A DNA stretch of 64,000 nt from an uncultured Myxococcales bacterium (GTDB lineage Bacteria > Myxococcota_A > UBA9042 > DTJE01): the NCBI GenBank assembly GCA_903936705.1, contig CAIZWN010000071.1:51050-115049 (forward strand). Reading direction: 5' to 3'. A program made the translations under genes and the position numbers. Shown one piece after another: positions 1 to 64,000 of the stretch. Below the pieces are notes generated by a model. The model saw nothing but the letters and a program-made list of their open reading frames with translations. It had not been told where the DNA came from and searched no databases. Every line of letters starts with the position of its first letter. The first letter of the stretch is position 1.

Positions 1-2025
1 ATCATCAGTTCGAACACCTCCGGCTTGTCGATTGCCTCGATGACCGATGGTTTCGGCCCGCAGTTCAAGCAGAACTTCCTGGTAACGCACTTCTTCAATC
101 CGGTACGTTTCATGAAGCTTCTGGAGATCGTGTCCGGCCCGGACACCGATCAGGAAGTCATTGATACGTGGGTGTACCTGGGCCAGGAGATCCTGGGCAA
201 GGGCATCGTGTTCGGCAAGGACACGCCGAACTTCGTCGCGAACCGCATCGGCGTCTACGCCATCAACAAGACCATCCAGTTGATGATGGAAGGCGACTAT
301 TCGATCGAGGAAGTGGACGCTGTATTCGGCAAGCCGATGGGTCATCCCGGTTCGGCAGCCTTCAAGACGGCCGATCTGGTCGGCGTCGACACCTACAAGC
401 ACGTCTCGGCTAACTGCTACGACAACCTGCCGAACGACGACGAGCGCCCCGTGTTCCAGCTGCCGGCCTTCATCGGCACGATGGTCGAGAACAAGTGGCT
501 GGGTGGCAAGACCAAGGGCGGATTCTACAAGAAGGAAGTCGGCCCGGACGGCAAGAGGGTCGCTCTGGCCCTGGATTGGAAGACCTGCACGTACCGCGCG
601 GCCGACCGGCCCTCGTTCGACTCGGTCAAGGCCACCAAGGGCGTGTCGGACTGCGGCGAGCGCATCCGCAACCTGCTGAACGGCGATGATCGCGCCCAGC
701 AGCTGGCCTGGAAGTCGCTGGCGGCGACGTTGAACTACACGGCCAAGCGCATCGGCGAGATCGCCGACGACGTGGTCAACATCGACAACGGCATGCGTTG
801 GGGCTTCAACTGGGAGCTCGGGCCGTTCGAGGTTTGGGATGCCATCGGCGTGGCCGACAGCGTGGCGAAGATGGCGGCGATGGGCATCGACGTGCCCGCT
901 ACCATCAAGACGATGCTGGCAAAGAGCGAAGGCACCTTCTACAAGAAGGAAGGCATCCAGCGCTACCATTGGGACTTCAAGGCCGAGGCTTATGCCCCGA
1001 TCAACAAGCCCGAACAGTACATCCTGCTGCCCGACCTGAAGGAGCAGGGCAAGATCATCAAGGAGAACTTCGGCGCGACGCTGTTCGACCTGGGCGACGG
1101 CATTGCCGGCCTGGAGTTCCACACCAAGATGAACGCCATCGACGACGACATCATCGCGATGCTGCACGAGAGCATCGACGAAGTCGAAGCGAACTGGAAC
1201 GGCATGGTCATTGGCGGCCACGCGGAACATTTCAGCGTTGGCGCCAACATCGGCCTGGTGCTGATGGCTGCTCAGATGGGCAACTGGGACATGCTGGCTG
1301 ACATGGTCGTCAAGCTGCAGGGCGCCGGCACCCGCATGAAGTACTGCGCGAAGCCAGTAGTCACGGCCCCCTACGGCATGGCTCTCGGCGGCGGCTGCGA
1401 AGTATCGATCCACGGCACGCGCATTCAGGCGTCGGCCGAACTGTACATGGGCCTCGTCGAGATCGGCGTGGGCGTCCTGCCCGCCGGCGGCGGCTGCAAG
1501 GAACTGGTCTGCCGTCTGCTCCAGAACATGCCTGCTGACATGAAGGGCTGCAGCCGCATGCCCTACCTGCAGAAGGCGTTCGAGAACATCGCCACCGCCA
1601 AGGTGTCCAACTCGGCCGAAATGGCCAGGCAGTTGGGCTATCTGCGGCCGCAGGACGGCGTGTCGCTGTCCCGTGACCGCCTGATCTACGACGCCAAGCA
1701 GGTCGCCCTGGGCTTGTGGCGCGCCGGTTACCGTCCGCCGCCGCCCCCGGACTGGCTGATCATGCCCGGTCCCGACGGCGCAGCCCTGTTCCTGGCCGGA
1801 CTGGAGCAGTTCGGCGCTGGTGGTTTCGCGACGCCGCACGACGTGGTCGCCGGCAAGCAGATCGCCAAGGTCCTGACGGGCGGCAACGTCCGGCCGGGCA
1901 CCGCGGTCACCGAGCAGCATCTGCTGGACCTGGAAAAGGAAGGATTCCTGTACCTGTGCGGCACGAAGGGCACGCAGGACCGCATCGAGGCCATGCTGAA
2001 GACTGGCAAGCCCTTGCGGAACTGA
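1..2025 (+). CDS. 3-hydroxyacyl-CoA dehydrogenase / enoyl-CoA hydratase fusion (FadN-type), 5'-partial
   Basis: Frame 1 is open from nt 1 (IISSNTSGL...), so the start lies outside the window. HADH motifs (FFNPVRFMKLLEIV) are followed by a crotonase-fold half (KPVVTAPYGMALGGGCEV, LVEIGVGVLPAGGG). A thiolase gene follows immediately. Confidence 0.9.
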   Translation: MISSNTSGLSIASMTDGFGPQFKQNFLVTHFFNPVRFMKLLEIVSGPDTDQEVIDTWVYLGQEILGKGIVFGKDTPNFVANRIGVYAINKTIQLMMEGDYSIEEVDAVFGKPMGHPGSAAFKTADLVGVDTYKHVSANCYDNLPNDDERPVFQLPAFIGTMVENKWLGGKTKGGFYKKEVGPDGKRVALALDWKTCTYRAADRPSFDSVKATKGVSDCGERIRNLLNGDDRAQQLAWKSLAATLNYTAKRIGEIADDVVNIDNGMRWGFNWELGPFEVWDAIGVADSVAKMAAMGIDVPATIKTMLAKSEGTFYKKEGIQRYHWDFKAEAYAPINKPEQYILLPDLKEQGKIIKENFGATLFDLGDGIAGLEFHTKMNAIDDDIIAMLHESIDEVEANWNGMVIGGHAEHFSVGANIGLVLMAAQMGNWDMLADMVVKLQGAGTRMKYCAKPVVTAPYGMALGGGCEVSIHGTRIQASAELYMGLVEIGVGVLPAGGGCKELVCRLLQNMPADMKGCSRMPYLQKAFENIATAKVSNSAEMARQLGYLRPQDGVSLSRDRLIYDAKQVALGLWRAGYRPPPPPDWLIMPGPDGAALFLAGLEQFGAGGFATPHDVVAGKQIAKVLTGGNVRPGTAVTEQHLLDLEKEGFLYLCGTKGTQDRIEAMLKTGKPLRN

Positions 2026-2045
2026 TCCGGTACGTCGGTTCACGA

Positions 2046-2074
2046 GGGGTCCCCGGGGTCGTCCCGGGGACCCC
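2046..2074 (+). terminator. Perfect 12-bp GC hairpin (GGGGTCCCCGGG-gtcgt-CCCGGGGACCCC) after the dehydrogenase gene; terminator or attenuator
   Basis: Read directly: the arms are exact reverse complements with a 5-nt loop, followed by an A/T-rich stretch (aactaaaaattt). There is no clean T-tract, so terminator function is uncertain. Confidence 0.4.
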
Positions 2075-2142
2075 GAACTAAAAATTTGCGGCGCGGGGTC
2101 AAGCTAATTGCGGGCCCCGGCCATTGAATGAGGGATTACCAA

Positions 2143-3318
2143 ATGTCGAAGAACGTTTATATCGTTTCGGCGGTCCGTACGGCGGTCGGCAAGGCGATCA
2201 AGGGGACCCTGCGGTCCTACCGGCCCGAGGATCTGGGCGCCAACGCGATCAAGGAAGCGCTGGCCCGCATCAGCGACAAGTTCCCGCAGGCGGACGTCGA
2301 TGACGTCATCATGGGCTGCGCAATGCCCGAAGGTACCCAGGGCATGAACATCTCCCGCATGTGCATGTTCCTGGCGGGGATGCCCTACACGGTCCCGGCC
2401 ATGACGATCAACCGCTTCTGCAGCTCGGGTCTCCAGGCGCTGGCCCTGGGCGCCCAGTCCATTGCGGCCGGTTACAGTGACGTGATCGTGGCGGGCGGCG
2501 TCGAGTCGATGTCGACGGTCCCGATGGGCGGCTACAACCTGCTGCCGCACCCGGGCATGATCGTCGATTACCCTGCCGCCTACACAGGCATGGGCATCAC
2601 GGCCGAGATCGTTGCCGACAAGTACGGCATCACGCGCCTTCGCCAGGATGAGTTCGCGGTTGCGTCGAATCAGAAGGCAGCCGCGGCCATCAAGGCCGGC
2701 AAGTTCAAGGACCAGATCGTCCCCCTGCAGGTCTACGACTATGAGAAGGGCGCGATGGTCACGTTCGACACGGACGAGGGCCCGCGTGGCGACACGACGG
2801 TCGAAGGCCTGTCCAAGCTGAAGCCTGCGTTCAAGACCACCGGTTCCGTCACGGCCGGTACGTCCTCGCAGGTGTCGGACGGCGGCGCTGCCGTCGTTCT
2901 GATGAGCGAAGAAGCGGTCAAGAAGTACGGCCTGACGCCCATGGCGCGGTTCGTGAACTTCCAGTTGGCCGGCGTTCCTCCGGAAATCATGGGCATCGGC
3001 CCGTCCGAAGCCATTCCGAAGCTGTTCAAGAAGGCCGGTATCGGCGACAAGGACGTATCCTTCTACGAATTGAACGAGGCCTTCGCGGCCCAGTCGCTGG
3101 CCTGCGTGGACCTGCTGGTCCAGTCGGTCGGCATGGACCCTTCCAAGGTCAACCCGAACGGCGGCGCGATTGCTCTGGGTCACCCACTGGGTTGCACCGG
3201 CGCCAAGCTGGCCGTCCAGACGGTATACGAACTGCAGCGCACTGGCGGCAAGTACGGCGTTATCTCGATGTGCATCGGCGGCGGCATGGGCGCAGCCGGC
3301 CTGATCGAGCGCGTCTGA
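2143..3318 (+). CDS. fadA: acetyl-CoA C-acyltransferase (3-ketoacyl-CoA thiolase)
   Basis: MSKNVYIVSAVRTAVGKA..., NRFCSSGLQA (active-site Cys), and C-terminal GHPLGCTGA and CIGGGMG thiolase signatures. The ATG at 2143 has a GAGGGA RBS 7 nt upstream. The ORF-track start at 2128 is also possible. Confidence 0.95.
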   Translation: MSKNVYIVSAVRTAVGKAIKGTLRSYRPEDLGANAIKEALARISDKFPQADVDDVIMGCAMPEGTQGMNISRMCMFLAGMPYTVPAMTINRFCSSGLQALALGAQSIAAGYSDVIVAGGVESMSTVPMGGYNLLPHPGMIVDYPAAYTGMGITAEIVADKYGITRLRQDEFAVASNQKAAAAIKAGKFKDQIVPLQVYDYEKGAMVTFDTDEGPRGDTTVEGLSKLKPAFKTTGSVTAGTSSQVSDGGAAVVLMSEEAVKKYGLTPMARFVNFQLAGVPPEIMGIGPSEAIPKLFKKAGIGDKDVSFYELNEAFAAQSLACVDLLVQSVGMDPSKVNPNGGAIALGHPLGCTGAKLAVQTVYELQRTGGKYGVISMCIGGGMGAAGLIERV

Positions 3319-3343
3319 TCCCCACAAGTGCATGATTTGTTTG

Positions 3344-3373
3344 CCGGGGACCCGGGTAACACCGGGTCTCCGG
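3344..3373 (+). terminator. GC-rich hairpin after fadA (CCGGGGACCCGGG-taac-ACCGGGTCTCCGG, one G-U pair)
   Basis: Inverted repeat read from the sequence 26 nt after the fadA stop, in a convergent intergenic region. It is followed by taaaaca. Confidence 0.4.
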
Positions 3374-3466
3374 TAAAACATCCCGCCTTCCAGATCAATT
3401 GCAATCGCCTGATTAAACGCCTGATTGGCCAAGGCCTGGCTTTGATATCGGCTGCGGGAATCCAGT

Positions 3467-6400
3467 CTACGTCAAGGGCAGGAGTTCCTGGGACCCGAAC
3501 AATCGCGTGCTGCCGGCCCATGGACCGGGGCAACGCCAAGCCACTGTGCATTGGCCGCATTCCACAGGCTTGGGTCGGGATTCGGCACGAATTGTCGACG
3601 CTGGACGAAGGCCGTCCAGTTCGGCAACCAGTTGCTGGTTCAGCGGACCTGGGGATTCAGCGGCATCCCACAGATCAGGGTCCAGGTGACACAAAACCAC
3701 GCCTTCGGTTCGCGCCTCAAGGCCAAGGCTGCGCGCAGTTCTCAAGGCGGTTCGCAGGTGGCTGGCTACGCGGCTGATGCGCACTGTCGGGGCCACGTCC
3801 AGCCGCTCCTGGTCCCCAAGCCAGACCGGCCGGGACAACGCAAATTGGACGCGAGACGCGCCTATGTCTGCCAACAGTCGAACCGTGGATTCCAGGTGCT
3901 GGCTGTTTGCGGCAAGTACGGGAATGTTGATCAGGAAAGGCAGATTCTCGGCCTTCAGACTGCGGATTCCAGCGACCGTTTGATCGAAAGCCCCAGGTGC
4001 TTGCGCAATCTTGTCGTGGATGTCGGGTTCGCTTCCGTAAATCGAGACCTCGAAGAAGGAAACTCCCTTGCGGGCCAGCAATCTGGCCAGTCCGGGATAG
4101 GCCAGAACGCGTCCGTTGGTCTGTATTTGGACGTGGTTGTAGCCCAGAACGCGGGCCTCGGTGATCAGGCGCAGTATGTCCTTGCGAATCAACGGTTCGC
4201 CACGCAGGAATACAACCTCGTTGCAGCCGTGGGCGCGTCCTTCGCGCAGTGCATTGATCGCGGCTTCCGTGTCACGTTCCGGCAGATGGGCGATGTCCCT
4301 GATGGTGCAGTGGATACACGCCGAGTTGCACCTGCTGCCCAGGCGCAGCAGCAGGCGGCCAAAACGCTGCTGGTCCGAGGCTGCCAGCACCGGTCCCCGG
4401 GGTGGTGGAGTTTCTTGCGCGGGCCGCCGCCAGCCGGTCCCTTGGACACTTGCGTTGGCGCCTGGACGCTCGACAAGCCATTCGCCGATTGCCAGGCAGT
4501 CGGCCCCGACCTGCAAAAAACTGTTCAACGCGTCCTGAGGCGAAGTTGCGATCGGTTCGTCCGCCGTGTTGAACGACGTGTTCAGGACCAGGGGGATTCC
4601 AGTGCGTCGGTGGAACTCGGAAATCGCCCGGTGGTAAAGGGGTTGCGCGTCGGCATGGACAGACTGAGGGCGCGTAGTCCCGTCGTGGTGAACGATTGCT
4701 GAAACCGCCTCGCGCCGATCCTTGCGCACCCCGGCGACGAACAACATGAATCCGTTGCCATTCGGGTTGTCGAACCAGTCGGCCTCGTGGCCGGCCAGGA
4801 TTGATGGAGCAAAGGGGCGCCAGGCCTCCCGTCCTTTTGCAACGTTCAGTCGGGGATGGAAATCCTGGCGTCCGGGATGGGCCAGAAGGCTTCGCGCCCC
4901 CAGTGCGCGTGGTCCTATCTCCAGACCGGACTGGCACCAGGCCACAACCTGGCCCGCTGCGATCCGTTCGCCTACTTCAACGGCGATGTCGGGCGCGCGT
5001 CGGGCAGGCAGGCCGAACGCATCAAGGGCCGCCTGAATCTCGGTGTCCTCCGGTTCGGGCCCCCAGCAAGCGTGGACCAGCGGCTGGAATGGAGGCTCGG
5101 AAGTAAGTTCCAGGTGTGCTACGAGCGCCGCACCTATTGCCGTGCCCCCATCGTGTGCGGCTGGTTGCACGAACATCGATTGCGGCTGAAAGTGCTGCTG
5201 GATCCGGCTGTTCATCTGGCAGTTCAAAGCCACTCCGCCGGCCAAACCCAGGTTCTGGATCACCTCGCCGCCCCGGCCCTCATCGATCAGCCGAATTATC
5301 GCTTCCTCAAGTGCCAATTGAACGCTTGCAGCCAAGGCCTTGTGGTCCTCGGTCAGCGGGTCGAAGCGTCCTCGGGACAGGTGTCCGAACGTCTTGTTGG
5401 CCTGGTTCTCGTGGATGCGGTGGCGACTGTGGGTTTCGATCGACAGGGCTGATGAAAGGTCGAAGCGTGGATCTCCCATCACGGCCAGGGCCATCGTTGA
5501 CCCCTGTCCATGGGAACCGAAGCCCAGGATTCGGCTGACGGTTTCGTAGACCCCACCGATGGACGAATCGTCCAGGGATAGGACGTCGAAGATGCGTTCC
5601 AGTCGGCCATCCCGGCCTTTGAAGAATGCGGCTGTTTCCCGGTCGCCGCGCCCGTCCACGGTCAGTATATGAGCGTCTGCCCCACCACCGAAATAGTACG
5701 CGCTTGCAGCGTGCGCCTGGTGGTGCGGAACGAATACGAACCGTCCGCTGACCAGGGTTCGAGGTGGTCTGGCTGCGTCCTCAAGGGAGTAGCTGCGGCG
5801 GAAGCGTCCAGGAATGCCGTTGACCCCGATGACGGCTACGTCGTCCAGCGTTATACCCTCGCGTTTCAGCAGCCAGTTCACCGACCGCCAGGCAAACGCC
5901 TCCTCGATCAAAACGGACATGTCATTGCATATCGTGCGGTTCGGGCGACCCGGTATCCTGAAACCGTGGTGCTTGACGCGGGACAAACGCTCCTCTTCGA
6001 CTGCACCGACCAGGCGTCCATCCTTCAGCAGCGCCGCCGAGTTTTCCTGCATCGTGGCAATCGCCAGACCAAGGCTGTAGACGGGGCGGGGGCGAACAGT
6101 ACAACGTTGCCAATCTGGCTGACGCTGCCGGATCTTTGGCGGCGCAAGTTCCGGGGAAGCGGTTCGCAGCAGTCCTGCCGGCCTTGTTCCATCGGGGGCC
6201 ATGACCTGTGCGGCCGAAGCCAGTGCAGGAGCCAAGGCACCGCGCGGGCAGGTTTCCACGCATGCCATGCACGACAGGCAGGATGTTTCATCGATCTTCA
6301 GCATCAGACCGCCGGAATCTGCACCAGTCGTGACCAACGGCGAGGGCGTGGTCGTGGTCGAACGATTCGAACCGTTCACTAGGGCAAGACATCCAGCTGG

Positions 6401-6805
6401 GCAGCTTGGCAGGCACTCGCCGCACGCAGCGCACAATGATGTTTTGTGCAACAAAATCCTGCCGGCGTGATCCCCCGGTGCAGCGCTGGTCTCGATCGCA
6501 GCTCGCCTGGGCGATTCGTGGGCCAGGCCCTCTACTGCAACGCCAAAAGGTCCGCGTCGCCATGCCGAGGCGTCAATCGATCTTTTGAATGGCGGCAATG
6601 GCCAAGGAGTACGCTTGCCAAGCCAATGCGAGGTGACCACAAGCGCGGCCCATGCGTCCTTCGAAGACAAGAACAGGCCTGTCGTTCCTGGAGTTCCGGG
6701 TGTGGGCACCGGGCCCAATATTCGCCGTATGCGCACCCGCCTGGGCGCCGGACGCAGAAGGTCGTACGCCCACAAAGAATGCCGTTCCTCGGGTGGCAGT
6801 GCCAT
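3467..6805 (-). CDS. Three-module fusion: 2x[4Fe-4S] ferredoxin + NodU/CmcH-family carbamoyltransferase + radical SAM domain with C-terminal Cys motif
   Basis: A single uninterrupted 1112-codon ORF. aa 124-186 carry two CxxCxxCxxxCP motifs (CAACGECLPSCP, CLSCMACVETCP). aa ~243-780 look like a carbamoyltransferase (VPHHQAHAASAYYFGG, LAGGVALNC, PAAHDGGTAIGAA, GPRALGARSLL, HDGTTRPQ, LNTSFN). aa ~815-1112 are radical SAM (CNSACIHC = CX3CX2C, RGEPL, QTNG) with terminal CGQCTVAWRCPG. The ATG at 6805 has GGAGG 7 nt upstream. The first ~115 aa are low complexity, so the true start could be internal. Confidence 0.8.
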   Translation of the reverse strand: MALPPEERHSLWAYDLLRPAPRRVRIRRILGPVPTPGTPGTTGLFLSSKDAWAALVVTSHWLGKRTPWPLPPFKRSIDASAWRRGPFGVAVEGLAHESPRRAAIETSAAPGDHAGRILLHKTSLCAACGECLPSCPAGCLALVNGSNRSTTTTPSPLVTTGADSGGLMLKIDETSCLSCMACVETCPRGALAPALASAAQVMAPDGTRPAGLLRTASPELAPPKIRQRQPDWQRCTVRPRPVYSLGLAIATMQENSAALLKDGRLVGAVEEERLSRVKHHGFRIPGRPNRTICNDMSVLIEEAFAWRSVNWLLKREGITLDDVAVIGVNGIPGRFRRSYSLEDAARPPRTLVSGRFVFVPHHQAHAASAYYFGGGADAHILTVDGRGDRETAAFFKGRDGRLERIFDVLSLDDSSIGGVYETVSRILGFGSHGQGSTMALAVMGDPRFDLSSALSIETHSRHRIHENQANKTFGHLSRGRFDPLTEDHKALAASVQLALEEAIIRLIDEGRGGEVIQNLGLAGGVALNCQMNSRIQQHFQPQSMFVQPAAHDGGTAIGAALVAHLELTSEPPFQPLVHACWGPEPEDTEIQAALDAFGLPARRAPDIAVEVGERIAAGQVVAWCQSGLEIGPRALGARSLLAHPGRQDFHPRLNVAKGREAWRPFAPSILAGHEADWFDNPNGNGFMLFVAGVRKDRREAVSAIVHHDGTTRPQSVHADAQPLYHRAISEFHRRTGIPLVLNTSFNTADEPIATSPQDALNSFLQVGADCLAIGEWLVERPGANASVQGTGWRRPAQETPPPRGPVLAASDQQRFGRLLLRLGSRCNSACIHCTIRDIAHLPERDTEAAINALREGRAHGCNEVVFLRGEPLIRKDILRLITEARVLGYNHVQIQTNGRVLAYPGLARLLARKGVSFFEVSIYGSEPDIHDKIAQAPGAFDQTVAGIRSLKAENLPFLINIPVLAANSQHLESTVRLLADIGASRVQFALSRPVWLGDQERLDVAPTVRISRVASHLRTALRTARSLGLEARTEGVVLCHLDPDLWDAAESPGPLNQQLVAELDGLRPASTIRAESRPKPVECGQCTVAWRCPGPWAGSTRLFGSQELLPLT

Positions 6806-6906
6806 TCGCCCCTCCGCGTGGTGGGTATTCTAGCTTGGAATCAGTCCCGGTGCGCGCTGACCTGATCCAGGGCGCCGTGGTGTGATACGCTTCCCGCGGC
6901 GAGGTT

Positions 6907-7998
6907 GTGCCGATGAGGTCCGGGAACGACAACGGAAGACCTGGGGTGCCAACCCAGGAGGCGGACGACGTGGGAGATCGCGTCCACGTCTGCGTCGGCG
7001 CCTGGTGCAACAACAACTGTATTTTCTGCATGGAGATTGATCGCGAGGACAGGGCAGCGCGCGTGGCGTCCCAGACTGCTGACGACGTCAAACGAATGAT
7101 CGATGCAAATCGTGGCGTTCGCGAAATCCTGTTCACCAGCGGCGAGCCCACCATGAACAAGGAGTTGCCCAGATACATCGGTTGGGCCAGGGAGGCCGGC
7201 TACGAAGTCATCGGGGTCATCAGTAACGGCAGGATGTTCAGCTACGAACCCTACGTTCGGCGCCTTCTGGCGGCTGGCATGAACAACGTGATCGTCAGTA
7301 TTCATGGACACGATGCAAGGTTGCACGACGGGCTGACGCGCACCAAGGGCAGCTTTGACCAGACACTTGCCGGCCTGCGCTGCCTTTCCAGGTTGAGGGC
7401 CGAACGCGGGTTTTCAATCCAGACAAGCACTGTAATAAATCGCCGGAACATTCTGTTTCTTGGTGATATTTGCAGGCTTATGCAGACGCTTGATGCCGAT
7501 CGACATGTCTTCAACGTCATGATGCCGGATGGTCGAGGCCTGCAGCTTATCAGCCAGTTGATGCCGCGATATCTGGAAGTGCGCGATGCGTTTCTGGCGC
7601 TGGTTCCATTGCTGGCCCCTGAATTCCTTGCCAGGATTGCAGTGCTGGACGTGCCGTACTGCGCGACCGAGGGGCTCCCTGACAGCATGCGCGGGTACGT
7701 CGAGCGCTATTTCCACTACGAGCCGGCCGGCAGTTTCGAGGAAAGAGTTGCTGCGATGGGTCTGGAACCGCCCGTGGAAGGGGAGGGCGACCTGTTTCAA
7801 ACCAGTGCCATCGGTGGCGATTTGACCGCCTTCTCGCGGGTGACCCGTACCTTCCAGGAGGGTTACGTCAAGGTCAAGCGTGCCGAGTGCGCCGAGTGCC
7901 GGTTTGACGTCCTTTGTCGCGGGGCCTGGCGCGCGTATGTTGAACACTTCGGCTGGGACGAAATGGTTCCGGTGAAAACTGCCCCGTCTGGAAGTTGA
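6907..7998 (+). CDS. radical SAM protein (MoaA/PqqE-like core, C-terminal CxxCx5CxG motif)
   Basis: CNNNCIFC (CX3CX2C), SGEPTMNKE, ISNGRMF, VSIHGHDARLHDGLTRTKGSFDQTLAGL, C-terminal CAECRFDVLCRGAW. Divergent from the 3467-6805 gene across 101 nt. Start is GTG 6907 or ATG 6913. Confidence 0.85.
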   Translation: MPMRSGNDNGRPGVPTQEADDVGDRVHVCVGAWCNNNCIFCMEIDREDRAARVASQTADDVKRMIDANRGVREILFTSGEPTMNKELPRYIGWAREAGYEVIGVISNGRMFSYEPYVRRLLAAGMNNVIVSIHGHDARLHDGLTRTKGSFDQTLAGLRCLSRLRAERGFSIQTSTVINRRNILFLGDICRLMQTLDADRHVFNVMMPDGRGLQLISQLMPRYLEVRDAFLALVPLLAPEFLARIAVLDVPYCATEGLPDSMRGYVERYFHYEPAGSFEERVAAMGLEPPVEGEGDLFQTSAIGGDLTAFSRVTRTFQEGYVKVKRAECAECRFDVLCRGAWRAYVEHFGWDEMVPVKTAPSGS

Positions 7999-8037
7999 GG
8001 GACATCATTCAGCAGCGTTTGCAGTTTGAAACGATCA

Positions 8038-8457
8038 TCAATGCGAAGAAACGGTAGAAGGGGCCTTGGCCACGTCAAGGCGGGTGCGGGCCTTGCGAAC
8101 GGAAGCCATCTTGACGACGTAAGCCTCGCCTTCACCGGGATGGGAAGCTTCGAGTGCGGCCGTTGCAACGTCAAGACTGTGTCGAGCCCGTTCAATATCA
8201 ACTTCGGTGGATCGTTCGCAGGTCTCGGACAGGATGTTTATCTCGTCGCCAAGGACCTCGACAAAGCCGCCCGACAAGGCAAATCGTTCGTCGCCGGCAG
8301 GCCCATGCACGGTCATAGGTCCGATACCCAGGCCCATGATCATCGCCTTGTGGCCCGGCAGGATGCCCATCTCCCCTACGATTCCCGGAAGGGTGATTTC
8401 ATCGACTTCCAGGCCCTTGACCCTGGCGCCTTCCTGGGTGACCACATCGAGTTTCAT
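8038..8457 (-). CDS. atpC: F1 ATP synthase epsilon subunit
   Basis: MKLDVVTQEG...LPGIVGEMGILPGH is typical of epsilon. ATG at 8457 sits 1 nt after the atpD stop. The upstream part of ORF 8038..8592 overlaps atpD and was trimmed. Confidence 0.9.
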   Translation of the reverse strand: MKLDVVTQEGARVKGLEVDEITLPGIVGEMGILPGHKAMIMGLGIGPMTVHGPAGDERFALSGGFVEVLGDEINILSETCERSTEVDIERARHSLDVATAALEASHPGEGEAYVVKMASVRKARTRLDVAKAPSTVSSH

Positions 8458-8458
8458 G

Positions 8459-9892
<1,434 letters not shown>

Positions 9893-10774
9893 TTACTTCA
9901 GCGCTTCCGCGCCGCTGACGATCTCCAGCATTTCCGTGGTAATCGACGCCTGACGGGCCTTGTTGTATTGCAACGTCAGTCGCGCCAGGAGTTCGCCCGC
10001 GTTCTTTGTGGCCGACTCCATTGCCGTCATACGGGCGCCCATCTCGGCCGCCAGCGATTCCAGCACTGCGAAAAACAATCGTACGTTCACGTACATCGGC
10101 AGGATCGACGACAGGATGGCGTCGCGCGACGGTTCATAGCCGAATTCGATCCCTTCCAGCCGTGCACTGGATTCATGTGCGACCTCGTCCCGTTCGGGGA
10201 CGATTGGCAGCAGCCGTTCCACCACGACGTTCTGCGAGATCGCAGATTTGAATTCGTTGTAGACGATGTAGACCGCGTCGTGCCCGCCGTCGATGAACCG
10301 CGCCGTGATCTCGGCGCCGATCTCGCTTACCCGCTCGAAGGTAGGATTGGAGAGGACCTCCATGTACTCCTTGAAGATCGGCGAGTTGCGGCGCCGGAAG
10401 TAGTCGCGGCCCTTGCGCCCCAGCAGGGCCAGTTCCAGTTCCTCCTGGCCTCCCTCGTGGTTGCGCATGTAACGTTCGGCACGGCGGTTGATGTTGCTGT
10501 TGAAGGCGCCGCACATGCCGCGATCACTGGTGATGACCACCAGCAGCGCCTTCTTTTCCTCGCGTTCCTGCAACAGTGGGTGCAGGTCGCGGTCCGTGTG
10601 TTCCGACAGGTCCCAGATCACCTGGCGTATGCGGTTCGAGTAGGGCTTGGCCCGCAGCATGTTGTCCTGGGCGCGGCGCAACTTTGCAGCCGCGACCAGC
10701 TTCATCGCGCGGGTGATCTTCTGGGTGTTCTTGACGCTGATCAGGCGGCGCCGGATCTGCTTGAGCGTCGGCAT
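9893..10774 (-). CDS. atpG: F1 ATP synthase gamma subunit
   Basis: MPTLKQIRRRLISVKNTQKITRAMKLVAAAKLRRAQ... and C-terminal ITTEMLEIVSGAEALK. Confidence 0.97.
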   Translation of the reverse strand: MPTLKQIRRRLISVKNTQKITRAMKLVAAAKLRRAQDNMLRAKPYSNRIRQVIWDLSEHTDRDLHPLLQEREEKKALLVVITSDRGMCGAFNSNINRRAERYMRNHEGGQEELELALLGRKGRDYFRRRNSPIFKEYMEVLSNPTFERVSEIGAEITARFIDGGHDAVYIVYNEFKSAISQNVVVERLLPIVPERDEVAHESSARLEGIEFGYEPSRDAILSSILPMYVNVRLFFAVLESLAAEMGARMTAMESATKNAGELLARLTLQYNKARQASITTEMLEIVSGAEALK

Positions 10775-10859
10775 CTGGCAACCTCGACGGGGTCGTCAAC
10801 CCTCGTCCCACAGGGCATCATCATGACGGGATGGGCCATCGGGGCCCGTCCTCGCAGGC

Positions 10860-12401
10860 TCATTCGGCCTTGAAGAAACCCTTGAACTCGGTAATAGCGT
10901 CAGCCAGCGACTTCCGCAGGTCCGGAGCAATGTCCTTCTTCTCGCGGATACCGGCCAGCACCTCGGGGTGCCGGGACGCCATGAACTCCAGCATCTCGGA
11001 CTCGAACCTGCAAATGGAATCGACAGGGATGTCCATCAGGAACCCCTCGTCGGCAGTCGCGGTGAAAATCACCAGAACCTGCTGTTCGACGGACAGAGGC
11101 CGGTACTGGGCCTGCTTCAACAATTCGATCAGGCGGGCGCCCTTGTCCAACTGGCGCCGGGTGACCTTGTCAAGGTCGGTCGCGAACTGCGCGAACGCGG
11201 CCATCTCGCGGTACTGGGCCAGGTCGATGCGCAGCGTGCCAGCGACCTTCTTCATGGCCTTGATCTGGGCCGAACCGCCGACGCGCGACACCGAGATGCC
11301 GACGTTGATGGCGGGGCGAACGCCCTTATAGAAGAGGTCTGCCTCGAGATAGATCTGTCCGTCAGTAATCGAAATGACGTTGGTCGGAATGTACGCGGAA
11401 ACGTCGCCAGCCTGCGTTTCGATGATCGGCAGGGCCGTAAGCGATCCGCCGCCCAGGGCAGCGCTCATCTTTGCGGCGCGTTCCAGCAAACGCGAGTGTA
11501 GGTAGAAGACGTCGCCTGGGTACGCCTCGCGGCCCGGCGGGCGGCGCAGCAGCAGGGACATCTGGCGGTAGGCAACCGCGTGCTTGGACAGGTCGTCATA
11601 GATGATCAGCGCGTGACCGCCGTTGTCGCGATGGTACTCGCCGATCGCGGCTCCGGTGAACGGCGCCAGGAACTGCATGGGGGCGGTCTCGGATGCACCC
11701 GCGAGGATTACGGTGGTGTATTCCATCGCGCCCTGCTGCCGCAGCTTGTCGACAACCTGAGCGACGGTCGATTGCTTCTGGCCGATTGCGACGTAGATGC
11801 ACCATACCGGCGCGGAAGTCTGGTGAGTGCCCTTCTGGTTGATGATCGTGTCGATCGCGACGGCGGTCTTGCCCGTCTGCCGATCGCCGATGATCAGTTC
11901 GCGCTGGCCACGGCCAATCGGTGTCATCGAATCGATGGCCTTGATGCCCGTCTGCAGCGGTTCTTTGACGGGTTGCCGCGCAACGATGCCGGGTGCCTTC
12001 AATTCGATGCGGCGGGTTTCCTTGGATTCGATGGGGCCAAGACCGTCGATCGGCTGGCCAAGTGCGTTCAGGACGCGCCCTGCAAGGGCCGGCCCGACGG
12101 CAACTTCGGCGATGCGGCCCGACCGCTGGCACTCGTCCCCCTCGCGAATCTTGTTGACCTCGCCCAGAAGGGCGACGCCCACGTTCGTTTCCTCGAGGTT
12201 AAGGACCAGGCCCTTAACCCCGTGGGGGAAATCCAGCAGCTCGCCGGCCATGGCGCCCGACAGGCCGTGGACGCGGGCGATGCCGTCGCCGACCGTGATG
12301 ACGGTCCCCTTTTCGCGGACCTCCACCTTGCGGCCGAACTCGCGGATCTCACGCTTGAGGATCTCGGTGACTTCTTCGACGCGCAGTTCCATGAATGACA
12401 C
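10860..12401 (-). CDS. atpA: F1 ATP synthase alpha subunit
   Basis: GDRQTGKTA Walker A, alpha-subunit sequence throughout. The start may be the internal ATG at 12392 (MELRVEEV...). Confidence 0.97.
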
Positions 12402-12412
12402 CCCGCTTCCGG

Positions 12413-12961
12413 CTATCGGGACTCCAACAAACGCGAACGCAGCGATTCCAGATACGTTCGCGCGGACAGGTCGAACACTCGATCCCCGACGACGATCCGC
12501 ACGCCACCAAGCAGCGTCGGGTCGCGCTTCTCGGTAAGTACAAGCTGTTTCTTGATGCGGGCGCCGATGGCCTCTCGCAGCCTGACCAGCTGTGCGGGAG
12601 ACACTGGACCCGCCGACTCCAGCACGCCAATGGTGCGGCCGGCGCGGTCATCGCGCTCGCTGCGTATCGCGGCAACCAGAACCTCAACCCGACCCAGGCG
12701 GCGACGCGACGCCAGTAGTCCCAGGAAGGCACGGGCAGTTTCGGACAGGCCCATGGCCGTTGTGACGGCCGTCACAGCGCGGGCTGCTGCCTCGCATGGC
12801 ACCGTCGGGTCCGCCAGGATCTCCCTGAGTGCCGGCACCTTGGCCACCTGGGCCGCAAACGACTCGATCTCGGCGAAGGTACGGTCCACGGCGCCCTTTT
12901 CGTTGGCCACGTCCAGTAGTGCCGCTGCGTAACGTCGTGCGGCGATATCGGTCATGAACAC
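12413..12961 (-). CDS. atpH: F1 ATP synthase delta (OSCP) subunit
   Basis: [15 protein letters not shown]-terminus, correct size and position between the b and alpha subunits. Confidence 0.9.
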
Positions 12962-12995
12962 CTCTCGAACGCCCGACCTGGGGCCGGGTCCATCG

Positions 12996-13559
12996 TCAGG
13001 ACGGCCTGACGCCTACCTCTCGAACAACGCGATCGACCACGCCATCGGAAAGGGATGCGCTGCCACGTCCAGACAGCCGGTCCTCGACCTGGGCAAAGGC
13101 CCGGGAAACAACAATGCCGGCCAGCTCGGCCCGGGCCACCTTTACGGCCTGGTCCAGGCGGAATTCCGAGTCGACCCTGATCTTTGCAGCCAAGGACTCG
13201 CCTTCCAGGGCAAGGGCGTCATGTTCGGCCTGGCCCTGACGGCGGAACTCGGCCAGAAGTGCGTCGATCTCGATCTTCAGGTTGGTCAGTCGCAGCTCGG
13301 CCTGCCGCATGCGTTCCTCGGCCTCGGCAAACCGGGCCGAAGCCTCGTCCAGTTCTGCCTTGACGGCGTCGTGGCGCGCTGCCAGTGCCTTGCGTGCCCG
13401 GGGGATCACCAGCCAGGCTACCGGAATCATGAGGACCAGGAAGTCCACAAGGTAGACATAGAAGTTCGTGCCTGGACCCGCATCGCCGCCCGAGGCCGCG
13501 GCAACCGCCGGCAAGGATGCCGCGAACATGCTGGCCAGGGCCATCGTGCCTCGGCTCAT
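12996..13559 (-). CDS. atpF: F0 ATP synthase subunit b
   Basis: N-terminal TM segment followed by a long Ala/Glu/Arg-rich coiled coil. Lies in the atp operon and overlaps the upstream gene by 4 nt. Confidence 0.8.
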   Translation of the reverse strand: MSRGTMALASMFAASLPAVAAASGGDAGPGTNFYVYLVDFLVLMIPVAWLVIPRARKALAARHDAVKAELDEASARFAEAEERMRQAELRLTNLKIEIDALLAEFRRQGQAEHDALALEGESLAAKIRVDSEFRLDQAVKVARAELAGIVVSRAFAQVEDRLSGRGSASLSDGVVDRVVREVGVRPS

Positions 13560-14026
13560 CGTGCCTCCACGGACTGCATCTGTTTCTCGATCAGCAGTGC
13601 CAGTTCGCCGGCCGTCGAATCGACCCCGGTCATGAAGCCGGCTTTTTCTGCCTCGAGTGCTGCAAGGGATACATCCAGGCTGGCCTGGACATGCTGGCGT
13701 TCTTTGGCCACAACGGAATCGCGCAGCGCGACTCCAGCTTCGGCCAGCTTGCGACGTTCCAGAACAGCGTCATGCCGAGCTTCAGACATGCGTCGTTCGG
13801 CATCGGCGTCCATGTCTTTCGCGCTGATCAACGCATCCTTGGCGCGCTGGCGCAAGCCGTGTCCAGCCTCGTCACGTCGGCGCAGGCGGCCAACGTACGT
13901 CTTGAAGAACACCTGTGACAGTAAAATATATAGGACAAGAAACAGCGCCATTTGGATGAAGTAGGTAGCATCCAGATCCACGAGAGCCGCGACCTGGGGG
14001 GACTGAATTCCGACGAAGGCAAGCAT
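13556..14026 (-). CDS. F0 ATP synthase subunit b' (second b-type stalk subunit)
   Basis: TM segment (FIQMALFLVLYILLSQVFF) plus a coiled-coil tail. First gene of the operon, with GGAGG before the ATG at 14026. Confidence 0.75.
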   Translation of the reverse strand: MLAFVGIQSPQVAALVDLDATYFIQMALFLVLYILLSQVFFKTYVGRLRRRDEAGHGLRQRAKDALISAKDMDADAERRMSEARHDAVLERRKLAEAGVALRDSVVAKERQHVQASLDVSLAALEAEKAGFMTGVDSTAGELALLIEKQMQSVEAR

Positions 14027-14060
14027 GCCAGAACACCTCCGGCCCCTTAAAGGGCGAATC

Positions 14061-14090
14061 CCAATACCATCGGCCTCAGAAACGTGTCAA
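14061..14090 (-). promoter_or_regulatory. sigma70-like promoter for the atp operon (TTGACA-18 nt-TATTGG on the minus strand)
   Basis: The reverse complement reads cTTGACAcgtttctgaggccgatggTATTGGg, about 35 nt upstream of the atpF' start. Pattern match only. Confidence 0.35.
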
Positions 14091-14115
14091 GCTGGTTTGC
14101 CAAGTTTCTTTCGCC

Positions 14116-15195
14116 TTATCCTGGTCCCATGTTCAAAACGCTCTGGCGGGCGGCCACAGTTCCTGCCAAACGTGCCAGGGCCAGGGCTGGGAGGCCATCC
14201 GGGTCCGCGATTACGATTGGAATTCCCAGATCCCCGTTCGTTGAAACCCGTGGGTCGAGCGGGATTTCACCAAGCAGGGCAAGACCGATGCCTTCAGCCA
14301 GCTCCCTGACCCGTCCTGCGCCGAACGGGTGGTGAATCGTCCCGCAACCAGGACACGAGAACGACGCCATGTTTTCCACCAGACCCATGACCGGCACCTT
14401 GGTGATCTCGAACATCTTCACGGCACGACGTACGTCGGCAAAGGCGATGTCCTGCGGCGTCGTCACTACGACGGCGGAGGATATTGGCACCAGGCTGGCC
14501 AGCGAGATCTGGACGTCGCCGGTTCCGGGGGGCAGATCGACCACCAGGTAATCGAGATCGCCCCAGTAGACGTCTTCCAGGAACTGGGTAATTGCCTTGT
14601 GAAGCATCGGTCCGCGCCAGACCACCGCGTCTCCCGCGCCAAGAAGCAGACCCATCGAGAAGAACTTCAGCCCGTGTGCTTCGAGTGGTGCCATCAACTC
14701 CTGGTCGCCAACCTGGATCGTTTCTACGCGACCATTCGCAAGACCCAGCATCATCGGCACGCTGGGACCGTGGAGGTCGGCGTCCAGCAGTCCTACCCGC
14801 GCTCCATTCTTGGCCAGGGCTACCGCCAGATTGACGGCGACAGTGGATTTGCCCACGCCTCCTTTTCCGGCGCCAACTGCAATGACGTTGCGCACGGTCG
14901 GCAGGCGCTCGCCCTTCTCCTTGGGTCGAGACGTCACCGAAGCACCCAGTTCTACCGTTACAGAAGCAACGCCCGGGACACTCTTGACGGCAGCCTCGAC
15001 GTCTCGGCGAATCACGTGCTTCAAGGGACACGCGGGCGTCGTCAGTTGGACCTCGACGCGTACCGCATCGCCGTCAACATCGACGCTTTTCACCATGCCA
15101 AGCTTGACGATGTCCTTTCCAAGCTCGGGATCCATGACCTGGGCCAGTGCCTGCATTACTTCTTCGCGGGTTGCCATCTTGGGCTGCTCCATCAA
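14116..15195 (-). CDS. apbC: Mrp/ApbC/NBP35-family Fe-S cluster carrier ATPase
   Basis: N-terminal DUF59-like segment (VMQALAQVMDPELGKDIVKLGMV), deviant Walker A GKGGVGKSTVAVNLA, CPGC near the C-terminus. Confidence 0.92.
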   Translation of the reverse strand: MMEQPKMATREEVMQALAQVMDPELGKDIVKLGMVKSVDVDGDAVRVEVQLTTPACPLKHVIRRDVEAAVKSVPGVASVTVELGASVTSRPKEKGERLPTVRNVIAVGAGKGGVGKSTVAVNLAVALAKNGARVGLLDADLHGPSVPMMLGLANGRVETIQVGDQELMAPLEAHGLKFFSMGLLLGAGDAVVWRGPMLHKAITQFLEDVYWGDLDYLVVDLPPGTGDVQISLASLVPISSAVVVTTPQDIAFADVRRAVKMFEITKVPVMGLVENMASFSCPGCGTIHHPFGAGRVRELAEGIGLALLGEIPLDPRVSTNGDLGIPIVIADPDGLPALALARLAGTVAARQSVLNMGPG

Positions 15196-15315
15196 AGGAC
15201 TCCGGGCAGGTCCCGGCCGCAGGTATCCTGGGGCCGTGAAGGCATCCCGTCAATCTGGATTGAGGTATCGGCCGTCGAATCGACTTCTGGAAGTGCGCGT
15301 GGCAGTATCCGCCGC

Positions 15316-16461
15316 GTGGATGTCTACCTCGACAATCTGGCTACCACGCCGCTGGACCCAAGAGTGCTGGCTGCCATGCTGCCGTGGTTGTCTGGCCGTC
15401 CCGGTAATCCTCATGCGCGGATTCATGCCTTTGGACGTGCGGCTGGCGAGGCTGTGGATGAAGCCCGCGATCGGCTGGCGGCCCTGACGGGGGCTCGCGC
15501 CGGGGAAATCGTCTTTGCGCCGTCTGCCACTGCCGCCAACAACCTAGCCATCCTTGGTGCGGCCGAGGCCCGGATGCGGAAGGGGGACCACGTACTTGTT
15601 TCTGCCATCGAACATCCGTCGGTGCTCGGACCGGCTGACGTCCTTTTGCGCCGTGGTTTCAATGTCGAATTCGTTCCGGTCGACAACGGTGGCGTCCTGG
15701 ACCTGGACGCGCTGAGGGCGCGCCTGAAGCCGACGACCATCCTGGTTTCAGTGATGTGCGTGAACAACGAGGTTGGCACCGTTCAGCCGCTGGAAGGGGT
15801 CCGGGACATCATTTCAGACCGGGGGCCTCTGCTGCACGTTGATGCCAGCCAGGCCCCGGGCAAGGTAGCCTTGAAGCCGGTCGCGCAGTTGGCTGACCTT
15901 CTCACTCTGTCCGGCCACAAGGCTTACGGGCCCAAGGGGGCGGCAGCTCTTGTGGTCAGGACGCGACGCCAGGTCCGCCTGCATCCTTTGCTGACGGGCG
16001 GGGGACAGGAGGACGGGCTGTGGCCTGGCACCGTCAATGTCCCCGCTGTGGTCGGCCTGGCCCAGGCCTTGGATCTGTGCGAGAACGAACTCTCGGATGA
16101 CGTGGAACGGATCGGGAGTCTGTCGGCGGCGTTGCTTGATGCAGCCGTCAATGCGTTTCCAGGGGCGACCCGTAATGGATCTGCTGATTCGATCGTGCCT
16201 CACTGCCTCAGCGTGACATTCGAGGGTGTGGCTGGCGAGACGCTGGTGGCGCATCTTGCCCGCGAGGGGATTGCGGCAGCGCTGGGAAGCGCATGCTCCA
16301 GCGAGGCCGCCTCGCCGTCGCATGTCCTGGCGGCGATGGGCCTTCAGCCGGCTCGTTCACGCAGGACATTGAGGTTCGGTTTGGGGCGCTTCACGACGCC
16401 AGTTGAAATCGACTTCACTGCAGCGGTATTGCAAAAGTTCGCGGCAAAGTTGCGCAGGTGA
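15316..16461 (+). CDS. cysteine desulfurase (NifS/IscS-like, class V aminotransferase)
   Basis: VDVYLDNLATTPLDPRVL..., SAIEHPSV, SGHKAYGPKG (PLP lysine), GSACSS. In-frame GTG at 15316. The upstream part of ORF 14329..16461 is antisense to apbC and was trimmed. Confidence 0.9.
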   Translation: MDVYLDNLATTPLDPRVLAAMLPWLSGRPGNPHARIHAFGRAAGEAVDEARDRLAALTGARAGEIVFAPSATAANNLAILGAAEARMRKGDHVLVSAIEHPSVLGPADVLLRRGFNVEFVPVDNGGVLDLDALRARLKPTTILVSVMCVNNEVGTVQPLEGVRDIISDRGPLLHVDASQAPGKVALKPVAQLADLLTLSGHKAYGPKGAAALVVRTRRQVRLHPLLTGGGQEDGLWPGTVNVPAVVGLAQALDLCENELSDDVERIGSLSAALLDAAVNAFPGATRNGSADSIVPHCLSVTFEGVAGETLVAHLAREGIAAALGSACSSEAASPSHVLAAMGLQPARSRRTLRFGLGRFTTPVEIDFTAAVLQKFAAKLRR

Positions 16462-16462
16462 A

Positions 16463-17194
16463 CTAGACGCCCAGAAACAGCCGTTTCGCGAACTTCTCGT
16501 CCAGACCGGCTGAAACAATCTTGGCGGCCGCCGACTCGATGTCGTACTCGACGCGCACGAATGTCAGCACCTGCTTGTCCGAATCCCAGATCGTGAAACA
16601 GGCTCTGGGATCTCGATCACGCGGCTGCCCCACGCTGCCGACATTGATGATGAAGCGTGAATCAGCCTTCGGCTTGATCTGCTTGGCTTCGACCGACTTC
16701 ACCTTCTTTTCGCCGATCTGGAATGCGACCGTAAGGTGGGCATGGCCGATGAACGACAGAGGTCGCAGCCGGTCCAGAACCTGGGCGTGAGTCTGGGCTT
16801 CGGAGGCCTGCACCACGTAGAAGTACCCAGATGGCAGGATCGGGGCCGAATGGAAGAAGGCCACATCGTCCTCGACGCGCGTGAAGGGCAGGGCGTAAAG
16901 CCATTTGTACGACGCGTCGGACAGGCGGTCTCGCGTCCACTGCAAGGCCCTGCGAGCGCCTTCGTAGTAGTAGGCCTCATCCATGGCGCCGGTCACGGCA
17001 GCGTCGTGGTTGCCCAAAAGACTCATCACCCTGCGATCCATCAGCATCCGGCAGCATTCGTCCGGGCTGGCGCCATAACCGACAACATCACCCAGGCAGA
17101 TCGTGCGGTCCACCTGCTCGCGGTCGATGCGCTGCATGACGGCTTCCAGTGCTTCCTGGTTTGCATGGACATCGGAGATAATGGCGGTTCTCAT
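16463..17194 (-). CDS. metallophosphoesterase (calcineurin-like/YfcE-type)
   Basis: MRTAIISDVHAN, GDVVGYG, GNHD, GHAH motifs. ATG at 17194. Confidence 0.85.
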   Translation of the reverse strand: MRTAIISDVHANQEALEAVMQRIDREQVDRTICLGDVVGYGASPDECCRMLMDRRVMSLLGNHDAAVTGAMDEAYYYEGARRALQWTRDRLSDASYKWLYALPFTRVEDDVAFFHSAPILPSGYFYVVQASEAQTHAQVLDRLRPLSFIGHAHLTVAFQIGEKKVKSVEAKQIKPKADSRFIINVGSVGQPRDRDPRACFTIWDSDKQVLTFVRVEYDIESAAAKIVSAGLDEKFAKRLFLGV

Positions 17195-17361
17195 GGCGAA
17201 CAATGCTAGCAGATCAGGGTGTCAAGCGCGAAATCTGTGTTCAAGAAGTGCCCCTGTCACCCTTGACATCCATGGCAGTCTCCGGTACGAAACAACCGGC
17301 TTTCCCTTGATCGGAAGCGCGTCAAGCGCCTTTGAAACGACCGGAACCCAGGGGGGTTTTC

Positions 17362-17883
17362 ATGGCCCTGGCCTTTTCGCCTGACACGGAACGGGCGTTC
17401 GACAGGATCGTTCGCAGGTATCCGAACCTTCGAGCCGCATTGATCCCTACTCTGTTCCTTGCGGACCGGGAGTTCGGATATTTGTCGCGCGAGGCGATGG
17501 AGTACGTTGCCAGGAGGCTGGAACTGCCTCCCTCCTGGGTGCTGAACACCGCGACGTTCTACACCATGCTGCGCAAGCGTCCCACTGGGCGGAACCACAT
17601 CCAGGTCTGCGTCAACGTTGCCTGTTATCTACGGGGCGCCGACCAGCTTGGTGATCACCTGAAGAAGCAGCTGGGAATCGGGTTCGGCGAGGTTACGGCC
17701 GACGGACTTTTCAGCCTGGAAGGCGTCCAGTGCCTTGCCGCGTGTGGCACGGCGCCGGCAATGCAGGTCAACGACGTGTACCACGAGGACATGACCATCC
17801 AGAAGGTCGATGCCCTGATCGAGTCCCTTCGGTTGGCGCCACAGACCAGCGGCGCGGCCACGGGGCAGGGAGGTGCACGGTGA
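17362..17883 (+). CDS. nuoE: NADH-quinone oxidoreductase subunit E
   Basis: Thioredoxin-like [2Fe-2S] motifs (VCVNVACYLRG...CLAACGTAPAMQVN). ATG at 17362. Confidence 0.93.
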   Translation: MALAFSPDTERAFDRIVRRYPNLRAALIPTLFLADREFGYLSREAMEYVARRLELPPSWVLNTATFYTMLRKRPTGRNHIQVCVNVACYLRGADQLGDHLKKQLGIGFGEVTADGLFSLEGVQCLAACGTAPAMQVNDVYHEDMTIQKVDALIESLRLAPQTSGAATGQGGAR

Positions 17884-19169
17884 TCGCGATCCCCGCCAAT
17901 CCCGGTCGCGGCCACCTACTGCGCTGCGGTCCCGGCGAGTCGATCCTGGACATTTCGAAGCACCAGGCCATCGGGGGCTTTCTGGCCCTGCGCAAGGCGC
18001 TGTCGATGCAGCCTGCAGCCCTGATAGACGAGGTGAAGAAGGCATCCATCCGCGGGCGTGGTGGTGCCGGATTTCCAGCAGGGACAAAGTGGAGCTTCCT
18101 GCCAAAGGACAACCTGAAGCCGCGCTACCTGGTGATCAACGCCGACGAGGGAGAACCGGGTACCTTCAAGGACCGGTATTTTCTGGCCCAGGACCCGTTT
18201 GCCTTGCTGGAGGGCATCGCGATCAGCGCGTTTGCAATAGGCGCGCACACTGCCTTCATCTATGTCCGAGGCGAGTTCGTCAGCGAGATGCGGGTTCTTG
18301 AGGAAGCGATTGAACAGATGAGGCGTGCGGGCGCGCTGGGCCGGTCCGTTCTGGGATCGACGTTCGCCCTGGAGATTTACGTCCATCCAGGCGCCGGCGC
18401 CTATGTCTGCGGCGAGGAATCTGCACTTCTGGAGTCCATTGAGGGCAAGCCCGGGCGTCCGCGCAACCGCCCGCCTTTTCCAGCCGTGGCGGGTTTGTGG
18501 GGCTGTCCAACCATCATCAACAACGTCGAGACGATGGCCTGCGTGCGTTTGGCTTTGCAGCACGGCGCCGAAGCCTTCCTGGCGATGGGGCTTCCCCGCG
18601 ACGGCGGGCCCAAGATTTATGGGTTGTCGGGACACGTGAAGCGCCCCGGATTGTTCGAGGCGCCCCTTGGGCTGACGCTGCGGACGTTGATCTACGATTT
18701 CGGCGGTGGCACGCTGGATGACCGGCCCATCAAGGGCATCATTCCTGGCGGTTCGTCGACGCCCGTTCTGGGGCCAGAGGCCCTGGACACCCCGATGGAT
18801 TTCGACAGCATGAAGGCTGCCGGCAGCATGCTGGGTACGGCCGCCACGACGGTCTTCACCGAGGGCACCTGCCCTGTGGCCGTCCTGGTGCGCATCGCGC
18901 GGTTCTACGCTCACGAGTCTTGCGGGCAGTGCACGCCCTGTCGCGAGGGTACCGGTTGGCTCGAGCGACTGGTTGAATCCATCGAACATGGTACTGGCCG
19001 TCCTGGCGATGCCGACCTGTTGCTGTCGGCGGCGAACCAGATCCTGGGAAACACGATCTGTGCGCTCGGGGACGCGGCGGCGCTTCCCGTGATCTCGTTC
19101 GTGAACAGGTTCAGGGACGATTTCGAGGCGCATATCACCGGGCAGCGCTGTCCCTACGGGGCGGCGTGA
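17880..19169 (+). CDS. nuoF: NADH-quinone oxidoreductase subunit F
   Basis: GRGGAGFPAGTKW, NADEGEPGTFKDR, ESCGQCTPCREG. GTG at 17880 overlaps the nuoE stop (GTGA). Confidence 0.93.
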   Translation: MIAIPANPGRGHLLRCGPGESILDISKHQAIGGFLALRKALSMQPAALIDEVKKASIRGRGGAGFPAGTKWSFLPKDNLKPRYLVINADEGEPGTFKDRYFLAQDPFALLEGIAISAFAIGAHTAFIYVRGEFVSEMRVLEEAIEQMRRAGALGRSVLGSTFALEIYVHPGAGAYVCGEESALLESIEGKPGRPRNRPPFPAVAGLWGCPTIINNVETMACVRLALQHGAEAFLAMGLPRDGGPKIYGLSGHVKRPGLFEAPLGLTLRTLIYDFGGGTLDDRPIKGIIPGGSSTPVLGPEALDTPMDFDSMKAAGSMLGTAATTVFTEGTCPVAVLVRIARFYAHESCGQCTPCREGTGWLERLVESIEHGTGRPGDADLLLSAANQILGNTICALGDAAALPVISFVNRFRDDFEAHITGQRCPYGAA

Positions 19170-19197
19170 TGTCTGGCGGGCTTCCCGTGGAGGTCCC

Positions 19198-19734
19198 ATG
19201 ACCGCGGAATTCGTGGTGTTCTGGATCCTGGCAGTGGCCTCGGTTGCGGGTGCGCTGGCGGTGGTACTGCCGCCGTTCGGGCGAAATCCCCTGCATGCCG
19301 CGATTGCACTGCTGATCACGTTCACGTGTCTGGCCGGCCTCATGGTGCTGCTGTCAGCCCACCTGGTCGCGGTCCTGCAGATCCTGGTTTACGCCGGGGC
19401 AGTGATGGTGCTGTTCACGTTCGTTGTCATGATGCTGAACCTGCGCCGGCAGGACCTGGCGGGATTTCGCATCACAGCCTGGAAGGTCGTGGGCGTAATC
19501 GCGCTTGTTGCGCTGTCGGTAAAGATTGGAATCCTTCTGGTTGCAGGTCTCTCGGGATTTGACAACGTGTCGGCCTCGGCCCCAATAACCAATGACTTCG
19601 GCGGTATTCGCACCGTTGGACGCAGCCTGCTGACGACGTATCTGGTGCCTTTCGAGGCGACGTCGCTGCTGCTGCTGGTGGCCATCGTGGGCGCGCTGAT
19701 CGTGGCCCGTCGCCGTGACGGAGGTGCCTCATGA
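19198..19734 (+). CDS. nuoJ: NADH-quinone oxidoreductase subunit J
   Basis: Polytopic protein with the LQILVYAGAVMVLFTFVVMML motif. GGAGG RBS. Precedes nuoK. Confidence 0.9.
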   Translation: MTAEFVVFWILAVASVAGALAVVLPPFGRNPLHAAIALLITFTCLAGLMVLLSAHLVAVLQILVYAGAVMVLFTFVVMMLNLRRQDLAGFRITAWKVVGVIALVALSVKIGILLVAGLSGFDNVSASAPITNDFGGIRTVGRSLLTTYLVPFEATSLLLLVAIVGALIVARRRDGGAS

Positions 19735-20039
19735 TGGACGTGCCAGTTTCCTGGTACTTGATCCTGGCCGTGACGCTGTTCGGGATCGGGACCGTGGGCG
19801 TGCTGACCCGGCGCAACCTGCTGGTAGTTCTGATGTCCCTGGAGATCATGCTGAACGGCGTGAATCTGGCCATCCTGGCGTTTGCCCGGCACCACGGCGA
19901 CGCCCAGGGGCAGGCTGCCGTGTTCATCGTGATGGCCGTGGCAGCCGCCGAAGTGGCGGTGGGCCTGGCTTTGGCCATCGCGCTGTTCAGGCACGAGGGT
20001 TCCGTTGACCTGGACCGCGCCACGCGGATGAAGGGGTAG
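19731..20039 (+). CDS. nuoK: NADH-quinone oxidoreductase subunit K
   Basis: 102 aa with 3 TM segments, LMSLEIMLNGVNL motif. ATGA overlap with nuoJ. Confidence 0.93.
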   Translation: MMDVPVSWYLILAVTLFGIGTVGVLTRRNLLVVLMSLEIMLNGVNLAILAFARHHGDAQGQAAVFIVMAVAAAEVAVGLALAIALFRHEGSVDLDRATRMKG

Positions 20040-20042
20040 GCG

Positions 20043-22004
20043 ATGTCGATGCCGTCCATCGAGACCCTGCTGGTCGTGGTCGTGCTGGCGCCCCTTGTGG
20101 GTGCTGTGCTGAACGGCCTGTTTTCGCGGTTCCTGAAGCATTCCACGGTCAGCCTGCTTGGAGTTGGCGCACCGGTGGTCGCTTTTGCCGCCGCGCTGCT
20201 GGCCGTAATCCAGTGGCTGCCGCTGCGCGCATCACTGCCCGACGCCTCGGTGACGGTCATGCTGTTCAAATGGATCGAGGCCGGTCCGATAGTGATCGAC
20301 GCCTCCCTGTACCTTGATCCGCTGTCGGCCGTGATGATCCTGGTAGTTACAGGCATAGGCTCGCTGATTCATCTGTACAGTGTCGGGTACATGCACGACG
20401 ACTCGTCGTACGCCCGCTATTTCAGCCATCTGAACCTGTTCACGTTCTCGATGCTGCTGCTGGTACTGGGCCGCAGCCTGCTTCTGCTGTTCGTCGGCTG
20501 GGAAGGCGTGGGTCTGTGCTCGTACCTCCTGATTGGCTTCTGGTTCACGGACATGGACAAGGCCATCGCCGGCAAGAAGGCGTTCATCGTCAACCGGATC
20601 GGCGACTTCGGATTTTTGCTGGCCCTGTTCTTCCTGCTGTTCCATCTGAATGGCACTTTGGATGTTCCGTCGCTGCGACAGGCGGTGGCGGACCCGACGT
20701 CCGTCTTCAACACCGACACGGCGATGGTGACGCTGGTCACTTTGCTGCTGTTCGTTGGCGCCACCGGCAAATCGGCCCAGATTCCACTGTACGTCTGGCT
20801 GCCCGACGCCATGGCTGGTCCCACCCCAGTTTCCGCCCTCATCCATGCGGCTACGATGGTAACGGCTGGCGTTTACATGATCGCCCGCCTGAACTTCCTG
20901 TTCGTGCTTGCGCCGGTTTCGATGGCCGTGATTGCCAGTGTCGGTGCGGTCACCGCGATTTTTGCGGCGTCCATCGGCCTGGTGCAGAACGACATCAAGA
21001 AGGTGCTTGCCTATTCCACGGTCAGCCAGCTTGGCTACATGATACTGGGCGTAGGCGTAGGAGCGTTCGGCGCAGGCGTCTTCCACCTTATGACCCACGC
21101 CTTCTTCAAGGCATGCCTGTTCCTGGGCGCCGGCAGCGTGATTCACGCCATGGCCGGGGAACAGGACATTCGCAAGATGGGCGGTCTGGCGAAAAAGATG
21201 CCGTTCACCCGTTGGACCTTCCTGATCAGCACCATGGCGATTGCCGGCGTGCCGTTCCTGTCTGGCTTCTTCAGCAAGGACGAAATTCTCTTCAAGACGC
21301 TGACGTATCACCATGTTTCGGGAGTCGTTCCCGAGTGGCTCAGCGTTGTCTGGTTCGCCCTGGCTCTGGGGGCGGCCCTGATGACAGCCATGTACATGTT
21401 CCGCCTGTATTTCCTGACGTTCTCGGGCGAGCAGCGCGACCACCATGCACACCCGCACGAGTCTCCGGCGACGATGACGATTCCGCTGGTCGTTTTGGCC
21501 ATCGGCGCTGCGCTGGCCGGGTACCTGGGTCTGCCTGATCCTTCCCTGAACGTATGGGAACACTTGCTGGCCCCCGTGTTCGGCGCCGCCGAGGAATCGA
21601 TTCTTGCCACAGGTTCCCACGCGCTGGAACTTGGCCTGATGGGCGTATCGACGGTCGTGGCTCTGACCGGTATCGGTCTGGCGTGGTGGTTGTATCGGGG
21701 GGCTGGCCAGCAAGTGCCTGCGCGCATTGCCGCCTCAATGTCAGGCCTGCACCGCCTGCTGTCGAACAAGTATTACGTGGACGAGATCTACGACACGCTG
21801 GTCATAAGGCCACTGAAGGCCTACGCCCATTTCTTGTGGAAGTGGATCGATGTCGGCCTGATTGACGGAATCATGGTGAACGGTCCTGCCAGACTGCTTT
21901 CGGCAGTGGGTGGCGCCGGACGCAGGTTGGCGACCGGAGACGTTCAGGGATACGCGGCTGCGCTGGTCGTGGGCCTGGCCGTGATCGTGTTCCTGTTCCT
22001 GTGA
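20043..22004 (+). CDS. nuoL: NADH-quinone oxidoreductase subunit L
   Basis: WEGVGLCSYLLIGFW, KSAQIPLYVWLPDAMAGPTPVSALIHAATMV; size 653 aa. Confidence 0.95.
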   Translation: MSMPSIETLLVVVVLAPLVGAVLNGLFSRFLKHSTVSLLGVGAPVVAFAAALLAVIQWLPLRASLPDASVTVMLFKWIEAGPIVIDASLYLDPLSAVMILVVTGIGSLIHLYSVGYMHDDSSYARYFSHLNLFTFSMLLLVLGRSLLLLFVGWEGVGLCSYLLIGFWFTDMDKAIAGKKAFIVNRIGDFGFLLALFFLLFHLNGTLDVPSLRQAVADPTSVFNTDTAMVTLVTLLLFVGATGKSAQIPLYVWLPDAMAGPTPVSALIHAATMVTAGVYMIARLNFLFVLAPVSMAVIASVGAVTAIFAASIGLVQNDIKKVLAYSTVSQLGYMILGVGVGAFGAGVFHLMTHAFFKACLFLGAGSVIHAMAGEQDIRKMGGLAKKMPFTRWTFLISTMAIAGVPFLSGFFSKDEILFKTLTYHHVSGVVPEWLSVVWFALALGAALMTAMYMFRLYFLTFSGEQRDHHAHPHESPATMTIPLVVLAIGAALAGYLGLPDPSLNVWEHLLAPVFGAAEESILATGSHALELGLMGVSTVVALTGIGLAWWLYRGAGQQVPARIAASMSGLHRLLSNKYYVDEIYDTLVIRPLKAYAHFLWKWIDVGLIDGIMVNGPARLLSAVGGAGRRLATGDVQGYAAALVVGLAVIVFLFL

Positions 22005-22047
22005 CCTTGACCCCCGACGTGGATGACGCGATCGGGGCCCCTGGAGC

Positions 22048-23685
22048 GTGCGAATGGGAATCGATACCCGCGCGGTCACGCCCTTCCTGACGATGACGAT
22101 GCTGCTGCCTCTGGTGGGCGCCTTGCTGCTGGCGATGATCCCGGCCGACCGGGCTCGTGCGCATCGGGGCATCTCGCTGGTGGCGTCAATCGGGGCGTTC
22201 CTGGTCAGTTTGTCGATATGGACCAACTTCAACCCGGCCCTGGCCGGTTTTCAGCTTGTCGAGGACCATGCGTGGCTTGCTTTCGGGGCGCGCTATACGG
22301 TGGGAGTCGACGGGATCAGCCTGCTGTTGGTGATGCTGACTACGCTGTTGACCCCGCTTACGATCCTGTCCACCTTCGGCGCCATCAAGCAGCGCACCCG
22401 CGAATTCCACATCGCGATGCTGGTTCTCGAAACGTGCATGCTGGGCACCCTGTTGGCCATGGACATGCTGTTGTTCTTCGTCTTCTGGGAGATCATGCTG
22501 GTGCCGATGTTCCTGATCATCGGCGTCTGGGGCGGCGAGCGGCGCATCTATGCGGCGGTCAAATTCTTCCTGTACACGACCATCGGTTCCGTCCTGATGT
22601 TCGTCGGGATTTTGTACATGTACCTCCAGGGCGGCGGCACTTCGTTTGCCTATCTCGATGCGCTGAAGACAGGCCTGGACCTTCGCGAGCAACTATGGCT
22701 GTTTGCCGCCTTCGGGCTGGCGTTTGCCATCAAGGTGCCGCTGTTCCCGTTCCATACGTGGCTTCCGGATGCCCACGTTGAGGCACCTACCGCAGGCTCG
22801 GTCATCCTGGCTGGCGTCCTGCTGAAGATGGGCACCTACGGATTCCTGCGTTTCGCGATCCCTCTGTTCCCCGACGCTGCCGGCACGTTCGGTCTGCCGA
22901 TCATGCTGCTGGCGGTAGTGGGGGTCATCTATGGCTCGCTGGTGGCCTGGGCCCAGGACGACGTGAAGAAACTGGTGGCCTATTCGTCCGTGGCGCACCT
23001 GGGTTTTGTGATGCTGGGCATGTTTGCGATGACTGCCGAGGCCGTGCAGGGATCAATTCTTCAGATGGTGAACCACGGAATATCGACTGGCGCGCTGTTC
23101 CTGTTGGTCGGCGTCCTGTACGAGCGTCGCCACACTCGCCTCATCGCCGCCTATGGCGGGATCGCCAAACCGATGAAGGTATTCGCGTTTTTCATGGTCG
23201 TCATTACGCTGTCCTCGATCGGTCTTCCTGGGACCAACGGGTTCATTGGCGAGTTCCTGATACTCGCCGGCACGTTCAGGGAGGCGCTTGCCACGCCTGG
23301 TGACGCAGGCATCGCCATGATGGTGCTGGGCGTGCTTGCCTCGACTGGCATTGTCCTGGGCGCCATCTACATGCTGACGATGGTTCGCAAGGTGCTGTTC
23401 GGCCCGATCACGCATGCCGAAAACGAGCATCTTCAGGATGTTACCTTCCGCGAGGGTTTCGTGCTTGGCACCCTGGTGGTGCTGGTGTTCTGGATCGGCT
23501 TGTTCCCCAACCCCTTCCTGTCCAGGACGTCCGCGTCGGTCAATGCCTTGCTGGAAACCTGCAAGAGCCGGATGGTCCAGCATCGATTGATCAGTCAAGC
23601 GGACGGACAGGCATCGCCGCAGGCCGATGGTCTGGCGTACGAACGGCCATACCGGGTGGCGCTGCACGGAGAGGTGGCGGAATGA
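22048..23685 (+). CDS. nuoM: NADH-quinone oxidoreductase subunit M
   Basis: FAIKVPLFPFHTWLPDAHVEAPTAGSVILAGVLLKMG. Start is GTG 22048 or ATG 22054. Confidence 0.95.
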   Translation: MRMGIDTRAVTPFLTMTMLLPLVGALLLAMIPADRARAHRGISLVASIGAFLVSLSIWTNFNPALAGFQLVEDHAWLAFGARYTVGVDGISLLLVMLTTLLTPLTILSTFGAIKQRTREFHIAMLVLETCMLGTLLAMDMLLFFVFWEIMLVPMFLIIGVWGGERRIYAAVKFFLYTTIGSVLMFVGILYMYLQGGGTSFAYLDALKTGLDLREQLWLFAAFGLAFAIKVPLFPFHTWLPDAHVEAPTAGSVILAGVLLKMGTYGFLRFAIPLFPDAAGTFGLPIMLLAVVGVIYGSLVAWAQDDVKKLVAYSSVAHLGFVMLGMFAMTAEAVQGSILQMVNHGISTGALFLLVGVLYERRHTRLIAAYGGIAKPMKVFAFFMVVITLSSIGLPGTNGFIGEFLILAGTFREALATPGDAGIAMMVLGVLASTGIVLGAIYMLTMVRKVLFGPITHAENEHLQDVTFREGFVLGTLVVLVFWIGLFPNPFLSRTSASVNALLETCKSRMVQHRLISQADGQASPQADGLAYERPYRVALHGEVAE

Positions 23686-25331
23686 GCGACCTGTTGTCGA
23701 TTTCCCCCCTGCTGGTCACAGCGTTTACCGGAATGCTGGTCATGGCGCTGGACCTTCTGGCCGGTCAGGGTCGCAAGGCGTTCCTTTCCTGGGTGACAGT
23801 CGCCGGGTTCGCGGTTGCAGGGATTCTGGCATACGTGCTGTGGAGCGGCGATCCAGTCGTTCTGCAGCGGCCCTTTCTTGCAAACGTGATGCTGCTGGAC
23901 GCGCACGGGTGGTTTTTTTCCGAGGTGGTCCTGCTGGCTGGCGCATTGGCGGCTTTGCTGGCCGCCGACCATATGCCCGAGCAGGGAATCGATGGCGGTG
24001 AGACCTACGCACTCTTGTCGTTCTCGGTCACCGGGGCGATTCTGCTGATGGTCGCGACCGATCTTGTGACCCTGTTCCTGGGCCTGGAGATCATGAGTCT
24101 GGCCCTGTACGTGATGGCCGCCGGCAAGCGCTCGTCACCGTTCTCGGCCGAGGCGGGAATCAAGTACTTTTTGCTGGGCGGCGTCGCATCGGCCTTCCTG
24201 CTGATGGGAATGGCCTTCCTGTACGGGGCAACTGGCAAGCTGAATCTGGTGGATATCGCCCGTTTCCTGGCGAACCACCCGGAAGGCGCCGACCCGCTGC
24301 TGGTTCAGGGCGCGATGATACTTCTGGTCGTCGCGATGGCCTTCAAGGTTGCCGCGGTTCCGTTCCATTTCTGGACTCCCGACGTGTACGAGGGCGCACC
24401 GACGCCGGTGACGGCATTCATGGCCGGCGCCGTGAAGGCTGCTGCGTTCGCGGTGCTGGCACGACTGGTTCTGACGCTCGCCCGGGCACCTGCATTCCAG
24501 GGTACCGCCTTCTCCCCTGCCGACCTGCTGCTGGGACTTGCGGTGGTGTCCATGGTTGTCGGCAATCTGCTGGGTATCGTTCAGACCAATGTGAAGCGAA
24601 TTCTGGCCTACTCGTCGATCGCGCATGCCGGCTACCTGCTGCTGGGTGTATGGGCCACGCAGGCCAGTGTCAGCGAAACGGGCGTCCAGACCCTGAACGA
24701 TTCGGTTCCGTTCTACCTTTTGGCATACGCGGTATCGACGGTTGGCGCGTTCGGCGTTCTGGCGCTGCTGGGCCGCTCGGGCGAGGAGGACATGTCGCTG
24801 TCCAGGATCGCTGGCCTTGGCCGCCGCCACCCTGTCCTGGGTGTGGCATTGCTTGTGGCCGTCCTGTCGCTGGCCGGCCTGCCTCCGCTGGGCGGATTCA
24901 TGGCCAAGTTCAACCTGTTTCGTCAGGTCCTGGCCGCCGATCCGGCCGGCAACCTCCCCTGGGTGATCCTGGCCGTGGTAATGAGTGTCGTCGGCCTGTA
25001 CTACTACCTTAGGATCGTTTTGTACGCATTCTTCCGGGAACCCGAGGGCCAGCCAGTGGTTGCGATTTCCAGCGCGGCTGGTTCGGTTGCCCTGGCTGTC
25101 ACCGTGGCCCTGGCATTGTTCCTGGGAATTGCGCCGGCGAAATTTCTCGACGCCTCTAGAATGGCCTCCCAGGCCACAGTGCTGACCGGATCGATTGCTG
25201 CCAGTCGTGCCGGTGCGGCTCCGGTCCAGACTGCTACCCCGCCTGCTGCTGCTGGCATCCAGTTGAAGCCTGGTGTCCAGATACCGGTTCGCACGTTCAA
25301 TTCGAAGGAAGGTCGCGGCAACCTGCACTGA
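23682..25331 (+). CDS. nuoN: NADH-quinone oxidoreductase subunit N (with hydrophilic C-terminal tail)
   Basis: FKVAAVPFHFWTPDVYEGAPTPVTAFMA. ATGA overlap with nuoM. The last ~60 aa are a non-membrane Ala/Pro-rich tail. Confidence 0.93.
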   Translation: MSDLLSISPLLVTAFTGMLVMALDLLAGQGRKAFLSWVTVAGFAVAGILAYVLWSGDPVVLQRPFLANVMLLDAHGWFFSEVVLLAGALAALLAADHMPEQGIDGGETYALLSFSVTGAILLMVATDLVTLFLGLEIMSLALYVMAAGKRSSPFSAEAGIKYFLLGGVASAFLLMGMAFLYGATGKLNLVDIARFLANHPEGADPLLVQGAMILLVVAMAFKVAAVPFHFWTPDVYEGAPTPVTAFMAGAVKAAAFAVLARLVLTLARAPAFQGTAFSPADLLLGLAVVSMVVGNLLGIVQTNVKRILAYSSIAHAGYLLLGVWATQASVSETGVQTLNDSVPFYLLAYAVSTVGAFGVLALLGRSGEEDMSLSRIAGLGRRHPVLGVALLVAVLSLAGLPPLGGFMAKFNLFRQVLAADPAGNLPWVILAVVMSVVGLYYYLRIVLYAFFREPEGQPVVAISSAAGSVALAVTVALALFLGIAPAKFLDASRMASQATVLTGSIAASRAGAAPVQTATPPAAAGIQLKPGVQIPVRTFNSKEGRGNLH

Positions 25332-25377
25332 CTCCGAAACACCATCAATACCTGGAATATTCGTTGGGCCGGAATTC

Positions 25378-27624
25378 CTACGGGGCGCAGGGGCTGTCAC
25401 GCCCGTCGCAGTTCTCGTCGATGCCGTTGCCGCAGATTTCCGTTGCAAGGTGCGAGATTGACGAGTCGAGTGGCCGGCAATCCACGATGGCCGGTGTGGG
25501 GCAGCCGAAGTTGGGCTGCGGGTCGCCGTCTCCGTCAATGTCGCAGTCGCAGGCGTCACCGATGCCGTCGTCATCCATGTCTGCCTGGCTGCGGTTCGCG
25601 ATCAGCGGGCAATTGTCAGGAATTGCAGGGGTGGGACAGGGCTTGCCAATTCGATTGACACCAGGATTGCCGAAGCCGTCACCGTCGATGTCGCAGTCGC
25701 AGGCATTCCCGTCCTCGTCAAGGTCGCTGTCAGCCTGGTCAACATTCGATGCGTTCGGGCAGTTGTCCTGCGGCTTCAGTATACCGTCCCCATCCAGATC
25801 GTCGTTGCAGGCATCTCCCACAAGTTTTCCTGTGGTGTTTTCCTGGCCCTTGTTTGGCACCAGGGGACAGTTATCACATGGCGAGCAGGCCGCGCATCCA
25901 GGGTTTGCATTCATCACGCCGTCATCGTCGGCATCGCAGTCGCAGGCGTCGCCTTGTCCGTCGCCGTCAGCGTCGGCCTGATTGATGTTTACAACGAAGG
26001 GGCAATTGTCCGGATCTCCGACCACCACGCATCCTGGATTACCGTCACTTACCCCGTCGCTGTCGATGTCGCAGTCGCAGGCATCTCCCTGCCCGTCACC
26101 GTCCGAATCCACCTGGCCCGCGTTGGGAATCGTTGGGCAGTTGTCGGGTTCGGGTACGTGTGGGCATCCCGGGTTGTTGTTCGGGACGCCGTCGTTGTCG
26201 ATTTCGCAGTCACAGGCATCGCCAATCTTGTCCCGGTCGGTGTCCTTCTGGTCTTCGTTCGCGACCAAGGGGCAATTGTCCGCAGCACTTCCGGGATTCG
26301 GGCATTTGCGGCCGGCCATGTCCAGCATTGCCGTGTTGTCCAGACCGTCGCCATCGGCGTCGCAGTCGCACAAGTCGCCCTTCCTGTCGTGATCAGAGTC
26401 CAGTTGATCTGGGTCCGGCACCAGCGGGCAAACGTCAATCAGGTCGGGGATCTTGTCGTTGTCATCGTCGTCGTCGCAGGCATCTCCCATCACAGCAGAC
26501 GATTCTTCCAGTTCGAAGTCGTTGTTATTCTGGTCGTCGTTCGGCACAAGTCGGCAGTTATCCAGTTCATTGGGAACACCGTCGTTGTCGACGTCGGGGT
26601 CGATGCAGTCCGCCAGTAGGTCGCCGTCGGTGTTTGCGAAGCCCTCGTCAGTGCTGCCGTCGCAATTGTCGTCAATGCCGTTGCAAACCTCCAGGACGGC
26701 CTCGGTTCCTTCGCACTTGCCCGCGGTCCCATGGTCGCACGGGGCTGTCCCCGGGCACTTGCCGTACTGGTTCTCGACCAGGCAGGGTACGTGCGAGACG
26801 CCCTCGTCGGTCTCGCCATTGCAGTCGTCATCAAGCAGATTGCATTCCTCTTCCTTGGGCGTCAGTGCGTTGCACTGAACGTTGCAGCCTCGGTTTCCCA
26901 GGCAGACCCCATATTGGTTGCTTACCTGGCAATCGGTCATGAACCCGCCCAGAGCGAACTTGTCTGTGCATGGACATGATCCATTGACCGGCCTGCACTG
27001 CCGGACGCCACCCTCGGCCGATGCGACCTCCTGGCACGAAAATGCCTGAGGTTGATCAGGGCAGTCCGAGTCTTGTTCGCATGGTGCGCCGCAAAAACTC
27101 CCGTCATCGCCATGTTTCAGGCACAGCCACGGACGTACGTCATCACCTTTGCCGACGGCGCACTCATCGTTTGAACGGCAGGGACGGCACAGGTCCGGGG
27201 CCTGCGGGATGCACCCCGAAATGGTCTCGCCCCCGGCGGAGACCGTAGTGCACAGCCAGCCTGGCAGGCAGTCATCCCCGCTGAGGCAAACGGGTGCGCA
27301 TCTGGAACCCTCCATCGAGTTCACGCACAGGCCGGATTCGCAGTCCGAAAACAGGAGGCAAGGGCAGTAGAGACCGCCCGGGCATTCGAAAGCATCAGCC
27401 TCGGTGTTGTCCTGGGATTGGACCTCCCCGGTCGCCGCATCGGGCTGCGCATCTGCGTCAGAAACATCGACAGGTTTCCCGTGGCTGCCGAATTCGGTGC
27501 CGCAACCGGCGATCGGCAATGAAAGAGCCAGGAACATCAATCGCCAAGTCAACGCAGAGGTCTTGCGAGATGGGATTGCGCGCAGCGGGTTTTGCAGTGC
27601 TGGTTTTCGCAGGGACTGCGACAT
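25378..27624 (-). CDS. secreted lipoprotein with Cys-rich N-terminal region and many thrombospondin type-3 (Ca-binding) repeats
   Basis: Lipobox LSLPIAGCG. Repeated DxDxDGxxDxxDNCPxxxNxxQxDxD units (e.g. DNCPTIPNAGQVDSDGDGQGDACDCDIDSDG). Also ECNLLDDDCNGETDEG and VCNGIDDNCDGSTDEG motifs. ATG at 27624 has GGAGG 5 nt upstream. Confidence 0.85.
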   Translation of the reverse strand: MSQSLRKPALQNPLRAIPSRKTSALTWRLMFLALSLPIAGCGTEFGSHGKPVDVSDADAQPDAATGEVQSQDNTEADAFECPGGLYCPCLLFSDCESGLCVNSMEGSRCAPVCLSGDDCLPGWLCTTVSAGGETISGCIPQAPDLCRPCRSNDECAVGKGDDVRPWLCLKHGDDGSFCGAPCEQDSDCPDQPQAFSCQEVASAEGGVRQCRPVNGSCPCTDKFALGGFMTDCQVSNQYGVCLGNRGCNVQCNALTPKEEECNLLDDDCNGETDEGVSHVPCLVENQYGKCPGTAPCDHGTAGKCEGTEAVLEVCNGIDDNCDGSTDEGFANTDGDLLADCIDPDVDNDGVPNELDNCRLVPNDDQNNNDFELEESSAVMGDACDDDDDNDKIPDLIDVCPLVPDPDQLDSDHDRKGDLCDCDADGDGLDNTAMLDMAGRKCPNPGSAADNCPLVANEDQKDTDRDKIGDACDCEIDNDGVPNNNPGCPHVPEPDNCPTIPNAGQVDSDGDGQGDACDCDIDSDGVSDGNPGCVVVGDPDNCPFVVNINQADADGDGQGDACDCDADDDGVMNANPGCAACSPCDNCPLVPNKGQENTTGKLVGDACNDDLDGDGILKPQDNCPNASNVDQADSDLDEDGNACDCDIDGDGFGNPGVNRIGKPCPTPAIPDNCPLIANRSQADMDDDGIGDACDCDIDGDGDPQPNFGCPTPAIVDCRPLDSSISHLATEICGNGIDENCDGRDSPCAP

Positions 27625-27883
27625 CTGAACCTCCGATTCGGGACGGCACTTCATGAACAAGAACTGCCCGCACGACGGGCCGGTACGGGAGATTGTACTC
27701 GGCCGGCACCGGAAATCGCGCATCGATCAGCACGTTTTCTTAAAATCCGAAATCTGCCATACGATACTTGTATTGGCGTAAACTCTGGACTCGCAACCTT
27801 TGCGGCGCTATCTTTCGGCCGCGCATCTCGGTGCCCGCTTCAACGGGAGTGGGCTGCATATTTTGTGATGGAGGATTCAGGCA

Positions 27884-29332
27884 ATGAAGCGAAACTCGTT
27901 TGTCCTGTCGGTTGTTTGTGCCCTATTCCTGGTGTTGACAGCCTGCGCAGGATCGATGCAGGTTGATCCGCAGAAACTGGCGCGGCTGAACCTTCCCAAG
28001 ACCACCAAGGCGATGGATCGGATGCACGACACCATTGCGGCCAAGGCTGATGGCCGGCTCTACGCTGGGGCGGCCATCGTCGATATCTCGACCAGGTTGG
28101 CCAGCGACGGCTCCCTGTACCTTGGCGGTTTCGACATGGGTCGCAAGAGCAAGGGTGTTCGTGACCCGGTTTATGCCCACGCTCTTTATCTGGATGACGG
28201 GAAGACTCCATTCGTTCTGGTGACGCTGGATACGATCGGCTACATGAACGACGACTCCAAGGAGGCACGTGCCCTGATTACCGATCGGTTCGCCAATAAC
28301 ATCGTGATCGCTGCCATCCACAATCACGTTGGTCCCGATACAGTCGGTTACTGGGGGCCTGCCATCGGCGGGTTCCTGCCGATCTCCAGCGGTCGCGTTC
28401 CCGAGTACATGGAAGCCGTCAAGACGCTGATAGCCAGTGCGGTCGACCAGGCCGCTGCTTCGGCCAAGCCAGCTCGGCTGCGTTTCGGTCAGGGGACCGT
28501 GGACCCCGATCTGTCGCTGAACATCCACAAACAGATCCGCAAGCAGAAGGACGACGTCGTACGAGTGCTTACGGTCGAGGGCGAGGACGGTTCGGCCATA
28601 GCCACGGTTGCCAACTGGGGTTGCCACGTCGAGGCCATGTGGAACGACAACAAGCTGTCGGCCGACTGGGCCGGGGTGTTCTACAAGAGGATGCAGAAGG
28701 ACGTTGGCGGTGTTCCCTTGTTCATAGAGGGCGCCCTTGGCGGTCTTGTCACGATCAACCCAGGCGATGCCAAGATGGCCCTGGAACCCGAGATCATGGA
28801 AGTCTTTCTGAAGCACATGAACGAGGCCGAGCGCGTCGCACTGATGAACAAGGTTGGTAACGCTTTTGCCGACGCGGTGCAGTCGGTAGTGAAGAACTCG
28901 AATGCCCCTGTTGGCCCGCAGGGCATCACCTTGTACTCTGCCCACAAGTCGTTTCTGGTCCAGGAGAACAACTGGATCTTCGAGTACATGGGCAACCGTG
29001 GCCTGATCAAGCGGGAGATTCAGACGGTCGGGGGCAAGTCGATGCTGGCGACCGAGATAACAGTGCTGCAGTTGCGCAATGGCACAGAGGTGCTGGCCGA
29101 TTTTGCGTCAGTCCCGGGCGAGCCCGCGCCGCCTGTCGTGGCCGAAATCGATGCCACATCCGATGCCCCGGTGAAATTCACTATTTCGTTGGGTAACGAC
29201 GAGATTGGTTACATCGTGCGTGAGAGTGATTGGGAACTGCCCCAGTACGAGTACGAAAGGACGATGTCGCTGGGCAAACCCACCGGAACACTCATCCTCA
29301 GTGTCATCAAGGAACTGCGCGACAGCCTCTGA
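27884..29332 (+). CDS. lipoprotein, neutral/alkaline ceramidase-like hydrolase family (tentative)
   Basis: Signal plus lipobox (LVLTACAGS). GVRDPVYAHALYLDDG and AAIHNHVGPD resemble the N-terminal metal-site motifs of neutral ceramidases. Family assignment rests on motif memory only. Confidence 0.5.
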   Translation: MKRNSFVLSVVCALFLVLTACAGSMQVDPQKLARLNLPKTTKAMDRMHDTIAAKADGRLYAGAAIVDISTRLASDGSLYLGGFDMGRKSKGVRDPVYAHALYLDDGKTPFVLVTLDTIGYMNDDSKEARALITDRFANNIVIAAIHNHVGPDTVGYWGPAIGGFLPISSGRVPEYMEAVKTLIASAVDQAAASAKPARLRFGQGTVDPDLSLNIHKQIRKQKDDVVRVLTVEGEDGSAIATVANWGCHVEAMWNDNKLSADWAGVFYKRMQKDVGGVPLFIEGALGGLVTINPGDAKMALEPEIMEVFLKHMNEAERVALMNKVGNAFADAVQSVVKNSNAPVGPQGITLYSAHKSFLVQENNWIFEYMGNRGLIKREIQTVGGKSMLATEITVLQLRNGTEVLADFASVPGEPAPPVVAEIDATSDAPVKFTISLGNDEIGYIVRESDWELPQYEYERTMSLGKPTGTLILSVIKELRDSL

Positions 29333-29418
29333 TCCCCTGCGACAGCTTCAGCCCCCTGGCGCCGCCTCGATACCGGCTGCACGGCCTCGTTCAACTTCCC
29401 TCAATTTCCTGAGTGGCG

Positions 29419-31923
29419 TCAAAGCAGGACCTGGCGTTCGCCGCGGCTGTCGGGCGGGCCTACTATTGCCCTTCGCTCGAGTGTTTCCATGATACGGGCA
29501 GACCGGTTGTAGCCGATCTTCAGCTTGCGCTGAAGGAACGAGATGCTCGCGCGGCGGCTTTCCAGCACTATGTCCTGGGCCTCGGACAGCAGCGGGTCGA
29601 GGTCGTCAGGGTCCTCTTCTGCCTCGGAGTCGTTGGACGAAGACAGGATTTCCATCCTGTATTCGGGGGTTCCCTGCGCTTTCAGATGCGCGGTTACGCG
29701 ACCGACTTCCTCGTCAGCCACGAACGGGCCGTGGATGCGCGAAAGCACCGATGATCCGGGGCGCAGGAACAGCATGTCGCCAAAGCCCAGCAGCGCGTCG
29801 GCCCCGGATTGGTCCAGGATAATGCGGCTGTCGATCTTCGAGGACACGCGGAACGCGATACGTGATGGGAAGTTGGCCTTAATCAGACCCGTGATGACCT
29901 CTTTGGAAGGTCTTTGCGTCGCCATCACCAGGTGGATGCCGGCAGCTCGTGCCTTCTGCGCCAGGCGGGCGACCGCCGTCTCTACGTCCTTGGACGCCAC
30001 CATCATCAGGTCTGCGAATTCGTCCAGGACGATGACGATGTAGGGAAGCTTCTTCAGATCTTCATCGTCCGGGTCGATGTCCGTAACATGTGCAAGCGGT
30101 GCGATCTCTGTGTCACCAACATCTGCCCCCAGCGGATATTCGCCTCGTCCAAGCAGTCGATCGATTCGCTGATTGAACGACTGAAGGTTGCGGGTGCCGA
30201 AACGTGCCAGCAGTTCGTACCGACGCTCCATCTCCTCGACGGCCCAGCGCAAAGCGGCTGCCGCGTGCTTTGGATCGTAGACTACCGGCAGCAACAGGTG
30301 TGGAATGCCCTCGTAAACCTGCAACTCGACGACCTTCGGGTCGACGAGGATCATCCTGACCTCTTCGGGAGATGCGTTGTACAGGAGGCTGAGGATGAAG
30401 GCGTTGACGGCAACTGACTTGCCCGAACCGGTCGCGCCAGCAATCAGCAAGTGGGGCATCTTGGCCAGGTCAGTGACCATTGGTGTGCCGAAGATGTCCT
30501 TTCCCAGTGCCAGGGTCAACTTGCTGCGGGAACGGGCAAATGCCTCGGACGCGAGGATCTCGCGCAGGTAGACTGTTTCTCGCAGGGCGTTGGGCACCTC
30601 GATTCCGACGACGCCCTTGCCTGGAATCGGCGCGACGATGCGGATGCTGACTGCCTCCAGCGCCATGGTCAGGTCGTCGGACAGGTTTGCGATCTGGCTG
30701 ATTTTCACGCCGGGTGCAGGCAGGAATTCGTACATGGTGACTACGGGACCCGGGTGGATCTCGACCACCTTTCCTTCAACCTTGTAGTCCAGCAGCTTGC
30801 GCTCGAGGGTTTCGGCGTTGCGTCGCAGAAGGTCCCGATCGATGACGGCGTCCCGCGCCTGGACCGCATCAAGCAGTGACAGTGGCGGCGGATTGTACGG
30901 ATCCGAGGCAACTCGGGGCAGGGGCAGCGACTCCTGGATCTGAGGCTGGCGCTGGTGCGTTACCACGATCCGCGGGCTGCGCGTTGGCTCCATGCGCGGC
31001 GCGTCCGACGACCCGGCTTGGCCTGGAGGGCTATGAGCGATATCCAGGACCAGGGGGGAAGGTCCGGCGGACACGTCCTCGCTTGGCTCTTTCGCGGAAA
31101 AATTCGATGGACGGTTTTTGCCGATCGTCTGCCTAGTGCCAGCCTGGGGATCCTGCTGGTCGGATGGGAACGTGAACTCCCGTCGAACATCGATGCGAGT
31201 GTCCGACAAGCCATTCGAACTGGCCAATTGCAACGGAGCCGTGTTCGCCTCGCGGAAGGCGTCAGCCTCTTTTTCGGCCACACTGCGGCGCCGTATGCGG
31301 GAATACGCTGCACGCATGGTCGAGACGGTTGCAGTTCGAAGACCTGTCCAGGCAGCAGTGGCGACAGCCAACAACATCCGCCCGATCGCACGCAGGAGCG
31401 CGCCAATCGACTGTCCGGCCAGGTAGGACAGTGCTATCAGCAGCGTAGTCGAGGCAACCAGCGCCGCCCCTCCGTACGAAAGCAAGGCAGCCAGCATCTC
31501 GCCAGCATACATGCCCAGGCGCCCGGCCGGCAGGTACCCGAAGGGCCGTGTTTCCGGGATGCCAATCTGCAGCAGAATTGCCATCATGACCATCGCAACA
31601 GCGGTCCATATGACATTGCGTGGCACCAGGAGAGGCGGCCGACGAAATACGGCGCGCAAACCGATGATGCCGAGAACCATCGTGAACGGGAACGATACCG
31701 TTCCCAGGACCCACAAGAACAGATCGGCCATGTGTGCGCCGACCGGACCCAGGAAATTGGCTGTCGTGTCCCCGGCCCCTGCCCGCACGTCCAGTCTGTC
31801 CGACGTTGCCAAGGCCAGCAGCAGCACCAGCGAGAACAGTGCCAGCAGGGCCCCGTACACCTCAAGCCGCAGAAGGCTGGATGCGGAAACTTCGTCCTGG
31901 GATCCGAGGGGCTCGTCCTTCAT
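29419..31923 (-). CDS. ftsK: DNA translocase FtsK/SpoIIIE
   Basis: N-terminal TM segments, Pro-rich linker, motor domain with GATGSGKSV Walker A, and a C-terminal gamma/winged-helix region (ISFLQRKLKIGYNRSARIMETLE). ATG at 31923. Confidence 0.95.
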   Translation of the reverse strand: MKDEPLGSQDEVSASSLLRLEVYGALLALFSLVLLLALATSDRLDVRAGAGDTTANFLGPVGAHMADLFLWVLGTVSFPFTMVLGIIGLRAVFRRPPLLVPRNVIWTAVAMVMMAILLQIGIPETRPFGYLPAGRLGMYAGEMLAALLSYGGAALVASTTLLIALSYLAGQSIGALLRAIGRMLLAVATAAWTGLRTATVSTMRAAYSRIRRRSVAEKEADAFREANTAPLQLASSNGLSDTRIDVRREFTFPSDQQDPQAGTRQTIGKNRPSNFSAKEPSEDVSAGPSPLVLDIAHSPPGQAGSSDAPRMEPTRSPRIVVTHQRQPQIQESLPLPRVASDPYNPPPLSLLDAVQARDAVIDRDLLRRNAETLERKLLDYKVEGKVVEIHPGPVVTMYEFLPAPGVKISQIANLSDDLTMALEAVSIRIVAPIPGKGVVGIEVPNALRETVYLREILASEAFARSRSKLTLALGKDIFGTPMVTDLAKMPHLLIAGATGSGKSVAVNAFILSLLYNASPEEVRMILVDPKVVELQVYEGIPHLLLPVVYDPKHAAAALRWAVEEMERRYELLARFGTRNLQSFNQRIDRLLGRGEYPLGADVGDTEIAPLAHVTDIDPDDEDLKKLPYIVIVLDEFADLMMVASKDVETAVARLAQKARAAGIHLVMATQRPSKEVITGLIKANFPSRIAFRVSSKIDSRIILDQSGADALLGFGDMLFLRPGSSVLSRIHGPFVADEEVGRVTAHLKAQGTPEYRMEILSSSNDSEAEEDPDDLDPLLSEAQDIVLESRRASISFLQRKLKIGYNRSARIMETLERRAIVGPPDSRGERQVLL

Positions 31924-32130
31924 TCCTGCAATTGCTCCCGTAGTGGCCCCCTGCTTGACTGGCAAACAGCTCTACACCTTAACATTGCATATTCAGGCAT
32001 GCCAAAATGGCGGCAGATTTTCGTTGCGGACGCGAGGGTGGATCGCTTTCGACAAAAGATATGGGGTGTGCTTTCTTGATTGGTGGGTGAGCGGATGCTA
32101 CCCTTGGTTCGGTTCAATCAGCGGGCCTGC

Positions 32131-33084
32131 ATGGAGTTGACCTGTCTTAATTGTACTGGAGCCTTCGAGGTTGATGACGCTGCGGCCGATGGGGTCGCGG
32201 GGACGCTGGACTGCCCTCTTTGCGGAAGGGAGCAGCGTTTCGTTGCAAAGGGAGATCATCATATTGCGGAGTTCGAGCCATCCGAGGCCGCCGCTCGTCG
32301 CGAGCCGGTTTCAGACGGTTTTGGTGCAGCATTCCGCAAGCCCATGCAGGCTTTCGGGGGCCGAAGGGGAGCACGGCCCGGTGGTGCACCGGTATCTGGA
32401 TCCGCGGCACCTTCAGGCGAATCGCCGCGGATTTCGTCCACCGAGATGGCTTCCGCCAACCAGGTCTTTCCCCCGGCAGATAACTTCCGATTGAGGCCGG
32501 TTAACCTCCAGGCGGAATCGCCGATCCCGGACGAGCGGCTTGTCGAGTTAAAGCCTAACCCTGAAATACTTGATCCTGTCTCCGGATCCTGGGCTGTGAA
32601 GTCCCCAACCGGCCTGGTACTGGAGTTCCCCGAATCCGCCCTTCTGGTCAACTGGTCGGCAGTGGTCGAGAACCCGGCGCCTTACCAGGTTTCGCGTGGG
32701 GGGGAAACCTGGATGTCCCTGGAGGAATTCCTCCGTGAGACCAAGCGCGGCGTGCGGGCTACCCAGGCCTTCAGACGGACGTTGGACGAGCGGGGTTCGG
32801 GCCTGATACCCGTTCCCTTGGAGTCCGTTGCTGGCAGTTCATTCGCGCAGCCGCAGGATCCTGTTTCAATTGGCTTGCAGGGGGAACAACCTGGAGCCCC
32901 GGGGACTGTGGTTGCGACGCAAGCTTCCCAGCGAAATGCGGTTTCCACGACTGCCCAATTCACATTCAAGATTGCCACCAACAAGAAAACGGGCTTTCCG
33001 CGTTGGGCTGTTGCCCTGATCGTAGGCGGCGTGCTGGTGCTGCTGGGCAGTGGGGCAGCAGTGGCATTCCTGTTTCTGAAATGA
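32131..33084 (+). CDS. membrane-anchored protein with N-terminal MJ0042-type zinc ribbon
   Basis: MELTCLNCTGAFEV...LDCPLCGREQRF (CxxC...CxxC). A single C-terminal TM segment (WAVALIVGGVLVLLGSGAAVAFLFL). Confidence 0.6.
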   Translation: MELTCLNCTGAFEVDDAAADGVAGTLDCPLCGREQRFVAKGDHHIAEFEPSEAAARREPVSDGFGAAFRKPMQAFGGRRGARPGGAPVSGSAAPSGESPRISSTEMASANQVFPPADNFRLRPVNLQAESPIPDERLVELKPNPEILDPVSGSWAVKSPTGLVLEFPESALLVNWSAVVENPAPYQVSRGGETWMSLEEFLRETKRGVRATQAFRRTLDERGSGLIPVPLESVAGSSFAQPQDPVSIGLQGEQPGAPGTVVATQASQRNAVSTTAQFTFKIATNKKTGFPRWAVALIVGGVLVLLGSGAAVAFLFLK

Positions 33085-33099
33085 TTGCCGGCGGTAATT

Positions 33100-34743
33100 A
33101 TGGGAAAGGTCATATACATACGTACCAGTGACGGTGTGCTGCTGCGTTTCGAGGAAGCGGCGAAAGTACAGGCCTGGATTTCCAACGGTCGGCTGGGGCC
33201 GGCCGATTTGTACCTTGGTGGAGATCAGGGGTGGCATCCACTGTCCGAAATGCACGAGCCCGAGGGGGCGATGTTGCAAATGGCGCCGCCGCCTGCGTCT
33301 GGCAGGTCCGGACCGGTGGCCAAGTCGCTGGGTGCCGAAGAGCCTTCGGTCAGCCCATCCAGGAAGAAGAAACCCGAAGGCCCTGTCCGACGCGAGGCAA
33401 AGTCGCACAAGGCAGCTTCGCGACAGGTCGAGACTTCGATTGAAGCAATCCAGGCGCCTAGGGCGGAAGTGGCCGACCCGGTCGGTGTTGAGGCGATTCC
33501 GGCGGCATTGGCGAACGATGTGGTTCCGGTTGCCGAGGTCAAGCCAATTCCGGTTGCTCAGCCTGCCGGCGCCAGCAGCGTGGTAAAGACCGAACCGTCA
33601 CTTCGTCCGTTAGTGGTCGAGGCCAAGACGACTTCTCCGGAGCCGGTTGCGACTGTTCAGATGGTTGCGCAGGTTGATGTGCAGCGCGACGTGCTTGATG
33701 CGCCATCCGCCTTTTCCGTCGGGACCGAACTGGTCGGATCTGCACTGGATTCGGATTTGTGGGCGGCTGACCCCATTGGCGGGGCAGCCAGACGAAAGGC
33801 AACGCTGAAGCGCGCGATACCGTTCGCTATGCTGGTGTCCCTTGGCCTTGGCGGGCTTGTGGCCCTTGTCGTCTTGTCAAAGGAGGCCGAGATACCCGAG
33901 ATGCCCCCGGTTGCTGCGGTTTCTCCCATTCGGGAGGAGGGTGGCGCAGAGCCGGTTGCGGCACCCGTTGTCAAGGCGGCCGAGCCCGTCGAGTCGGAGC
34001 CGGCAGTTGCTCCGGTTGCCGCCAAGGTGCCGTCCCCCGATAAAGTACGGGCGATCGAATACGAACCATTTGCAGATCGAAAGAGCCCAGTGGCAGCACC
34101 TGTAGTGACGGCCCCACCGGTCAAGCCCGTCGTGCCTGACGTTGTCAGCCTTCGTGGCGGCGAAGCTGCACAGCCGGCCGTGCCAGCCGAATCCGCGGCT
34201 TCAGCCAGTCCGGTTCCGGCACGGCAGACCCCCGTACTTCGCACGGCAAGCGCAGATTCAAAGGAGGCTCGCGCCGCCTTGGTGCCACCGGCCGCTGTCC
34301 GCACGGTGCCGCCGGTTGCTGTTCGTGCTGTGCCGCCGGACTCGCGAGCGACCCCTGCTGCCAAGGAGCCTGTCGCCACCGAAGAACCGGATACCTTCGA
34401 CGGCCACATGGCTGCCGGTAATCGCGAGGTAAACCGCAATCCGGCGCTTGCGCAGGAACATTTCCAGTTGGCGGCACAGGCGCGGCCTGGACGTGTAGAG
34501 CCTGTGACTCGTCTGGGTGATTGCGCTGTCAGGATGGGCGACGTCGAGACCGCCGAGAAGCAATATCGGGCCGCCCTCAAGATAGGCGCGTCATTCTCGC
34601 CTGCGCTGCTGGGAATGGCGCGGGTTCAGAAGGCCCTGGGCAGCGCTTCCGACGCGCGGTACTACTACACCAGGTATCTCGATGTGAATCCGAAGGGCAG
34701 CCAGGCCGAAGAGGCCCAGTCCTACCTTGAACGCAACCCCTAG
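33100..34743 (+). CDS. GYF_2-like domain / TM / Pro-Ala-rich linker / C-terminal TPR protein
   Basis: N-terminus IYIRTSDGVLLRFEEAAKVQAWISNGRLGPADLYLGGDQGWHPLSEM (GYF_2/DUF4339-like). TM segment FAMLVSLGLGGLVALVVL. C-terminal TPR-like repeats (AEKQYRAALKIGASFSPALLGMARV..., ARYYYTRYLDVNP). Confidence 0.6.
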   Translation: MGKVIYIRTSDGVLLRFEEAAKVQAWISNGRLGPADLYLGGDQGWHPLSEMHEPEGAMLQMAPPPASGRSGPVAKSLGAEEPSVSPSRKKKPEGPVRREAKSHKAASRQVETSIEAIQAPRAEVADPVGVEAIPAALANDVVPVAEVKPIPVAQPAGASSVVKTEPSLRPLVVEAKTTSPEPVATVQMVAQVDVQRDVLDAPSAFSVGTELVGSALDSDLWAADPIGGAARRKATLKRAIPFAMLVSLGLGGLVALVVLSKEAEIPEMPPVAAVSPIREEGGAEPVAAPVVKAAEPVESEPAVAPVAAKVPSPDKVRAIEYEPFADRKSPVAAPVVTAPPVKPVVPDVVSLRGGEAAQPAVPAESAASASPVPARQTPVLRTASADSKEARAALVPPAAVRTVPPVAVRAVPPDSRATPAAKEPVATEEPDTFDGHMAAGNREVNRNPALAQEHFQLAAQARPGRVEPVTRLGDCAVRMGDVETAEKQYRAALKIGASFSPALLGMARVQKALGSASDARYYYTRYLDVNPKGSQAEEAQSYLERNP

Positions 34744-34749
34744 TCCAGG

Positions 34750-37062
34750 GTGCCGCTTGCCGATGCCGGGTCGCGTCGCTACCATACCGTCGTGAGTCAT
34801 CCCATTCGACGCGCACTGTTCCTGAACCCGACGCTGCACCTCCCTGCCGATTTCGTGGACTACCCCTGGTTTGCGCACCACGGCCTTTTGTTCGCCGCGG
34901 CTCGTGTTGCCAGGGCCGGATGGCAGGTCAAGCTGACCGACACCTTTGCGCTGCCGACCTCCGATCGTGTCGCGGATGGTTCTGGTTGGCGGTTGGGCGC
35001 TCCCGAGTCGGACCTGCTGGATGCAATTCCTGAAGGCCCTTTCGGTTTGGTTGTCATTGGATCGTCGTCCTTTTTAAGGCCATATCTGCCTGATCCACGC
35101 ACCGCCGCTTTCGTGGCTGCGGTCGGCAGGCGCTTTCCCGAGGCTGCCATCGTTCTTGCAGACGCCGATGTTGGAGGCATGCACGCGGTGGACTACGTGG
35201 GGACTTCGGTCATTGAAAAAATGGGTGCCCTGGACGTCGTGCTACGTCATTCTGGTGAAGATTTCTTTGGCGACCCGGATCGGCTGGTAGCATTGAAGGG
35301 TTCCCGTTCCGAGGTGCTTGATCCGCCCGGTCAGTGGGATGCACTTCCTCCATTTCCGTTGCTGGATGACCTGGACGCCGGTATGTACGGGGCTTTCCTT
35401 TGGCGCTGTTTTCGCGATGGCACGTGGTCGAACCCGTTCGGGATCGACGCATTCACCCGCCCGTTCATGACCTCCAGCGGATGTCCGCATCGCTGTGTCT
35501 TCTGCAGCAGCAACGCGGGCTGGCGGCAGACCGGTTGCAAGGTCCAGCGCGTGGTGCCACTTCATGTCCTGAAGGATTGGGCTTTCCTGGCTTCCCGCGT
35601 ACACGGCGCGCGCAAGCTGTTCATCCTTGACGAGATGGCCAACCTGCGCCACGACTTTGTAGAAATGTTGGAAATATTCGCGCAGCTCGACTTGCGCTAT
35701 GAGTTTCCGAACGGCCTGCGTGCTGACCGTTTGACCTCCGAAGCCATCGCGATGATGAAGGAGCGCATTTCACTGCTGTCGGTGTCAGCCGAGAGCGCCA
35801 GTGCCGCTGATCTGGCCGGCCCAATAGGCAAGCGCCAGGATCCGGCCCAGGTCGAACGCGTTGTTGCGGAAGCTGCCGGAATCGGTCTGCCAACGCTGGT
35901 CCATTTCGTGGTCGGGTTTCCCTGGGAGACGCCGAAATCGGTGCTGGCGACCCTTGATTTCGCCTGGCGCCTGTTCGACACCTATGGTGCGGCGCCCTCG
36001 GTCCAGTTTGCCACTCCACTGCGCGGCACGCCTCTCTTCGACATTTGCGTGCAGTCGGGCTTGATGTCTCCCGACGCCGGTACCTCGGCCGACGGCACGC
36101 TGTTTCAGCATCGTCCGGCGTTTCGGCCGCCGGCGATTCCCGAAGGCTGGTTGCAGACCGCTCACGCCATGTTTCGTCGCAAGGTTGAATCGGCATCGTC
36201 ACGCAAGGTCATCATCAACCTGACCTACGAGTGCATCAATGCGTGCGAGTTCTGCGCCGTTTCGAACCGCGAGAAACGTGACATCCCGTGGCCCCGGCTT
36301 CAGCAGTTCATCCGAGAATACAGGGCGCAAGGTCTGGATCAGATTGACCTTGACGGAGGCGAGCCAACTCTTCATCCCAACCTTGTCGACTCGATCAGAC
36401 TGGCCCGCGAGATAGGCTATAGGGAGATCAACGTCACCACCAACGGAAGGCGCCTGGCAGATTCAGTCTGGGCAAGGGAATTCCTATCCAGCGGGGTCAC
36501 CAGCGTTCTTGTTTCACTGCACGGTGAATCGTCAGGGATCCATGATGCGATAGTAGGTGTCCCTGGGGCCTTCGACGAGACCCTGGCTGGCATCAGAAAC
36601 CTGGTGACACTGCGAAAACATGGTCAGGACCTTGGGGTCAACATCACGGTATGCCGTCGCAACGTGGAACATCTTGATGCGCTTTTTGAATTGCTGGACC
36701 GCGAGCGCATAGACAAGGTGAACCTGCAATTGGTCACGCCGTTCGGATCGGCACGGCAGGATGTCGTTCCACCGGAGAGCCAGGCGACCGCAGCGGTGTG
36801 CCGGGTACTGGACCGCTTCGGAAAGTCGATGCGTTTGCACGTTGTAAACGCGCAGTTCTGCCTGTTTCCGGGTTACGAATCCTATCTTGGCGGAGACGTC
36901 GGCAAGGTGGGTCGTACGATGATCTTCGTGTCCGAAGAGAAGGTGAACCTGTTTGAATACCTGGCGGCCCGCCGCGTCCGTCGCCCGCCGTGCCTCGTCT
37001 GTCCCTGGGCTCCGGTGTGCGACGGCTTTTTCAAATTCGAGGAGGATGCCTCCGATGTCTGA
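34750..37062 (+). CDS. double radical SAM protein: B12-binding-like/class-B-type rSAM half fused to a MoaA/PqqE-like rSAM half with a C-terminal Cys motif
   Basis: Two CX3CX2C motifs: CPHRCVFC (aa 245-252, nt ~35482) and CINACEFC (aa 495-502, nt ~36232). The second half has GGEPTLHPN, TTNGRRL, VSLHGESSGIHDAIVGVPGAFDETLAGIRNL and terminal CLVCPWAPVCDG. Start is GTG 34750 (7 nt after the upstream stop) or GTG 34792. Confidence 0.8.
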   Translation: MPLADAGSRRYHTVVSHPIRRALFLNPTLHLPADFVDYPWFAHHGLLFAAARVARAGWQVKLTDTFALPTSDRVADGSGWRLGAPESDLLDAIPEGPFGLVVIGSSSFLRPYLPDPRTAAFVAAVGRRFPEAAIVLADADVGGMHAVDYVGTSVIEKMGALDVVLRHSGEDFFGDPDRLVALKGSRSEVLDPPGQWDALPPFPLLDDLDAGMYGAFLWRCFRDGTWSNPFGIDAFTRPFMTSSGCPHRCVFCSSNAGWRQTGCKVQRVVPLHVLKDWAFLASRVHGARKLFILDEMANLRHDFVEMLEIFAQLDLRYEFPNGLRADRLTSEAIAMMKERISLLSVSAESASAADLAGPIGKRQDPAQVERVVAEAAGIGLPTLVHFVVGFPWETPKSVLATLDFAWRLFDTYGAAPSVQFATPLRGTPLFDICVQSGLMSPDAGTSADGTLFQHRPAFRPPAIPEGWLQTAHAMFRRKVESASSRKVIINLTYECINACEFCAVSNREKRDIPWPRLQQFIREYRAQGLDQIDLDGGEPTLHPNLVDSIRLAREIGYREINVTTNGRRLADSVWAREFLSSGVTSVLVSLHGESSGIHDAIVGVPGAFDETLAGIRNLVTLRKHGQDLGVNITVCRRNVEHLDALFELLDRERIDKVNLQLVTPFGSARQDVVPPESQATAAVCRVLDRFGKSMRLHVVNAQFCLFPGYESYLGGDVGKVGRTMIFVSEEKVNLFEYLAARRVRRPPCLVCPWAPVCDGFFKFEEDASDV

Positions 37063-37993
37063 TCGTGCAGCCTTCGGTGTTGTTGATGACATGTCGGACG
37101 TCCTGGTGGACGTAATCCTCGGCTACGAGTGCAATGTCCAATGCGACTACTGCTCGATCACGCCGGGGATGCGACTCAGCAACATGTCGACCAAGGTGGT
37201 GATCGAGGAACTGGCCCGCGCCCGGGCGCTGGGAATGTCGCGAGTGGCGTTTGGCGGCGGCGAGCCTACCATCCGCCGGGACCTGTTCCCGCTGGTCAGA
37301 TACGCCCGGGATCGCGGCTTTGCGTCGGTCAAGGTGTCGTCGAACGGACTGATGTACTCGTACGAGGACTACGTGCGCCAGGCGATCGAGGCCGGGATCA
37401 CCGATTTTCATGTTTCGGTGATGGCGCATACGCCGGAACTCTACAGGAAGATTCTGGGGCATAAGGAAGGCCTCGAACTGGTCACTCGTGGGGTCGGCAA
37501 CCTTGTTGCGGCGGGACATGTGCCGGTCCTGGATCTGATCGTGAAGGACGACACCTACATGCACCTGTCGGATATCATCGCGTACTGGGCGGCCCTGGGC
37601 GCGCGAATGTTCCCGCTGTGGCTGGTGTCCTTGTCGGACCGGAACCGCGACAACGTGGACTCTCTTCCCCCGGTCTCGCTGATGCGGGCGTCCCTGGTTG
37701 CGGCCTTCGAGCGCGGGCGCGAACTGGGCGTCACCGTCTATTCAAGGCATATTCCTCGATGCATGTTGCGGGGGTACGAGGCTTTCTGTCGGGACCTCCG
37801 TGATGATCGCGTGCTGGTTGTCACTCCAGGATCCAGGTTCTTCCTTTGGGAGTCGGCCATCAGTCCGAACACTTACAGCCCCAGGTGCGAGTCGTGTCTG
37901 TACGTTCGACGGGAGTGCCAGGGGATCCGTCGGGACTATTTGGAACGCCACGGGGATGCCGAGGTCGTGCCCTACGAGGGTCGGGATGGATGA
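37055..37993 (+). CDS. radical SAM protein (paralog of 6907..7998)
   Basis: CNVQCDYC, GGGEPTIRRD, SSNGLMY, VSVMAH..., C-terminal CESCLYVRRECQG. ATG at 37055 overlaps the upstream stop (ATGTCTGA), with GAGGAGGA as RBS. Confidence 0.85.
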   Translation: MSDRAAFGVVDDMSDVLVDVILGYECNVQCDYCSITPGMRLSNMSTKVVIEELARARALGMSRVAFGGGEPTIRRDLFPLVRYARDRGFASVKVSSNGLMYSYEDYVRQAIEAGITDFHVSVMAHTPELYRKILGHKEGLELVTRGVGNLVAAGHVPVLDLIVKDDTYMHLSDIIAYWAALGARMFPLWLVSLSDRNRDNVDSLPPVSLMRASLVAAFERGRELGVTVYSRHIPRCMLRGYEAFCRDLRDDRVLVVTPGSRFFLWESAISPNTYSPRCESCLYVRRECQGIRRDYLERHGDAEVVPYEGRDG

Positions 37994-38918
37994 TCGAGAC
38001 GCGCTGCCTGGCAGCAATTCGTTCGACTACATACCGGTTCGGGAACTTCAAGGCTTCATGCTGGACGTTTCATGCTGCACCGCGCGTGAACTGGGTCTTT
38101 CCCGCGCAGCTACCAGCCGCGCCGTTATCGTGGCTGTGGATGCGAGGTTCGTGCTTTGCAGGACGGACACTGGGGACTTCTCGGATGCCCAGGTCAGGCT
38201 CGTTGTTCATCAGCGGGGCCAGCTGTATCTGGATGTCTCGGGAAAGCCGGCGATAACGGATTTCGGGCGCGACGTCCGTCAGGTCGTGGTTTCGCCGACG
38301 TGCCGGTCCTGCCCGGACCTGGCAACATGCTGTGCCTGCTATGTTCCGACGTTCGCCTGGTTCTTCGAGGATGACGAGAAGGTCCTGGAGGACTGGCTGC
38401 GGGCCAGGCGAGGCCGCCTGCTTGACGTGGGAATGGGTTTTGCCCCATACCGCGAGGCAATGTCCGACGCGATTCTAGGCGGTCGGCTGGAGTACCACGG
38501 CCTTGACCCCGATCCTGCGGTCATTGCGGCGGCCGGGGCCTCGGGACTTCCGATGAGCCTGCACGAGGTTGCCATCGAGGCGTTTGTGGGCTGCGAAGGA
38601 TTCTTCGATGCGGCAGTGGCATTGCGTAGCTTGAACCATTTTCAAGATGTTGATTGCGCGCTTGACGTCATTGCCAGGTGTCTTCGCCCCGGGGCCGAGG
38701 TTCTGATGATCGAATCGTTGCCATTGCCGCTGGTTCGTTCGCGCAGGCATGCTTCGCTATGCCATGTCGAGGCGGCCGGAGGACACGCTCATCTCAGGAA
38801 CTGGGACTCGTCGCAGGTCGTTGCGCGCCTGCCGGGTCGTCCATTCTCGGTAGTCCAGGAACGGCCGGTCGGTCGCGACACGTGCGACCAGTGGATTCTT
38901 CGATTGCGCCGGGATTGA
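37986..38918 (+). CDS. class I SAM-dependent methyltransferase with Cys-rich N-terminal domain
   Basis: LLDVGMGFAPY (motif I-like), LRPGAEVLMIE (post-II/III-like). N-terminal CRSCPDLATCCACY. ATG at 37986 overlaps the upstream stop (ATGGATGA). Confidence 0.65.
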   Translation: MDDRDALPGSNSFDYIPVRELQGFMLDVSCCTARELGLSRAATSRAVIVAVDARFVLCRTDTGDFSDAQVRLVVHQRGQLYLDVSGKPAITDFGRDVRQVVVSPTCRSCPDLATCCACYVPTFAWFFEDDEKVLEDWLRARRGRLLDVGMGFAPYREAMSDAILGGRLEYHGLDPDPAVIAAAGASGLPMSLHEVAIEAFVGCEGFFDAAVALRSLNHFQDVDCALDVIARCLRPGAEVLMIESLPLPLVRSRRHASLCHVEAAGGHAHLRNWDSSQVVARLPGRPFSVVQERPVGRDTCDQWILRLRRD

Positions 38919-38928
38919 AAACCCGAGA

Positions 38929-40917
38929 TCAGTCAGTCACGAACAGGACCCTGGCGATCTCCTCTGGGGTCGTTATGCCGTTGACCAGCAGGTGGCGGCA
39001 ATGCTCGCGCAGCGGCTGGAACAGGCCGGTTTCCATGGCCATCTTCTCGATTACCGGCATGGACTCGCCTGCGGCTATCAGCGGACGAAGGCGGTCGTCA
39101 ACCCGCAGGACTTCGAAGACGCCGACGCGGCCGCGGAAGCCCTGGTAGTTGCAGTTCAAACACCCGCTGCCCTTCATGAACGAGAAGCCGCCAGCCCCCT
39201 CGTCCTTTCCGAACAGCCCCAGCGGCATGATCAGGTCCGGGTGATATGTTGTAGGCTGGCGACAGTGCGGGCAAACCCTGCGCAACAGGCGCTGGCTGAC
39301 GACGCCTACCAGAGTGTGGGCCAGAAGGAACGATTCGACCCCCATCTCGCGCATGCGCACCACCGAACCCAGCGCGTCGTTCGCGTGCAGCGACGTGAAC
39401 ACCAGGTGACCCGTCAGCGCGGCTTCGACCGTCGTTGCGGCCGTCTGCGGGTCGCGGGTCTCGCCGACGACGATTACGTCCGGATCCTGACGCAGGAAGT
39501 GGCGAACACTGTTCGCGAATGAGACGCCGGCCGCATCGTTCACCTGCACCTGAGTGATCCCTTCGATGGTGTACTCGATGGGGTCCTCGATCGTGACGAT
39601 ATTGATTTCATCCTCGCGCAACCGAAGCATCGCGCTGTAGATGGTCGTCGTCTTGCCGCTGCCGGTCGGGCCGGCAATTATGACCAGGCCTTGCGGTTGT
39701 TCGATCATCCAGCGCATTGCACGATAGGTCGGGTCATGAAGGATCAGGCGTTCCAGATCGATAAGGACCGTCTGGGGATCCAGGATTCGCAGGACCAACT
39801 TCTCGCCGAATCGCGTTGGGACCGTCGACAGGCGAAAGTCGATCTGGCGGCGTCCGTGCTCGACAGACAAGCGGCCATCCTGGGCGCGGCGCTTTTCGGC
39901 GATGTCCATCCTGCCCAGCGCCTTCAGTCGCGATACCAGAGGCGGGTGGAACCTCATATCCAGGGGTTCAGGGCGACGCTTCAGTCTGCCGTCCACCCGG
40001 TAACGGACGACCATTTCGGTCTCGGACGGTTCCAGGTGGATGTCGCTGGCAGCCAGTTCGAGTGCCTCGCCGATCAGCCGGTTGACAAGGGCGACAACCA
40101 TCTCTCCCGAAATCTGCTTGCCTCGTTCATCCGGTGTCACGGAGGGCGTGGAATCGATCAAGCGGACTTCGTGGGCCTTCTGGCTGACCATCTGAAACCA
40201 GCGATCTCGTGGATTTTCGTCCGGGCGCAGCTTTTCCAGGGCCGGAATGACGTTAGTCCGAAAGAACCGGTCGAACTCGCTGCCATCCAGGGCGACCGGG
40301 CGCACCCGATAGCTGGTCAGCACGCGCGACACGTCGTCAACAATGTTCAGGTCACCAGGGTCCACGAAGCCGACTACCAGCACGCGGCCATTACGGGCCA
40401 GTGGGAGGGCGCGGTACTTGCGCATCTGGGTCTGAGGCAGCAGTCCCCACAAGGATTCGTCCAGCTTCAGGCGGGCCAGGTCAACGACGCGGGCGCCGGT
40501 TGGAACCGAGGCTGCCTGAAGCCGCTCGGCCACGGTTCGCAGAAGGGCCGCGTGAAGGACCGGATCGTCGGCACACGCCTCCAGCAAAGCAGCTCGGGGC
40601 AGCATGGCGAGGGTTGTTGGTTCCTGGACCCAGGCCGAAACGCCATGGGGCGCGCCAAGGAGAATCTCGGCAAGACCAAGGAAATCGCCAGGACCAAGGC
40701 GGCCTCCCAGGTATTCCAGACCGTCGGCGATGTCGCGCCATCCGGTCTGCAAACGGCCTTCGACGATGATCGCTACAACGTTCGGCTGCGAGTCCTGGCG
40801 GCAAACCTCCTGGTCAGGCAGCAGGGTGACGGTTTCCATCGCTGCCGAAAAAGAGGCCACGCGGGCGGGGGCGAACGACGCGAAAAGCGGCATTGCAAGT
40901 ACGGCGTCCAGGTCCAT
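38929..40917 (-). CDS. GspE/PilB-family secretion ATPase with N-terminal cyclic-nucleotide-binding-like domain and T2SSE_N domain
   Basis: N-terminus LAMPLFASF...VCRQDSQPNVVAIIVEGRL (cNMP-binding fold-like). T2SSE_N-like segment (RALPLARNGRVLVVGFVDPGDLNIVDDV). Walker A GPTGSGKTTT, Asp/His boxes, and tetra-Cys CPHC...CLNC. ATG at 40917; the ORF extends to 40998. Confidence 0.85.
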   Translation of the reverse strand: MDLDAVLAMPLFASFAPARVASFSAAMETVTLLPDQEVCRQDSQPNVVAIIVEGRLQTGWRDIADGLEYLGGRLGPGDFLGLAEILLGAPHGVSAWVQEPTTLAMLPRAALLEACADDPVLHAALLRTVAERLQAASVPTGARVVDLARLKLDESLWGLLPQTQMRKYRALPLARNGRVLVVGFVDPGDLNIVDDVSRVLTSYRVRPVALDGSEFDRFFRTNVIPALEKLRPDENPRDRWFQMVSQKAHEVRLIDSTPSVTPDERGKQISGEMVVALVNRLIGEALELAASDIHLEPSETEMVVRYRVDGRLKRRPEPLDMRFHPPLVSRLKALGRMDIAEKRRAQDGRLSVEHGRRQIDFRLSTVPTRFGEKLVLRILDPQTVLIDLERLILHDPTYRAMRWMIEQPQGLVIIAGPTGSGKTTTIYSAMLRLREDEINIVTIEDPIEYTIEGITQVQVNDAAGVSFANSVRHFLRQDPDVIVVGETRDPQTAATTVEAALTGHLVFTSLHANDALGSVVRMREMGVESFLLAHTLVGVVSQRLLRRVCPHCRQPTTYHPDLIMPLGLFGKDEGAGGFSFMKGSGCLNCNYQGFRGRVGVFEVLRVDDRLRPLIAAGESMPVIEKMAMETGLFQPLREHCRHLLVNGITTPEEIARVLFVTD

Positions 40918-41136
40918 GGCAGACTCCGGGGTGAACGGCCTAGGATTGCAGTAAGCGCGTCGCGTGGCAATACCGAGCGACCGATTTGAATGCGGCATTC
41001 CGGCTTTGTGATGAGCAATGGTTTCGACATGATGATTGGTCTTCGGGCGCGGGCGAAACCATGGCGAGAATGCCCGTATGGCGTTGCCAACAACTGGCTG
41101 AAATTGTAGACTCCCGCCGGTCTTCAGGAGCTCTCA

Positions 41137-43341
41137 GTGGAGTCTGCCCGTACAGTGGCGTCGTCGGTTTGTTCTCCTCCTGATCGGTGTGTTGATCCGC
41201 GGCGCGGCCTGGTGTGCGGGATCCTTGGGTGGCTGGGGCTGTCGGCGCTGCTGGCGTTGGTTTCGGCCCCTGTTGTGGCCCTTGTTGATCTGCTGGTCAT
41301 CACAGTGAACCCCAACTCGGTGACGCCGTCCGATGCCGGTGCGCCGGTGCTTTCCGTTCTGCTGATCTTTCTTGCTGCTTCCGTACTTGCGATGGTTCAG
41401 GCGCCTGTTCTGGCGTTCGGTATTCGGGCGATCAGGCTGCTGGGGCCAGCCCGCGCGTTCAGGACTCTGGTTACCGGCCTTGTCGCACTGCCGCTTCTTG
41501 GAATTGTCTGGTGGATTCAGGCTCCAGGCCTGGATCGTGTGACCGATCCCGACCTTCGTGTGATGTTGCAGGTCGTCTTCGTGCTGGCGTCTGCCGCTGG
41601 TTCAATAGTGGCCGGCGTGGTTGTCGCGTCCTTGATCGAATCCCGTCAGGATGGTGCCAGTCGTTTGCGCGATGCTGGATTGGCTGCCGGCGGTCTTGGT
41701 GTCGCCTTTGCCGCGATCTTCGTGGCAGCCCTTTGGTCAAGGTTCTATCGCGAGCTGATTGACGCTGTGCCTCTTGCGGCGTTGACGCTTTTCGGGTTGT
41801 GCGAGGCTGGTGTGGTGCTGGCCGTTACCGCCCTTCCGGCGGTGTCGTCGTGGGCCAGGAGGTTGCTGGCCGTAAATTCCTTCAGGATTGTGCTGCTGCT
41901 GGCTCCAGTCGCCTTCTTCATGCTGGCCGAAGGTGTCTCGAGGATTGATCCCGACGCAGCCCCATGGGTCGGGTCCAGTAACGGTGCCGCGGGCCGTGTG
42001 CAGTCCATTCTGCGCGGCATCTGGGACTTCGACGGCGACGGCAGCAGCCCGATCCTCGGGGGCGGTGATTGCGACGATGACGATCCACAGGTCTCGCCCC
42101 TTGCGGTCGATGAACCTGGCAACGGGATCGACGAGGACTGCAGCGGTGATGACGCCGAGGTCGCCAGTGCCGCGGCCATGAAAACGTACTTCAAGGAACC
42201 CCAGGATGGCAAACGCTACAACGTGTTGCTGGTCTGCATAGATGCCATGAGGGCGGATCGGGTCTCATTCCTGGGTTATCCGCGGCGGACAACTCCCCGG
42301 CTGGAGGTGTTGTCGCGCGATTCGTGGCTGTTCGACAACGTCATCGCCCCATCGTCGACCACGCGTGAGTCCATCCCGCCGCTGTTTACCGGTCGCTATC
42401 CATCCGGGGTCCAGTGGGAAAGGGAAGCCAAGGTGCGTCCCCTGGCCGCTTCCCAGCGACTGCTGGCCGAGGTGCTGAAGGGGCGCGGCTGGCAGACCCT
42501 TGGGGTGATCGACGAGTGGCTGAAGAAGTTTCTTCCAAGCTCGTTGCGCGGGTTCGACATCGCTGAGGTAGCCTACGGCAATGGTCGTTGGAACGAGGTC
42601 GGCCAGCAGGCGGCGCCATTTACGCTGTTCAGGGCCGTCGAGTTGCTGGGGGCGCGGGATAAAAGCAAGCCGTTCTTCATGTACGTGCACATGGAGGCGC
42701 CTCACTTTCCCTACGTCCGCCACGAGGACATTCCCAGTTTCGGCAGCCTGCCGTCCGACCTGTATGACCACGAGATTGCGTACGCGGATCACTACGTCGG
42801 GCTGCTGATCGAGTACCTGGAAACCGAGCGCCTGAAGGACGACACGATCATCATCGTCTTCGGGGACCACGGCGAGGAGTTTGGCGAACGCGGCGGAAAG
42901 CAGCATTCGAGAACCCTTTATGCCGAGAGCATCCGCGTGCCGTTGCTGGTCCGGATTCCCGGCCGGCGCCATATGCGCATCAAGACCCGGGTCTCGCTGA
43001 TCGACGTCTTCCCGACATTGATGGACGTGCTGGGGCTGCGGCCCGATGAACCCCAGCCGCAGGGCTTCAGCCTGTTCCAGTACACGCGTGGCTCGGACCC
43101 GTGGCCCGATCGTCCGATATTCTCGGAACTCATGATCAACAACGAGGGCGCGCTGAGATACCGCAAGGCCGTCTACCGCGGCAATTTCAAGCTGCTGTGG
43201 GACATGTCGTCAGGGTTGACCGAACTATACGATGTGGTTCAGGACCCCAAGGAAATGTCCCCGATCGATGATCCCGAGGTCCAGGATTCCCTGCTGGAGC
43301 TGCTGAAAGACTTCGTCGCCCGCGGGGATCATCACGGGTAG
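41137..43341 (+). CDS. polytopic membrane protein with periplasmic sulfatase/alkaline-phosphatase-superfamily domain
   Basis: About 7 N-terminal TM segments, then LLVCIDAMRADR, PSSTTRESIPPLFTGRYP, HMEAPHFPY, GDHGEEFGERG (sulfatase family). The linker carries GGGDCDDDDPQVSPLAVDEPGNGIDEDCSGDD. GTG start with CAGGAG upstream. Confidence 0.75.
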   Translation: MESARTVASSVCSPPDRCVDPRRGLVCGILGWLGLSALLALVSAPVVALVDLLVITVNPNSVTPSDAGAPVLSVLLIFLAASVLAMVQAPVLAFGIRAIRLLGPARAFRTLVTGLVALPLLGIVWWIQAPGLDRVTDPDLRVMLQVVFVLASAAGSIVAGVVVASLIESRQDGASRLRDAGLAAGGLGVAFAAIFVAALWSRFYRELIDAVPLAALTLFGLCEAGVVLAVTALPAVSSWARRLLAVNSFRIVLLLAPVAFFMLAEGVSRIDPDAAPWVGSSNGAAGRVQSILRGIWDFDGDGSSPILGGGDCDDDDPQVSPLAVDEPGNGIDEDCSGDDAEVASAAAMKTYFKEPQDGKRYNVLLVCIDAMRADRVSFLGYPRRTTPRLEVLSRDSWLFDNVIAPSSTTRESIPPLFTGRYPSGVQWEREAKVRPLAASQRLLAEVLKGRGWQTLGVIDEWLKKFLPSSLRGFDIAEVAYGNGRWNEVGQQAAPFTLFRAVELLGARDKSKPFFMYVHMEAPHFPYVRHEDIPSFGSLPSDLYDHEIAYADHYVGLLIEYLETERLKDDTIIIVFGDHGEEFGERGGKQHSRTLYAESIRVPLLVRIPGRRHMRIKTRVSLIDVFPTLMDVLGLRPDEPQPQGFSLFQYTRGSDPWPDRPIFSELMINNEGALRYRKAVYRGNFKLLWDMSSGLTELYDVVQDPKEMSPIDDPEVQDSLLELLKDFVARGDHHG

Positions 43342-43502
43342 CGTACGTCGTGACCGCAATGCGACGCAAGCCATCGACGGCTACAACCACGTGCAACTGT
43401 CTGCCGCTGAAGTTGCCTTCCAGCAGTTGGATGGGTTCGCAATGGAATCTTAGCGTTGAACGTGCTACATATATTCCGACTTTTTCGGAAAGGTAGGACA
43501 AG

Positions 43503-43745
43503 ATGTCGATTTCCACCATCTCTGCCAAGGGTCAAATCACGCTTCCGGCAGCACTCAGGAAGAAATTCGGTTTGATGCCTAGGTCCCGCGTTGTTGTGGA
43601 ATCGACTGCTGACGGCATTCTGATCCGCAATGCCGGTGACTTCTTCGAATTGTATGGATTCCTGGGCAAAGGCCTTGGGCGTGAGGCCGAGCGGGCGCAG
43701 ATGATGAAGGGCATCGTGGCGCATGTCGATCGGAGGGACGAATGA
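43503..43745 (+). CDS. vapB: AbrB/SpoVT-fold antitoxin (VapB-type)
   Basis: MSISTISAKGQITLPAALRKKFGL is a SpoVT/AbrB swapped-hairpin motif. 80 aa, with a 4-nt overlap onto the PIN gene. Confidence 0.85.
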   Translation: MSISTISAKGQITLPAALRKKFGLMPRSRVVVESTADGILIRNAGDFFELYGFLGKGLGREAERAQMMKGIVAHVDRRDE

Positions 43746-44149
43746 CCAGCGTTTTCGTCGATGCCAACGTTTTTCTGCGGTTCTTTACCGCAGATGATTC
43801 TTGCCAGCACGAGTCAGCCGAGAAGCTTTTTCGGGAGGCTGCCGCCGGTCGTGTGTCCTTGGTTACGGGCCCACCTGTCCTGTTCGAGATTGCGTGGACG
43901 CTGCGCTCGGCCTACGGACTTAAAGCGGACAGGATCCTGGATGTCCTGTCGAGAATTGTCTCGTTGTCGGGACTTGATCTAGCTGACGGACCTGTCGTCG
44001 AGGAGGCAATCTCGATCGCGACGAAGTCCGGGACCGAGTTCGCTGATTCCTACATACTGGCGTCGTCCCGCCGGCTGGGCGCCGGCTGTGTCGCGACCTT
44101 CAATAAAAAGGACTTCCGAAAGATGGGTGCGACTCTTCAGCATCTTTGA
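43742..44149 (+). CDS. vapC: PIN-domain ribonuclease toxin (VapC-type)
   Basis: VFVDANVFLRF (first acidic residue) and FADSYILASS are typical PIN motifs. 135 aa. Confidence 0.85.
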   Translation: MTSVFVDANVFLRFFTADDSCQHESAEKLFREAAAGRVSLVTGPPVLFEIAWTLRSAYGLKADRILDVLSRIVSLSGLDLADGPVVEEAISIATKSGTEFADSYILASSRRLGAGCVATFNKKDFRKMGATLQHL

Positions 44150-44304
44150 TGGTGAGGACCTGTCAATGGTTTTTTCATGCGTGTGATCGCCTGCCAGTTG
44201 ATTTGGCCGCGTGTGTTGATTGCGTTGCCGCCTTACCCCGGCCACCACGTCGATGCTTCGTTACGGCAGGATGATTCGTATCCTTGTGAATGTGAGATAG
44301 GTAC

Positions 44305-47300
44305 CTACCCGCGCTTGCGACTGGGGCGGCAGAATCGCAGGAGGACCAGGCCGAGGAACCAGAGCATTGCAGCGCCCTTGGACCCGGGGCCACTTCCGAC
44401 CGAGCATCCGCTGCCGCTGCCGCTGTTGTTTGTCGCGGCTGGTGTGCATACGAACGACGTGCGGTCGACTTCGCCGTCTTCCAGTTCGCCGTTGCGCGCA
44501 ATGCCGTCGGGAACTCCGTCGTCGAGTCCAGTGTCAATTCGCTGTCCACCGTTTTGACAGTTGTCGCCTGCGGATTCCTCTACAATTCTGACGAGGGCCA
44601 AGAACCCGTCGGTCCCGTTCGTCCCGTTGTTGCCTTCCAGTCCCGAACCGCCGTTTTCTCCGTTGCACACGAAGAAGGAATCGTCGATCTCTTCGGCCTC
44701 GAGTACGCCGTTTCCCGCAGTACCACCAGGAAGGCCGTCGTCAAGGCCGGTGTCAATTCTCTTGCCGCCCGTGGGGCAGTTTGATCCCGGTGCCTCGTCG
44801 ATGACGTTGACCAGGGATTTGGATCCGTTGGTCCCGTCGACGCCGTTGGTTCCGTCGATACCGTTGGTTCCGTCGATACCGTTGGTCCCGTCGATGCCGT
44901 TGGTTCCGGCTTCGCCATCTGTACCGTTGCACACAAACACCGAACTATCGACCTCCGCATCTTCCAGGATACCGTTGCCAGCCGTGCCGGTGGGGAGGCC
45001 GTCATCAAGGCCGGTGTCGATGCGCTTGCCTCCTGTCGGGCAGTTTTCGCCGGCGATTTCGGTCGTGATCTTGACCAGCGAGTTGAGGCCGTTAGCGCCG
45101 GCGGTTCCATTGGTCCCGTTGGTCCCGTTAGTGCCGTCGGTGCCATTGGTGCCGTCGGTGCCGTCGGTGCCATTGGTGCCGTTAGTGCCATTGGTGCCGT
45201 CAGCCCCGTTCGAACCGTTGCAGACGTACGACGTGGAGTCGATCTCGCCCACTTCCAGCAGGCTGTTGCCAGTCGTGCCGCTTGGTAGGCCGTCATCAAG
45301 GCCGGTGTCGATGCGCTTGCCCCCTGTCGGGCAGTTCTCGCCGGCGATTTCGGTCGTGACCTTGACCAGCGAGTTGAGGCCGCTAGTGCCGTCGGTTCCG
45401 TTGGTGCCGTCGGTTCCGTTGGTGCCGTCGGTTCCGTTGGTGCCGTCGGTTCCGTTGGTGCCGTCGGTACCGTTAGTGCCGTCGGTTCCATTGGTGCCGT
45501 TGGTCCCATTCGAACCGTTGCAGACGTAGGACGTGGAGTCGATCTCGCCCACCTCCAGCAGGCTGTTGCCAGTTGTGCCGCTCGGGAGGCCGTCATCAAT
45601 GCCGGTGTCGATACGTTTGCCCCCGGTCGGGCAGTTTTCGCCGGCGACCTCGGTCGTGACCTTGACCAGCGAGTTGAGCCCGTTAGCGCCGTTGGTTCCA
45701 TTTGTACCGTCAGTTCCGTTAGTGCCGTCGGTTCCGTTAGTGCCGTTGGTTCCGTTAGTGCCGTTGGTTCCGTTAGTGCCGTTGGTTCCGTTAGTGCCGT
45801 CGGCCCCGTTAATGCCGTCGGTCCCGTTCGAACCGTTGCAGACGTACGACGTGGAGTTGATCTCGCCCACTTCCAGCACGCCGTTGCCAGCCGTGCCGCT
45901 GGGGAGGCCGTCATCAAGGCCGGTGTCGATGCGCTTGCCTCCAGTCGGGCAGCTTTCGCCGGCGATCTCGGTCGTGACCTTGACCAGCGAATTTAAGCCG
46001 TTAGTGCCGTTAGTTCCATTTGTGCCGTCGGTCCCGTTGGTGCCGTCGGTCCCATTGGTGCCGTCGGTCCCATTGGTGCCGTCAGTCCCGTTCGAACCAT
46101 TGCAGACGTACACCGTAGAGTTGATCTCGCCCACCTCCAGCAGGCCGTTGTTTGCCGTGCCGCTGGGGAGGCCGTCGTCAAGGCCGGTGTCGATGCGCTT
46201 GCCCCCGGTCGGGCAACTTTCGCCGGCGATCTCGGTCGTGACCTTGACAAGCGAGTTGATGCCGTTGGTGCCGTTGGTTCCGTTGGTTCCGTTGGTGCCG
46301 TTCGAACCGTTCGAACCGTTGCAGACGTACGATGTGGAATCGAACTCGCCTACCTCCAGTACGCCGTTGCCAGCCGTGCCGCTTGGTAGGCCGTCATCAA
46401 GGCCGGCGTCGATGCGCTTGCCACCTGTCGTACAGTTTTCACCCGCGCTTTCGGTAGTGATCTTCAACAGCGATTTCACCCCTGAACTGCCGGTGGCGCC
46501 ATTGCAAATGTATCGTGTCGCCACGCCCACATCTGGGACTCCGTCCATGTCATAGTCAGTGCCGCTGCGCAGTCGCGTCCCACCGTACGTGCAGTTGGCG
46601 CCCGACGCCTCGGCTATCACCTCGATGGCAGCCAATCCGGTCGCTTCGACCGCACCCACGTCGCAGGCCACATTGGCTGGACGGGCGATTCCGCGCTGGT
46701 CGGTGGTCACTGTGTTTCCCGCGAAGTCCGTGCAGATGCCAGTATCGACCGCCGGGCTGCCGTATTGCAGCGGATAGCATCTGCCGGTCCCGCCATGTGC
46801 CCCGATGGAACCAAGCATCGGGCCGACGTTCTGGCGGTCAGATGACAGCGTCAGGCTGGACATCGTGGTGTCGCACAGATTGTAGCCAAGGCTGGTGAAG
46901 TTAGGGCCATCACGGTAGACGGTGGTATTGCCGGTTATGATGTTGTTCTTCAATTGGATGGTGCCCGTGCCCGCGAACGCCGCCGCGTTGCCGGTGATCG
47001 TCGAGTGGCTGACCCGGACCGTGCCGATGCCTGGGTTCCAGATCGCTCCATATGAAGAGTAGGTGTGGCCGTGGAGCGTTGAGTTGATGATGTCGACGGT
47101 CGGACTGTAGTCTGATGCAACGATGCAAGTGTACGGTCCCTCGACCTCGCAGGAATCGAAGCGCCCGCTGCCCTTGCTGATAGCAACAGCGTAGTACGCC
47201 GATTTTAGGCGGCAATCGGTTGCGGTCAAGGACGTTCCTGTAGAGCTGCCGCCTTGGTAAACTGCGTACATGCCGCTGGTCACGATATCCAGGCTGCGCA

Positions 47301-47649
47301 GGGACACGGTCAGGCTGGCAGTATCGATGGCGAACACATTGCCGGTGTGGGCGATGTGCGTCTGGCCAGTGGTTCCAACAATGGAAACGCTCGCCGTGAT
47401 CTGGAACATCGTGCCACTGTTGTAGGTGCCAGCAGGCAAAAGGATGGTGTCCGCTCCGCTGCCGGCCGGGCAGGCGTCCGAGGCAGTGTCCCCGTTGGCT
47501 GCGGCGAGCGCCTCTCGAAGCGAGCAGTCTCCATCGCTGTTGAGCTCATCGCCGGTAGTCGTGACCCTGATCGTGGTCGCAAAAGCCACGCTTGGGATCA
47601 GCAGCAGTGCGGTCAACGCCAGGAACCGGTCAAGCCTTGGTGATCGCAT
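44305..47649 (-). CDS. large surface protein: signal peptide, parallel beta-helix domain, 8-9 Cys-pair modules alternating with collagen-like G-T-[ND] triplet runs, MYXO-CTERM-like tail
   Basis: Signal LALTALLLIPSVAFA. DGDCSLREALAAANGD plus Gly/Thr/Asn-rich beta-helix-like repeats. Repeated LNSLVKVTTEIAGENCPTGGKRIDTGLDDGLPSGT.GN..LEVGEIDSTSYVCNG modules are each followed by 6-17 GXY triplets (GTNGTDGTN...). C-terminus is GSGSGCSVGSG...AAMLWFLGLVLLRFCRPSRKRG. ATG at 47649 with a GGAGGAG RBS. Confidence 0.85.
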   Translation of the reverse strand: MRSPRLDRFLALTALLLIPSVAFATTIRVTTTGDELNSDGDCSLREALAAANGDTASDACPAGSGADTILLPAGTYNSGTMFQITASVSIVGTTGQTHIAHTGNVFAIDTASLTVSLRSLDIVTSGMYAVYQGGSSTGTSLTATDCRLKSAYYAVAISKGSGRFDSCEVEGPYTCIVASDYSPTVDIINSTLHGHTYSSYGAIWNPGIGTVRVSHSTITGNAAAFAGTGTIQLKNNIITGNTTVYRDGPNFTSLGYNLCDTTMSSLTLSSDRQNVGPMLGSIGAHGGTGRCYPLQYGSPAVDTGICTDFAGNTVTTDQRGIARPANVACDVGAVEATGLAAIEVIAEASGANCTYGGTRLRSGTDYDMDGVPDVGVATRYICNGATGSSGVKSLLKITTESAGENCTTGGKRIDAGLDDGLPSGTAGNGVLEVGEFDSTSYVCNGSNGSNGTNGTNGTNGTNGINSLVKVTTEIAGESCPTGGKRIDTGLDDGLPSGTANNGLLEVGEINSTVYVCNGSNGTDGTNGTDGTNGTDGTNGTDGTNGTNGTNGLNSLVKVTTEIAGESCPTGGKRIDTGLDDGLPSGTAGNGVLEVGEINSTSYVCNGSNGTDGINGADGTNGTNGTNGTNGTNGTNGTNGTDGTNGTDGTNGTNGANGLNSLVKVTTEVAGENCPTGGKRIDTGIDDGLPSGTTGNSLLEVGEIDSTSYVCNGSNGTNGTNGTDGTNGTDGTNGTDGTNGTDGTNGTDGTNGTDGTSGLNSLVKVTTEIAGENCPTGGKRIDTGLDDGLPSGTTGNSLLEVGEIDSTSYVCNGSNGADGTNGTNGTNGTDGTDGTNGTDGTNGTNGTNGTAGANGLNSLVKITTEIAGENCPTGGKRIDTGLDDGLPTGTAGNGILEDAEVDSSVFVCNGTDGEAGTNGIDGTNGIDGTNGIDGTNGVDGTNGSKSLVNVIDEAPGSNCPTGGKRIDTGLDDGLPGGTAGNGVLEAEEIDDSFFVCNGENGGSGLEGNNGTNGTDGFLALVRIVEESAGDNCQNGGQRIDTGLDDGVPDGIARNGELEDGEVDRTSFVCTPAATNNSGSGSGCSVGSGPGSKGAAMLWFLGLVLLRFCRPSRKRG
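44608..46482. repeat. nested coding tandem repeats: ~230-310-nt macro-repeats (x7-8) each containing 9/18-nt GTN/GTD-encoding micro-repeats
   Basis: Near-identical DNA blocks are visible (e.g. ggccgtcatcaaggccggtgtcgatgcgcttgcc recurring), along with runs of gccgtcggt/gccgttggt units. Coordinates are derived from aa 411-1035 of the protein. Confidence 0.9.
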
Positions 47650-47718
47650 GGGATATTCTCCTCCTTTTGCTTTCCCTGGCAATGCAACCTTCATGCGGGA
47701 CCAATCTCGCAATCCGGC

Positions 47719-47740
47719 CTTCGAAGCAGGCTTCGAAGCA
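47719..47740. promoter_or_regulatory. tandem palindromic motif CTTCGAAGCA-gg-CTTCGAAGCA upstream of the large surface-protein gene; possible operator
   Basis: Read directly. The second copy is embedded in the perfect 10-nt palindrome GCTTCGAAGC. It lies 70-90 nt upstream of the ATG at 47649. Confidence 0.3.
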
Positions 47741-48102
47741 TAGTTAGACCTGGGTCGGCCAATAGACGTTCGGGCGGTGTGCTTTGCGCTTTCCTGCCCT
47801 ACTCAAGATTCAACCCGGGTCGCTAGTGTTCGTCGGGACCTTGACGAACCCCTTGCAAGAGGCGAACCGCGTCGAGTCGTATTGCTAATGCCTTGGTATA
47901 TTGGATAGGTACTGGTTGCATGAAGGCTTGATTCAGTACGATATCGGGCGTCGATTCCCGTAGGCAACTCCGGGTTCAGGGAACTGGCCCCCTGGTCGAT
48001 TGAACGCGAGTCACTCGCCTGCTGGCGGGGGCATGTCGGAGCCGCCCGGGCCTTCGGAGTCGGGGCCAGGCCCGGCAACAGTATTTCTGTCCTCAACCTG
48101 GG

Positions 48103-48366
48103 TTGTCGATTCATCGATTCTCTGGTGTTGTCGTTGTGGGCGCAGTCGTTCTTGCTGCTTGCTCGCCAGATTCGAAGCAGGATTGCCGAGACGCAGGCGA
48201 GAACGGCGTTTGTGGCCTAAACGCTGCCGACGGCGTCCAGGGGGTGGACCTCGATGCGGCGATTGGACCCGCACAGCAGGACTGCTTGTGGCTGATGACG
48301 TGCGCGACGAACTGCGTTCAGTATGATCCAAACGCGTGTCACGTAGTCTTTATGAACAAGCGTTGA
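48103..48366 (+). CDS. possible small Cys-rich lipoprotein (87 aa)
   Basis: TTG start, signal plus lipobox (VVVVGAVVLAACS), 7 further Cys. It lies just upstream of the FG-GAP lipoprotein. No recognisable family, and third-position GC is lower than in neighbouring genes. Confidence 0.35.
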   Translation: MSIHRFSGVVVVGAVVLAACSPDSKQDCRDAGENGVCGLNAADGVQGVDLDAAIGPAQQDCLWLMTCATNCVQYDPNACHVVFMNKR

Positions 48367-48442
48367 CATGCACTCGCGGCCCCGGTATACCCCCGCGCGG
48401 CGGCGCTGATCGGCGGTGTCGCGTCAGACCGGGAGGTCCTGG

Positions 48443-49885
48443 ATGCGTCGATTGCCTTACGTGTTCCTTGTTGTATTCGCGTTGGTACTGGTGACTGTCG
48501 CCTGCGCTTCGTCCTCCTCGACCTCCGATGTGATGGCCGATGCGATCGATGTCGTGCACGTTGATGCGCCGCTGGATGATGCGCCGTCGGGTGACGAGCT
48601 GCCAGGGGATGCGTTGCCGGTCGACACGCAGGGGTCGGATGTTCCCGTGGCCGACCTGTCGTTGCCGGACGTACCACCCGGACAGATAACCTTCACACGC
48701 CACACCGTGGACTCTGACGCCGCCGGGGCCGCTTCCGCGGCGGTGGCGGACATTGACGGCGACGGCGAGCTTGAGATCCTCGTGACCACATTCGGTTTGA
48801 TTGAGGGCCTGGACGGATTCCCGGACGGCGAACTTCTGCTGTACAAGCGTGGCGGCGACCTGGACTCGTGGACGCGTACTGTTCTGATAGCTGCGGGCGA
48901 CGGCATCAAGTTCCCTGGGTTGCCGGTCGTGGTTGACGTCGATGGCGACAGCAAGCTGGACATCGTCCTGGGCGCGGGTTTTCTTCTGTGCACGCAGTTC
49001 TCCATGGACCCTTGTGGTGCGCTGCTGTGGCTGCAGCAGACGGCCGACGGCTGGCTGAAGCACGTGCTGGTCAGCGGGACGATCCCGTTCTATACGGGCG
49101 TGGTCGTGGTCGATATGGACGGCGACGGCGTGAAGGACCTGGTGACCGTGGCCGAGCAGCACGTGGGTTTTACAACGGATCAGGACCGTGCGGTCGCGCA
49201 GGTGTTCAAGGGCAACTTGACGGCCGCCCGCTTCGATTCGACACCCGTCGATTTGGCCGACGGGATGGGTAGCTTCCCCACTGTTCGAGACGTGGACGGC
49301 GATGGGGATTTGGACGTCGTCAGTGCGCAGTTCTTCATTCCAGGCGAGACCGCGGCGTGGCTTGAGAATCGCGGTAATGAGGGATGGGTCCGCCATGTCA
49401 TCGACGCCGACGACGGTCCCGCCATCCAGCTTTCGATGATCCCGAACCTGTTTGGCGACGGGCGCACGCTGGCTGTCATATCGAACCACACCAACGCAGT
49501 CGATGATCCTGAAGGGCCGGAATCGGCGGTGCGTGCCTACGAGGTTCCCGCGGACCCGACCAAGGTCTGGTCCCAGGTTGCGAAACTGTCGGACGGCATT
49601 GTTTCACGCCAGTCGCAAATGGCCCCGCAGCAGGCGCCTGGCGTGTTCGGCTGGGGCGACATCGACGGCGATGGGCGCATTGATCTGGCGGTGTCGGGCG
49701 ACGGAGACGTACGGACGTTCTGGCTGCAGCAGACGGCACCAGGGACGTTCGTGACGCACGTCCTGGACGAAAGCCTGGGCCAGGCCGGCGGAATGCTGAT
49801 CGTGGACCTCGAAGGCGACGGCCGAAACGAGATCGTGTCCACGGGGTACGAGGATGACAAGGTCTACGTGTACCACCGGGACTGA
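48443..49885 (+). CDS. FG-GAP/VCBS-repeat (integrin-alpha-like beta-propeller) lipoprotein
   Basis: Lipobox LVTVACASS. Six D-x-D-G-D-G-x-x-[DE]-[IL]-[VL] repeats (DIDGDGELEILV, DVDGDSKLDIVL, DMDGDGVKDLV, DVDGDGDLDVVS, DIDGDGRIDLAV, DLEGDGRNEIVS). ATG at 48443 with a GGGAGG RBS. Confidence 0.85.
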   Translation: MRRLPYVFLVVFALVLVTVACASSSSTSDVMADAIDVVHVDAPLDDAPSGDELPGDALPVDTQGSDVPVADLSLPDVPPGQITFTRHTVDSDAAGAASAAVADIDGDGELEILVTTFGLIEGLDGFPDGELLLYKRGGDLDSWTRTVLIAAGDGIKFPGLPVVVDVDGDSKLDIVLGAGFLLCTQFSMDPCGALLWLQQTADGWLKHVLVSGTIPFYTGVVVVDMDGDGVKDLVTVAEQHVGFTTDQDRAVAQVFKGNLTAARFDSTPVDLADGMGSFPTVRDVDGDGDLDVVSAQFFIPGETAAWLENRGNEGWVRHVIDADDGPAIQLSMIPNLFGDGRTLAVISNHTNAVDDPEGPESAVRAYEVPADPTKVWSQVAKLSDGIVSRQSQMAPQQAPGVFGWGDIDGDGRIDLAVSGDGDVRTFWLQQTAPGTFVTHVLDESLGQAGGMLIVDLEGDGRNEIVSTGYEDDKVYVYHRD

Positions 49886-50067
49886 CCTGTCATCCGGAAT
49901 CACTTCCCACGCTGCAGCCACCATGGATTTCAGGTCGTCAGGGTCTGCGACGGACGGCTTGAACCGACCACTGGAACCTGCCCAAGCCACTGAACCCCGC
50001 ACCATCCGCATTGTTTCGCGGTTCGAGTCGGTGGTAGGATCCCTTCCGCAGGATGCCGGAGGTTGAC

Positions 50068-50223
50068 GTGGGTTGCGGGCGTACGTTGCTGTGCATCATT
50101 CTTCCGCCGCTGGCCGTCATGGACAAGGGCTGCGGTTCCATCGTGCTGATCTCCCTGCTGACCCTGGCGGGATGGGTCCCGGGCGTGATCGGCGCCCTGG
50201 TGATCAACAATCGCGCTAAATAG
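50068..50223 (+). CDS. Pmp3/YqaE (UPF0057) family small membrane proteolipid, 51 aa (absent from the supplied ORF track)
   Basis: Manual translation: VGCGRTLLCIILPPLAVMDKGCGSIVLISLLTLAGWVPGVIGALVINNRAK*. The ILPPLAV...LLTLLGW[IV]PG[VI]I..L pattern is the family signature. GTG start with GGAGG 5 nt upstream. Confidence 0.75.
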   Translation: MGCGRTLLCIILPPLAVMDKGCGSIVLISLLTLAGWVPGVIGALVINNRAK

Positions 50224-50261
50224 CTTCAACATGACCGCGGGTGGTGCGGCATCGGTGGCCT

Positions 50262-50326
50262 GACGCGCGGACCGGTTCCAGGGGCGCTCCGGAGGGAGCC
50301 GTCGGAGGCGCGGTCCACCTTCTACC
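50262..50326. repeat. copy of a ~60-nt GC-rich intergenic repeat (partner at 55182-55245, inverted orientation)
   Basis: cgcggaccggttccaggggcgctccggagggagccgtcggaggcgcggtccacctt matches the reverse complement of 55185-55245 with only a few mismatches by eye. Confidence 0.75.
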
Positions 50327-50504
50327 CGACGTTCAAGAATTTTCCGATTCGCGCGGCGGCGTTTACCAGCAGACTGAAGTAGCGTGCTTGTCGCACACCC
50401 AAGCCGGGAACGCGGCTTGCCACAAGGCCTTGACGGTGCTAGGATATGGCCCCTCCGGACCCCCTGCGGCCCGGTCTCGATTTTCAATGGAAGGCGAGGG
50501 TGCG

Positions 50505-52445
50505 ATGGCGGAAGTATCGATAGGCGTGATGGTCGATGGACTGGGTGGCGGACCGGTAAAGGTCGATGTGCCCCCACAGTCGAATTTTTTCGAGGTGCTG
50601 AAGGCATTGAAGGCGGCCGGGCATGCTAAGGGCCTGAACGCGCTGGCGGTGCTGGTCGATGGCGTCGCTGTGGATCTGGTGGCGACTGTTCCAGGCAGTT
50701 CAGCTGTTCCCGTCAGATTCCTGACGTTCGACGATGCGGCCGGTCAGGAGGTTTTCAGGCATTCCACAGCCCACCTGCTGGCTCACGCGGTTTCGCGCCT
50801 TTTCCCGGATGTGCTGCCGACCATCGGCCCGGTTGTCGAGGAAGGCTTCTACTACGACTTTGCTGCGACGCCTTTCACCCCCGAGGATCTCGAGCGCCTC
50901 GAGGTCGAGATGCGGAAGATCGTCGCCGAGGATCTGCCCGTCCAGCGCCTGGAAATGACTCGTGACGAGGCCCTCGTTGCATTCGCGTCCAATCGCTTCA
51001 AGGTTCAGATGATCCGGGAATTCGAGGACGGCAGCATCACCGCATATCGACAGGGCGATTTCATCGACCTGTGCCGAGGGCCGCACGTCCCGCGCACCAG
51101 GATGCTGAAGTCATTCAAGCTGACCAAGGTTGCAGGTGCCTACTGGCGGGGCGACCAGAAGAACGAACAGTTGCAGCGCATCTACGGGATTTCATTCCCC
51201 GACGCCGCGCGACTTGAGGCACACCTGAAGGCGCTGGACGAGGCTCGCGAGCGCGACCACCGCAAGATCGGCCAGGAGATGGACCTGTTTTCGTTCCACG
51301 ACGAGGGCACCGGCTTCCCGTTCTGGCACGCCCGAGGCATGGTGCTGCGAAACACCGTAGTCGAGTACTGGCGCGAGGTGCATCGCAAGTATCTGTACAA
51401 CGAGATCCTCACCCCCGCGATCCTGAACATGTCGCTGTGGCAGACATCAGGTCACTACGACCACTACCGCAAGAACATGTACGTCACTCAGATCGACGAG
51501 GTGGATCACGCGGTCAAGCCAATGAACTGCCCGGGCGGATTGCTGGTCTACAAGAGCCGCCTGCACTCGTACCGGGAATTCCCGTTGCGCGTGGCCGAAC
51601 TGGGCGCCGTTCACCGCCACGAGCTTTCGGGCGTTTTGCACGGCTTGTTCCGGGTGCGCTCGTTCACCCAGGACGACGCTCACATCTTCTGCACGCCCGA
51701 GCAGGTCGAGGCTTCCGTCGTCGAGACGATTCGGCTGGTATTCGAGATATACCGGACCTTCGGCTTTACCGACGTTCACGTTGAACTTTCGACGCGGCCC
51801 CTGCAGGGCAGCATCGGGTCGGACGAGGTCTGGCGCGTTGCCGAGGCCGGGCTTGAAGCTGCGCTGAAGTCGCAGGATATCGACTACAAGTTGAACCCGG
51901 GTGACGGCGCGTTCTATGGGCCGAAAATCGACTTCCACGTGAAGGACTGCATGGGGCGGTCGTGGCAGTGCGGCACCATCCAGGTTGACTTCTCGATGCC
52001 GGACCGGTTCCACGCAACCTACGAGGCCGAGGATGGCACTCGCAAGATCCCCGTGATGATCCACCGCGCAATTCTTGGGTCGCTGGAGCGTTTTATTGGC
52101 ATCCTGATCGAGAATTTCGCGGGCAAGTTCCCGCTGTGGCTGAATCCGACGCAGGTGAAGGTCCTGCCTATCGGGGACAAGTTCTCGGATTACGCCAAAC
52201 AGGTTGGCGATGAACTGGTAAGGGCCGGTCTGCGGGCGGAAGTGGACCTGCGCAACGAGAAGCTGGGCAAGAAGATTCGCGATGCCCAGATGCAGCACGT
52301 GAACTACCAGCTCGTTTGCGGCGCGCGTGAAGCCGAGACAGGTACCGTTGCGGTGCGCATGCGTTCGGGCGAAGACCTGGGTGCGCTGCCGCTGGCGGAA
52401 GTCATTGCCCGTCTGAAGGACGAGAACGATCGCCGCGTCCTGTAG
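50505..52445 (+). CDS. thrS: threonine--tRNA ligase
   Basis: TGS-like N-terminus, HSTAHLLAHAV (second additional domain), class II motifs (FRVRSFTQDDAHIF, GTIQVDF), C-terminal anticodon-binding domain. Start is ATG 50505 or 50487. Confidence 0.95.
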   Translation: MAEVSIGVMVDGLGGGPVKVDVPPQSNFFEVLKALKAAGHAKGLNALAVLVDGVAVDLVATVPGSSAVPVRFLTFDDAAGQEVFRHSTAHLLAHAVSRLFPDVLPTIGPVVEEGFYYDFAATPFTPEDLERLEVEMRKIVAEDLPVQRLEMTRDEALVAFASNRFKVQMIREFEDGSITAYRQGDFIDLCRGPHVPRTRMLKSFKLTKVAGAYWRGDQKNEQLQRIYGISFPDAARLEAHLKALDEARERDHRKIGQEMDLFSFHDEGTGFPFWHARGMVLRNTVVEYWREVHRKYLYNEILTPAILNMSLWQTSGHYDHYRKNMYVTQIDEVDHAVKPMNCPGGLLVYKSRLHSYREFPLRVAELGAVHRHELSGVLHGLFRVRSFTQDDAHIFCTPEQVEASVVETIRLVFEIYRTFGFTDVHVELSTRPLQGSIGSDEVWRVAEAGLEAALKSQDIDYKLNPGDGAFYGPKIDFHVKDCMGRSWQCGTIQVDFSMPDRFHATYEAEDGTRKIPVMIHRAILGSLERFIGILIENFAGKFPLWLNPTQVKVLPIGDKFSDYAKQVGDELVRAGLRAEVDLRNEKLGKKIRDAQMQHVNYQLVCGAREAETGTVAVRMRSGEDLGALPLAEVIARLKDENDRRVL

Positions 52446-52476
52446 ATATTTCCCCTAGGTTCCACCGGAGGTCCCA

Positions 52477-53331
52477 ATGGTCCGTACGATGCGATCCATC
52501 GAGGAGGAGGCCCGGGTTCATCGCGTGACCGGCCCGGGTCTGGACGCGTTCCTGGACGACGCGGCCGTGACCGAAGCCCTGGAAGGCCCACTGCTGGCCG
52601 AACTGCTGACGTGGGCAAAGGACGGCACGCGCCGCGCTCTGGTCGTGGGCCTGGAGGACCACGGGCGCATCGCCCTGGAACTTCTGAAGGCCAAGGTCTT
52701 CGTCACTGTCGTCGAGCCCGATGCCCGGCGGATAGCGCTGCTGCAGGCCGCAGCCGACCAGGCAAAGTGCGGGATCGCGCTGAATGCCTACGCGTCGGAT
52801 TACATGAAACGCGAGTTTGCTTCGGGCGGCTTTGATCTGGCCATTTTCTTTTCGGCGATGGGCCGGTACAGCGAGCCGGTCGTCATCCTGAAGAAGGCGG
52901 CTCGCGAGCTGCGTGCCGGCGGGCGCATCTTCGTGCGCATGCGTGTCAGGCCCCCGACTGGCGCAATGTCCCGGGCCCTGTTGCGCATTCCCGGAGTGGC
53001 GAAGGTCTATCCCAAGGCATCGGAACTGGCGGTGCGCCTGCCTGGCGTCGCGACGTTGCTGGCCTTGCCAGATGCGGACGTGCTGATCGAGGAGGCCGGC
53101 GAGGTCTTCAAGGTTGAGCGGACCGAACGCTACCACGTGCTGGCACCGATTGTTGCCTGGCTGGCGGCCGTGAAGGGCGGCGCCTTGGGGCGGGCCGCGG
53201 CTAGGGCCTTGCCGCTGGCGCTGAAGGCCGATGCCGCGATACTGCGTTCCGGTGCGATGCGGCCACTTGCGTCCTATCTCGTCTTCTATGGCGCGAAGGA
53301 ACTGCAACTGGGCAAGACATTCAGGCTGTAG
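52477..53331 (+). CDS. hypothetical protein, possibly a degenerate class I methyltransferase fold
   Basis: GGAGG RBS and ATG at 52477. ALVVGLEDHGRIALELL...VVEPD and LRAGGRIFV loosely resemble MTase motifs I and post-III. Weak assignment. Confidence 0.35.
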   Translation: MVRTMRSIEEEARVHRVTGPGLDAFLDDAAVTEALEGPLLAELLTWAKDGTRRALVVGLEDHGRIALELLKAKVFVTVVEPDARRIALLQAAADQAKCGIALNAYASDYMKREFASGGFDLAIFFSAMGRYSEPVVILKKAARELRAGGRIFVRMRVRPPTGAMSRALLRIPGVAKVYPKASELAVRLPGVATLLALPDADVLIEEAGEVFKVERTERYHVLAPIVAWLAAVKGGALGRAAARALPLALKADAAILRSGAMRPLASYLVFYGAKELQLGKTFRL

Positions 53332-53349
53332 GCGTCCTGCGGAGGCGTC

Positions 53350-53760
53350 ATGCCCGTTGATCGCAAGGGCTATTGGACATACCAGTCCAGCGACGGCTTC
53401 CAGATCCTTGTGGGACGTACCGCCGCGGAAAACGACGACCTTACTTTCCACGTGGCGCTGCAGGACGATTTCTGGCTTCACGTCGCGCCGACTCCGGGAT
53501 CCCATGTCGTCGTCAGCAACCCCGATCATGTTCAGCGCCTGCCGCGCAGCACCCTTGACGAGGCCGCGTCGCTGGCGGCGTGGTATTCGAAGTGCCGCAC
53601 TGCAGGGCGCGTTTCGGTGCATTGGTGTCGTCGCCGCGACGTCCACAAGCAACGAGGCGCACCTGCCGGCCAGGTGACCCTGGATCACTTCGAGCAGGTC
53701 AAGGTGCGGCCCGGTATTCCCCCCGGTGTGGTTGCCGTGGACGTTCCCGCACCAGAATGA
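53350..53760 (+). CDS. NFACT-R_1 (DUF814) domain protein
   Basis: YQSSDGFQILVGRTAAENDDLTF...DFWLHVAPTPGSHVVV is the characteristic DUF814 core. Confidence 0.8.
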   Translation: MPVDRKGYWTYQSSDGFQILVGRTAAENDDLTFHVALQDDFWLHVAPTPGSHVVVSNPDHVQRLPRSTLDEAASLAAWYSKCRTAGRVSVHWCRRRDVHKQRGAPAGQVTLDHFEQVKVRPGIPPGVVAVDVPAPE

Positions 53761-53849
53761 ATTCCTGGCGGATCCGCCTGCGATTCGACGTGCTATCATC
53801 CGCTCGGCAACGCGTGAAAAAGGGCCTGCGAGGCCCGCTGGAGGTACGT

Positions 53850-55046
53850 ATGGACAAGGTTGTCGTACTGGGTGCAGTGCGCACCCCGATCGGGGCGATG
53901 GGGGGCGGTCTGTCGTCCCTGCTGGCCAGGGATTTGGCCACGTTCGCGATAGGTAAGGCCATCGAGGCGGCAGGGATCTCCCCCGAGCAGGTGCAGTACA
54001 CGTGCATCGGTTGGGTGATGCAGGATTCCAGGTTCGCGAACATCGCCAAGCAGGCGGCCGAGTTCGCGGGCGTCCCGAATACCGTTCCGGGAACCACCTA
54101 CCACGAGAACTGCGCGTCAGGCGCCGCCGCGGTGCAGGCGCTTGCCCGCCGTATCCTGCTGGGCGAGATCGAGGTCGGCGTTGCTGGTGGTGTAGAGGCG
54201 ATGTCCAATGTGCCTCGCTATCTGTACTCGGGGCGCCTAAAGGGTCAGACATATGGCGACATGGTCCTCGAGGATGGCATCCAGGGTGCCCTGGTGGACC
54301 GCAACGTTCCGCCGAAGGGCGAGGTAATGGGCCTGATGACCGAGCGGTTGGTCGCGAAATATGGCCTGACAAGGCTCGAGCAGGACGAGGTCGCTTTCCG
54401 CAGTCACGCGAACGCGCTGGCGGCGTGGGAATCCGGGGCCTTTGCTGACTACGTGGTGCCGGTGCCGATCGCTCAGCGCAAGGGGCCGCCTGTGATGTTC
54501 GCGAAGGACGAGGGGCCGAAGCCCGTGACTATGGACGTGCTGTCGGCCCAGCGGCCGTTCTTCAAGCCGGACGGTGGCACCATAACCACGATGAATTCGT
54601 CGTCGATCAACGACGGTGCCGCGGCGCTGGTGCTGTGCAGCGAGGAGTACGCAACCCGCATGGGCAAGAAGCCCCTGGCCCGTCTGTTGGCATGGCACAA
54701 TGTGGGCGTCCCTCGCGAACTGATGGGCGAGGGCGCGTTCAAGGTCATCCCGCCGCTGCTGCAGAAGGCTGGCCTGCCCATCGAAAGCATCGACTGGTTC
54801 GAGTTGAACGAGGCGTTTGCCGCGGTTGTCGCTGCGGCGTTCCATGATGTGCCGGGCCTGTCTGTCGACCGCGTCAACCAGTGGGGCAGCGGCATTTCGC
54901 TGGGGCATCCCGTTGGCTGTACCGGCGCCCGTCAGATCGTCGACATGATCCACCAGTTGGCTCGTCGGGGCGGCAGGATTGGCCTCACCACACGCTGCGT
55001 CGGCGGCGGCATCGGCAACGGCGAGATCGTCGAGTCGCTGGCCTAA
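53850..55046 (+). CDS. acetyl-CoA acetyltransferase (thiolase II-like)
   Basis: MDKVVVLGAVRTPIGAMGG, NCASGAAAV (Cys), GHPVGCTGA, CVGGGIG. ATG at 53850 with a GGAGG RBS. The upstream part of ORF 53580..55046 was trimmed. Confidence 0.93.
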   Translation: MDKVVVLGAVRTPIGAMGGGLSSLLARDLATFAIGKAIEAAGISPEQVQYTCIGWVMQDSRFANIAKQAAEFAGVPNTVPGTTYHENCASGAAAVQALARRILLGEIEVGVAGGVEAMSNVPRYLYSGRLKGQTYGDMVLEDGIQGALVDRNVPPKGEVMGLMTERLVAKYGLTRLEQDEVAFRSHANALAAWESGAFADYVVPVPIAQRKGPPVMFAKDEGPKPVTMDVLSAQRPFFKPDGGTITTMNSSSINDGAAALVLCSEEYATRMGKKPLARLLAWHNVGVPRELMGEGAFKVIPPLLQKAGLPIESIDWFELNEAFAAVVAAAFHDVPGLSVDRVNQWGSGISLGHPVGCTGARQIVDMIHQLARRGGRIGLTTRCVGGGIGNGEIVESLA

Positions 55047-55075
55047 GAGCCTGTTGTTGATAGCGTTACGCTGTG

Positions 55076-55245
55076 GAGGGCCGGTTCCGGGGGTGCCCCT
55101 CCGGGATCGGAGTTCCGGCGGGGGCTCTGCCCCCACCGGCCTCCTGCAGTCTCGGCGCGGCCCGATCGTCGATTGCCCCTGTAAGGTGGGCCGCGCCTCC
55201 GACGGCTCCCTCCGGAGCACCCCCGGAACCGGCCCGCGGACGTTT
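55076..55245. repeat. ~170-nt structured GC-rich palindromic element (REP/MITE-like) between the thiolase and thrA
   Basis: The outer arm GGGCCGGTTCCGGGGGTGC (55078-) pairs with GCACCCCCGGAACCGGCCC (-55236). There is an inner hairpin CGGCGGGGGC-tct-GCCCCCACCG. The right half is repeated, inverted, at 50262-50326. Confidence 0.7.
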
Positions 55246-55491
55246 GTTAAACATATTGTCAGGCAGGCTCACTCGGCAAAGAGCAGCAGGGCCTCAGCCC
55301 CGCTGCGAAATCGCAGTTTCACTTGCAGCGGAAATCCATGCAGCCTGATTGCTTTGCTGGTCAATGGTGCTGCTGTGGACCGCACACCAATTCCCTGATC
55401 ACAGGCCACGGCAACGTTCCTTGACTTGATTCCGCGCCGGATGGGCACGATCATGGCGCGTCGTGGGGAGTTCACGAATGGGGGGGGGGCA

Positions 55492-58017
55492 ATGCCCGTG
55501 GATCGTGTCGAGGTTCACAAGTTCGGCGGAACCAGTGTCGCAGGTGCCGACCGGATGGTTTCGGTGGCCAAGCTGGTGGTTGCGGCCATGGGAGAGGCTC
55601 GCGTCGTGGTCGTGACCTCGGCGATGGCCGGCGTTACTGACGCGCTGATGGCGATTGCGACAGTTGCCGGGACGGGAGATCGGGACGATGGCTTGCGTCG
55701 CGTTGATGCGATGTTGGCACGCCACCTGGAAGTTCTCTCGGCGCTGGATTCGTCCGATGCGGCCACTGATTTGGACCTGCGGCGGATTGCGTCCGAACTG
55801 TCGGACCTTGTGCGCGGGGCGTCGCTTCTTTGCGAGATGACTGCGCGGACGCGCGACCGGATGCTGGCCGCGGGCGAGAAGCTTGCCGTCCGGCTGCTGG
55901 CGGTTGCCTTGCGTTGTCAGGGCGTGCCAGCCCGAGCCCTGGATGCTGACGATTTCCTGGAGACCGACGACCGCTTTGGCGCGGCCAGTCCGCTGGCCGG
56001 GGTTGCAGATCGCAGCATGGCTAACGCTATTCGTCCGGTTCTGGCTGCCGGCGAAGTGCCCGTCGTCACGGGTTTTTGCGGGCGAGCCCCGGACGGTGCC
56101 ACCACTACCCTCGGGCGCGGTGGTTCGGACCTGTCGGCAACGCTTGTAGCCGCGGCCCTGGGCGCTGACGAGGTCACCATCTGGACCGACGTGGACGGCG
56201 TCTATGGTGCTGATCCGCGCATCGTGCCCGAGACGCGGACCATCCCCCAGTTGAACTATCGCGAAGCCGCCGAAATGTCATACTACGGCGCCAAGGTCCT
56301 GCATCAGCGCACGATGATTCCTGTCGCGTCTCGGGGCATTCCGGTGCGCGTTCGCAACTCTCTGTTGCCGTTTTCGGTTGGCACCATCGTGGACGGTCGG
56401 TTTACGCGCTTGTCGCATCCTGTGAAGGCAATTACTGCGGTTCGAGATCACTGCCTGGTGTCGGTCGAGGGCAAGGGCATGTCCGGTGTTCCTGGCGTGT
56501 CGGCGCGAGTGTTCCGTTCGCTGGCTGACAGGCAGATCAGCGTTACCATGATCAGCCAGTCGTCCTCCGAATCGTCCATCTGTCTGGCGGTACCGGCTGC
56601 CGATGCCGCCCTGGCCGAGGCGGCCTTGAAGCGCGAGTTTCGTGCCGACCTGTCGGCCGGGGACATCGAGGATGTCGTCGTTCGCCAGGGGGTCGGCCTT
56701 GTTGCTGCGGTAGGCATCGGGATGTCGCATACGCCGGGTGTGGCGGCCCGCCTGTTCGGCGCTCTTGGCGTGCGGGACGTCAATATCCTTGCGATGGCGC
56801 AGGGATCGTCTGAATTGAACATCTCGCTGGCCGTGACCGACGAAGACGTGGATGAAGCCGTTCGCGCAGTGCACCTGGAATTCGGCCTGCATCGGATCGA
56901 CGTCGGGGTGGATTCGCCCGCGGCGCTGGATCTTGTTGTGTTGGGCTGCGGAAAGGTCGGCAGGGCCCTCGTTCGGCTGGTCCTGGATCGCCAGGCTCAC
57001 GTGTTCGAGCGGTTCGGGCGAGAGGTGCGCATCGTTGCCATCGCCGATCGTTCGGGGTACATGCTCCGGCCGGCCGGGATTTCGCGCGAAGGACTCGAGG
57101 CTTTGATGTCAGCGAAAGCCGCAGGGCGGCACCTGGCGGATCTCGATGGCGCCGTTGCCACGTCCGAGCCCTTGGGTGTTGTTGCCGCTGCGCTGGCCTA
57201 CCGGCTGTCTCGACCGATCCTGATCGACGTGACTGATTGCGAGGGCAATGGCCCGGTCTTCCTGTCGGCATTCGCCTCGGGTTGCGATGTCGTGACCGCG
57301 AACAAGAAAGTCCTGGCCGGGACGCCGGATTCCTTCAAGAAATTGACCGCAGCCGCGGTGTCCGCAGGTCGGCTGGTCAAGGCTGAAGCTACGGTCGGGG
57401 CCGGCCTGCCGATTGTCGATACGCTTGAGATGCTGTTGGCTTCGGGCGACCGCCTGGTTCGTGCGGAAGGTGCGCTGTCCGGAACGCTGGGCTTCGTCAC
57501 GACGCGACTGGAGGAGGGCGTGCCGCTGTCCGAGGCAGTGGCCGAGGCGGCCGCTCTTGGATATACGGAACCGGACCCGGCCGAGGACTTGTCGGGTGCC
57601 GATGTTGCCAGGAAGGCTCTGATCCTTGGACGCCTGTCCGGCCTGGCGACAGATGTGCCTGTCAAACTGATCGGCCTGGTGGAGGATCTGCCGCTGGGTC
57701 TGGCTGCAGACGCCCTGTATGCCGCCCTGCGCAACAAGGATGCTGCAATGGCCGAACGTGTTGCCACTGCGCGCGACCAGGGGCGTCGGCTGCGTTTCCT
57801 GGCCAGCGTGCAGGCAGATTTGATCGAGGTGGGTCCGGTCGAGGTCCCGGTAGGTTCCCCGTTCGCCGGGCTGCGCGGCACCGACAACCAGATCGTGTTC
57901 GTTTCGGACCGATACCGAGACAGGCCGCTGGTGATTTCGGGTCCTGGCGCGGGCGTGGATGTGACGGCTATGGCGGTCCTGTGCGACGTGTTCCGTATTG
58001 CCGCGGAGAGACGCTGA
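55492..58017 (+). CDS. thrA: bifunctional aspartokinase / homoserine dehydrogenase
   Basis: VHKFGGTSV aspartokinase N-terminus, ACT region, then a homoserine dehydrogenase half (VVLGCGKVGRAL, ANKK, GAGLPIVDT). ATG at 55492. Confidence 0.93.
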   Translation: MPVDRVEVHKFGGTSVAGADRMVSVAKLVVAAMGEARVVVVTSAMAGVTDALMAIATVAGTGDRDDGLRRVDAMLARHLEVLSALDSSDAATDLDLRRIASELSDLVRGASLLCEMTARTRDRMLAAGEKLAVRLLAVALRCQGVPARALDADDFLETDDRFGAASPLAGVADRSMANAIRPVLAAGEVPVVTGFCGRAPDGATTTLGRGGSDLSATLVAAALGADEVTIWTDVDGVYGADPRIVPETRTIPQLNYREAAEMSYYGAKVLHQRTMIPVASRGIPVRVRNSLLPFSVGTIVDGRFTRLSHPVKAITAVRDHCLVSVEGKGMSGVPGVSARVFRSLADRQISVTMISQSSSESSICLAVPAADAALAEAALKREFRADLSAGDIEDVVVRQGVGLVAAVGIGMSHTPGVAARLFGALGVRDVNILAMAQGSSELNISLAVTDEDVDEAVRAVHLEFGLHRIDVGVDSPAALDLVVLGCGKVGRALVRLVLDRQAHVFERFGREVRIVAIADRSGYMLRPAGISREGLEALMSAKAAGRHLADLDGAVATSEPLGVVAAALAYRLSRPILIDVTDCEGNGPVFLSAFASGCDVVTANKKVLAGTPDSFKKLTAAAVSAGRLVKAEATVGAGLPIVDTLEMLLASGDRLVRAEGALSGTLGFVTTRLEEGVPLSEAVAEAAALGYTEPDPAEDLSGADVARKALILGRLSGLATDVPVKLIGLVEDLPLGLAADALYAALRNKDAAMAERVATARDQGRRLRFLASVQADLIEVGPVEVPVGSPFAGLRGTDNQIVFVSDRYRDRPLVISGPGAGVDVTAMAVLCDVFRIAAERR

Positions 58018-58970
58018 TGGAAGGGCAGGGGAGGGCGCGGCGCGATGCCGCCGAAGTGACGGCGTTCGCGCCGGCGACAGTGGCGAACCTGGGACTGGGG
58101 TTCGACGTCCTTGGTCTGGCACTTGCCGGACTGGGCGATCGCGTGACGGCGCGGCTGGTGCCTGGTACAGGCGTGCGGATGGGAAGCATTACCGGGGACG
58201 GCGGCGCCCTGCCGACCGAAGCCGCGCGTAATACCGCTGGAATCGCCGCGATAGCGACGTTGCGCAGGGCCGGCGTGCAGATTGGTGTCGAACTTGATCT
58301 GGCCAAGGGACTTCCTCTGGGCTCGGGGTTGGGCAGTTCGGCTTCCAGCGCTGCGGCTGCGGCTTTTGCCGTGAACCTGCTGGTCGGGTCGCCGTTGCGG
58401 AAGGCCGACCTGATCCTGCCTTGCGTTGAAGCCGAGGAAGCGGTGTCGGGGCGTCATGCCGACAACGTGGCGCCGGCGCTGCTGGGCGGGCTGGTCCTGG
58501 TGCGATCGGTGGACCCTCTGGACGTGGTGCGCCTGCCGGTGCCAGAAGGTCTGACCCTTGCCGTAGTCACGCCTGTCTTCGAACTTGCGACCCGCAAGGC
58601 GCGCGCAGTGTTGCCGAAGGAAGTGCCGCTGTCGTCGCATGTCAGCAATACGGCGAACCTGGCGGCCCTGGTCGCTGCCTTCTATGCCGAGGATCTGGCC
58701 CTGCTGGCCCGCTGCCTGCCGGACGCCATCGTCACTCCGGCCCGTGCCAGCCTGATCCCAGGCTGCATGGACGTGATTGATTCGGCACTGGAAGCCGGCG
58801 CCCTGGCCTCGTCAATCAGCGGGTCGGGACCGTCGATGTTCGCATTCTGTCGTTCCCAGCGCAGCGCCCGCGAAGTGGCTGCCGCAATGGGGGGGGCATT
58901 CACGCGCGCCGGCCTCGAGTGGTCCTCGGTGGTGTCTTCTGCCGACTGTCCTGGAGTGCGACGGGTTTGA
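58017..58970 (+). CDS. thrB: homoserine kinase
   Basis: APATVANLGLGFDVLG and GLPLGSGLGSSASSAAAAA (GHMP kinase motif). The ATG overlaps the thrA stop (TGATG). Confidence 0.92.
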   Translation: MEGQGRARRDAAEVTAFAPATVANLGLGFDVLGLALAGLGDRVTARLVPGTGVRMGSITGDGGALPTEAARNTAGIAAIATLRRAGVQIGVELDLAKGLPLGSGLGSSASSAAAAAFAVNLLVGSPLRKADLILPCVEAEEAVSGRHADNVAPALLGGLVLVRSVDPLDVVRLPVPEGLTLAVVTPVFELATRKARAVLPKEVPLSSHVSNTANLAALVAAFYAEDLALLARCLPDAIVTPARASLIPGCMDVIDSALEAGALASSISGSGPSMFAFCRSQRSAREVAAAMGGAFTRAGLEWSSVVSSADCPGVRRV

Positions 58971-59021
58971 TCGCTGACATCAGGGTCGCAAAAGGCCCGC
59001 AGACATTTTTTGAGGTGGACG

Positions 59022-60305
59022 ATGGTCGATGTGTCCTGGTCGTTGCGATGTGTTGATTGCGGCGCTGCGTGGGGAGGACTGGACGTGCGGTACCGCTGCG
59101 ATTGCGGTGGCACGCTGGATGTCATCCATGATCTCGAAGCGCTGAAGGGCCTACCGCTGATGCAGACCTTTGATGAGCGGCGTGCCTCCCGGGACAGGCT
59201 GGATCGGTCGGGGGTCTGGCGTTTCCGCGAACTGGTGCTGCCCCTGGACCAGGCCTTCGTGACGACTCGGCCCGAGGGCAACACCGGGCTGTACGACTCG
59301 CCGCGCGTCGCGTCATTCGCTGGTCTGGCCAGCTTTCCACTGAAGCACGAAGGCGAGAATCCAACAGGATCGTTCAAGGACCGTGGAATGACGGTCGGCA
59401 TCAGCATAGCCCGGCGGCTGGGCATGACCCGGGTCGCCTGCGCATCCACCGGGAACACCTCGGCGTCGATGGCCGCTTATGCGGCGATGGCCGGCATGGA
59501 GGCATTCGTCTTCATTCCCGACGGAGCCGTGGCTGCCGGCAAGCTGTCCCAGGCCCTCGCATACGGCGCCCGCACCCTGATGATTGCCGGTGATTTTGAT
59601 GTCGCCATGGATCGCGTGCAGGAGGTCTGCCGGCTGGAGGGGATCTACCTTCTGAACTCGATCAACCCCTACAGGATCGAGGGTCAGAAGGCGATTGCCT
59701 TCGAATTGCTGCAGGACCTTGGCTGGCAGGTGCCCGACTGGATTGTCCTGCCGGGTGGAAACCTTGGCAACAGCAGCGCGATCGCGAAGGGCCTGGGCGA
59801 GCTGCGTCAGATGGGCCTCATCCCCAGGATGCCGCGCCTGGCCGTGATCCAGGCCGAGGGTGCCAGTCCGTTGTACGAGGCGGTGCGCGACGGGTGCGAC
59901 CTTGTGCCGTTTCCGAAGGCATCGACCATCGCCACCGCGATTCGCATCGGCAACCCAGTGTCGTGGCGCAAGTGCCTGCGCGGACTGGTGGCCAGTGGTG
60001 GCGTCGTCGAACGCGTTACTGACGCCGAGATCCTGGACGCAAAGGCTGTCGTGGACGCCTCTGGAATCGGCGCCGAACCGGCTTCATGCGCAACCGTCGC
60101 CGGCGCACGCAAACTGGTCAAGGCCGGCGTCATCGGCCATGACGAAACCGTGTGCGGCATCCTGACCGGTCACGTACTGAAGGATGCCGATACCGCTGCC
60201 GGCTACCACATGGGAACCCTGTCCGGCATCGACGCCCAACGCGCCAACCCCCCGGTCAGGGTCTCGGCCGACATTGACGCGCTGCGCGCCGCGTTGAGCC
60301 GGTAG
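59022..60305 (+). CDS. thrC: threonine synthase
   Basis: N-terminal Cys cluster (CVDCGAAW...CDCGG), PTGSFKDRG (PLP lysine), GNLGN. ATG at 59022 with a GAGGTGG RBS. Confidence 0.93.
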   Translation: MVDVSWSLRCVDCGAAWGGLDVRYRCDCGGTLDVIHDLEALKGLPLMQTFDERRASRDRLDRSGVWRFRELVLPLDQAFVTTRPEGNTGLYDSPRVASFAGLASFPLKHEGENPTGSFKDRGMTVGISIARRLGMTRVACASTGNTSASMAAYAAMAGMEAFVFIPDGAVAAGKLSQALAYGARTLMIAGDFDVAMDRVQEVCRLEGIYLLNSINPYRIEGQKAIAFELLQDLGWQVPDWIVLPGGNLGNSSAIAKGLGELRQMGLIPRMPRLAVIQAEGASPLYEAVRDGCDLVPFPKASTIATAIRIGNPVSWRKCLRGLVASGGVVERVTDAEILDAKAVVDASGIGAEPASCATVAGARKLVKAGVIGHDETVCGILTGHVLKDADTAAGYHMGTLSGIDAQRANPPVRVSADIDALRAALSR

Positions 60306-60449
60306 GTCTAATAAGACGCAAGGTTGGCAAGGATAGTAAGGGCGGACGTATGCTTGTCCTTTCTCGCGCTGCTGTGGCAGCATGGGTGATGTGTCCATTT
60401 TTGGAATGTAAGGCCAGTTGGGTCGCTATCTGAACGGCTTTGAGCGTAA

Positions 60450-60665
60450 CACACTGTCCGAAAAGCCGGGTCCACTTCACCATCCACAGTCACTGTTTCT
60501 AACCCTGACCACAGTCGAGGAGAGGTTCGCCTCGTTACCATTGGCAGGACGCCGACAGGCGTTACTCTGGTTGTGGTCCACACGGAAAGAGGCGACACTA
60601 TTCGAGTCATCAGCGCTCGTCGGGCAACCAGACGAGAGGTGAGAACGTATGGCGAAGAACAATAG
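60450..60665 (+). pseudogene. BrnT-like (DUF497) toxin remnant: only the C-terminal ~70 codons are intact
   Basis: Manual translation: ...VSNPDHSRGEVRLVTIGRTPTGVTLVVVHTERGDTIRVISARRATRREVRTYGEEQ*. In-frame stop at 60447-60449 and no start codon before the conserved core. N-terminal-like fragments lie in other frames. The 3' end overlaps the next gene by 17 nt. Confidence 0.6.
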
Positions 60666-60885
60666 CACCGTCGAATCCGACATGAGGCCCGAGTACGATT
60701 TCTCGGGCGGTATTCGAGGAAAGTACGCTGGTCATTATTCCCATGGCACCAACCTTGTCGTCATCGAGCCCGACCTAGTGAAGGTCTTTCCCGACTCCAA
60801 GTCGGTCAATGAGGCTCTTCGTCTTTTGGCCGACCTCGCCAAGAAGCAGACTCGCAGGTCTTCGAGGCAGGCTTCCTCGAAGTAG
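60649..60885 (+). CDS. putative antitoxin (small protein with EYDFSGGIRGKY motif)
   Basis: The RPEYDFSGGIRGKY... pattern followed by ...IEPDLVKVFPDSKSVNEALRLL recurs in small antitoxin-like proteins. Its position, overlapping the BrnT remnant, fits a toxin-first TA pair. Confidence 0.55.
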   Translation: MAKNNSTVESDMRPEYDFSGGIRGKYAGHYSHGTNLVVIEPDLVKVFPDSKSVNEALRLLADLAKKQTRRSSRQASSK

Positions 60886-60966
60886 GTCATGGCTGTCCCT
60901 CCTCAATAGTCCGTCCGCGTTGAATTGCTTGTATTTTACGACCCTCGCCAAGTAGCCTGCCCAACC

Positions 60967-61260
60967 ATGAATCGACTTATCCAGGCACTGTTCAGTTTGG
61001 CCATAGCGACGTTCAAGACCCGGGAGGACCTGGTCCTCGAAAACCTCGCGCTCCACCAGCAGATCGAGATCCTCCAGAGGACCGGCCGACGGCCAAGGGC
61101 GACGAGGGCCGACCGGGTGTTCTGGGTCGCACTTTCGAAGGTCTGGTCAGGCTGGCGGGATGCGCTCGTAGTCTTCACGCCCGCGACAGTCGTCGGCTGG
61201 CATCGAAAGGGCTTCAATTTGTTCTGGAGCTGGAAGATGCCGTTCGCCATGGGCAGGTAG
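60967..61260 (+). mobile_element. 5' fragment of an integrase-core (rve-type) IS transposase gene, truncated
   Basis: LVLENLALHQQIEILQRTGRRPRATRADRVFWVALSKVWSGWRDALVVFTPATVVGWHRKGFNLFWSWK is the typical N-terminal region of this transposase family. The ORF stops after ~98 aa, with no catalytic domain and no inverted repeats identified. Confidence 0.6.
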
Positions 61261-61388
61261 GTCTCATGAAGGAATTCGTCTTCGAGTCGATATCCTGGTA
61301 GCAGCTGGTCTGACACGTCTCGCGAACATACCCTCATCAGTTGACAGCAGTTGTTGAGGTATTGTTCTTCGTGCGGTAGGATTGCCTC

Positions 61389-61991
61389 ATGTCTGCCGAC
61401 TCGGCAACCAAGACCCTGCAGCTGCTCTCGAAGCGTGGTGTCCTTCGCCCGTGCGAACTGGCCGAGCTTGGCATCCCCCGTGCGGTGGTGTGGCGGCTGT
61501 GGCGCCAGGGACGAGTCGAGCGGTCCGGACGCGGGCTATACCGGGCGTCGGGCGCGTCCGTGACGGAGCACCGTTCGCTGGCCGAGGTCGGAAAGCGCGC
61601 GCCACAGGGCGTGCTCTGCCTGCTGTCCGCCCTCCAGTTCCACGGAATCGGAACGCAGGCACCCGGGGAAGTCTGGCTGGCGCTAGCGCGAGGCGCATGG
61701 AAACCCCGGATCGAGTGGCCCCCGCTGCGAGTGGTCCGCCTGACCGGGACCGCTTTCACTGCCCTGGCCGAGCGGCACGTCGTCGAGGGCGTGACCGTCC
61801 AAGTGTATTCCCCTGCAAAGACCGTTGCCGACTGCTTCAGGTTTAGGAACAGGATCGGGCTCGACGTGGCCATGGAGGCCCTGCGAGACGTGTGGCACAG
61901 CCATCGTTGCACGATGGATCAACTTTGGGAGGCTGCGCGGGTGTGCCGCGTGGCCACAGTGATGCGCCCCTACCTGGAGTCGCTGACGTGA
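61389..61991 (+). CDS. AbiEi-family antitoxin / transcriptional regulator (type IV TA)
   Basis: LLSKRGVLRPCELAELGIPRAVVWRLWRQGRVERSGRGLYR (wHTH) plus the AbiEi C-terminal part (VLCLLSALQFHGIGTQ..., VQVYSPAKTVADCFRFRN). 200 aa. Confidence 0.75.
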   Translation: MSADSATKTLQLLSKRGVLRPCELAELGIPRAVVWRLWRQGRVERSGRGLYRASGASVTEHRSLAEVGKRAPQGVLCLLSALQFHGIGTQAPGEVWLALARGAWKPRIEWPPLRVVRLTGTAFTALAERHVVEGVTVQVYSPAKTVADCFRFRNRIGLDVAMEALRDVWHSHRCTMDQLWEAARVCRVATVMRPYLESLT

Positions 61992-62191
61992 CCACGGACG
62001 GTCCTCGCAACATAGCGGCGTCGATCCACGATCGCCTGCTGGCGGTCGCGAAGGCGCAGGCCGAAGATTTCCAAAGACTGCTGGGCCGGTACGGCATGGA
62101 GCGCTTCCTGTACCGCCTCGGTGCTTCAGGCGAGCAGGATCGGTTCGTCCTGAAAGGCGCCAACGACGCGCCCTACCCCACAAAAGTTTGA
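61988..62191 (+). pseudogene. AbiEii/AbiGii nucleotidyltransferase toxin, truncated to its first ~67 codons
   Basis: GTG overlaps the AbiEi stop (GTGA). ASIHDRLLAVAKAQAEDFQRLLGRYGMERFLYRLGASGEQDRFVLKGA matches the toxin N-terminus. The frame then ends, where full-length toxins are several-fold longer. Confidence 0.65.
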
Positions 62192-62241
62192 CCAATCCCC
62201 GACCACAGGGTGACCGGAATGGGCAAAATGGGCAAAAGAAG

Positions 62242-63774
62242 TCACCCGTTGGGGCCGGCCAGGGGATCCTCGTCGACAATGCCGGCTTGGCGGCGCTTGG
62301 CCATCACGCTGTGGCGTCGGCCGTATACGAAGTAGATCAGCAGTCCGATTGTCAGCCAGACCCCCAGGCGCAGCCAGTTCTCGACTGGAAGCGAGAACAT
62401 CAGCACCAGGCACATCAAGATTCCCATGATGGGGACCAGGGGCGAGAAGGGAACCCGGAACGGGCGTCGTGCGTTCGGGTGCGTCTTGCGCATGATAAGG
62501 ACCGCTACGCACACAAGAACGAAGGCCAGCAGGGTACCGATGTTGACCAGTTCGGCCAGCACGCGCAACGGGATGAAGCCGCCGGTTGCGGCGACGAAGA
62601 ACCCGACCAGGATGGTGGACTTCCAGGGTGTTCGGAAGCGCTCGTGGATTGCGCCGAAGAAACTGGGTGGTACCAGGCCGTCGCGTGCCATTGCCAGGAA
62701 CACCCGGGGCTGACTCAGCATCATCACCAGCAGCACCGAGGTGATTCCGGTCAGGGCTCCGATGGCCACCAGCAACTGTGCCCAGGGCAGCCCAACACTG
62801 GCGAACGCCGCCGAAACCGGGGCGTCGATGTCGATCTGGTCGTACGGGACCATGCCTGTCAGTACCGCTGCCACGGCGATGTAGAGGACGGTGCTGATCA
62901 ACAGCGATGCGATGATGCCGATTGGCACGTCGCGAGAAGGGTTTTTTGCCTCCTCGGAGTGCGTCGAAACCGAGTCGAACCCGATGTATGCAAAGAAGAT
63001 CATCGCAGCGCCAGCCAGCATTCCCAGCGGCTCGCCACCGTTGCCGGTCTGGCCCGCGATTGTGTGTCCGAACAGGCTCAATCCACCCAAGCCGAAGGGC
63101 GCAAAGGGCTCCCAATTGGCCGGGTCGACGTAGAACGCTCCAACGACGATGACGAACAACACGATGAACAGCTTGACGATGACCATGCCAGCGTTGAAGT
63201 TGGCGCTCTCCTTGATGCCCTTGACCAGGACTGCGGTCACCACCAGCGCGATGATGACGGCTGGCAGGTCAACGATTGACCCGGTGGCAACCAGTTGTCC
63301 GGCAACCGGGTCGTAGTCGAACGGGGCCAGCGCAATTGCCTTTGGCAGGTGGATGTTCGCCATGCCCAGCAGGTTCTGGAAGTAGTGCGACCAGCCATGC
63401 GCCACCGTGCCCGATGCGACGGCGTATTCGAGGATCAGGTCCCAACCGATTATCCAGGCGAACAGTTCGCCCAGTGTGGCGTAGGCGTAGGTGTACGCTG
63501 ATCCTGCGATGGGCACCATCGATGCGAATTCCGCGTAGCACAATGCCGCGAAAATACAGGTGACACCCGACGTTGCCAGCGACAGCATCAGCGACGGCCC
63601 GGCCTTGTCATGGGCTGCGATGCCGGTCAGCACGAAGATGCCGGTCCCGATAATCGCCCCGATGCCCAGGCTGGACAGGGCTACCGGGCCCAGCACGCGC
63701 CGCAGCCGGTTCTCGCCCTTCATCTCCTCCATCAGCAGCGACAATGGTTTACGGGTGAACAGTGGATGCGCCAC
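62242..63774 (-). CDS. APC-superfamily amino acid permease (cationic amino acid transporter-like)
   Basis: RVLGPVALSSLGIGAIIGTGIFVLTG N-terminal signature and ~13-14 TM segments. 510 aa. Confidence 0.9.
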   Translation of the reverse strand: MAHPLFTRKPLSLLMEEMKGENRLRRVLGPVALSSLGIGAIIGTGIFVLTGIAAHDKAGPSLMLSLATSGVTCIFAALCYAEFASMVPIAGSAYTYAYATLGELFAWIIGWDLILEYAVASGTVAHGWSHYFQNLLGMANIHLPKAIALAPFDYDPVAGQLVATGSIVDLPAVIIALVVTAVLVKGIKESANFNAGMVIVKLFIVLFVIVVGAFYVDPANWEPFAPFGLGGLSLFGHTIAGQTGNGGEPLGMLAGAAMIFFAYIGFDSVSTHSEEAKNPSRDVPIGIIASLLISTVLYIAVAAVLTGMVPYDQIDIDAPVSAAFASVGLPWAQLLVAIGALTGITSVLLVMMLSQPRVFLAMARDGLVPPSFFGAIHERFRTPWKSTILVGFFVAATGGFIPLRVLAELVNIGTLLAFVLVCVAVLIMRKTHPNARRPFRVPFSPLVPIMGILMCLVLMFSLPVENWLRLGVWLTIGLLIYFVYGRRHSVMAKRRQAGIVDEDPLAGPNG

Positions 63775-64000
63775 GCTGACCCCCGGTCAAGTTGAAGAAA
63801 ATCACCGGCGAATTCGAACCTGATCACGTTCTTCTGTCAACCGTGTGTCTCACCCCCAGGCCCATCCATCCCCATCGTGCCCGAGGCGTCCCACGCTCGT
63901 TTGCCCTTCACCGTCGTAACTACCATGTCCACGTTGACGCATGGCCGGCTTGTCGCGTATTATTCCGCCCCGCGTTTCCCGGTGAGACGCGGCCTGGCAT

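Follow-up and report, generated by a model that had tools for sequence, protein, structure and literature searches.

A predicted MYXO-CTERM surface protein with a stalk of alternating DUF7151 modules and proline-free Gly-X-Y runs in a Myxococcota-type bacterium

A gene on the minus strand of the window (the whole 64,000-nucleotide stretch of DNA analysed here) raises the question of what a protein that alternates small Cys-pair modules with collagen-like Gly-X-Y runs is built to do, and whether such an arrangement is unusual. As predicted from its sequence, the product is displayed on the bacterial surface and consists of a beta-helix head, a stalk of beads and rods, and a sorting tail for a lipid anchor (Table 1). 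We are fairly confident in the whole reading, a Sec-exported, MYXO-CTERM-anchored surface protein whose DUF7151/Gly-X-Y stalk carries an RbtA-like head.

Table 1. Features of the gene and its product (window positions; aa, residues of the 1,114-aa product)
Feature	Position	Strand	Residues and details	Basis
Ribosome-binding site	47658..47666	(-)	AAGGAGGAG; 8 nt 5' of ATG at 47649	read directly
Sec signal peptide	47578..47649	(-)	aa 1-24 (...SVAFA, then TT)	translation; cleavage site inferred
Head	46633..47577	(-)	aa 25-339: CSLREA cap aa 28-52, right-handed beta-helix, choice-of-anchor Q cap aa 277-336	NCBIfam profiles, AF2, Foldseek
Stalk	44440..46632	(-)	aa 340-1070: nine DUF7151 modules and Gly-X-Y runs in alternation	Pfam PF23657, AF2, family-wide position
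Gly-X-Y run 1	46255..46317	(-)	aa 445-465, 7 triplets	strict count
Gly-X-Y run 2	45991..46098	(-)	aa 518-553, 12 triplets	strict count
Gly-X-Y run 3	45673..45834	(-)	aa 606-659, 18 triplets; best Pfam Collagen stretch aa 606-657	strict count
Gly-X-Y run 4	45373..45516	(-)	aa 712-759, 16 triplets	strict count
Gly-X-Y run 5	45082..45216	(-)	aa 812-856, 15 triplets	strict count
Gly-X-Y run 6	44818..44925	(-)	aa 909-944, 12 triplets	strict count
Gly-X-Y run 7	44599..44661	(-)	aa 997-1017, 7 triplets (5 without triplets holding a second Gly)	strict count
MYXO-CTERM-type tail	44308..44439	(-)	aa 1071-1114: GSGSGC(1082)S, spacer, TM helix, RPSRKRG	TIGR03901 and local consensus
Stop codon	44305-44307	(-)		sequence

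The program-listed open reading frame spans 44305-47712 (-), and translation from the ATG at 47649 gives a single ORF (44305-47649). This ATG, also the choice of the initial annotation, is the likely start because of the strong ribosome-binding site AAGGAGGAG just upstream. The signal peptide claimed earlier is supported by the translation: MRSPRLDRFLALTALLLIPSVAFA, followed by TT, has a basic n-region, a hydrophobic core and an AxA site, as expected of a Sec-type signal. The gene was found in none of the RNA runs searched.

The beta-helix domain proposed at first sight was confirmed by profiles and modelling. CSLREA_Nterm (NCBIfam TIGR04214) scored 32.7 bits and choice-of-anchor Q (NCBIfam NF041518) 54.7 bits, both against a cut-off of 25, and residues 24-345 were modelled by AF2 as a right-handed beta-helix (pLDDT 88, pTM 0.89). 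The top Foldseek match to this model was Rhombotarget A (9cdv; E 6.6e-9, TMq 0.67). The invariant residues of the head belong to its two caps rather than to the beta-helix between them. The head is most likely a ligand binder (adhesin or glycan binder) rather than a conserved enzyme.

The modules following the head belong to DUF7151 (E 1.6e-111). The Cys-pair modules had been put at eight to nine; Pfam delimits nine, with two Cys in each (353/382, 406/443, 479/516, 567/604, 673/710, 773/810, 870/907, 958/995 and 1031/1068), and both Cys are invariant across 136 modules. One module was modelled by AF2 as three antiparallel strands with a long loop (core pLDDT 95-97). In most relatives this loop is a canonical EF-hand Ca2+ loop: the PROSITE pattern is matched by 515 of 714 homolog modules, against 1.6 expected from shuffling, and Pfam EF-hand models match within homolog modules. 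Here a disrupting insert of six residues sits in the loop; the modules are of a minority long-loop form with a Cys-Cys spacing of 37 that occurs in 65 of the 714 modules. Ca2+ binding by the present protein is uncertain, because none of its nine modules matches the EF-hand pattern.

Seven uninterrupted Gly-X-Y runs of 7, 12, 18, 16, 15, 12 and 7 triplets are interspersed with these modules. The number of runs agrees with the initial annotation, whose triplet counts (6, 11, 17, 15, 14, 11 and 6) each fall one below the strict count. This offset depends on whether the first GSN or the last GLN triplet is included. As claimed, Pro is absent from all seven runs; K, R and E together contribute only four residues, and nearly every triplet has Thr at X and Asn or Asp at Y. 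The Pfam Collagen search that had been suggested gave 110.7 bits (cut-off 27.2).

The view that Pro-free runs between Cys-pair beads are unusual did not survive comparison with the DUF7151 family, which comprises about 7,659 protein clusters. The comparison covered 122 proteins (homologs to the number of 120, plus the present protein and its paralogue); in 120 of them a Gly-X-Y run directly follows a module, and this alternation, low in Pro and with Asn/Asp at Y, is what the family normally shows. By sequence, the present protein is a typical member of a large, catalogued family; a literature search returned no paper mentioning DUF7151. Relatives contain 3-24 modules and runs of 2 to 38 triplets, with merely 2-4 triplets separating the modules in many of them. 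Among 121 proteins surveyed, 13 of the 15 that end in a MYXO-like tail have their head at the N-terminus, and 45 of the 52 that begin with a lipobox have it at the C-terminus; the opposite arrangement never occurred. Because the array sits between membrane anchor and head across homologs, it is best read as a stalk, and this part of the proposed 'segmented trimeric stalk' is well supported. The second DUF7151 protein of the genome (contig C8) has a subtilisin head, five DUF7151 modules and a MYXO-CTERM but no Gly-X-Y rods, so DUF7151 arrays work without them.

The C-terminus reads GSGSGCSVGSGPGSKGAAMLWFLGLVLLRFCRPSRKRG, in agreement with its earlier description as MYXO-CTERM-like. The corresponding profile search, TIGR03901, gave a divided answer: 23.8 bits in a six-frame genome search, and 17.4 bits, under the 20-bit cut-off, by whole-protein hmmscan. 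The six-frame search yielded seven matches in the genome, six of them above the cut-off, including the present protein. All seven tails have the pattern G-x-G-C-[SQ], TM helix, Arg-rich end, and the present tail fits the consensus of the other six. The search for a cognate sorting protease, also suggested earlier, found one myxosortase core (135.8 bits, cut-off 100), for which MrtP scored best among the full-length models (240.5 bits, model positions 2-351 of 354). A GspD secretin is encoded as well (501 bits, cut-off 351). We regard the MYXO-CTERM assignment as credible.

We propose the following mechanism, in which the sorting steps are taken by homology from work on MYXO-CTERM proteins (PMC11980579; 10.1101/2023.06.07.544157). 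In this lake-water, Myxococcota-type bacterium, the gene would encode a Sec-exported cell-surface protein that its tail initially retains in the inner membrane. Lipidation is predicted for the invariant Cys of the tail, C1082, and the sole MrtP-type myxosortase would remove the TM/Arg part. [quoted passage not shown] The membrane-proximal stalk, nine three-stranded, disulfide-stapled DUF7151 beads and seven Pro-free rods, could then carry the RbtA-like head away from the cell, up to an estimated ~100 nm if fully extended.

Could the array be, wholly or partly, a product of assembly, in which paralogous or strain-variant repeats were collapsed, expanded or joined into chimeras, so that its module and triplet numbers are wrong? 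TRF finds nested periods of 9/18 nt and 300-318 nt in its DNA, so the repeat pattern is not chance. Four lake-water metagenomes from a single study have Logan contigs that match the two flanks, and the unique core of every central module, without differences, at depths (cores 9-21, flanks 14-15) roughly those of single-copy segments. These contigs all break inside Gly-X-Y DNA, so the triplet numbers of the central runs and the module order are those of this assembly alone. The breaks would fit an artefact, as would the nucleotide identity of 91-92 % among central units, the two alternative joints and the 'goes back' joints in a sequencing run from a related population (X5), and the 261-aa remnant with just three modules in a congener genome. 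An artefact nevertheless seems unlikely to us, given cores recovered without differences at depths similar to those of the flanks, a frame unbroken over 1,114 codons and a layout that agrees with thousands of relatives. The array probably evolves by in-frame duplication and loss of ~300-nt module-plus-rod units and of 9/18-nt triplet units, which would change the length of the stalk and leave the frame intact. The high identity of the central modules and the 300-318-nt periods support this, as do X5 contigs that join Gly-X-Y run 5 to run 1 with a net in-frame loss of 1128 nt.

Given a genuine array, the conformation of the rods has to be decided. We tentatively favour the association of three chains, with the rods as predicted collagen-type triple helices; that they act as hydrophilic spacers, monomeric and flexible or PPII-like, with anchor, head and beads unchanged, is nearly as likely. 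The triple helix is favoured by strict Gly periodicity (of 222 linkers between 18 and 53 aa long, 211 keep Gly in one phase without exception, many from diverse triplets), by X and Y compositions that differ sharply also after de-duplication (X/Y: D 3/26 %, N 4/24 %, L 8/0.2 %, E 4/0.7 %), and by trimer-associated heads in some relatives, namely Lcl_C in P0002, the Lcl-CTD being a trimer (PMC11162425), and the Peptidase_S74 intramolecular chaperone in P0004. Nothing in a disordered spacer would call for Gly at each third position, and the 4-11 distinct 9-mers per run, with their synonymous codon variety, suggest a pattern that is maintained, not merely recent slippage. The runs also hold 51 Asn-Gly dipeptides, which deamidate quickly in an unstructured chain. 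Monomeric spacers, which slippage of 9/18 nt could have expanded out of a short conserved connector (C-N-G...G-L-N), would in turn account for the near-uncharged, Pro-free composition, the dominant 18-nt unit (GGC ACC AAC GGA ACC GAC), the minimal linkers of many relatives, the rodless paralogue and the low pLDDT (61-78) of the triplets flanking the modelled module; moreover, RbtA-like beta-helix and subtilisin heads are not known trimers. Segments of only 5-18 triplets, with no Pro and almost no charged pairs, speak against a triple helix, and host-guest peptide studies assign low triple-helix propensity to Thr at X and Asn/Asp at Y. Very improbable, in our view, is that the Thr/Asn/Asp-lined runs are a functional surface instead of a passive stalk, either a PPII or triple-helical Thr/Asn ladder binding ice, mineral/Ca2+ or polysaccharide, or N-G-T glycosylation arrays. 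Their regular composition, the location of 39 of the protein's 53 N-X-S/T sequons within them, the lake-water source and the Gly-X-X PPII helices of the snow-flea antifreeze protein would suit it. However, no STT3/PglB oligosaccharyltransferase was found in the genome, X and Y residues vary widely over the family (A, S, V, I, Q and others), the family-wide range of run lengths means that no fixed surface is conserved, and a spacer role by itself explains the anchor-stalk-head polarity.

With other members of PF23657, which NCBI names 'DUF7151 family protein', for example from Persicimonas caeni (FIV42_24090), Ekhidna, Alcanivorax and Polyangiaceae MAGs, the present protein shares tandem arrays of a module with two invariant Cys about 46 aa apart (consensus SLV..T.E.AG.NC..GG..I..G.D...E...T.YVCNG), short to long Gly-X-Y linkers with Y rich in Asn/Asp, and an array placed between membrane anchor and variable head. 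Its rods exceed most in length (up to 18 triplets), and only a few relatives combine the array with a CSLREA/beta-helix head (P0014, P0081, P0144, P0169 and P0195). Region II of the Marinomonas primoryensis ice-binding adhesin, a Ca2+-rigidified extender of BIg domains in a protein with T1SS export and an N-terminal anchor, is an analogue in function only, its tandem small domains projecting a ligand-binding head from the cell. The Ca2+ binding predicted in most DUF7151 relatives parallels it; the fold is unrelated, and region II has no Gly-X-Y segments, unlike the present stalk.

The tripartite tail (Gly/Ser-rich motif with invariant Cys, TM helix, Arg-rich end) is held in common with MYXO-CTERM proteins such as TraA of Myxococcus xanthus. 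TraA follows the same overall logic of head, Cys-containing stalk and tail, with Cys-rich repeats in place of DUF7151 modules and Gly-X-Y rods. As for other MYXO-CTERM surface proteins of Myxococcota, a cognate myxosortase and T2SS are present (mechanism in PMC11980579). The myxosortase, however, is nearest to the Bradymonadales type MrtP, not MrtX, and tails of this kind number only about 6-7 in the genome in place of dozens. Among solved structures, the one nearest to the head is that of RbtA from Acinetobacter baumannii (PDB 9CDV/9CDU), likewise a beta-helix with a CSLREA-type N-terminal cap, at a sequence identity of only 17-18 %. RbtA is a T2SS-dependent surface protein whose C-terminal tripartite sorting tail is cut by an intramembrane protease (PMC12643943, PMC5861075), as predicted here. 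Its tail, however, is a GlyGly-CTERM cut by rhombosortase, a serine rhomboid protease, and not a MYXO-CTERM with predicted cleavage by a CPBP glutamic protease, and RbtA lacks a DUF7151/Gly-X-Y stalk. Streptococcus Scl1/Scl2, Bacillus BclA and Legionella Lcl, a T2SS substrate (PMC11162425) whose C-terminal domain, Lcl_C, is the head of some DUF7151 relatives, also join uninterrupted Gly-X-Y to a globular head on a surface protein. The SclB and Lcl equivalog models score the present protein at 67.9 and 38.2 bits, far under their cut-offs of 325 and 500. In contrast to these proteins, its repeats are Pro-free and almost uncharged, folded domains divide them into segments of 5-18 triplets so that there is no single long rod, and its predicted anchor is MYXO-CTERM, not LPXTG or peripheral.

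The longest open reading frame of the region runs along the minus strand between window positions 44305 and 47712. Inspection of the sequence revealed a AAGGAGGAG box 8 nt upstream of the ATG at 47649, the start codon chosen in the initial annotation, and translation from this codon yields a protein of 1,114 aa (P0001) with an N-terminal Sec signal peptide (ending ...SVAFA before TT) and the C-terminus GSGSGCSVGSGPGSKGAAMLWFLGLVLLRFCRPSRKRG. A script run on the translation counted 29 cysteines, 18 of them in nine regularly spaced pairs, and seven uninterrupted Gly-X-Y runs of 5-18 triplets each are present. The initial annotation had described the Cys pairs, the proline-free Gly-X-Y runs and this C-terminus accurately. 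The runs it listed are all there, but each of its triplet counts is one lower owing to a boundary convention (7, 12, 18, 16, 15, 12 and 7 by script). Leaving aside the supposed rarity of the architecture and the possible trimeric stalk, its interpretation was upheld by profile searches for Collagen (PF01391, 110.7 bits on the runs versus 27.2, Pfam) and for a beta-helix/choice-of-anchor head (choice-of-anchor Q, NF041518, 54.7 bits over aa 277-336, cut-off 25, NCBIfam). No RNA run containing the gene was found.

The Cys-pair modules belong to DUF7151 (PF23657), which matched P0001 in nine stretches with 364.6 bits (gathering threshold 27.2, E 1.6e-111, Pfam); all nine modules were also recovered by a six-frame search of the genome. 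The two cysteines, C23 and C60, are invariant in an alignment of 136 modules. An AF2 model of one module (aa 545-618, with 135 homolog module fragments) is a confident mini-domain (core pLDDT 95-97) of three antiparallel strands, the second and third of which are joined by a long loop; its Gly-X-Y flanks are less confident (pLDDT 61-78). The positions of the two invariant cysteines in the strand order of the model suggest that they form an intradomain disulfide. No structural relative was retrieved from the PDB with Foldseek (best E-value 2.6), for which the domain is perhaps too small, and a sequence search of the PDB with P0001 gave collagen-periodicity matches only, none to DUF7151 or to the head.

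The homologous modules were scanned with the first 12 positions of the PROSITE EF-hand pattern PS00018, D-x-[DNS]-x-[DENSTG]-[DNQGHRK]-x-[LIVMC]-[DENQSTAGC]-x-x-[DE]. An EF-hand loop was matched by 515 of 714 modules, with 1.6 matches expected by shuffling, and Pfam EF-hand models also match inside homologous modules. None of the nine modules of P0001 matches the pattern; their loop reads DDGLPSGTAGNGVLEVGE. They belong to a minority class with a Cys-Cys spacing of 37 (65 of the 714 modules), in which a 6-residue insert, DDGLPSGTAGNG, disrupts the pattern.

Searches with the whole of P0001 returned more than 1,000 relatives, almost all containing PF23657 and many also PF01391, from Myxococcota, Polyangiaceae, Persicimonas (Bradymonadales), Ekhidna (Bacteroidota), Alcanivorax and many metagenomes. 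Their heads are diverse, including RCC1, FG-GAP, BNR/sortilin, Lcl_C and beta-helix domains, among others. A search with the module profile in 1.84 billion representatives detected 7,659 clusters (50% identity) at E <= 1e-3, and arrays in the family reach 24 modules. Runs of three or more Gly-X-Y triplets (38 in the longest) directly follow a module in 120 of 122 proteins. In these 122 proteins position Y is Asn in 28% and Asp in 23% of cases, and Pro makes up 7% of X and 1.4% of Y. The alternation of proline-poor runs and modules is therefore the family norm, and not unusual as had been supposed in the initial annotation. P0001 is a member of a catalogued but uncharacterised family, and an ordinary one for DUF7151. 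No paper mentioning DUF7151 was found in the literature.

The DNA of the array shows nested repeat periods of 9/18 nt and 300-318 nt (TRF). The central modules 2-5 share 91-92% nucleotide identity, and synonymous codons vary within the Gly-X-Y runs, giving 4-11 distinct 9-mers per run. In Logan contigs from four lake-water metagenomes, all belonging to a single study, the two flanks and the unique central-module cores recur without a single difference. Contig depth in these four data sets was 9-21 for the module cores versus 14-15 for the flanks, as expected of single-copy segments. Each contig stops within Gly-X-Y DNA. The parts of the array are thus real, but for the order of the modules and the precise number of triplets the source is the original assembly. 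A related population in a metagenome of a different study has flanks about 97% identical to the window and lacks four central module cores even at 85% likeness. In contigs of this population run 5 is joined to run 1 (window 45136-46316), with 1135 nt skipped and 7 nt added, a net loss of 1128 nt that keeps the frame; another joint omits 1179 nt. These joints suggest shorter in-frame stalk alleles arising by recombination between rods, of which contigs alone are no proof.

The position of the array relative to the membrane anchor was surveyed in 121 proteins. The non-stalk domain stands N-terminal to the array in 13 of 15 proteins with a MYXO-like C-terminal tail and C-terminal to it in 45 of 52 with an N-terminal lipobox; the opposite order was seen in none of either group. 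Since the array always adjoins the anchor, we infer that it would serve as a stalk. In P0001 the stalk would measure about 100 nm if extended, an estimate that counts 0.286 nm for each of the 261 rod residues and about 2.7 nm for each of the nine beads. The same genome (4.85 Mb, 84 contigs, 96% complete) encodes a second DUF7151 protein, on contig C8, whose modules carry canonical EF-hand-type loops, whose tail is GRNGSGCSMAAP...IVRRRR and which has no Gly-X-Y rods. This architecture shows that DUF7151 arrays can act as stalks without rods.

The initial annotation had likened the C-terminus to the MYXO-CTERM sorting signal. By score alone this is borderline: TIGR03901 gave 17.4 bits (E 0.004) in a whole-protein hmmscan, below the cut-off of 20, and 23.8 bits in a six-frame genome search. 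The author of the model describes a short domain for which curatorial review is needed (10.1101/2023.06.07.544157). The tail is tripartite at the extreme C-terminus, GSGSGC-SVGSGPGSKG-AAMLWFLGLVLLRFC-RPSRKRG-stop. There are seven MYXO-CTERM matches in the genome, six of them above the cut-off, P0001 included, and all the tails consist of G-x-G-C-[SQ], a spacer, a transmembrane helix and an Arg-rich end, so that P0001 follows the pattern of the six others. A cognate sorting protease, which the initial annotation had proposed to look for elsewhere in the genome, is present as a single myxosortase, and a GspD secretin lies on contig C2 (501 bits versus 351). The sister tails, the myxosortase and GspD make the assignment of the P0001 tail as a putative MYXO-CTERM well supported by context. 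The best full-length model for the myxosortase is MrtP (NF040674, 240.5 bits, positions 2-351 of 354), the Bradymonadales-type enzyme (10.1101/2023.06.07.544157). Because this best match falls just under the equivalog cut-off of 250, the organism may possess a variant resembling MrtP from beyond the described Bradymonadales. Persicimonas caeni, a cultured species of Bradymonadales, likewise combines an MrtP with a DUF7151 protein that ends in MYXO-CTERM.

[quoted passage not shown] By homology, P0001 would be exported by Sec and acquire its disulfides in the periplasm, Cys-1082 would be lipidated, an MrtP-type enzyme would remove the tail, and the T2SS would export the protein to leave a C-terminal lipid anchor on the outer surface.

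The genes around P0001 encode a GspE/PilB-type ATPase with a cNMP-binding domain, a membrane sulfatase-like protein, a VapBC pair, an FG-GAP lipoprotein and ThrRS, and no operon partner is evident among them. No further secretion genes lie near the ATPase gene. The sulfatase-like membrane protein gene adjoins the VapBC pair and the P0001 gene. A radical-SAM module 6 kb away is separated from P0001 by the GspE-like ATPase, the sulfatase-like gene and VapBC, which lie on both strands. The P0001 gene is patchy in the genus, a related gene being present in one of three congeners. That congener, G002, has an ORF without signal peptide or head, the remnant of a truncated gene unless the repeats were misassembled.

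Coordinates of P0001 and of the related and neighbouring features
Feature	Location	Strand	Description
P0001 gene	window 44305-47649	-	beta-helix head, DUF7151/Gly-X-Y array, MYXO-CTERM-type tail
GspE/PilB-type secretion ATPase	window 38929-40998	-	N-terminal cyclic-nucleotide-binding domain, MshEN domain
Polytopic membrane protein	window 41137-43341	+	MopE-like Cys/Asp metal-binding motif, then sulfatase-family domain
Radical-SAM/methyltransferase module	window 34750-38918	+	6 kb from P0001 gene
Second DUF7151 protein, ~1,480 aa	contig C8:12571-17065	-	subtilisin-like S8 head, Cys-rich region, five DUF7151, MYXO-CTERM
Single myxosortase of the genome, 362 aa	contig C47, ~8.2-9.3 kb (L005:736-1824)	+	Mrt_core NF040914, 135.8 bits versus 100
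261-aa ORF of congener G002	contig C50, L009:1495-2280	-	three DUF7151 + MYXO-CTERM tail, 72% identical to P0001 C-terminal part

Several assignments for the runs were set aside. N-glycosylation of N-G-T sequons was set aside because a genome search directed at STT3/PglB found none. An RTX beta-roll or a left-handed beta-helix was rejected for GTNGTD, as the repeat has no hydrophobic position. The weak match of HxsA4 (His-Xaa-Ser repeat) at aa 807-851 (29 bits versus 55, NCBIfam) and the nearness of the radical-SAM module were together judged a low-complexity coincidence, given the genes that separate the two.

Two readings of the rods have to be weighed, a monomeric spacer and a collagen-like triple helix. 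The 261 run residues of P0001 include 0 Pro and 4 K/R/E, their triplets being nearly all GTN or GTD, and the collagen-stabilising composition (Pro at X, charged or glycosylated-Thr substitutes) is absent. Thr, Asn and Asp have low triple-helix propensity in host-guest data, which, with the lack of Pro and the shortness of the segments, speaks for a spacer. So do relatives with only 2-4 triplets, the rodless paralogue on contig C8 and the heads in this genome's proteins, which are not known trimers. The bacterial collagen-like models Scl2/SclB (NF038329), Scl1/SclA (NF038330) and Lcl (NF046116) score P0001 far below their cut-offs (67.9 versus 325, 20.2 versus 400 and 38.2 versus 500 bits, respectively), matches that reflect Gly periodicity only. 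We put the chance of a monomeric spacer somewhat short of even.

A disordered spacer, however, would need neither strict Gly periodicity nor an asymmetry between X and Y, and the linkers of the family have both. In 211 of the 222 linkers between modules that are 18-53 aa long, Gly recurs at each third position, invariably in the C-N-G phase, and the perfectly periodic linkers include ones of diverse triplets. After de-duplication, composition at X/Y was D 3/26%, N 4/24%, Q 4/10%, L 8/0.2%, E 4/0.7% and P 7/3.5%. A triple helix is also favoured by the heads of some DUF7151 homologs, which belong to trimeric fibres: Lcl_C in P0002 and the intramolecular chaperone Peptidase_S74 in P0004. Lcl-CTD is a trimer (PMC11162425). 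On this indirect evidence, that the rods are triple helices comes, in our judgement, close to an even chance. A fuller model built on the triple helix is offered tentatively and is itself rather doubtful: the array would be a proline-free, homotrimeric, segmented triple helix (Thr/Ala at X, Asn/Asp/Gln at Y), nucleated and kept in register every 5-40 triplets by disulfide-stapled, usually Ca2+-binding DUF7151 nodes. It would form a stalk of adjustable length carrying surface enzymes and adhesins in thousands of bacteria from several phyla, an undescribed bacterial collagen of which the near-pure (GTN/GTD)n of P0001 would be the extreme case, its 51 Asn-Gly sites in the rods possibly serving as a built-in deamidation clock.

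The rods of P0001 (aa 445-1017, window 44599-46317) contain 51 Asn-Gly dipeptides. In unstructured peptides no sequence deamidates more readily than Asn-Gly; the product is Asp/isoAsp, and Asp is the residue that alternates with Asn in these rods. The rods may be either structurally protected from deamidation or chemically aging on the cell surface.

The interest of these results lies in the family and not in P0001: it is large, extends over several phyla and is so far unstudied. Its stalk module combines an embedded EF-hand loop, present in most modules, with a fold without a solved relative. If the rods are true triple helices, the sequence range of collagen extends to proline-free Thr/Asn/Asp triplets, and a modular Ca2+-dependent design of nodes and rods, possibly useful for biomaterials, would follow. 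The regularities found here (the anchor-array-head position, the EF-hand loop and the proline-free periodicity with X/Y asymmetry) would make tests of the family easy.

The head of P0001 carries CSLREA_Nterm (TIGR04214, 32.7 bits, aa 28-52, cut-off 25, NCBIfam) ahead of the choice-of-anchor region. An AF2 model of aa 24-345 (20 head homologs) is a right-handed beta-helix (pLDDT 88, pTM 0.89), bearing out the fold named in the initial annotation. The closest PDB structure is that of the N-terminal domain of Rhombotarget A (RbtA) from Acinetobacter baumannii (9cdv/9cdu; 9cdv_A E 6.6e-9, probability 1.00, TMq 0.67, Foldseek), followed by pectate lyase Pel9A and other polysaccharide-active beta-helices. 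Among 21 heads, C-S-L-R-E-A, D-Q-R-G and C-D-x-G-A-x-E are invariant or nearly so. Because the invariant residues sit in two caps and not along the helix, a variable binding surface would fit the head better than a conserved active site.

RbtA, a surface protein that depends on the T2SS and ends in GlyGly-CTERM, has no known function (PMC12643943, PMC5861075), and the T2SS-dependent secretome of A. baumannii UPAB1 includes a 'CSLREA domain-containing protein'. No GlyGly-CTERM or RbtA model is among the NCBIfam matches to P0001; for this reason, and given its Cys-bearing MYXO-CTERM pattern, P0001 was not filed as an RbtA. The two proteins share the type of beta-helix head and differ in the tail, which in RbtA is GlyGly-CTERM, cut by rhombosortase, and in P0001 follows the MYXO-CTERM pattern with Cys. 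They thus provide an example of 'choice-of-anchor', the RbtA-type head being carried on GlyGly-CTERM in Acinetobacter and, in P0001, on a MYXO-CTERM that pairs with a Bradymonadales-type myxosortase.
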